From Coleofasciculus chthonoplastes F2-STO-03 (GTDB lineage Bacteria; Cyanobacteriota; Cyanobacteriia; Cyanobacteriales; Coleofasciculaceae), in the NCBI GenBank assembly GCA_040222015.1, contig JAVJWO010000155.1, positions 1-30,598 of the forward strand: a stretch of DNA of 30,598 bases, in the 5' to 3' direction. Positions 1-30,598 of the stretch are shown here, in pieces (the first letter of the stretch is position 1; each line of letters begins with the position of its first letter). The position numbers and the translations under genes were made by a program. Under the pieces are notes generated by a model, which saw only the letters and a list, made by a program, of their open reading frames with translations, made no database searches and was not told where the DNA came from.

Positions 1-130
1 GAGCAGAGGGAGCAGAGGGAGCAGAGGGAGCAGAGGGAGCAGAGGGAGCAGAGGGAGCAGAGGGAGCAGAGGGAGCAGAGGGAGCAGAGGGAGCAGAGGG
101 AGCAGAGGGAGCAGAGGGAGCAGAGGGAGC
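1..130. repeat. Tandem 9-mer (GAGCAGAGG) x14, open at the window edge
   Basis: Perfect 9-bp periodicity from 1 to 126 plus a partial unit. Confidence 0.95.
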
Positions 131-157
131 TGGGGAACCTGGGAAAGATGGGGACGA

Positions 158-199
158 ATGACAAATGACCAATGACCAATGACCAATGACCAATGACTC
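158..199. repeat. Heptamer STRR-like repeat (ATGACCA)n overlapping the lhgO start
   Basis: ATG recurs every 7 bp at 158, 165, 172, 179, 186 and 193. Confidence 0.9.
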
Positions 200-1407
200 A
201 ATATAATTTTACAATTATCGGTGGCGGAATAGTTGGCTTGTCCACAGCCTTAGCAATCGGACAACGCTACCCTGACTGTAAGATTTTAGTCCTGGAAAAA
301 GAGAACTCTTGGGCATATCACCAGACGGGCAATAATAGCGGTGTCATTCATTCGGGGATTTATTATAAACCGGGCAGTTTTAAAGCAAAATTTGCCCGTG
401 AAGGGAACCTGTCTATGGTCAGATTTTGTCAGGAACATGGGATTCCTCATGATGTCTGTGGCAAAGTGATTGTGGCGACAGAATCTGAGGAATTACCGTT
501 GCTGGATAATCTCTATCAACGGGGATTAGAGAATGGGTTAACGGTGAAGCGAATTAGTCTGGAAGAGGTGGCAGAAATTGAACCTCATATCCGTTCTGTT
601 GGTGGAATTCGCGTAGCGGCGACGGGGATTGTCGATTATCGGCAAGTGTGTGAAAAGTATGTGGAATTAATTAGCGCCCAAGGGGGAGAACTGCGATTAA
701 ATACCACGGTGCAAAATCTGCGGGAAACGTCTGACGGTTTAGTTGTAGAAACCAATCAAGGTGAATTTGAGACGCGGATGGCGATTAACTGTGCTGGATT
801 GCAGAGCGATCGCGTGGTGAAATTGGGTCAGATGCAGCCTCCAGCTAAGATTATACCGTTTCGGGGGGAGTATTACGAACTGAAGCCGGAAAAGCGATAT
901 CTGGTAAACCATCTAATTTATCCGGTTCCTAATCCTAATTTTCCCTTTTTAGGCGTGCATTTTACCCGGATGATTGATGGTGGGATTCATGCTGGTCCAA
1001 ATGCGGTGCTGAGTTTTAAGCGAGAAGGGTATAAAAAGACGGATTTTGACTGGGGAGATTTTGTCGAGATTATCACGTTTCCGGGGTGTTGGAAATTGGC
1101 ACAAAGTTATTGGAAAATCGGTGTGGAAGAAATTATTCGTTCCTTTAGTAAAGCTGCATTTGTTCGCAGTTTGCAACGGCTGATTCCGGAGATTCAATCT
1201 GATGATTTAATGCCCACTCATGCAGGCGTTCGCGCCCAAGCGTTGATGGAGAATGGTCAATTAGTGGATGATTTTCTGATTGTCGAAGGACATAAAACTC
1301 TGCATGTCTGTAATGCGCCCTCTCCAGCGGCTACCGCTTCCCTAGAAATTGGACGTGCGATCGCGGATCGAGTAGAGACGTTGCATGCAACGTCTCTACA
1401 ATTGTAG
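193..1407 (+). CDS. lhgO: L-2-hydroxyglutarate oxidase (FAD-dependent)
   Basis: 404 aa; GGGIVG FAD motif, HQTGNNSGVIHSGIYY, PFLGVHFT, GVRAQA and NAPSPAATAS motifs typical of LhgO. Confidence 0.92.
   Translation: MTQYNFTIIGGGIVGLSTALAIGQRYPDCKILVLEKENSWAYHQTGNNSGVIHSGIYYKPGSFKAKFAREGNLSMVRFCQEHGIPHDVCGKVIVATESEELPLLDNLYQRGLENGLTVKRISLEEVAEIEPHIRSVGGIRVAATGIVDYRQVCEKYVELISAQGGELRLNTTVQNLRETSDGLVVETNQGEFETRMAINCAGLQSDRVVKLGQMQPPAKIIPFRGEYYELKPEKRYLVNHLIYPVPNPNFPFLGVHFTRMIDGGIHAGPNAVLSFKREGYKKTDFDWGDFVEIITFPGCWKLAQSYWKIGVEEIIRSFSKAAFVRSLQRLIPEIQSDDLMPTHAGVRAQALMENGQLVDDFLIVEGHKTLHVCNAPSPAATASLEIGRAIADRVETLHATSLQL
1372..1399. repeat. 28-bp perfect GTAG-type palindrome GTAGAGACGTTGCATGCAACGTCTCTAC inside the lhgO 3' end
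   Basis: Perfect inverted symmetry; relatives at 10727-10754, 11651-11678 and near 24488-24511. Confidence 0.9.
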
Positions 1408-2089
1408 GGGCGACCCGCCGCATACAATTAACAACACCCAACCCTGAATCGACTCGGGTCGCCCCCCGCTAGGTATTGGGAATTACATATTTGACACCGC
1501 TTACCTTTGGACAAGGGCGAGTCGAGATAGGTTAATTCTCACACTATCTACGATGTGCAGCGAGGAGCCCCTACCACGGCGATAATCCCCAAAATGGCGA
1601 TAATCCCGACAATTCCAGGGAAACACCGCCCGGTATCGGTAATTATCGGTCAACGGAGAACCCACCCCTGATATTCACACCCCTGTAGGGGCGACCCGCC
1701 GTATTCAATTCACATCACCAAACCCTTAATTCTATCGGGTCGCCCTGTATCAAGTATCAAGAATTATCTGACACCACCTACCTTTGGACAAGGGCGAGTC
1801 GAGACAGGTTAATTCTCACACCGCCTAAGATGTGCAGCGAGGAGCCCCTACCACGGCGATAATCCCCAAAATGGCGATAATCCCGACAATTCCAGGGAAA
1901 CACCCCTGACATTCACACCCCTGTAGGGGCGATCCGCCGCATACAATTCACATCACCAAACCCTTAATTTTATCGGGTCGCCCTGTATCAAGTATCAAGA
2001 ATTATCTGACACCACCTACCTTTGGACAAGGGCGAGTCGAGATAGGTTAATTCTCACAGCGCCTACGATGTGCAGCGAGGAGCCCCTAC
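1404..2089. repeat. Three tandem ~167-171 bp REP-doublet (REPIN/BIME-like) units GTAGGGGCG...GCCCCTAC
   Basis: Units at 1404-1574, 1685-1851 and 1923-2089 are highly similar and are joined by related linkers. Confidence 0.9.
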
Positions 2090-2154
2090 AGAAGGAAACT
2101 TAACAAAATCTAGGGCTAAAGCCCTTACTACGAACGAAGGAATGAAATGATTCC

Positions 2155-3030
2155 TTAAGTCACTACATACCGCTGAATAAAATGTTCTAGGGATTCCATT
2201 TGCAAATTGTAGACTGATTCAATCTCTGCAATTTGTTCTGTCGTACAGAAAAATTCATTCGTGATTAAGGTTCGTAGCGTATTTAACCCACTACTGACAC
2301 TGGGATTAACAAATTCTAATGCCGTTTTTACCCCATCAAAGACAAATAAGGGCGGATTAATAATAATCGGTTCCCGATTAAACACACGACCAAAAATATG
2401 AGGAATCTCTTCCCGTTGCAGAATATCAGGTCCCCCTACTGGAAATATTTGATTGTGGGCGGCTTCCAGGCTAATTGAATCAACTGCAATTTTGGCTAAA
2501 TCATCGGTACTGACAATTGATGAACGATGCTTGGGATTCCCGTTGAGCAAATAAACCCCCGTTTCACGAAATCGCTCCGCTAATGGTAAAAGATTAGAGG
2601 TAAAACCTGAAGGGCGAAGAATCGTATAGGTGATATCACTCCTTTGTAAATACTTTTCCGTGGCTCGTTTCGCCTTAAACACGGGTGCATTTTCATATTC
2701 TCGTTCTGCACCTAACACTGAAATATAGACAAATTGCTTAATTCCCAGCAGTTTTGCCTGATCAATCAACTCTCGATTAGCCCGATAATCGATGGCTTGA
2801 GCATCACCTCCGGAACCATGGGCGCTAATAATATAATCCACTCCCTGACAGGCTTTTTCGATGTCTTTATCATCGCGCAAATCCCCAATAAATATCTCCG
2901 CACCTCGGTTTTCTAATTCCTTGTAATTCGAGGATAACCGGACAAATGCCCGCACCGGTAATTCCCGTTCCCGTAACACCCGAACAATCCGGCGTCCTAA
3001 TCCTCCAGTAGCACCTGTGACTAAATACAT
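2155..3030 (-). CDS. NAD(P)-binding SDR/NmrA-like (Ycf39-like) oxidoreductase
   Basis: 291 aa; LVTGATGGLG Rossmann motif and YTILRPSGF motif of atypical SDRs. Confidence 0.85.
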   Translation of the reverse strand: MYLVTGATGGLGRRIVRVLRERELPVRAFVRLSSNYKELENRGAEIFIGDLRDDKDIEKACQGVDYIISAHGSGGDAQAIDYRANRELIDQAKLLGIKQFVYISVLGAEREYENAPVFKAKRATEKYLQRSDITYTILRPSGFTSNLLPLAERFRETGVYLLNGNPKHRSSIVSTDDLAKIAVDSISLEAAHNQIFPVGGPDILQREEIPHIFGRVFNREPIIINPPLFVFDGVKTALEFVNPSVSSGLNTLRTLITNEFFCTTEQIAEIESVYNLQMESLEHFIQRYVVT

Positions 3031-3073
3031 AAAAACCTCCTTTACCTATTTTATGGGTTAATATAAAGGGCGA

Positions 3074-3115
3074 CCCCTCACCCCCAGCCCCTCTCCCACG
3101 CCGGGGAGAGGGGAG
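3074..3115 (+). repeat. CCCCTCACCCCCAGCCCCTCTCCC...GGGAGAGGGGAG hairpin repeat, copy 1
   Basis: Near-identical inverted copy at 8207-8247, direct copy at 9389-9430 and a variant at about 9515-9557. Confidence 0.85.
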
Positions 3116-3229
3116 TAAGAGAATCCTTACTTTTGTCCTTAAGTTAACACTAAGAGCAAGCGGGTCACCTCTACAGATTTTTTATTACCAAATGTCGCTT
3201 TTACAGATTTTCTATGTTTGCCATTCATC

Positions 3230-4024
3230 TTAACTCTTAAACTCAACAATCACTGGCGCATGATCGCTGGGTTTCTCCAGGGTTCTGGGTTCTACATCAA
3301 TCCTACAACTGGTTGCAGCTTCATAGAGCTTCGGCGTCAAATAATGATGGTCAATCCGCCACCCTCGATTGCGGCTAAACCCACCATGGCGATAATCCCA
3401 CCAGCTAAAATGACCCCCGTCTTGAGTAAATTTACGAAATGCATCTCCTAAGCCTAGCGCCAACACCTCCTCTAAGGCTTGGCGTTCTGCTGGAGATGCC
3501 ATAATATGCTTGTCTTTATTCTTGGGATTATGAATATCTCGGTCATCGGGCGCAATGTTAAAGTCCCCACAGATACAGAGTTCATGAGATTGAGTATCTA
3601 AGAGCGATCGCACATATTCCCGTAACAGTTTCAACCAGCGCAGTTTATACTCATACTTCTCACTTCCCACCTCAGAACCATTGGGAACATAGAGATTAAT
3701 AATCCGAACGCCATCCAGGATACCTGTAATCACCCGCTTCTGCCCGTCCAATTCTCCCACCTCTTCCGGCGTCAATACTCCCGTAAACCCCACACTCACC
3801 GCCTCTAAAGGGTTACGGCTAAACAGTGCCACCCCGTTATAGGATTTTTGCCCCGACACATAGAGATGATAGCCTAACTCTTCAAAGTGCGATCGCGGAA
3901 ATTGCTCATCAACGACTTTGGTTTCCTGCAAACACAGCACATCCACAGGATTTGCGGTTAACCACTGACAGACATGATCTTGGCGGGTGCGAATTGAGTT
4001 GACATTCCAGGTAGCGATTTTCAT
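3230..4024 (-). CDS. xth: Exodeoxyribonuclease III (AP endonuclease)
   Basis: MKIATWNVNSIR, LCLQETK, CGDFNIAP, FSWWDYR, GWRIDH and SDHAPV motifs. Confidence 0.96.
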   Translation of the reverse strand: MKIATWNVNSIRTRQDHVCQWLTANPVDVLCLQETKVVDEQFPRSHFEELGYHLYVSGQKSYNGVALFSRNPLEAVSVGFTGVLTPEEVGELDGQKRVITGILDGVRIINLYVPNGSEVGSEKYEYKLRWLKLLREYVRSLLDTQSHELCICGDFNIAPDDRDIHNPKNKDKHIMASPAERQALEEVLALGLGDAFRKFTQDGGHFSWWDYRHGGFSRNRGWRIDHHYLTPKLYEAATSCRIDVEPRTLEKPSDHAPVIVEFKS

Positions 4025-4031
4025 ATTAATT

Positions 4032-7000
4032 CTATAATCTTTTCAATTTTACGGCTTTTGTCTCTCCTTGACAGACCCAAGCCCCCCAGAAGTAAGGATG
4101 GGCGAGGGGTTGATCGGTTTCACTCAATTGTCGAGTCTGGGGTAGTAAATTCCCTAATTCCGCTAAGATGCTACACCCTAATTCAGAGTCCTGTAACTGT
4201 TTAACCGTAATTGTGCGAATATAATCTTGAGCCTGTTTTAATGCCACACGTCGTCCTATACCCTGACGCAGATTGGATAAGAAGCGATTCATCAACAAAG
4301 CCGTCGCGCGATCGGGAACTGACCAAAGGCTCATGATTAAGGTTTTGGTTCCGGCTATGGCAAAGGCGCGACGCAAGCCGAACACTCCTTCACCCAGTTT
4401 CACATCCCCGATTCCAGTTTGGCAGGCGGAGAGGATAGCGAGTTCGGTTTCCCAGAGGTCAAGGGCGGCGATGTCTTGGGCGAATACCATGCCTTTTTCA
4501 GCGGCGGCGGGTAAGGGTTTGCCTGCTAGCCAACGGTTCGCGCCCGCAAAGGCGAGGGCGGAACGTAACATTGGATCTTCAGGATCGGAGGTTGAGGGGG
4601 TTTGGGGGGATTGAATGATTGCCTTAATTCTGGGGATGAGAGTTCGCAACTTGTGAGCAGGATTGGGGTTTCCTTGTTTGGTGAGGAAGGTGGCGACTGT
4701 TTCGATTTCCTCCAGTAATGTCTCGTTGAGCAGCTTGTGGTTATGGTATAAGATAGTCGCTTCTTGTCCATTGGGGCAAGTGAGTAGGGCTAAGATTAAA
4801 TTGTCATAGTCTGGCTGTTGCATGGATTTGGAGAAATAGCCGTGGGTGGCGATTAATAGGAGTTCTGGGGATTGGCAATGGGTGAGGTGAGAGGCGAGGG
4901 CGTCTTTGCCAAAGTAGGGGGGGATGTTGAAGCGTTGGGCGATGCTTTCTCCCAGGCGGCGGGTGCCTTCGGCGTGTTGGAATCGGGAATTGGTTAGGGT
5001 TTGTATGAGAGTGGCGATTGAGTTCTGTTCATTAGGGGAGACAGAGGGCGGGTTTTGTTGAGAGGTTGGCGGTGTTGAGGCTATGTTATCGGCTAAACCC
5101 GCCCCTACAGGTGTTTCGATGGCTATGTTATCGGTTAAACCCGCTTCTACAGGTGCTACGAGGTCAAAATCGGGGTCAGCAATAATTAACGGGGGAGAGG
5201 ATGGGCGATTGGTTTGAATTTTCGAGCGCAAGATATCTCGCCCACCGCTAAGATAACTGATGGCGTACTCGTCTCTTAGCAGAGTTTCTCCTGTCTCATC
5301 ACTGGGGAGAAGGTCAAAAGGTAACAGGTTTAAATCCCCATCGGGGGCGAGGAATAGGGGTTGGTTGGGCTGCAAGTGGGGGCGCAGGGGGGCAAAAATC
5401 CGATGCTGTAATTCTATACCGTTGATGGGTTGGGGTGGTTCGTTTTCCTCTTCTTCCTCGTCATCGCCTCCCATGTCTAAAGATTGCACTGCTTTTACAG
5501 AGTCAGAGACATCGCGGCGAAAGTCCTGTATCAGTTGGTCAATCTCTTGGGCTGCGTCTAAGTATCGCATCTGCACGTTATCGGGTTGTCCGGCGGGTAG
5601 GATAAATGCTATATAACGGGCGGGTTGCCATTGAAATTGCTTATTAGTGGCGTGGAAATCAAAGACCTTAAAACAGACAAACTCGATTAAACTGCTACCT
5701 TCAGGTAGTGCTAAGGCGACAGTTTGACAGTCAATCCGTTGGTCTTGCAGTTGGATTTCTGGGACTTGGGCGGTCAGTTGTTTCTGTAGTTGGTTCTGTT
5801 CCCTTTGCAGTTGGGGAATCAGGTCAGGTCGAGGTTCGTGATAGATATAGTGGATAATCTGGTCGCTGAGTTGTCGCAGTTTCGTAAACTCCGATTGCAG
5901 ATGGGGATAATGCCCACTATGGATGGCTTGATTGAGGGCGGCGGAAGCGGCGGCGGTGAGGCATTTGCGCTGGAGGATTAAATCGAGTGCGGTTTGGATG
6001 GCGTGGGCAGAGTTGGGGAAATGCTGATAGATGAGAGAGAGGAATCGATCAAAATTATCTCTGACCGTTTGCAGAAAGGCAAGGCGATCGCTTTCCGAAC
6101 TGTAGGTAAAGGCTTGGTAAATTAAACGGTTCTCGATTGCCATTGCCTGTTTCATGTAGTCTAGCGCTTGATCATAGCGCTGGGTGGCAGCGAATAATGA
6201 GGCTAAATTATTGAGATTGATGGCAATATCAGGATGATTGCTAGTAAATAGTTGTTGACTCATTGCCAAGGCTTGCTGATAAAAGGATTCCGCTTCGCCT
6301 AGTTTTCCCTGTAATTCGTAGAGATGAGCTAAATTATTCAGACTTCTAGCCATATAAGGATGGTTACCAACAAACAGGCGCTGATTCATTGCTAAAGCTT
6401 GCTGATAAAAAGATTCTGCTTTGGCTAGTCTTCCCTGTGATTGATAAAGATAAGCTAAATTATTCAGACTTGTAACTATATCAGGATGGTCATTAGCAAA
6501 CAGGTGCTGCCTCATTGTGAAGGCTTGCTGTAACAGGGGTTCCGCTTCGGCTAGTCTTCCCTGAGATTGGTAAAGATAAGCTAAATTATGCAGACTTTGT
6601 GCCACATTTGGATGGTCATCAGCAAACAAGCGCTGTGTTATTGCCAGGGCTTGCTTTAACAAGGTTTCTGCTTCGGCTAATTTTCCTTGGGATTTGTAGA
6701 GTAAAGCTAAATTATTTAAACTTTGTGCCACATCAGGATGGTCATCAGTAAACAGGCGCTGCCACATTGCTAGGGCTTGCTGATATAAAGGTTCGGCTTC
6801 CGTTATTCTTCCCTGAGCATTGTAGATATAAGCTAAATTATTTAAACTTTGTGCCACATTAGAATGATCATCAGCAAATAATCGCTGATTCATTGCCAGA
6901 GCTTGCTGAAACAAGGGTTCGGCTTCCGCTATTCTTCCCTGAGCATTGTAGATATAAGCTAACTTATCTAAACTTTGTGCCACATGAGGATGATCATCAG

Positions 7001-7802
7001 CAAATAATCGCTGTCTCATTGCCAAGGCTTGCTGGGACAAGGATTCTGCTTCTACGAATTTCCCTTGAACATTGTAAATAGAAGCTAAATTATTCAGACT
7101 CGTGGCAACATTGGGATGATCACTGAAAAACAGGCGCTTATTTATTGCCAGGGCTTGTTGTAAAAAAGGTTCTGCTGCTATAAATTTTCCCTGAGATATG
7201 TAGAGTCCGGCTAAATTATTCAGACTGCAAGCAACATCAGGATGGTCATCAGCAAACAGGCGCTGTCTCATGGCTAGGGCTTTTTGATATAAGGATTCCG
7301 CTTCCGCTAATTTCCCCTGAGCATTGCAGATAGAAGCTAGATTATTCAGGCTTGTAGCTACTTTGGGATGATTATTAACAAACAGACGCTGATTCATTGT
7401 CAAGGCTTGTTTTAACAAGGGTTCAGCTTCTGCTAGTTTTCCCTGAGATTTGTAGAGTGCGGCTAAATTATTCAGACTTATCGCCACATCAGGATGGTCA
7501 TCAGCAAACAAGCGCTGTCTCATGGCTAGGGCTTTTTGATATAAGGATTCCGCTTCGGCAAATTTTCCCTGAGCATTGTAGAGATAAGCTAAATTATTCA
7601 GAGTCGCAGCCACATTGGTATGGTCATTTCCCCACAGTTTTTGGGCTAATGCCAATCCCGCTTCAGCTAGACTCACGGCTTGAGCAAATTGACCTTGATT
7701 ATAGAGTTGGAAAACTTGCTGATTTAGTTGTCTACAGCGTAATATCTGCTTGAGTCTCACGAATCTTATTACTAATGTTCGCAATCTATTCAAAACTCTC
7801 AT
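4032..7802 (-). CDS. TPR-repeat plus CHAT (caspase/HetF-like) cysteine protease
   Basis: About 12 42-aa SLNNLA-type TPRs followed by CHAT motifs APDGDLNLLPF, ADPDFD, IATHGYF (His), LSACQTG (Cys), GEGVFGLRRAF, SLWSVPD and HPYFWGAW. Confidence 0.92.
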   Translation of the reverse strand: MRVLNRLRTLVIRFVRLKQILRCRQLNQQVFQLYNQGQFAQAVSLAEAGLALAQKLWGNDHTNVAATLNNLAYLYNAQGKFAEAESLYQKALAMRQRLFADDHPDVAISLNNLAALYKSQGKLAEAEPLLKQALTMNQRLFVNNHPKVATSLNNLASICNAQGKLAEAESLYQKALAMRQRLFADDHPDVACSLNNLAGLYISQGKFIAAEPFLQQALAINKRLFFSDHPNVATSLNNLASIYNVQGKFVEAESLSQQALAMRQRLFADDHPHVAQSLDKLAYIYNAQGRIAEAEPLFQQALAMNQRLFADDHSNVAQSLNNLAYIYNAQGRITEAEPLYQQALAMWQRLFTDDHPDVAQSLNNLALLYKSQGKLAEAETLLKQALAITQRLFADDHPNVAQSLHNLAYLYQSQGRLAEAEPLLQQAFTMRQHLFANDHPDIVTSLNNLAYLYQSQGRLAKAESFYQQALAMNQRLFVGNHPYMARSLNNLAHLYELQGKLGEAESFYQQALAMSQQLFTSNHPDIAINLNNLASLFAATQRYDQALDYMKQAMAIENRLIYQAFTYSSESDRLAFLQTVRDNFDRFLSLIYQHFPNSAHAIQTALDLILQRKCLTAAASAALNQAIHSGHYPHLQSEFTKLRQLSDQIIHYIYHEPRPDLIPQLQREQNQLQKQLTAQVPEIQLQDQRIDCQTVALALPEGSSLIEFVCFKVFDFHATNKQFQWQPARYIAFILPAGQPDNVQMRYLDAAQEIDQLIQDFRRDVSDSVKAVQSLDMGGDDEEEEENEPPQPINGIELQHRIFAPLRPHLQPNQPLFLAPDGDLNLLPFDLLPSDETGETLLRDEYAISYLSGGRDILRSKIQTNRPSSPPLIIADPDFDLVAPVEAGLTDNIAIETPVGAGLADNIASTPPTSQQNPPSVSPNEQNSIATLIQTLTNSRFQHAEGTRRLGESIAQRFNIPPYFGKDALASHLTHCQSPELLLIATHGYFSKSMQQPDYDNLILALLTCPNGQEATILYHNHKLLNETLLEEIETVATFLTKQGNPNPAHKLRTLIPRIKAIIQSPQTPSTSDPEDPMLRSALAFAGANRWLAGKPLPAAAEKGMVFAQDIAALDLWETELAILSACQTGIGDVKLGEGVFGLRRAFAIAGTKTLIMSLWSVPDRATALLMNRFLSNLRQGIGRRVALKQAQDYIRTITVKQLQDSELGCSILAELGNLLPQTRQLSETDQPLAHPYFWGAWVCQGETKAVKLKRL
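5045..5155. repeat. GTAG-type REP element inside the CHAT gene, translated in frame
   Basis: AGGGCGGGTTTTGTTG...CTAAACCCGCCCCTAC plus a 42-bp-period duplication; same family as intergenic copies at 24420-24483 and 25973-26060. Confidence 0.85.
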
Positions 7803-7870
7803 TATCTACTCCTTTTAATGATGTGATTGATTCTTCTAGTTTCCCGATTTCAATTTCCGTAGTTGTCGAG

Positions 7871-8196
7871 TGTGTTAGTGAAGGGTAACGTATCCTTAAA
7901 GGCTTTGGTGGGTTACGGCGGATTGTTCCGTTTCCGGTTATGTGCCATAGTTTTGTTCCCGCCTAACCCACCCTACCGATACCGAGACTTAGGAGTGTTT
8001 GAATTAGATTGAAATACCCTTGAATTCGTTGTTCGTCCATGGTTAATAATTGTGTAGGGGCGCAAGGCTTGCGCCCTGTTTTCCGATGTGTTCGTGAAGG
8101 GTAACGTATCCCTTAAAGGCTTTGGTGGGTTACGGCGGATTGTTCCGTTTCAGGTTATTTTCAATAGTTTTGTTCCCGCCTAACCCACCCTACCGA
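7871..8196. repeat. Two ~108-bp direct repeats (GGTGGGTTACGGCGG...CCGCCTAACCCACCCTAC hairpins) flanking a short GTAG REP
   Basis: Blocks at about 7871-7978 and 8088-8196 are near-identical; GTAGGGGCGCAAGGCTTGCGCCC at 8054 lies between them. Confidence 0.85.
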
Positions 8197-8206
8197 GACT
8201 ATCTTG

Positions 8207-8247
8207 CTCCCCTCTCCCGGCGTGGGAGAGGGGCTGGGGGTGAGGGG
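8207..8247 (-). repeat. Inverted copy of the 3074-3115 hairpin repeat
   Basis: Its reverse complement matches 3074-3115 except for one G. Confidence 0.85.
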
Positions 8248-8282
8248 TTTAGTTTAAGTTGACACGGACAACCCAACCTCAA

Positions 8283-9191
8283 TTACACCGTCACCTGATA
8301 CGCCATCCGCAAAAGTTGGGAGTCGCGGTCATCCTTTACATAGTCCAATAACCCTGTTAAATGCCCTTCCTGCAATTGTAATAAAGGTTCACCTGGTTTC
8401 GGTAGCCAGTCTAACTCGGGTAAATTCCGGGTAATGACTGCTACAATTTCCTCCCAACCTGTTGAACCTGTTAACTTAAAATACCGATGACGAGAACTGG
8501 CTAAGGGTAACGTTATTCTTCCTCCTGAATGTCGCCATTCTGGTGCAAATCCAGAGGGACATAAACACCAAAGTTTCCCCGATGTACCTTTTTCTAATAG
8601 GAGTAAATAGCCCGCCTGTTCCAGATTGATATCTAAGCGAATTTTACTGTTTAACGGAATTGATATGGGGGCAGTTTCGTCAATTTCTGCCTCTCCCATC
8701 TCTAAATCTGACAGCCGTTTCGGATTTAATGAGACAGGCTGCAATTTATCATTGAGCAAAATCGGCTGCATTTTATTGGTTGGCTTGGCTTGTCCCCAAA
8801 GTTCCCGCCAAAGTTCCTCACAGGTGAGAGGAATAATACGGCGCTGTTTGACCCATTCTGGATACAATACCTCACGTAAATAGCGCTTGGCTATTTTCCA
8901 CTTCCCCTTGGTGATTCCCTGGTAGTCGCACCCCTGCGCTTCAAACTTGTCACAAATGGCGATTAAATGGTCGCGGAGAATGGTTGCTGGATTTGACCCA
9001 TCACTGGTTCCTTCTAGTAATTCAGCCTCTAGATACAAGGCGATATCTTTATTCGTTGCATTACTATTTTTATCCTGGAAGCGTGCGAGAAATACATCCC
9101 AGGTTTTGCCAGATAAGCCGAGGCGAGTGGCGATGGCTTTGAGGAATTCGTCCTCATGGATGTCATATTTGGGTAGGTTCATGATTGTCAC
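8283..9191 (-). CDS. N-terminal helical (HTH-like) domain plus C-terminal DUF4384-like domain protein
   Basis: 302 aa, alternative ATG start at 9182. C-terminal IRLDINLEQAGYLLLLEKGTSGKLWCLCPS...GWEEIVAVIT resembles DUF4384. The HTH call is tentative. Confidence 0.7.
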   Translation of the reverse strand: MTIMNLPKYDIHEDEFLKAIATRLGLSGKTWDVFLARFQDKNSNATNKDIALYLEAELLEGTSDGSNPATILRDHLIAICDKFEAQGCDYQGITKGKWKIAKRYLREVLYPEWVKQRRIIPLTCEELWRELWGQAKPTNKMQPILLNDKLQPVSLNPKRLSDLEMGEAEIDETAPISIPLNSKIRLDINLEQAGYLLLLEKGTSGKLWCLCPSGFAPEWRHSGGRITLPLASSRHRYFKLTGSTGWEEIVAVITRNLPELDWLPKPGEPLLQLQEGHLTGLLDYVKDDRDSQLLRMAYQVTV

Positions 9192-9285
9192 CGATTCTGT
9201 GGCTTTACCCCGATTATAAATAGGTAAAATTGACCTGGAAACCCCGGTTCTACTTCGATCTACATTCTTCTATTTCCGGAACTGT

Positions 9286-9389
9286 TAACCTGTAATGCAT
9301 TTAAATTGGGGAGGAGTAGCAAGCAAGATCCTCGCACTACCAGGACTTGGCATTCCTTGGCATTAAGGGTTAAGTTCTGAACAGCTTAC
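9286..9389 (+). mobile_element. ~104-bp MITE/REPIN-like element with one internal GTAG hairpin
   Basis: Ends and interior align by eye with the reverse complement of 25042-25345. Confidence 0.6.
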
Positions 9390-9557
9390 CCCTCACCCCC
9401 AGCCCCTCTCCCACCGTGGGGAGAGGGGAGCAATGGCGCGTCTGGAAGCAGGGGGAGAAGACATTAAATTTAAAGCTTATCCGAGCAGTATTGAGGGCGC
9501 AAGAGAGTCCGGTTCCCCTTCTCCCTCGATGGGAGAAGGGGTTAGGGGATGAGGGTG
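9389..9557. repeat. Cluster of hairpin repeats, including AAGCTTATCCGAGCAGTATTGAGGG
   Basis: Copies of the 3074 family at both ends; the middle segment recurs at about 21445-21500 (AAGCTTATCCGAACAGTATTGAGGG). Confidence 0.75.
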
Positions 9558-9644
9558 AATCGATCTATTTGAGTCTACTTTTTTCCACACTATTGCCAGC
9601 ATTTCAGGTCTAACGTAGAGGAAATAACTAGAAAGGACAACACC

Positions 9645-9833
9645 ATGAAAACGACAAACACTTCAACCATTCCGATGACAGCCAATCAATCTGACGTTTT
9701 ACCCGCCAATTCCCAAACCCTTCTGGTTAATGGTGGCGTAACCATTTTAGCTATCGTAGCGCTAACCTATTTCACGAAAACGTTAATTGAATCAATTGCC
9801 AAACTTTTAGCACTGAAGCATCCGCCACAATAA
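9645..9833 (+). CDS. Small predicted single-TM peptide (62 aa), divergent from the DUF4384-like gene
   Basis: AAAGGA Shine-Dalgarno upstream of ATG; hydrophobic segment LLVNGGVTILAIVALTYFTKTLI. Confidence 0.65.
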   Translation: MKTTNTSTIPMTANQSDVLPANSQTLLVNGGVTILAIVALTYFTKTLIESIAKLLALKHPPQ

Positions 9834-10001
9834 TCATTTTAACCTTTAACTCCTATTAATCCTCATGAGAGGTAGGGTGGAAAATGGATATAATTTCGGA
9901 TAAATAAAGTCGTTCAATTATCATAATTTGCCCACCCGACAAGGATAGAGACGTGACCGTGGAACGTCTTAACCTATGCTCGTAGTGCGATAACCCTCTT
10001 T

Positions 10002-10421
10002 TTACTTCTCTCTAAAATGCTCTAATAACTGGCTCACGGTGAATATGGATACTGCCGTTGTTTGAAAATCCTGGGGATTGCGGGTAACAATCGCATCTAC
10101 CTGCTAGACAACAGCACAGGCTATTTGAACAGCATCCTCAAAGTCTACTAAGCCGGAATTGAGAGCCGTATTCAAAACTGTATAATCCACAGGACAGACA
10201 GTCAAAAGCGTTAACGTTTGAGTCAAGATTTGTCTGGCTTGTTCAAGATTTTGTGTCTGCCGTTTACAGATATAAAAAATATCCGTTGCACTGGATGCAC
10301 TAATTAAACCTTCTATACGTTCGGCAGCAATTGCCTCAAAAACTTCACTAGCTAGCTGAAAAAATGGCTCCCGTTCCAGAAAGAAATCGAGAATAATGTT
10401 TGTATCCAGAAGAACTCTCAC
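10002..10421 (-). pseudogene. PIN-domain (VapC-like) toxin interrupted by in-frame TAG at 10104-10106
   Basis: MRVLLDTNIILD and DFEDAVQ motifs; past the TAG the frame continues QVDAIVTRNPQDF...EHFREK to TAA at 10002-10004, giving 139 codons. Confidence 0.85.
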
Positions 10422-10651
10422 TTGAGGTACTTCTCCACTAAGCGGTCTTCTCGCATCAACTCAATATCTGTATCGGTTAGAACTGGCTGACCGGGTTTTT
10501 TCAGACAACCTCGTAGCTGATTAACAAGGGTACGACGTTCCGATTTTGATGGGTGTCTAACTTTCAACGCTTGAACTAAGGTTTCCAGCAGAACGAATTG
10601 TTCTTCAACAGATAATTGGTAAATAGCTCGCTGTAGCTCTGGTAAAGTCAT
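10418..10651 (-). CDS. Putative antitoxin of a PIN toxin-antitoxin pair
   Basis: 77 aa, directly upstream and overlapping the PIN start by 4 nt (GTGA); LRGCLK...RLVEKY tail is typical of PIN partners. Confidence 0.7.
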   Translation of the reverse strand: MTLPELQRAIYQLSVEEQFVLLETLVQALKVRHPSKSERRTLVNQLRGCLKKPGQPVLTDTDIELMREDRLVEKYLK

Positions 10652-10726
10652 AGCTGTGATTCAAGAACGTTTGTTCAAGGGGTAAGGCAACGGGCAATAG
10701 AGAATACACAATTTAAATGGGTTTTA

Positions 10727-10985
10727 GTAGAGACGTAGTATGCTACGCCTCTACCATCACTTACAGGACTGACGCAGCACCGCCATAAGTTGGTCAAGGT
10801 GCGTTACGCTACGCTCTCCCCACGATGGCGGACTGACACAGCTCAAATAGGACTTTGTTTGTAGTGAGAACTTTAGTTCTCTCTCCGCCTAGCTGGAGAG
10901 GGCTAAAGCCCTCACTACGTACCCAATCTATTGCACCATTTTAGTTGAGTCACGCCACTACAAATGAAGGCTTTGCGTAAGTCCT
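10727..10985. repeat. Nested REP cluster downstream of ctaE
   Basis: GTAG palindrome at 10727-10754; outer inverted arms AGGACTGACGCA (10767) and TGCGTAAGTCCT (10974); inner GTAGTGAG...CTCACTAC at 10861-10918. Confidence 0.75.
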
Positions 10986-10988
10986 AAC

Positions 10989-11621
10989 TTAAAACAGCGT
11001 CAGGATGTAAAGCAGGGTAAACAGAATAATCCAGATGATATCGACAAAATGCCAATAGATTTCTGCCATTTCAATGCCAACATGCTTGGTTTCACCGTAA
11101 TGTCCGGGACGACGCGATCGCCACAAGACGCCGAGAATCAGTAAAACCCCGATAGTGACGTGCAATCCGTGGAATCCAGTCATCAAATAAAAGCAGTTAG
11201 CAAACACATTAGTAGTCAGACCATATCCCAATGTGAGATATTCATACACCTGACCGCCTAAGAAAATGACACCCATAATCGCGGTAATGATATACCACAA
11301 TCGCATCCCGGAGAGATTATTCTTTTTAATCGCCACATCTCCGTTATGGATGACAAAACTACTCGACACCAGAATAATTGTGTTAATCGTCGGCAACAAG
11401 AGTTCCACCTCTGTGCCTTCGGGGGGCCAGGTTGCGGATACGCCTCGATAGATTAAGTACGAGGCAAACATCCCACCAAACATCAAGGATTCAGAGGCGA
11501 GAAAGACGATTAGCCCCAAAACCCGATAATCGGGATGTTCCTCATGTTCCGCCACCGCCCCCTCAGCCGAGGCTTCTGGGGTAGAGGAGACTTGATATTC
11601 GTCGATGGTTGAACCTTGCAT
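10989..11621 (-). CDS. ctaE: Cytochrome c oxidase subunit III
   Basis: FLASESLMFGG, FYLMTGFHGLHV and YWHFVD motifs; third gene of the operon. Confidence 0.96.
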   Translation of the reverse strand: MQGSTIDEYQVSSTPEASAEGAVAEHEEHPDYRVLGLIVFLASESLMFGGMFASYLIYRGVSATWPPEGTEVELLLPTINTIILVSSSFVIHNGDVAIKKNNLSGMRLWYIITAIMGVIFLGGQVYEYLTLGYGLTTNVFANCFYLMTGFHGLHVTIGVLLILGVLWRSRRPGHYGETKHVGIEMAEIYWHFVDIIWIILFTLLYILTLF

Positions 11622-11650
11622 ACTATTTTCCTAACTATCGCCATCTACAC

Positions 11651-11678
11651 GTAGAGACGCGCCATGGCGCGTCTCTAC
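11651..11678. repeat. Perfect 28-bp GTAG palindrome between ctaD and ctaE
   Basis: GTAGAGACGCGCCATGGCGCGTCTCTAC. Confidence 0.9.
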
Positions 11679-11685
11679 ATTAACC

Positions 11686-13389
11686 TTACTTCGCTTCTAC
11701 AACCGGTTCCCCCGATGTCGGCGCACTGGGATTAAGTTGTTTGCCATTGCGACCATTCATGCCATAAGCATAAGGACCATGGGTTAATACAGGTAAGACT
11801 TCCCAATTTTCAATTTCTGGTGGCGAACTGGTTGTCCATTCCAGGGTCAAGGCATCCCAGGGATTATCACCCACCTTGGGTCCATACATCCAACTCCAGA
11901 CCATATTAATCGCGAAGGGAACCACCGAGAATCCCAACAGAATCGCACCGAAGGTACACAGTTGATTAATGGCAGTGAATTGGGGGTCATACATTGCCAC
12001 CCGTCGGGGCATTCCTTGTAATCCCAATTGATGCATCGGTAAAAAGGTAAGATTCGCACCAATAAAGGTAAGAACAAAGTGAACTTGTCCCCAGGTTTCG
12101 TTGTACATCCGACCGGTAATTTTGGGGAACCAGTGATACAGTCCAGCATAAATGCCAAACACGGAACCACCAAAGAGAACATAGTGGAAATGCGCCACGA
12201 TGTAATAGGTATCGTGAACGTGAATATCAAAGGGTGCAGTTCCCAGAGTGACACCACTGAGTCCACCCAAGACAAACATCCCTAACAACCCGATCGCAAA
12301 CAGCATGGCTGAAGTGTAGCGGATTTTTCCCCGCCAGAGTGTCGCCACCCAGCTAAAGATTTTCACCCCCGTCGGTACCGCCACAATCAGCGTGGAGATG
12401 GTGAAAAACATCCGCATCCAGGGCGGTGTACCACTGGTAAACATGTGGTGTACCCAAACGAATAGACCGACAATACAGATAGCGAGGGATGAATACGCGA
12501 TCGCTTTATAGCCAAAAATCGGTTTACGGGCGTGAACTGGCACCACTTCTGACATAATCCCGAAAATCGGCAGAATCATCAGATACACCGCCGGGTGGGA
12601 ATAGAACCAGAATAGGTGCTGATACACCACTACATTCCCCCCAGACTCCGGGCGGAAGAAGCTGGTGCCAAAGTTGATATCAAATAACAGCAGGGTTAAT
12701 CCAGCCGCTAATACGGGCGTGGAAAACAGGGCTAATATCGACGTCGCTAAAATCGCCCAACAGAACAACGGCATCTGATCCCAGCGCATACTGGGGACGC
12801 GCATTTTGAAGATGGTGATGATAAAGTTCACCGAACCCAAAATTGAGGAGGTTCCCACCAAGATAATGCTGAGAATCCACATCGATTGAGCGGTATTGGC
12901 GGTAATCAGGCTCAACGGGGGGTAGGATGTCCACCCCGATTGAGCGCCGCCGAAAAAGAAACTACCCAATAGCAGCGCCCCTGCTGGGGGAACCAACCAA
13001 AACGCGATCGCATTCAGTTTCGGGAATGCCATATCTCTGGCACCAATCATCAGCGGAATCAGGTAGTTACCAAACCCGCCAATTGCTGCCGGAACGACCC
13101 AGAAAAAGATCATGATCGTGCCGTGATTGGTCAGAAAAGCGTTATACAGATTGGGATCAAGTAAATCAGAATCAGGGGTATACAGTTCAGCACGCATAGC
13201 GACTGCCATTAATCCCCCGATCAAATAAAACATGAACGAGGTAACCAGGTATTGAATCCCAATCACCTTATGGTCAACATTGAACGTGAAATAGTCATAC
13301 CACTTCCATGCCGTTGGATGGGAACTGTGGGAAGTGGCTTGAGGTTGAGGTGCAGTTTCGGTTTGGGTCATCAGAATTTCTTGTGACAA
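11686..13389 (-). CDS. ctaD: Cytochrome c oxidase subunit I (aa3, A2-type)
   Basis: DHKVIG, HGTIMIF, WFYSHPAVY, VWVHHMF and AHFHYV motifs; true start may be the ATG at 13371. Confidence 0.97.
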   Translation of the reverse strand: MSQEILMTQTETAPQPQATSHSSHPTAWKWYDYFTFNVDHKVIGIQYLVTSFMFYLIGGLMAVAMRAELYTPDSDLLDPNLYNAFLTNHGTIMIFFWVVPAAIGGFGNYLIPLMIGARDMAFPKLNAIAFWLVPPAGALLLGSFFFGGAQSGWTSYPPLSLITANTAQSMWILSIILVGTSSILGSVNFIITIFKMRVPSMRWDQMPLFCWAILATSILALFSTPVLAAGLTLLLFDINFGTSFFRPESGGNVVVYQHLFWFYSHPAVYLMILPIFGIMSEVVPVHARKPIFGYKAIAYSSLAICIVGLFVWVHHMFTSGTPPWMRMFFTISTLIVAVPTGVKIFSWVATLWRGKIRYTSAMLFAIGLLGMFVLGGLSGVTLGTAPFDIHVHDTYYIVAHFHYVLFGGSVFGIYAGLYHWFPKITGRMYNETWGQVHFVLTFIGANLTFLPMHQLGLQGMPRRVAMYDPQFTAINQLCTFGAILLGFSVVPFAINMVWSWMYGPKVGDNPWDALTLEWTTSSPPEIENWEVLPVLTHGPYAYGMNGRNGKQLNPSAPTSGEPVVEAK

Positions 13390-13437
13390 CTAAAGCAGCC
13401 TGTCCAGATGGACAACTGGAGTGTGATGGGCTTCTGT

Positions 13438-14463
13438 TTAGGATTCATGCATTGAGTGTAACTGGGTTAACGTTTTTTCATCAACGCCCAACTTAGTCAT
13501 GTAGGGTTCCAGAAACTCGGACTCGGATAAATCAGCCGGGTTCACCGCCACGGTTTGATTCGGGTTTTGCTGCTGGGCAACTTGATTTTCCTTGAACCAA
13601 GCCTCATACTCCTCTTGGGTATGAACAATAAGCTGGGTTCGCATCGCACCGTGGTAACCCCCACAGAGTTCAGCGCAAACCACAGGATAGGTTCCAGGTT
13701 TTGTGGCAACAAACCGCAGTTCCGTTGGTTGACCCGGAATCGCATCTTGTTTCAGGCGGAACTGAGGCACCCAGAAGGAGTGAATCACATCTTGGGCGGA
13801 GAGATTCAGTTGCACGTCTTTACCCACGGGAACATGGAGTTCACCAGCAACCACACCACTATCGGCATAGTTAAAGATCCAAGCAAACTGCAACCCAGTG
13901 ACATTCACCACCAAGTCAGCCGCCTGTCCTTCCCGTTGTGGGGCTGCGCCAAAGCCGTATTTAGCGCCCTTGGATGCTGCTGCTTCATTGGACTCCATCC
14001 CCTCCGCATCAGCCACTAAAGGGGCTGCGATCGCACTTCCGGGCATACTTGCAATATGGGCTGGGGTATCAGCTTTAGCCACCAAGTGATGCGCGGGTTC
14101 AAAACCGCCCATATCTCGATAGACTTCGACGCTATAGATCCCCAGTCCAATCACGATAATGGCAGGAATGGCTGTCCAAAAGGCTTCTAAGGGCAAATTA
14201 CCGATGATGGGCTCAGCATCTGTATCATCCCCCTCGCGTCGCCGAAATCGAATCATGGCAACCACAATCGCGCCTTCGACGACCAAAAATAGGGCAGTGC
14301 CAATCGTCATCATCACGTCAAAAAAGTCATCGACTAACGGCGCTTGCTCTGATGCCTGTTCTGGCATCAAGCCGTGGTTTTGACCCACCCACAGACTGAC
14401 TAGGGTGACAACCACACCAATCGTCAGCGTGACAATGGCAGTGGGTACTTTTTCTTTTTCCAT
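13438..14463 (-). CDS. ctaC: Cytochrome c oxidase subunit II
   Basis: Intact CuA ligands in DVIHSFWVP and CAELCGGYHGAM. Confidence 0.96.
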   Translation of the reverse strand: MEKEKVPTAIVTLTIGVVVTLVSLWVGQNHGLMPEQASEQAPLVDDFFDVMMTIGTALFLVVEGAIVVAMIRFRRREGDDTDAEPIIGNLPLEAFWTAIPAIIVIGLGIYSVEVYRDMGGFEPAHHLVAKADTPAHIASMPGSAIAAPLVADAEGMESNEAAASKGAKYGFGAAPQREGQAADLVVNVTGLQFAWIFNYADSGVVAGELHVPVGKDVQLNLSAQDVIHSFWVPQFRLKQDAIPGQPTELRFVATKPGTYPVVCAELCGGYHGAMRTQLIVHTQEEYEAWFKENQVAQQQNPNQTVAVNPADLSESEFLEPYMTKLGVDEKTLTQLHSMHES

Positions 14464-14728
14464 CGCTTCTCTCCTTGCCAGCAGCTAATCTCCACCCAGG
14501 TTAGGTGAAGTCGCTGCCTGATTCTAGCTTGACTAGATCGATCCTAATTCACATTTCTTTATAGCGCTTGTTTTGGAGAAGGCAAGGGGTGAGGGGGTTC
14601 CGGGTGCAGGAGTGCTCCGGGTTTAGGGAATCAATTCAGCTAGTCACAGATAATCACCGTTTTTCGCAAGTCGTGCGGTTTCACCTGTTGGGCTGTTGAC
14701 GCAGACGTGATCCCCTACGGTTTCCGGT

Positions 14729-17700
14729 TCATTCAGAACCACCAAATCCTCCACCCCCAGGCGTCTCAATCACAAACACATCTCCCGTATCCATTTCCAC
14801 AACCGCAGTATTTCCTAATTCCTCAACCGTTCCATCCTGACGTTCCACATAATTTTTCCCCACAGCACCCGCTTTACCCCCCTGTAATCCAAAGGGTGCA
14901 ACAACTCGATGTCCCGATAAAATTGCGGCTGTCATCGGTTGCAAAAACCGCATCCGTCGAATTACACCATTACCCCCACACTGTTTCCCCTTTCCACCAC
15001 TATTTCCGCGAATGCCAAACTGTTCTAATACCACCGGAAACCGCCATTCTAAAACTTCTGGATCGGTTAAACGAGAATTGGTCATGTGGGTATGCACCGC
15101 ATCCGCCCCATCAAACTCTATTCCAGCACCGGAACCGCCACAAATGGTTTCATAATATTGATAATTTTCATTGCCAAACGTAAAATTATTCATTGTTCCT
15201 TGAGATGCAGCCATTACCCCTAAAGCCCCATATAGCGCATCCGTAATCACCTGGGATGTTTCCACATTTCCCGCCACAACCGCCGCCGGATAACAAGGAT
15301 TTAATAGACATCCTTCGGGAATAATAATATCTAGAGGTTTGAGACATCCAGCGTTCAATGGAATATCATCATCCACTAATGTACGGAAGACATAGAGAAC
15401 CGCCGCTTTACACACCGCAGCTGGGGCATTAAAGTTATTGGATAACTGTGCCGATGTCCCAGTAAAATCAATCGTAGCGCGGCGACTTTTTCGGTCAATA
15501 TCAATGGCAACTTGAATCTGTCCACCTGTATCTAAATTATAGGTAAAATTGCCATTTTTCAGCACATCAATCACCCGTCGCACCGACTCTTCGGCATTAT
15601 TCTGGACGTGTCCCATATAAGCTTGTACGGTATCTAATCCCGACTGTTTCACCATCCGCCGCAACTCTTGCACACCTTTTTAATTGGCAGCAATTTGGGC
15701 TTGTAAGTCGGCGATATTTTGAGTAATATTTCGCACTGGATACGTGCCAGATAGGAGTAATTCGGATAATTCTTTTTCGCGAAAACGTCCGGATTCTACT
15801 ACCTTAAAATTATCGATTAATACTCCTTCTTCGTCTACAGTTGTACTATCCGGTGGCATGGAACCGGGGGTAATTCCACCAATATCCCCATGGTGTCCCC
15901 GTGAAGCGACGTAGAATAATGGCGACGGATTTTTATCCACCCTTGCCCTGCTTTCAAAGGGGGGTTTATTTAAGTCAAGGGATGATGTCGTTGTGGATTT
16001 TGTCGAAGATTTGCTTGTTTGATCAATCGTATCGGTAATCCCGCTTTCGTCCAGAAAAACTGGGGTAATCACCGTGACATCAGGCAAGTGTGTCCCACCA
16101 TTATAGGGATTATTAATCGCATAAACATCTCCCGGTTGGAGACTATCGCCATACGCCTCAATTAAACTGCGAACGCTTTCACTCATTGAACCCAAATGTA
16201 CGGGAATATGAGGGGCATTGGCAACGAGTTGTCCTTGTCCGTCAAAAATAGCACAGGAAAAATCTAACCGTTCTTTAATATTAACCGAGTAACTGGTATT
16301 TTGCAGTGTGGTTCCCATTTGTTCGGCAATGGAACGGAATAAATTATTAAAGATTTCCAGAGTAACCGGATCAGGGTAGGAAAGTTCTGACTGTTGACTG
16401 TTGACTGTTGACTTTTTACTTTTGACTTTTGATTGCTGCGTTTTCTTTAAAATTAAATGATTCCGTTCGGTTACTTCGGCTTGCCAACCCGGTTCAATAA
16501 CATTCGTTCCCGTTGTTTCAATAATTAATGCAGGCGCGGGAATACAGTCTCCCGGTTGTAAATCGTCTCGCTTAAATACAGGGGTTTCGTGCCATGCATT
16601 GGCAGTATACATCTGCACCTTAGCGACAGGTTGCGGCGGTTCTGAGCGGTGACGCTGAATCACGGGTTCTTCTGGCACATCCATCTGTTGGATCACTTCC
16701 ACAGATACCGAATCCACAATTAAGGCTTTCTCTTCCACAATAAAACCATAACGCTGGCGATGCGCCGCCTCAAATTGCTGCCGCATTTCAGCAACGCTAC
16801 CGAAATCGATAATTAAGGGTGAATCTGTCCCCTGATATTTCAAATGCACTTTGCAGATGACTTGACTATCAATTGGCGTGGATTCTCCTATATTTGTCGT
16901 CTCAATTTCCTCTTTTCCGCTGGCTATTAACTCGGTAAATATTTCCTCCAATGGGGCAATATCTGGTGTCCCTATAGACAGTAATTCCTCCGTTAATTTG
17001 GCTTCTACCGAACGTTCCCGCAAGGTTCGCACATCTGCCAATCCCATCCCGTAAGCCGATAATACGCCCGCATACGGATGAAGAAATACTTGTTTCATCC
17101 CCAAGGCATCAGCAATTAAGCAGGCGTGTTGTCCGCCAGCGCCGCCAAAGCAACATAAGGTATAGTTGGATACGTCATAACCTCGTTGTAAGGAGATTTT
17201 TTTGATTGCATTTGCCATTTTTTCGACGGCAATGGCTAAAAATCCGGCGGCGACGGCTTCGGGTGCGCGGTTATCGCCAATATCTGCCGCCAATTGACTA
17301 AATTTTTCTCGCACCACCTGGTCATTTAAGGGTAAATTGCCATCAAGTCCAAAGACTTTAGGAAAGAACTCTGGCTGCAATTTTCCTACCATGACATTGC
17401 AATCCGTTACTGTTAACGGACCTCCCTTGGAATACGAAGCGGGACCCGGATTTGCCCCCGCCGATTCGGGTCCCACGCGATACCGCGCCCCATCAAATTT
17501 CACGATTGAACCGCCGCCTGCTGCTACGGTATGAATGGACATCATGGGGGTGCGTAATCGAACCCCGGCAATCTCGGTTTCAAAGGTGCGTTCGTATTCC
17601 CCGTTGTAATGGGCGACATCAGTAGAAGTTCCGCCCATATCGAAACTGATAATCTGATTAAATCCGGCTAGTTGACTGGTTTGTACGGCGCCGACAATAC

Positions 17701-18535
17701 CTCCCGCCGGACCCGATAAAATACTGTCTTTTCCCTGAAATGTGCGGGCGTCTGTGAGTCCACCATTGGATTGCATGAACATTAATCGGAGGGATTGTTG
17801 ATTGTTAATTGTTGATTGTTGATTTTTGATTTCTCCGGTTAATTGATTGGAAACTTGGTTAACATACCGCCGCAGAATCGGGGATAAATAGGCATCAACC
17901 ACAGTAGTGTCACCCCGACTGACTATTTTCATCAAGGGTGTGACATCATGAGAAACTGAGATTTGAGTAAACCCGATCGCACTCGCTAGGTTGGCAAGTT
18001 CTTGTTCATGACTGGGATAGCGATAGCCATGCATTAAGACGATCGCACAACTGCGAATTCCGCGATCGTAAGCGGCTTGTAACGCTTGGCGAGTGGCGTC
18101 TATCTGCACCGGAATTAATTCCTGCCCGTGGGCGCTGTAACGTTCCTCGACTTCAATCACCCGTTCGTAAAGCATTTCTGGCAAGATAATCTCACGGGCA
18201 AATATATCGGGGCGGTTTTGATAGCCGATGCGGAGGGCATCGCGGAAGCCTTTGGTGATCATTAAAACGGTGCGATCGCCTTTTCTCTCCAGTAAGGCAT
18301 TGGTGGCGACGGTTGTCCCCATTTTCACGGCATCAATCTGTTCGGTGGGAATCGCTGCATCGGCGGAAAGTCCCATCACTTCGCGGATTCCCTGTACTGG
18401 CGCATCGGTGTAGCGATCGGGGTTTTCCGAGAGTAACTTGTGAATCACCAATTGTCCATCGGGGCGACGCGCCACAATATCGGTAAATGTGCCGCCGCGA
18501 TCGATCCAAAATTGCCAGCCGTTATTAGATGTCAT
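14729..18535 (-). pseudogene. Fused 5-oxoprolinase (hydantoinase A+B family) interrupted by in-frame TAA at 15680-15682
   Basis: [37 protein letters not shown] and ETPGGGG motifs. The two ORFs share a frame and read AQIAAN*KGVQELRRM across the junction. Confidence 0.88.
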
Positions 18536-18642
18536 GGGTTTATCCTTGATTAGATGTCATCGGTCTATTACTGATGCCCTACTGTATAAGTAGTCGGACA
18601 TAAATAAACCGAATTATATTAAGGAATGTAAAAAAATCTAAA

Positions 18643-18737
18643 GGTAGGGTGGTAGGTGGTAGGTGGTAGGGTGTGTTAGCGCAGCGTAACGCACCTTAAC
18701 GCACTTAACGCACTTAACGCACTTAACGCAGCGTAAC
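18643..18737. repeat. GGTAGGT heptamers, a GTAGGGTGTGTTAGCGCAGCGTAACGCACC hairpin and TTAACGCAC 9-mer repeats
   Basis: Directly visible periodicities and inverted repeat. Confidence 0.8.
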
Positions 18738-18879
18738 CAGTATATCTGGTGTGGCGAGGTAAGTCCTATCAAGGCAGCATCATTGGTGGAAGATATGAGT
18801 CAAGTACCGCTATGCGATCGCACAGGCTTGTAGTAAGGGAACTTTAGCCCTAGATTCCGTTGGGTTTCCTTACCCCCAT

Positions 18880-19266
18880 TCAGCGACTACTTCTAAAGGT
18901 GGTGAGGATGTCAATACTGAGTGTATACCAGCACCGCGTCCAAAAATTGGATAATAACGCGGCATCTTGGTCATTGTATTGCTGATTGTGCCGTTTGCGA
19001 TCGCGCTCAATCGCAACCCACAATTGCCGCAGTTGTTGGCAGGTGGTGCAGTGTTGAATTTGACAGGCGATGGCATTAAACCATTGGCGTAGTCGGCGAT
19101 AACTGATGAATTGTCCACCTTTGTCGCGGCGATGAACAAAAACAATATATGCCCAGGATTCCACACGCACAATCAGATGTCTGGGGATTTTCAGGAGTCG
19201 GGCGATACTGCTAGGGCTGATCCGGAATTTCTGGGCGGGTTGGAGACGGCGAAATAAAGGTGTCAT
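18880..19266 (-). CDS. Hypothetical basic protein (128 aa)
   Basis: ATG-initiated ORF divergent from the XRE gene; RVESWAYIVFVHRRDKGGQFISYRRL looks like a conserved cyanobacterial hypothetical protein (recollection, unverified). Confidence 0.7.
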   Translation of the reverse strand: MTPLFRRLQPAQKFRISPSSIARLLKIPRHLIVRVESWAYIVFVHRRDKGGQFISYRRLRQWFNAIACQIQHCTTCQQLRQLWVAIERDRKRHNQQYNDQDAALLSNFWTRCWYTLSIDILTTFRSSR

Positions 19267-19442
19267 GATGGCTTACCCTGTTGATTGATGGCAGCAATAT
19301 CCGTGGCGACGCGATGAATTTCGGTCACTTGGGATTTTTTCGGCGGATCTTTGATTAAGATGAGACACTGAGAAGGAAAGACCAGCCAGCCACGCCCTAT
19401 CTTGACGCAACTGTTTCAATCGTCTGGTCTTTTCTGTTGTCA

Positions 19443-19501
19443 TCACATGTTATCGTGTCACGTTTACATGGCTTTTGTCAAGATGACATGTTGGCGTGAC
19501 A
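19443..19501. promoter_or_regulatory. Candidate operator pair: two 18-bp imperfect direct repeats
   Basis: TCACATGTTATCGTGTCA (19443-19460) and TGACATGTTGGCGTGACA (19484-19501) are 14/18 identical and lie between divergent genes. Confidence 0.4.
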
Positions 19502-19750
19502 AAAAGCAACGCTATGACCAAAAAACAGTCAAAAGAAGCTGAATCTCCATTAAAGATACTCAGAGAACGACTCAATTTAACTCAAGAGGAGTTAGCTAGA
19601 CAGTGTCGCATTCCGTTGCGAACCTATGTGCGCTGGGAGACAGGTGAGGCGACTCCTCGACCGACGATTCCCCAAGTCAAAGCGTTATGTCGGGAGTTGG
19701 GCGTCTCGATTGAGGAATTGCCCGATCAGTTTGGACCGGTGCGAGAATGA
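19496..19750 (+). CDS. XRE/Cro-C1 family HTH regulator
   Basis: LKILRERLNLTQEELARQCRIPLRTYVRWETGEATP; likely start is the ATG at 19514. Confidence 0.9.
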   Translation: MTKSNAMTKKQSKEAESPLKILRERLNLTQEELARQCRIPLRTYVRWETGEATPRPTIPQVKALCRELGVSIEELPDQFGPVRE

Positions 19751-19970
19751 AGCCCTGAAAGCCCTGAACTAAAGTACTCGAAGAGAAGCCGCTCCGCGTC
19801 TACGGGTTCAAAGATTTACCTATTCCTTGAGAACACGACTATTTGCCTTGAACTTAAATCTAATTAAATGCGCTTAAGCGTGTCAAGCCTTGCTTAAACA
19901 GAAGAGGCAACTGTAACGAATCTTGAAATGTTACCATTTAGGCGAAGTCGTTAATCATTCGTGAACTTGA

Positions 19971-20165
19971 GTGCCTAGAGCCAGCACCGCCATAGGGGTC
20001 AGTCCCGTTATCAAGGAACAAGTACAGAAACAGGCGCAATCAACCCGATTGACCCTGAAAGAGGTTATTTATATGGGTATGCTGGCGATTGATGAACTCA
20101 GCGAACAGCGCCGCCAGGAATTAGCTGATAAAGTCCATCAGATGCAAATCAACGGCGAAATTTGA
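19971..20165 (+). CDS. Small hypothetical protein, possibly ribbon-helix-helix-like
   Basis: 64 aa with a short beta-like N-terminus (STAIGVS) followed by amphipathic helices. Confidence 0.6.
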   Translation: MPRASTAIGVSPVIKEQVQKQAQSTRLTLKEVIYMGMLAIDELSEQRRQELADKVHQMQINGEI

Positions 20166-20393
20166 GCTTTAGCGACAGCTTTAGCGACACAGAGGGGAGA
20201 ATTTCGCCAGGTATTGCTGTGGAGAATTGAGGATTAACTTAGCACGAGTGCGATCGCAAGCCACGAAAAGACCCCGATTAAACGACCGAGATCACTTTTC
20301 CCTCCACATCCAATTATGAGAGGTACGTGATATTACACAATAATTGCTCCAGCATCTCCTGTACAAGTGAAGGTGTAAACAGTCCCTAGGTAG

Positions 20394-20720
20394 GAGATAA
20401 CAGGATACGAACACGCAATTGTTATATTAACAGATAATAGAAGAGTTCTGATTAATATGGGTTCTTACCAAGGAGGAGAGCTACCACCTAACACTAAAAT
20501 ACTACTAATGCACTCACACCCTGATGATCATGGCACGGGAATAGCAAAGTTTATCTCTGAGGATGATGTAAACGCTTTAGTGTACTTGAATCAACGTTAC
20601 AGCTATATGGTCACAGTCGATGGAACAGTCTACTGTTTTACCAGGGATACAATTCCATGTAGTGTGGCAAGGATTGTCAGGGAACTTAAGTACAGTGGAT
20701 GGATCAAACCAGAAACTTAA
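20394..20720 (+). pseudogene. 5'-truncated JAB/MPN-like polymorphic toxin tip
   Basis: The frame is open from 20394 (EITGYEHAIVIL...), upstream of the ATG at 20457, and carries E-x33-HSH-x12-S-x2-D. Confidence 0.55.
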
Positions 20721-20732
20721 GAGGATAGTATT

Positions 20733-21344
20733 ATGCCGTTTTTTATTCAAAATGTAACAAAATGTGCCATCTGTAATCAGGTAATTGATAATCGTTATGA
20801 TGCAGCACAACTTGCTTATATTCATCCAAAGGTCTCAAGCTCTCTGGCACAGTTAGCGAGGAGGTTTGTACATCGCTCATGTTGGCGAGAATGGAAAGAC
20901 GCGAACTTATTTTCAACGGCAGCATTTAATCTAGCCAAACAGGTAAATTCTCACGACAACCCCCTCAAAATTGAGTTTGCCAGCGATGGATTAATTGTAT
21001 TTTGGGTCGCGGCTATGAATAGCTATCGATTGCACGATTTTAAGTTACTTGTGACGATAGATATTCCTGTATCAGAAGCATTCAGAATGGGGAATCATAT
21101 TGTTTCGGCGTTTTTGGAAAAGGATTTTCCCAGTATATTTTTAATTGGGGATTGTATCTGGAAAGCCAGACGCGATGATTCGGGAAATATTGAATTCACT
21201 ATCAAGGAAGGAGGGCAAATTGCCGATAAATTTATCGTTTCTATAGACAGACAGAGTTGCTGGGTAGATGCGATGAAAGAAATCATAGCGCAAGGAACTC
21301 AGAAGGTAGGCGAAATTCCGACGGTGAGTACATCGGGTTACTAG
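20733..21344 (+). CDS. Hypothetical protein with N-terminal CxxC...HxxC; putative immunity protein
   Basis: 203 aa; GAGGA Shine-Dalgarno; 12 bp after the toxin-like ORF; KCAICNQ...FVHRSCW. Confidence 0.6.
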   Translation: MPFFIQNVTKCAICNQVIDNRYDAAQLAYIHPKVSSSLAQLARRFVHRSCWREWKDANLFSTAAFNLAKQVNSHDNPLKIEFASDGLIVFWVAAMNSYRLHDFKLLVTIDIPVSEAFRMGNHIVSAFLEKDFPSIFLIGDCIWKARRDDSGNIEFTIKEGGQIADKFIVSIDRQSCWVDAMKEIIAQGTQKVGEIPTVSTSGY

Positions 21345-21610
21345 GACATCGGTCAAGAAACCGGGTTTCTTTGGGTCAAAGGTTGATATTGTATTGTCAT
21401 TCTCACTCTTAACCCGGTTTCTAGGAATACTTGACCGGGGAAGCGGGGGAAGCAGGGGGAGGAAAAATTTAATTCAAGCTTATCCGAACAGTATTGAGGG
21501 GTACAATATGTCGTGTCCTTCCAGATGGTGGTTCAAGTGCATCTAGCATGGAATATTGTGAGCAAGACTCGAAAAAAGCTATTATAGCCTCTTAAAAATA
21601 GTTTACGCTG

Positions 21611-21631
21611 AGGGGTGTAACCCCTTTTTTT
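21611..21631 (+). terminator. Short intrinsic-terminator-like hairpin
   Basis: AGGGG-TGTAA-CCCCT followed by a T run. Confidence 0.4.
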
Positions 21632-21659
21632 ATTACTTCGCTCTACCCGGTTTCTACCG

Positions 21660-24368
21660 ATGCAGCGTTTCGTCAGGGCACTGAATATGACTACCACCTT
21701 AGCCTATAACTACCAATTTGGCGGATGCCTACCCGCCGATTCCCCCACTTATGTGTGGCGACAGGCAGATGTTGAACTCTACAACGGGTTAAGGGCGGGG
21801 GATTTCTGCTATGTCCTCAACTCCCGACAGATGGGGAAATCTAGCTTGCGGGTGCAAACCATGCGCCGCTTACAAGGGGAAGGATTTGCTTGTGCGGCGA
21901 TTGACCTGACTAAGATTGGTTGCCAACATCTCACCCCAGAGCAATGGTATGCTGGCTTAGTCCGTCGCTTGGTAATTAGTTTTAATCTGACCCAACAATT
22001 TAACTTGCGTCGATGGTGGCGCGATCGCGATTTACTTTCGCCCGTACAACGCTTCAGTGAGTTTATTGAACGCATCCTCCTCCCGGCGATTCCGCAACCG
22101 ATTGTTATTTTTATTGATGAAATTGATACGGTTCTCAACTTAAACTTTCGCGTCGATGACTTTTTAGCGGCGATTCGCGCTTGTTATGATAGTCGTGCCG
22201 ATCATCTCGCCTACCAACGCCTCACATTTGCCCTGTTAGGTGTCGCGACTCCCTCAGAGTTAATTCAAGATAAACATAGCACCCCATTTAATATTGGTCG
22301 GGCAATTGAACTGACAGGCTTTGAATTAAATGAATGTTTACCCTTAGCCCAGGGATTAGCCACCCACGTTAACTATTCTCCCGCCATTATCCAGGAAATA
22401 TTAACTTGGACAGGGGGTAAACCCTTTCTCACCCAAAAGCTGTGTCAGATTGTCCTGCACCAAGCCGAACTTTGGTTACCCACGAAGATTCCCCAAGATA
22501 AATCCCAAATTAGCGTGTGGATTGAACAGTTGGTGCGATCGCACATCATTGATAATTGGGAAGCCAACGATGAACCCGAACACCTAAAAACCATTCGCGA
22601 TCGCCTATTACCCAACTGTGCCAGTACCCGTCAACTTTTAACACTCTACCAGCAAATTCTCGATCAGGGAGAAATCCCCGCCGATAATAGTCCAGAACAA
22701 TGGGAATTGCGCCTATCAGGATTGGTAGTGAAACAGCCAATCGGACAGAAATACGCCCAGCCTGTTCTGAGAGTCTATAACCGCATTTATTCCTCTATCT
22801 TTAATCAGAATTGGGTAACCCATGTCCTGAATAATCTGCCCCCGTATCACTCCACTATGACGGCTTGGTTTGCCAGTGGGGGTCAGGATTCGTCTTATTT
22901 GTTGAACCGAAACCAATTACAACAAGCCTCAGTTTGGGCAAAAGGGAAACGCTTAAATCAAAAGGACTACCAGTTCCTGAATGCGAGTCGTCAGCAGGTT
23001 ATCGCTAGTTCTGATCAAGGAAACAGCAACCCCCAGAAACAATTAGATACAACATCGACAAGAAAACCCTCTGCCCAACCTACCCCTCCAGACTTCTTAC
23101 CAACGTCTCCGCCGCGTTCCTTGAGTGCCGACGAGCAGATATTATATGATCATTTACTCTATTGGGTACAACGAGAATCCCCCCAGCAACTCATCGAACG
23201 ATTTGAACAACTATTTATTACCGCGAAAAACTACCCCGAACCCGACATTATCGCTGCCTTCCACCGAATTATCCTCGCTAATCCCCGCCATCAAGACTTT
23301 ACCCATATTCTCAATCGGTGCTGCCATATCTTGATTAATCGTTGGCAAATGCAAGGCAACCAAGATTATGCGATCGCGCAATTGGTGGCATTATTTGAAA
23401 AAACCTTTCAACCGGGGACAATTAAAGCGACGTCGGGACTATCAAAGCGATTGCGACAACTCTTGCAAGTATTTACTCAAAGTGAAGACTTTCAAAGCCT
23501 AAAACGCTTGGTCAAAGTTGTTGATCACACCGCTGATGTCGATCGCCAAGACTCTAATCCCGCCTTAGGACAATTGATTTGTCGATACCCTTATTTATAC
23601 ACCCACGCCTTACTAAGTTCCGATAGTTCCTACGAACACCAGCAAACTATCCGCCACATTCAAACTCAACGTCAGTGGCAATTAGAAATGAACCTCTCTC
23701 AATATGTCACTTATCTAATCCGGCGAGTGCGACTGGCGTCCAGTAAAACCCCCACCCCAGACACCACTTTGGTTCAACCTGTACCCAATCCGACTCTGTT
23801 AAGCGATCGCGAACTCTACTTCGCCTTGAAGCAATTTATGGGTAAAGTTGAAGGAGCTTACACTTACCGAGACTTAGCCCAACGTTTTCTCAAGCAAAGT
23901 AATCAAACGCGCTCTTATCGTGCTTTTAAAGCCGATTTATATGAATACCTAATAGCGGCAATTGAACCCACCTATGGTAAACATCAATTCAATCAGCGTT
24001 TAGCGCAACATCTCAAAAACACCTTACCGGATAGCGATCCTAAAAAAATAAACGACTTTTTATTGCTGAGAACCTGTAGTCAATTACTGAGTTTCTTAGT
24101 CAGCAGTCCTCAGCATCCCAATCACTATGTCTTTATTGATTTAATTTCTAATATGGGGTCGATTCGCACAACGGGATTATTGCTGAAAATCATTCTGCTG
24201 TGTGGCAAAGTTAAACCGGATTTAGAAAAGCGATTTTCACTTTTGTTCAATCACTACGAATGTCAAACAATTAATGATATTTTTTGGTTGGTTCAATCTC
24301 TAGAAAATCTTAATGTTGCCTTTTTTGTCAATTTTGGCAATATGGATCTGTCTCGGATTCAAAAGTAA
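21660..24368 (+). CDS. AAA-like (AAA_35-type) ATPase fused to an uncharacterised C-terminal domain
   Basis: SRQMGKSS Walker [10 protein letters not shown] Walker B, TPFNIG and [13 protein letters not shown]; likely start is the ATG at 21687. Confidence 0.85.
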
Positions 24369-24511
24369 TGGTCATTTGTCCTTTGTCCTTTGTCCTTTGT
24401 CGAAGAATTATGGTACTCCGTAGGGGCGGGTTTAGTCACATCTGGGTGAAAACCGTCCCGTTAATGGTAAAACCCGCCCCTACACACAGACGCGCCATGG
24501 CACGTCTCTAC
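24369..24511. repeat. TTTGTCC heptamers and GTAG REP hairpins
   Basis: GTAGGGGCGGGTTT...AAACCCGCCCCTAC at 24420-24483, then AGACGCGCCATGGCACGTCTCTAC. Confidence 0.8.
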
Positions 24512-24641
24512 TCCCTCATCTCCCCCAGCTAGCTTCACTGCACCCCCCATACTCCATCTCTAAGTTGCAAGTCAAACTCGTAACGATTATGATTTAGTGG
24601 TAAACATAAAACATATAAGAGCAGAGGTGTTACTTGGCACG

Positions 24642-24905
24642 ATGGTAGAAGTTCGAGAAATTCCGCTACAGCAAATCCGCCGTCCCCTTCCCCGAGAAAA
24701 CGACGCCAATAAGGTGCTGGAGTTGATGAAGTCTATTCAGGAAGAAGGATTAAGAGAACCCATTGATGTACTCGAAGTTGATGGAGAGTATTACGGCTTC
24801 TCTGGGTGTCATAGATTTGAGGCACATCAGCGCCTAGGTAAAGAGACGATTAAATGCCGGGTTCGCCGCGCCCCTCGTGCTGTCTTAATGCGACATTTAG
24901 CCTGA
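24642..24905 (+). CDS. srxA: Sulfiredoxin
   Basis: YYGFSGCHR active-site motif in a ParB/Srx fold; ATG at 24642 (MVEVREIPL) is preferred over the GTG at 24597. Confidence 0.92.
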   Translation: MVEVREIPLQQIRRPLPRENDANKVLELMKSIQEEGLREPIDVLEVDGEYYGFSGCHRFEAHQRLGKETIKCRVRRAPRAVLMRHLA

Positions 24906-25041
24906 GAAACGTCATTTTTGTTGAATGAGAACAGTTCATACTTTAGGATGATTTGTAACCGATCGCTAATTGTTTAAGATTGACATTGATTGTGCGAAAA
25001 GAAAAGTAGTTCCAGATACCTTGGGCAACGGGATAAAGGGT

Positions 25042-25345
25042 GTAAGCTGTTCGGCATTTAAACCTTAATATCAAGAATTGGGAAATCCTTTTCGTATTTC
25101 GTAGTGTGAGCATCTTGCTCACTACATTGAGCATCTTGCTCACTACATTGAGCATCTTGCTCACTACATTGAGCATCTTGCTCACTACATTGAGCATTTT
25201 GCTCACTACATTGACCATCTTGGTCGCTACATTGACCATCTTGCTCACTACATTGACCATCTTGCTCACTACATTGAGCATTTTGCTCACTACATTGAGC
25301 ATCTTGGTCGCTACTGACACTTAATTTAAATGCATGACAGGCTTA
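25042..25345 (-). mobile_element. MITE/REPIN-like element with 10 tandem 21-bp hairpin units (25107-25314)
   Basis: Imperfect terminal inverted repeats TAAGCTGTTCGGCATTTAAA and TTTAAATGCATGACAGGCTTA; unit TGAGCATCTTGCTCACTACAT. Confidence 0.7.
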
Positions 25346-25463
25346 GTCGTTCACTCAAATTTGGCGTCACACTGGCTAATTTATTTCCGTGAAACTCGGT
25401 GAAATAAGGAACTCGACCAGCTTTTCTGTTAACGTTATTTTTGGAGCAAATTAGGAGAACATT

Positions 25464-25952
25464 ATGCAAACAGCTGATAAATCTGCGCCTGTCAATATTG
25501 GTATTTCAGAACAAAACCGCAAAGAGATTGCTGGAGGATTGTCTCGCCTGCTAGCAGACACCTATAGCCTTTACCTCAAGACACACTACTTCCACTGGAA
25601 CGTAACCGGACCGATGTTCCACTCGCTGCATAATATGTTTGAGACCGAGTACACTGAATTAGCTGTCGCGGTGGATGATATTGCCGAACGGATTCGCACC
25701 ATTGGTTATCCAGCGCCTGGTAGTTATAGCGAATTTGCCGAACTCTCTTCGATTCCAGAAACTCGTGGTGTTCCGGAAGCCACAGAAATGGTACGTTTAC
25801 TGGTCGAAGCCAATGAAGCCGTGGTGAGAACAGCGCGGGAAGCGTTTCCAGCGGCTGAACGGGCGAATGATGAGTCTACCGTTGACCTATTAACTGAACG
25901 GATGCGGACTCATGAGAAAACCGCTTGGATGCTGCGGAGTATGCTGAAATAA
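25464..25952 (+). CDS. dps: Dps family DNA starvation/stationary phase protection protein
   Basis: LYLKTHYFHWNVTG, DDIAERI and HEKTAWML motifs; AGGAG Shine-Dalgarno. Confidence 0.95.
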   Translation: MQTADKSAPVNIGISEQNRKEIAGGLSRLLADTYSLYLKTHYFHWNVTGPMFHSLHNMFETEYTELAVAVDDIAERIRTIGYPAPGSYSEFAELSSIPETRGVPEATEMVRLLVEANEAVVRTAREAFPAAERANDESTVDLLTERMRTHEKTAWMLRSMLK

Positions 25953-25972
25953 TCGGTCATTATCGGTGGGAA

Positions 25973-26150
25973 AGGGCGGGTTTTGTTGTTCCGTTATTGG
26001 TGGATATTTGAATTGAGTCCCTAAACCCGCCCCTACAATTGTGCCTAAACCCGCCCCTACAATTGACCATTCCTATCATACATATCCGGCTGGAACCTTC
26101 TGCCTTCTGCCTTCTGCCTTCTGCCTTCTGCCTTCTGTCTTCTGCCTTCT
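25973..26150. repeat. GTAG REP with a duplicated arm, followed by a (CCTTCTG)n heptamer run
   Basis: CTAAACCCGCCCCTACAATTG occurs twice; about 7 CCTTCTG units at 26096-26150. Confidence 0.85.
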
Positions 26151-26156
26151 GAGTTA

Positions 26157-26687
26157 TTAACGCCTCAGCAAACGTCGCCGCCGAGTTCGCAAGTAGACTC
26201 GTAGGGGAAACTGATAAAACTCCATTAATAGCCAGACAATAACGGCAAAATGGAAGAAAAAGGTTAATCCTGTCCAAGCCAGGGGTAGCCAAGCCAAGCG
26301 ACTACCGGGCGTGGGCGGGAAGGTGTAAGCAGCTACGCCAATTAACGTCGTGGGTAGAATCACAAACGCCGCCGCAAAAATCCAAGTCACCCATCCCCAT
26401 TCAATACCTTGGAGATGCGCCCCCACCCAGTTTTTACCAGTCCAGCGCCAGGTAAGAGGAGGCTGTCTATCGGTCATTTTCAATAATTGCTGTTCCAAGT
26501 CAGCCACGAAAATATGACGACAGGCTTCACAAGCCAGCGCATCCATTAATGGCATCCCTTGAATTTGACCCACACGACAGATGGGACAGGGGTAAATCCC
26601 TTGATAGTGCAAACGGTTGGTTAAATCGGGTAGGTATTGCATGTTAACAGCAATGTGCTTCTTTTGTAATATTAGCGAGGTTGCCAA
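26157..26687 (-). CDS. Zn-ribbon (CPIC...CEAC) membrane protein
   Basis: Two CxxC motifs followed by two hydrophobic segments; alternative start at the ATG at 26642. Confidence 0.75.
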   Translation of the reverse strand: MATSLILQKKHIAVNMQYLPDLTNRLHYQGIYPCPICRVGQIQGMPLMDALACEACRHIFVADLEQQLLKMTDRQPPLTWRWTGKNWVGAHLQGIEWGWVTWIFAAAFVILPTTLIGVAAYTFPPTPGSRLAWLPLAWTGLTFFFHFAVIVWLLMEFYQFPLRVYLRTRRRRLLRR

Positions 26688-27598
26688 AAGAAATCTGCGA
26701 TCGCGCCATTTTCTTCTACCGCTTCTGGCATACCGAACAACACCGAACGCTGAATTAAGGGACGATAACTCAGACGACGGGCAACTCGACTCGGTATACC
26801 ATAGCCATAGACAATATGACCCCTACCCGCAATCACGACGACTTGATAATCCGGATTAGCGGTGAGAAAATCAGCAATCCCGTCTGCCATAGTTTCATCC
26901 CATAGCACCTGAACGCTGAAAAATCGCTCAAACCGATCGCTATTACCATGACCTGCCTGTTGATGCTGATTATAAACCGCTTCAACCATTTGCCGATAGT
27001 CAGCGTTATCGGTGCGAATTTCGTCCAGGGGAGGAATCTGCTGGAGTTCGTCACTCGTGAGACTTTCTAAGCCATTCCGGGCAACTTTGCGGCTAATTTC
27101 CGTGGGGGTATTTAGTGCTAAAACAGGCAGTTGATGGGTTTGAGCAAACTGTAATAGGGGGGCATAATAATCCCAGGGAAATCCCCAGCGTTGTTCATAG
27201 TCTGTTTGCTCAATCAATTGAGTTTCTGTCAGGTGTCCAGCTAAGTATTGATCCAGGATATCCTGATAAGGTCGCTGGAACATTTCCATCGCTAGGACAA
27301 TTTTTGGATTCTCTTGGTAAAGGGCTTGCAGAATTTCGAGTTGGGCTTTATGGTCATCAGGATTACTATGAATTTCCCCTAGATAAACGACATCAGCTTT
27401 AACTAATTCCTGGAGAATCGTTTCTGGAGATGTTTCAAACTGCATCTCAACAGGTTGATTATTCGCCTGTGTCAGCAGATGAGACATTTGAGCCCCAGCC
27501 GGGGGGGTACAGAAGCAAACGATACCCAAAGACCAAGCGCAAAGTTGGGTTCTTAGTAAGGGCTTTAGCCTATATTTGCTGAGATTTCCTGACGTCAA
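26672..27598 (-). CDS. ChaN-family (haem-uptake/Tiki superfamily) exported protein
   Basis: VVYLGEIH, LAMEMFQR, QVLWDETMA and IAGRGH motifs; signal-like N-terminus. Confidence 0.85.
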   Translation of the reverse strand: MTSGNLSKYRLKPLLRTQLCAWSLGIVCFCTPPAGAQMSHLLTQANNQPVEMQFETSPETILQELVKADVVYLGEIHSNPDDHKAQLEILQALYQENPKIVLAMEMFQRPYQDILDQYLAGHLTETQLIEQTDYEQRWGFPWDYYAPLLQFAQTHQLPVLALNTPTEISRKVARNGLESLTSDELQQIPPLDEIRTDNADYRQMVEAVYNQHQQAGHGNSDRFERFFSVQVLWDETMADGIADFLTANPDYQVVVIAGRGHIVYGYGIPSRVARRLSYRPLIQRSVLFGMPEAVEENGAIADFFWQPR

Positions 27599-27711
27599 AA
27601 TAACCTACAATTGATTCCACTTGTTTAGCTGTGCCATGCTTGAAATCTTACAATTTTTATAGTCGCACGTCAATCCGGGGACATCTTTAATCTATCATCT
27701 AATTCATCATT

Positions 27712-27913
27712 GTAGGGGCATGGCACACCTTATTTGATGAATTAGAATTGGTTCGTAGTGAGGGAACCTCAGCCCTCTCCAGCTAAGCTTTATAGCACTC
27801 TTCGTGCTTACTACAAACAAAACCCTATTTTAGCTGTGCCACGACAGTAGGGGCGCATGGCGTGCGCCCATAAAATCGACAAATCTAATCCACAATTTTA
27901 GCTGTGCCACGCC
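27712..27913. repeat. Composite REP element related to 10826-10960 in inverted orientation
   Basis: Reverse complement GCACAGCTAAAATAGGGTTTTGTTTGTAGT...TAGCTGGAGAGGGCT...CCCTCACTACG matches about 10835-10919. Confidence 0.75.
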
Positions 27914-28018
27914 GCCATCGTGAGTTAGGCGCATTGTCAGGTTAACTTGTATTGTCCCCCAACATCATTCTGCATGAGTCTCTCAGGTTGAGAGATATAT
28001 CGCTATGATCATAAATTT

Positions 28019-30232
28019 ATGACATCTATGAAGCGTCGTCAGTTTATCCAATTTGCTACCTCGGCTTTAGCAACCATCGGTTTAAACCAACTGGATTTAC
28101 AGCGCCAATCCTTACGCTATGGTAAAGTCTTAGCCCAAAGCACCTCCCGCAAACTTGCCCTGTTAGTGGGGATTAACCAGTATCCCACCAATAGCGATCG
28201 CTTTACTAGCCTCTCTGGATGCGTCAATGATGTTCGCTTGCAGGAACAACTCCTGATTAATCGCTTCGGGTTCCAGCCGGAGGATATCAAGACAGTTACG
28301 GATACCGAGGCGACTCGTGATGGCATTTTAACCGCCTTTGAAACCCATTTAATTCAGCAAGCCAAACCCGGAGATGTGGTAGTGTTTCATTTCTCGGGAC
28401 ATGGTTCACAAGTCATTGATCCCAATCCCATTGATCCGACTTATCCCCTGAATAGTTCCTTTGTTCCTGCGGATGAACATTGGCAAGCTGATAAAGGTAT
28501 TGTCAATGAAATTACCGGACATACCCTATTTTTACTCATGTTCGCCCTGAAGCAGAAAACCGACAACGTTACTGTGGTGCTGGATAGTTGTCATTCGGGG
28601 GGCGGAACCCGGGGAAATGTGAAAATCCGGGCGATTCCTGGGGGCGTGGATTTCCGGATTAGTCCCGAAGAAGTCGAGTATCAACAACAATGGCTAAAAC
28701 GGCTGAATCTATCCCCTGAAGACTTGATCAAATTGTATCAGCAAGGCGTCGCCACTGGCGCGGTGATTGCTTCAGCCCAACGGGAACAATTCGCGGCGGA
28801 TTATCCCTTTCCCGGGTTTTATGCGGGAGCCTTTACCTATCTGCTCACCCAAACATTATGGCAGAATAACCATGATGTGGAAAGTGCGATCGCGGGAATT
28901 GAACGGGATATGCGATTCCTTTCCACCCAAATCCCCCTGGTAGAGGTTCCCCCGAATAGTCGCCATCAACGAGAACCGATTTATTTCACAGAACCCAAAA
29001 CCTTCCCCGCCGAAGGTGTGGTGACAACGGTGGAAAATAATCGGGTACAAGTTTGGTTGGGGGGTATTTCCCAAGAGAGTTTAGAGGCGATTTCTGAGGG
29101 GTCTATTTTTACCCCCCCATTCCGCAGTCGCGGCGAAACCCCCAAAGTTGAATTAATCTCACGCAACGGCTTAATCGCTGAAGCCAAAGCCGAAGGAAAC
29201 ATCCAACCGGGAGAATTATTACAGGAATTTGCCCGCACAATTCCCAGGGATTGGAAACTCCATATTGGACTTGATCCGTCGTTAACCAAGGAGACAGAAA
29301 CGGCAAAAACTGAACTGGAATCACTAAAACGGATTCAACCGATTCTTCCCCAACCGGGAGAGTTTCCCTATCCGGTGGATGTGCATTATATTCTCAGTCG
29401 GATGACGGATGAGTATCAGCGGCAATTGTCATTAGAGACACCGGATAAAATGCCACCTGTGGATAGTTTAGGTTTATTTTCTCCAGCCTTAGAAGTGATT
29501 CCCGATTCCTTTGGCATACCGGGAGAAACAGTGACTAAAGGAATTGAACGGTTACAGGGGAAACTGAAATCTCTGCTAGCGGCGCGAATTATGCGAATGA
29601 CACTCAATGCTGAATCCTCGCGGCTAAATTTAGAGGTAACAATGGGTTTAGAAAATCGTCCCGAAATTGTTGCCCAAGCCTTTACACCACGGGGGTGTCG
29701 TCAAGATGACAGTAAATGTCCACCGTTAGGGAGTCGCAGCGAATCTGGGCAACTTCTGAGTCATCAATTATCTGTGGGAGATGCGTTTCAGTTTCGAGTG
29801 ACGAATCGGGAAGAGAAGGATTTACATTTGGGAATTATGTTGGTTGATCCAACTGCTGGAATTACGGTTTTATTTCCCAATGAATTGCAAGAAACCTCAC
29901 GGCAAGATCCGGATAATGCCACCCGGCTTCAGCCGAATCAAACGCTGTTAATTCCGAATCCGAATAAAGATGAATTTGTCTTTATTGCAGAAGAGGCTGG
30001 CTTGGGCGAAGTCTTAATTGTCGCCAGTGATCAACCCTTAACTAAAGCCTTACTCAAAATGCGTACCCTTGCCAGAGGAAAAAAGGGGATAGTTTCGACG
30101 CGGGGAGAAGACTCATTGGAGATAATTAATGATTTAGTTGATGATGTTAGTCGAGGCGCACAAGTGGGAGTAAGGCGGAGGATTCGCACCTCACAAATGG
30201 CAGCGCTTTCGATTACTTTTAATGTGGTTTAA
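28019..30232 (+). CDS. Caspase-family (peptidase C14, orthocaspase-like) protease with twin-arginine N-terminus and C-terminal DUF4384-like domain
   Basis: KRRQFI; KLALLVGINQY, LSGCVNDV, FHFSGHG (His) and LDSCHSG (Cys); C-terminal VGDAFQFRVTN...ITVLFPN. Confidence 0.9.
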   Translation: MTSMKRRQFIQFATSALATIGLNQLDLQRQSLRYGKVLAQSTSRKLALLVGINQYPTNSDRFTSLSGCVNDVRLQEQLLINRFGFQPEDIKTVTDTEATRDGILTAFETHLIQQAKPGDVVVFHFSGHGSQVIDPNPIDPTYPLNSSFVPADEHWQADKGIVNEITGHTLFLLMFALKQKTDNVTVVLDSCHSGGGTRGNVKIRAIPGGVDFRISPEEVEYQQQWLKRLNLSPEDLIKLYQQGVATGAVIASAQREQFAADYPFPGFYAGAFTYLLTQTLWQNNHDVESAIAGIERDMRFLSTQIPLVEVPPNSRHQREPIYFTEPKTFPAEGVVTTVENNRVQVWLGGISQESLEAISEGSIFTPPFRSRGETPKVELISRNGLIAEAKAEGNIQPGELLQEFARTIPRDWKLHIGLDPSLTKETETAKTELESLKRIQPILPQPGEFPYPVDVHYILSRMTDEYQRQLSLETPDKMPPVDSLGLFSPALEVIPDSFGIPGETVTKGIERLQGKLKSLLAARIMRMTLNAESSRLNLEVTMGLENRPEIVAQAFTPRGCRQDDSKCPPLGSRSESGQLLSHQLSVGDAFQFRVTNREEKDLHLGIMLVDPTAGITVLFPNELQETSRQDPDNATRLQPNQTLLIPNPNKDEFVFIAEEAGLGEVLIVASDQPLTKALLKMRTLARGKKGIVSTRGEDSLEIINDLVDDVSRGAQVGVRRRIRTSQMAALSITFNVV

Positions 30233-30256
30233 CCACTCTTATCAACAGTCGTAATC

Positions 30257-30598
30257 GTAGGGTGCGTTAGGCGAATTTGAGAATTAACATTTATCATCTC
30301 AACACATAAGCGCCGTAACGCACCATATTGCGGTTCCGTAGGGTGCGTTAGGCGCATTTGAGGATTAACGTTCACCATCTCAATACCTAAGTGCGCCGTA
30401 ACGCACCATGTTGCTATTATCAACAGTAGTCGTAGGGTGCGTTAGGCGAATTTGAGGATTAACGTTTATCATCTCAACACCTAAGTGCGCCGTAACGCAC
30501 CATATTGCTATTATCAACAGTAGTCGTAGGGTGCGTTAGGCGAATTTGAGGATTAACGTTTATCATCTCAACACCTAAGTGCGCCGTAACGCACCATA
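30257..30598. repeat. Tandem array of GTAGGGTGCGTTAGGCG...CGCCGTAACGCACC hairpin units, open at the window edge
   Basis: Units start at 30257, 30338, 30432 and 30526 (periods 81, 94, 94 bp). Confidence 0.9.

Follow-up and report, generated by a model that had tools for sequence, protein, structure and literature searches.

A TPR-CHAT protease and its DUF4384 neighbor share a co-varying motif: a candidate protease-gated transcription switch in Coleofasciculus

What joins a cyanobacterial TPR-CHAT protease to the regulator-like protein encoded beside it? Most bacterial CHAT proteases have, to our knowledge, no known substrate, and we know of no function assigned to DUF4384, the domain carried by the neighboring protein (here, the partner). 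In the window, the whole 30,598-nucleotide stretch of Coleofasciculus chthonoplastes F2-STO-03 that was analyzed (contig JAVJWO010000155.1), a sequence-only reading had picked out a short motif common to both proteins and taken it for a cleavage site. The features concerned are these.

4032..7802, minus strand: TPR-CHAT caspase-like protease, 1256 aa (Pfam CHAT and TPR families, fold matches)
6111..7634, minus strand: 12 tandem 42-aa TPR repeats
4842..4844, minus strand: catalytic His987 (THG), invariant H in 30/30
4422..4424, minus strand: catalytic Cys1127 (SAC), invariant C in 30/30
4953..4955, minus strand: Leu950, replacing the Glu of the usual LPxxxxE helix
5469..5480, minus strand: motif L775-D-M-G778, in a flexible protease loop (aa 763-794) where the CHAT region begins
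8283..9191, minus strand: partner (N-terminal helical HTH-like domain, linker, DUF4384 Ig-like domain)
8694..8705, minus strand: motif L163-E-M-G166, in the disordered linker of the partner
9645..9833, plus strand: 62-aa peptide with one hydrophobic stretch, divergent from the partner

The protease matches the Pfam CHAT family (PF12770) at aa 797-1246 (E = 5e-52; 177.6 bits against a cut-off of 24), together with TPR repeats, and is one of 49 CHAT-like ORFs in the genome. The His and Cys codons that the sequence-only reading had named are intact. In a fold search, all 17 matches at E ≤ 0.001 were Craspase/Cas7-11-Csx29-type entries (10 to 12% identity for the Csx29-type matches), with separase next. 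Searching by sequence with a profile of the CHAT region brought up no meaningful relative of solved structure and no match to solved Csx29; the likeness to Csx29 and Csx30 is one of fold, not of profile identity. PADLOC returned generic TPR matches only for the protease (a weak PDC-M71B match covers just the TPRs) and none for the partner. The TPR repeats are likely the sensor; in a close relative (L002), the protease has 1042 aa and roughly half the repeats.

Partner residues are numbered from the GTG at 9191, while the likely start is the ATG at 9180-9182, giving 299 aa. DUF4384 (PF14326) was recognized at aa 181-255 (E = 1.7e-8; 34.8 bits against a cut-off of 27). The N-terminal domain had no Pfam or PDB sequence match, its profile found no meaningful solved relative, the Atlas gave no match for it, and a Foldseek search with the partner gave nothing at E ≤ 0.001. 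Its closest structural comparisons, both below Z 8, were to the effector domains of Spo0A (Z 6.4, rmsd 4.7, 100 aligned) and NarL (Z 5.5, rmsd 2.9, 64 aligned). A domain of the same type stands after a receiver domain in another protein (P0071). We consider the partner a likely DNA-binding protein. A longer, fused form of its C-terminal part was scored in none of 553 candidates, which is weak evidence.

The two genes are co-oriented on the minus strand with 480 bp between them; the gap contains repeat DNA at this locus and shrinks to 25 to 93 bp in several relatives. Where there was room, the partner is followed downstream by a CHAT gene in 35 of 36 cases of one homologue set and in 46 of 55 of a second, held-out set, so the gene pair is conserved, as the earlier reading required. 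The nine held-out partners scored without a downstream CHAT gene count against the switch proposed below. Of 401 genomes that were sampled in the order, 119 contain the family.

Both copies of the motif lie in disordered loops, with low pLDDT over residues 160-172 of the protease model (aa 776-788) and over the partner linker motif. Their central codons were correctly placed at 5472-5474 (Met777) and 8697-8699 (Met165), and the quoted peptides were accurate. The pattern L[DE]MG[GE][DEA], chosen post hoc, occurs twice among the genome's 3991 ORFs of at least 200 aa, namely in the protease and the partner. Across 70 partner homologues, the motif is strongly conserved (L in 69, D/E in 67, M in 66, and G in 60) and neighboring positions vary. 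The acidic tail ascribed to the motif is not general, as variants such as LGARR, LGWGK, and LGMRR exist.

The decisive evidence that the match exceeds chance is co-variation across genomes. In 34 protease-partner pairs, the cognate best 5-mer score was 20.97, against 14.15 for noncognate pairings (P < 5e-5; one pair per cluster, P ≤ 4.5e-4; within clusters, P ≤ 2e-4), with one of seven control pairings giving a P value of 0.01. In 22 held-out pairs, the scores were 17.82 and 12.85 (P < 5e-5; one per cluster [n = 11], P < 5e-5; within clusters, P = 0.0012); none of three control loops was significant with these pairs, and in a further control set, one of three reached a P value of 0.04. A distant CHAT subfamily showed weak co-variation (P = 0.029; within clusters, P = 0.62), and some pairs matched poorly (L075, L086, L124, and L140). 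On quick or FastTree trees, parallel motif switches were seen for LDMG, LGMR, LGW-G/S, LGAR, and LGLR, with LGNR added by the held-out set. Because the two copies co-vary, they likely mark where the protease cuts; on conservation, co-variation, and linkage, the sequence-only reading was not refuted. We hold with considerable confidence that the CHAT active site reads the motif, and it is probably cleaved.

Several other explanations of the shared motif were weighed. One is that the match arose by chance, shared ancestry, or DNA copying between neighboring genes, with no function at the protein level. The motif is short, and 13 of 14 nucleotides are indeed identical between the copies; this DNA-level match mostly follows from the protein-level one. 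Identical degenerate positions of motif pairs use the same codon in 43 of 98 cases, where 32.5 are expected, and DNA copying was rejected as an unnecessary cause. The replication of the co-variation in held-out pairs and within clades, its restriction to this loop, and the many synonymous differences make such an origin extremely improbable. We also regard as highly unlikely a docking role, in which the TPR groove binds the motif of the protease loop in cis and the partner copy displaces it, with no cut there. In kinesin light chain, the TPRs recognize W-acidic motifs, which displace an autoregulatory linker (PMC13078783), and the variants LDLWDDE and LNMWDDE look alike. However, the motif stays constant while TPR number and N termini differ between close relatives, its class tracks residues of the catalytic domain, and the basic variants LGARR and LGNRK are no acidic motifs.

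The motif might instead be a noncleavable pseudosubstrate, with the partner acting as a securin-like inhibitor, the loop as an autoinhibitory element, and another protein as the true target. Precedents come from separase, which securin blocks through a large hydrophobic residue at P1 and whose autoinhibitory loops mimic substrate motifs (PMC10317155). The retention of Asp1164 in the window protease speaks for this possibility and against cleavage after Leu. Nevertheless, in an Arg-type sister clade, both copies of each pair have Arg and appear cleavable, the Leu-type clade lacks the conserved Glu and has often lost the Asp (below), and CHAT cleavage after Leu is documented, at L↓D (PMC11106740) and at L↓G (10.1101/2021.06.07.447441). 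A pseudosubstrate is therefore an unlikely reading, and we return to cleavage of the partner linker.

Where would the protease cut? An unusual Met specificity had been proposed, which is not supported: Csx29 is already described as cutting after Met427 (AVGM↓K), and register comparison with the Arg-type clade suggests Leu as P1. In that clade, both proteins have R-[DGM]-hydrophobic in the same loop, and both Glu950 and Asp1164 are kept; CHAT cleavage after Arg is known from HetF-PatU3 (PMC9457339). Position 950 is E in 7/7 Arg-type proteases and L in 39/45 Leu-type ones, and the LPxxxxE Glu is kept in 40/42 other CHATs of the genome (by eye, aligned from the His). As Arg occupies the Leu position where the Glu is kept, and the Glu is lost in the Leu-type clade, a cut after Leu is favored, and L163↓E164 is the probable scissile bond. 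With Leu950, a formerly acidic S1 pocket would have become hydrophobic. The change from Arg to Leu and the loss of the Glu fall on one branch and so count as a single event; many other columns differ there too. Asp1164, which we take to be the counterpart of the Arg-binding Asp of separase, is lost in 11/30 Leu-type proteases, versus 3/45 other CHATs of the genome.

Cleavage by the same switch after Met instead (L-E-M↓G) is improbable, even though the Csx29 site AVGM↓K resembles L-G-M↓x and the Met column co-varies best of all (identical in 29/34 pairs, with 10.4 expected). In the family, the residue in this column can be M, W, F, L, I, A, V, or N, so a Met P1 would require repeated rebuilding of the S1 pocket, whereas the Leu column is near-invariant (69/70) and is occupied by Arg in the sister clade. 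A link between the Met-column residue and the residues after the catalytic Cys was sought by eye, and none was seen.

If the partner is cut after Leu163, what might the released N-terminal domain act upon? The intergenic region contains the following candidate elements.

9249..9273, plus strand: proximal operator candidate, three TCTAY pentamers with a 10-bp period, 8 bp from the -35 candidate
9213..9241, minus strand: sigma-70-like promoter candidate of the partner gene, TTTCCA-17-TATAAT (consensus match only)
9564..9616, plus strand: distal operator candidate, TCTAT/TCTAC/TCCAC (pentamers at 9564-9588)
9611-9616, plus strand: TAnnnT -10-like hexamer, 22 bp after the distal boxes
8204..9433, no strand: palindromic repeat, with inverted copies on either side of the partner gene (8204-8248 and 9388-9433)

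The phased TCTAC arrays are a new candidate operator from this analysis. Two 10-bp-phased arrays occur in the window, where 0.01 are expected. Sigma-70-like consensus matches are as frequent as in shuffled sequence (4 found versus 3.9 expected). TCTAY arrays are confined to partners with the same N-terminal domain (15/18 versus 0/25; held-out set, 12/17 versus 0/42), and other pentamers with a 10-bp period stand beside some diverged N-terminal domains. Genome-wide, a TCTAY triple at period 10 was not enriched over other periods, and no wider TCTAC regulon was found: the genome has three exact triples, two of which are the window locus and a decayed copy. The partner's N-terminal domain very probably binds these arrays, to judge from this association. 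As a TAnnnT hexamer also lies at 22 bp beside 9/11 distal boxes of relatives, distal boxes and hexamer may form an activator-type promoter for the peptide gene.

The divergent 62-aa ORF is as first described and has a hydrophobic stretch (19-residue Kyte-Doolittle peak, 1.87). Its proposed role as a regulated third member held in part: the candidate operator supports control of the gene, but its membership is not fixed. Homologues diverge from the partner in L005, L038-L042, and L044, but the peptide is truncated in L043, deleted in the close relative L001, and replaced by other genes outside its home family. Elsewhere, the facing gene encodes RT-Cas1 or a Cas4-like nuclease, and relatives have other small membrane proteins. 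The peptide, which matches only unnamed cyanobacterial clusters in the Atlas, is likely an optional target gene.

Taken as a whole, a protease-gated transcription switch, in which the TPR-CHAT protease cuts its HTH-DUF4384 neighbor at L163↓E-M-G, is the reading we lean toward, at somewhat better than even chances. The variable TPR array would sense a ligand, probably foreign or stress related, and activate the protease. Like the C-terminal domain of Csx30, the DUF4384 domain may present the linker, and the protease, with its S1 pocket turned hydrophobic, would cut at L163↓E164. The freed N-terminal domain could then bind the phased boxes cooperatively, switch on the divergent gene (the peptide here; a Cas4-like nuclease or small membrane proteins in relatives), and feed back on its own operon. 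We mildly favor a cut that activates the partner over one that inactivates it. The protease might also cut its own loop copy or be restrained by it; as a self-cleavage site or a decoy that competes with the partner, this copy could set a threshold or provide an off-switch.

No description of this module was found in the literature listings searched, and we regard it as a new variant of CHAT protease-substrate systems; supplementary data on Csx30 C-terminal types (10.1101/2022.08.17.504292, Fig. S13-S14) may bear on its novelty. The parts of the type III-E Craspase (CASP) reports drawn on here describe several likenesses to Csx29-Csx30: a TPR-CHAT protease with a dedicated neighbor, hydrophobic P1 residues (M↓K, L↓D, and A↓S) at sites that vary between orthologues, DUF4384 next to the cut linker as one of the C-terminal domain types of Csx30, and a transcriptional output that includes cas1. 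In contrast, Cas7-11, Csx31, and a sigma gene are absent among the 19 window ORFs scanned (Pfam, long ORFs), the substrate itself bears the likely DNA-binding domain, and a co-varying copy of the site sits in the protease itself, a feature that those parts do not report for Csx29. HetF-PatU3 of Anabaena PCC 7120 likewise pairs a cyanobacterial CHAT protease with one regulatory substrate, cut at a single site after R117. However, HetF, compared by description, is transmembrane and Arg specific, with periplasmic TPRs on the C side of CHAT (PMC9457339), whereas the window protease has its TPRs N-terminal to CHAT, a shared motif lacking Arg, and a predicted Leu site. In Runella, a CHAT protease cuts a neighbor-encoded gasdermin in a flexible loop after L247, with Gly at P1′ (10.1101/2021.06.07.447441); that substrate is a pore-forming effector rather than a regulator, and no gasdermin occurs here. 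Separase shares the TPR-like and CHAT parts and flexible inserts with substrate-like motifs (PMC10317155) but is eukaryotic, Arg specific, and multisubstrate, whereas here one loop tracks the motif of one neighbor.

For this one locus, a substrate, its scissile bond, a self-site, an operator, and a target promoter can all be predicted. If each protease does carry a readable, co-evolving copy of its substrate site, orphan CHAT substrates and specificities would be predictable from the loops, giving a substrate-finding rule and a bacterial parallel to the autoinhibitory loops of separase. Natural pairs with different sites (LDM, LGW, LGA, and RDL) would then constitute an orthogonal protease set. 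Tentatively, these loci may belong to a widespread group of NLR-like, CRISPR-independent protease switches in cyanobacteria. In such a group, a diversifying lock-and-key code between loop and linker would limit cross talk among the many paralogues, DUF4384 would be a "cut-me" module that can be swapped between HTH, TIR, and other effectors, and the switch of one clade would control spacer acquisition by RT-Cas1. The RT-Cas1 gene that diverges from the partner in that clade suggests that CRISPR adaptation can be protease controlled beyond type III-E as well.

As possible element ends, the inverted repeats flanking the partner gene were rejected, since the palindromic core has 41 exact copies genome-wide; they are not part of the system. 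Other genes in the window encode exonuclease III, a PIN pair, and cytochrome oxidase.

On rereading of the sequence, the sequence-only reading of the protease and its partner proved correct in all four codon positions, in both peptides, and in the 13/14-nt DNA match. The locus and its surroundings in the window contain the following features.

4032..7802, minus strand: TPR-CHAT protease (1,256 aa; His987, Cys1127), with L775-D-M-G778 in a loop at the start of the CHAT domain
7862-8199: palindromic element of ~120 bp, present twice, 217 bp apart, between the protease and partner genes
8283..9191, minus strand: partner, with L163-E-M-G166 in its linker
9249-9273 and 9564-9588: TCTAC arrays
9645..9833, plus strand: 62-aa peptide, divergent from the partner
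10104-10651, minus strand: PIN-domain gene and a small upstream gene, likely a toxin-antitoxin pair; the PIN protein is truncated in this genome (105 aa) and has 139 aa in two loci of relatives (L001 and L005)
14729-18535, minus strand: 5-oxoprolinase-like gene occupying two ORFs, its Hydantoinase_B domain divided across both
21660-24368, plus strand: AAA_35 protein, 902 aa
28019-30232, plus strand: fusion of caspase (Peptidase_C14) and DUF4384, joining a protease with DUF4384 for a second time, 18 kb off

The protease comprises 12 tandem TPR repeats of 42 aa each and a CHAT domain, and its predicted structure best matches the TPR-CHAT protease of Craspase (Csx29), with separase next. The partner combines a helical N-terminal domain with an Ig-like DUF4384 domain. 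Both copies of the motif fall in loops modeled with low confidence, the rest of both models being confident. Among 70 partner homologues, the Leu of the motif is kept in 69, Asp or Glu in 67, Met in 66, and Gly in 60; the two residues before it are variable. The partner protein is 88 to 98% identical to named Coleofasciculus records, which marks its source as a Coleofasciculus-like cyanobacterium. The locus is flanked by an exonuclease III gene on one side and, on the other, by the PIN-domain pair and then cytochrome oxidase genes.

Partner homologues turned up in 24 of the 52 family genomes and 24 of the 401 phylum genomes, and a wider profile found them in 119 of 401 genomes from the order (each count includes the genome studied here). 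The proposed linkage of protease and partner is conserved. In a first set (50 loci, one duplicate removed), a co-oriented CHAT gene lies downstream in 35 of the 36 loci with at least 4 kb of downstream sequence. A held-out set of 60 loci was hand-picked from 150 listed matches for spread and room, with the motifs not yet seen; here, enough downstream sequence was available for 55 of 62 partner ORFs, and 46 of the 55 had a downstream CHAT gene, a count in which two broken genes are entered twice and one overlapping CHAT gene is scored as a miss. At L004, decayed remnants of both genes are found together. At L061 (7117-9876), one protease is common to two tandem partner genes, only one of which gives a good loop match, and between partner and protease lies a short hydrophobic ORF preceded by a TCTAC array. 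At L067 (4363-6060), an RT-maturase-HNH gene of the group II intron type separates the two.

The check proposed for the shared motif, co-variation of the protease loop with the partner linker, came out in its favor in both sets. Loop and linker were excised by alignment anchors, and each pair was scored by its best ungapped 5-mer. In the first set (34 pairs, one of the two tandem L061 partners being left out), the cognate score was 20.97 versus 14.15 for non-cognate pairs (P < 5 × 10⁻⁵), and significance persisted when each cluster was represented by a single pair (14, 12, or 8 clusters; P ≤ 4.5 × 10⁻⁴) and under permutation within clusters (P ≤ 2 × 10⁻⁴). Six of seven control pairings were not significant; one gave a P value of 0.01 with an excess of 1.1. 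The 47 held-out pairs, less 3 with linkers shorter than 10 aa, divided equally into 22 from the window's CHAT family and 22 from a distant family. In the former, the scores were 17.82 and 12.85 (P < 5 × 10⁻⁵; 11 cluster representatives, P < 5 × 10⁻⁵; within clusters, P = 0.0012), with no significance in three control loops. In the distant family, which has a different loop, the signal is weak (overall, P = 0.029; cluster representatives, P = 0.010; within clusters, P = 0.62). When the whole CHAT tail was scanned without restriction, P was 0.004, and one of the three controls reached 0.04.

The three columns after the Leu were identical in 21, 29, and 24 of the 34 first-set pairs (10.4, 10.4, and 9.0 expected), with anchors chosen by hand among regex candidates. 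The motif codons often differ (same codon in 43 of 98 cases; 32.5 expected), which argues that selection acts on the protein. Poorly matching pairs include L075, L086, L124, and L140.

Motif pairs, partner/protease
First set: LGWS/LGWS, LAWS/LAWS, LGARR/LGARR, LGLR/LGLR, LGMRR/MGMRK
Held-out set: LGNRR/LGNRK, DRDLV/DRDLV, NRMI/KRMI

In another CHAT subfamily (L050 and L053), an Arg motif of the partner is seemingly echoed near the protease C terminus, as judged by eye (RNVGRL/RDFGRL and RTLRMP/RSLRIP).

Where would the motif be cut? Met at P1, which the sequence-only reading had considered unusual, would not be so, since Csx29 cuts after Met427 (10.1101/2022.08.17.504292). A sister clade of eight proteases in the held-out set has, by a fixed rule, R-[DGNEM]-hydrophobic in both proteins in seven cases (L103 is ambiguous), and its Arg occupies the position of the Leu in the window's clade. 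The Glu of the LPxxxxE helix is kept in all seven Arg-type proteases and in 40 of 42 other CHATs of the window's genome (read by eye); in 39 of 45 Leu-type proteins, this position holds Leu (Leu950). The Asp of SLWxVxD, which we take to be the counterpart of the separase Asp (a sequence search gave no confirmation of this correspondence), has disappeared from 11 of 30 proteins of the family versus 3 of 45 other CHATs of the genome, and the residue after it is Arg or Lys in 38 of 45 Leu-type versus 0 of 7 Arg-type proteins. We infer that these residues line S1. The Arg/Leu switch is a single branch of the tree. Documented CHAT cleavage sites include one after Arg (HetF-PatU3; PMC9457339) and others after a Leu that is followed by Asp (PMC11106740) or Gly (10.1101/2021.06.07.447441). 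Because of the placement of the sister-clade Arg, the change from Glu to Leu950, and these documented cuts, sequence comparison predicts cleavage between L163 and E164 in the partner and between L775 and D776 in the protease.

Two other readings of the motif are less probable. It could be a securin-like or auto-inhibitory pseudosubstrate; securin inhibits separase via a hydrophobic P1, and separase also has auto-inhibitory loops (PMC10317155). It could also be a TPR docking peptide, as in kinesin light chain, whose TPRs bind acidic motifs, and these motifs displace a linker in cis (PMC13078783). With the motif as a cleavage site, the system would work like Csx29-Csx30, yet it is not a member of that system. 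No description of the module was found in the open papers covered.

Alignment of the intergenic DNA revealed TCTAC repeats with a 10-bp period, a candidate operator. The window holds exactly two such triples (0.01 expected). The array at 9249-9273 lies 8 bp from a −35/−10 candidate of the partner gene, itself at chance level, and that at 9564-9588 has TAnnnT 22 bp downstream, a spacing shared by 9 of the 11 distal boxes in relatives. In activator-dependent promoters, a box covers the −35 position and a −10 stands alone. Arrays lie beside 15 of 18 partners with the window's N-terminal domain versus 0 of 25 without it (9 rows dropped as duplicate, same species, or truncated) and, in 59 held-out loci, beside 12 of 17 versus 0 of 42; related loci are not independent in these counts. 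Some partners with diverged N-terminal domains have other pentamers at a 10-bp period (GACAT, GTTAT, ATTTG, and TTTAC). Genome-wide, the TCTAC triple showed no enrichment at period 10, nor did a wider regulon emerge. In the 35 of 150 listed matches that were scanned, the partner's N-terminal domain also stands at the start of NACHT, NB-ARC, and AAA_35 proteins and, in one protein, comes after a receiver domain. Elsewhere in the genome (G000:C195:132064-132257), a decayed copy of the system has the TCTAC array adjoining 160 bp of the 3′ part of the CHAT gene, which reads in frame with an ORF named by eye as rubisco-activase-like.

Of the three-gene module originally proposed, the linkage of protease and partner stood, and the peptide as a steady third gene did not. 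In L005, L038 to L042, and L044, a gene of the peptide family faces the partner; it is truncated in L043 and deleted in L001, and 1 of 60 held-out loci gave a weak match to the family. The facing gene encodes a Cas4-like nuclease in L045, and further loci have other short hydrophobic ORFs (by eye). The HTH is replaced by TIR in L037, DUF4062 in L036, and NNH5 in L048. In one locus family (f5), the partner N terminus is XRE-like and the facing gene is RT-Cas1 or Cas1, as Pfam confirmed in L062, L063, L068, L070, L071, and L073. This pattern of facing genes and swapped domains is suggestive of a role in defense or stress signaling. In type III-E systems, motifs of the sigma factor that is released lie at cas1 (PMC10028731).

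Across f5 (L062 to L074), the XRE-like HTH-DUF4384 and TPR-CHAT genes stand head-to-head with RT-Cas1 or Cas1, ~140 to 630 bp apart in most loci, an arrangement in which the protease possibly controls spacer acquisition. A paralogue of the peptide gene (G000:C201:16700-17287), with about three 33-bp direct repeats upstream in place of the TCTAC boxes, is divergent from a gene of 796 aa whose start looks ATPase-like by eye.
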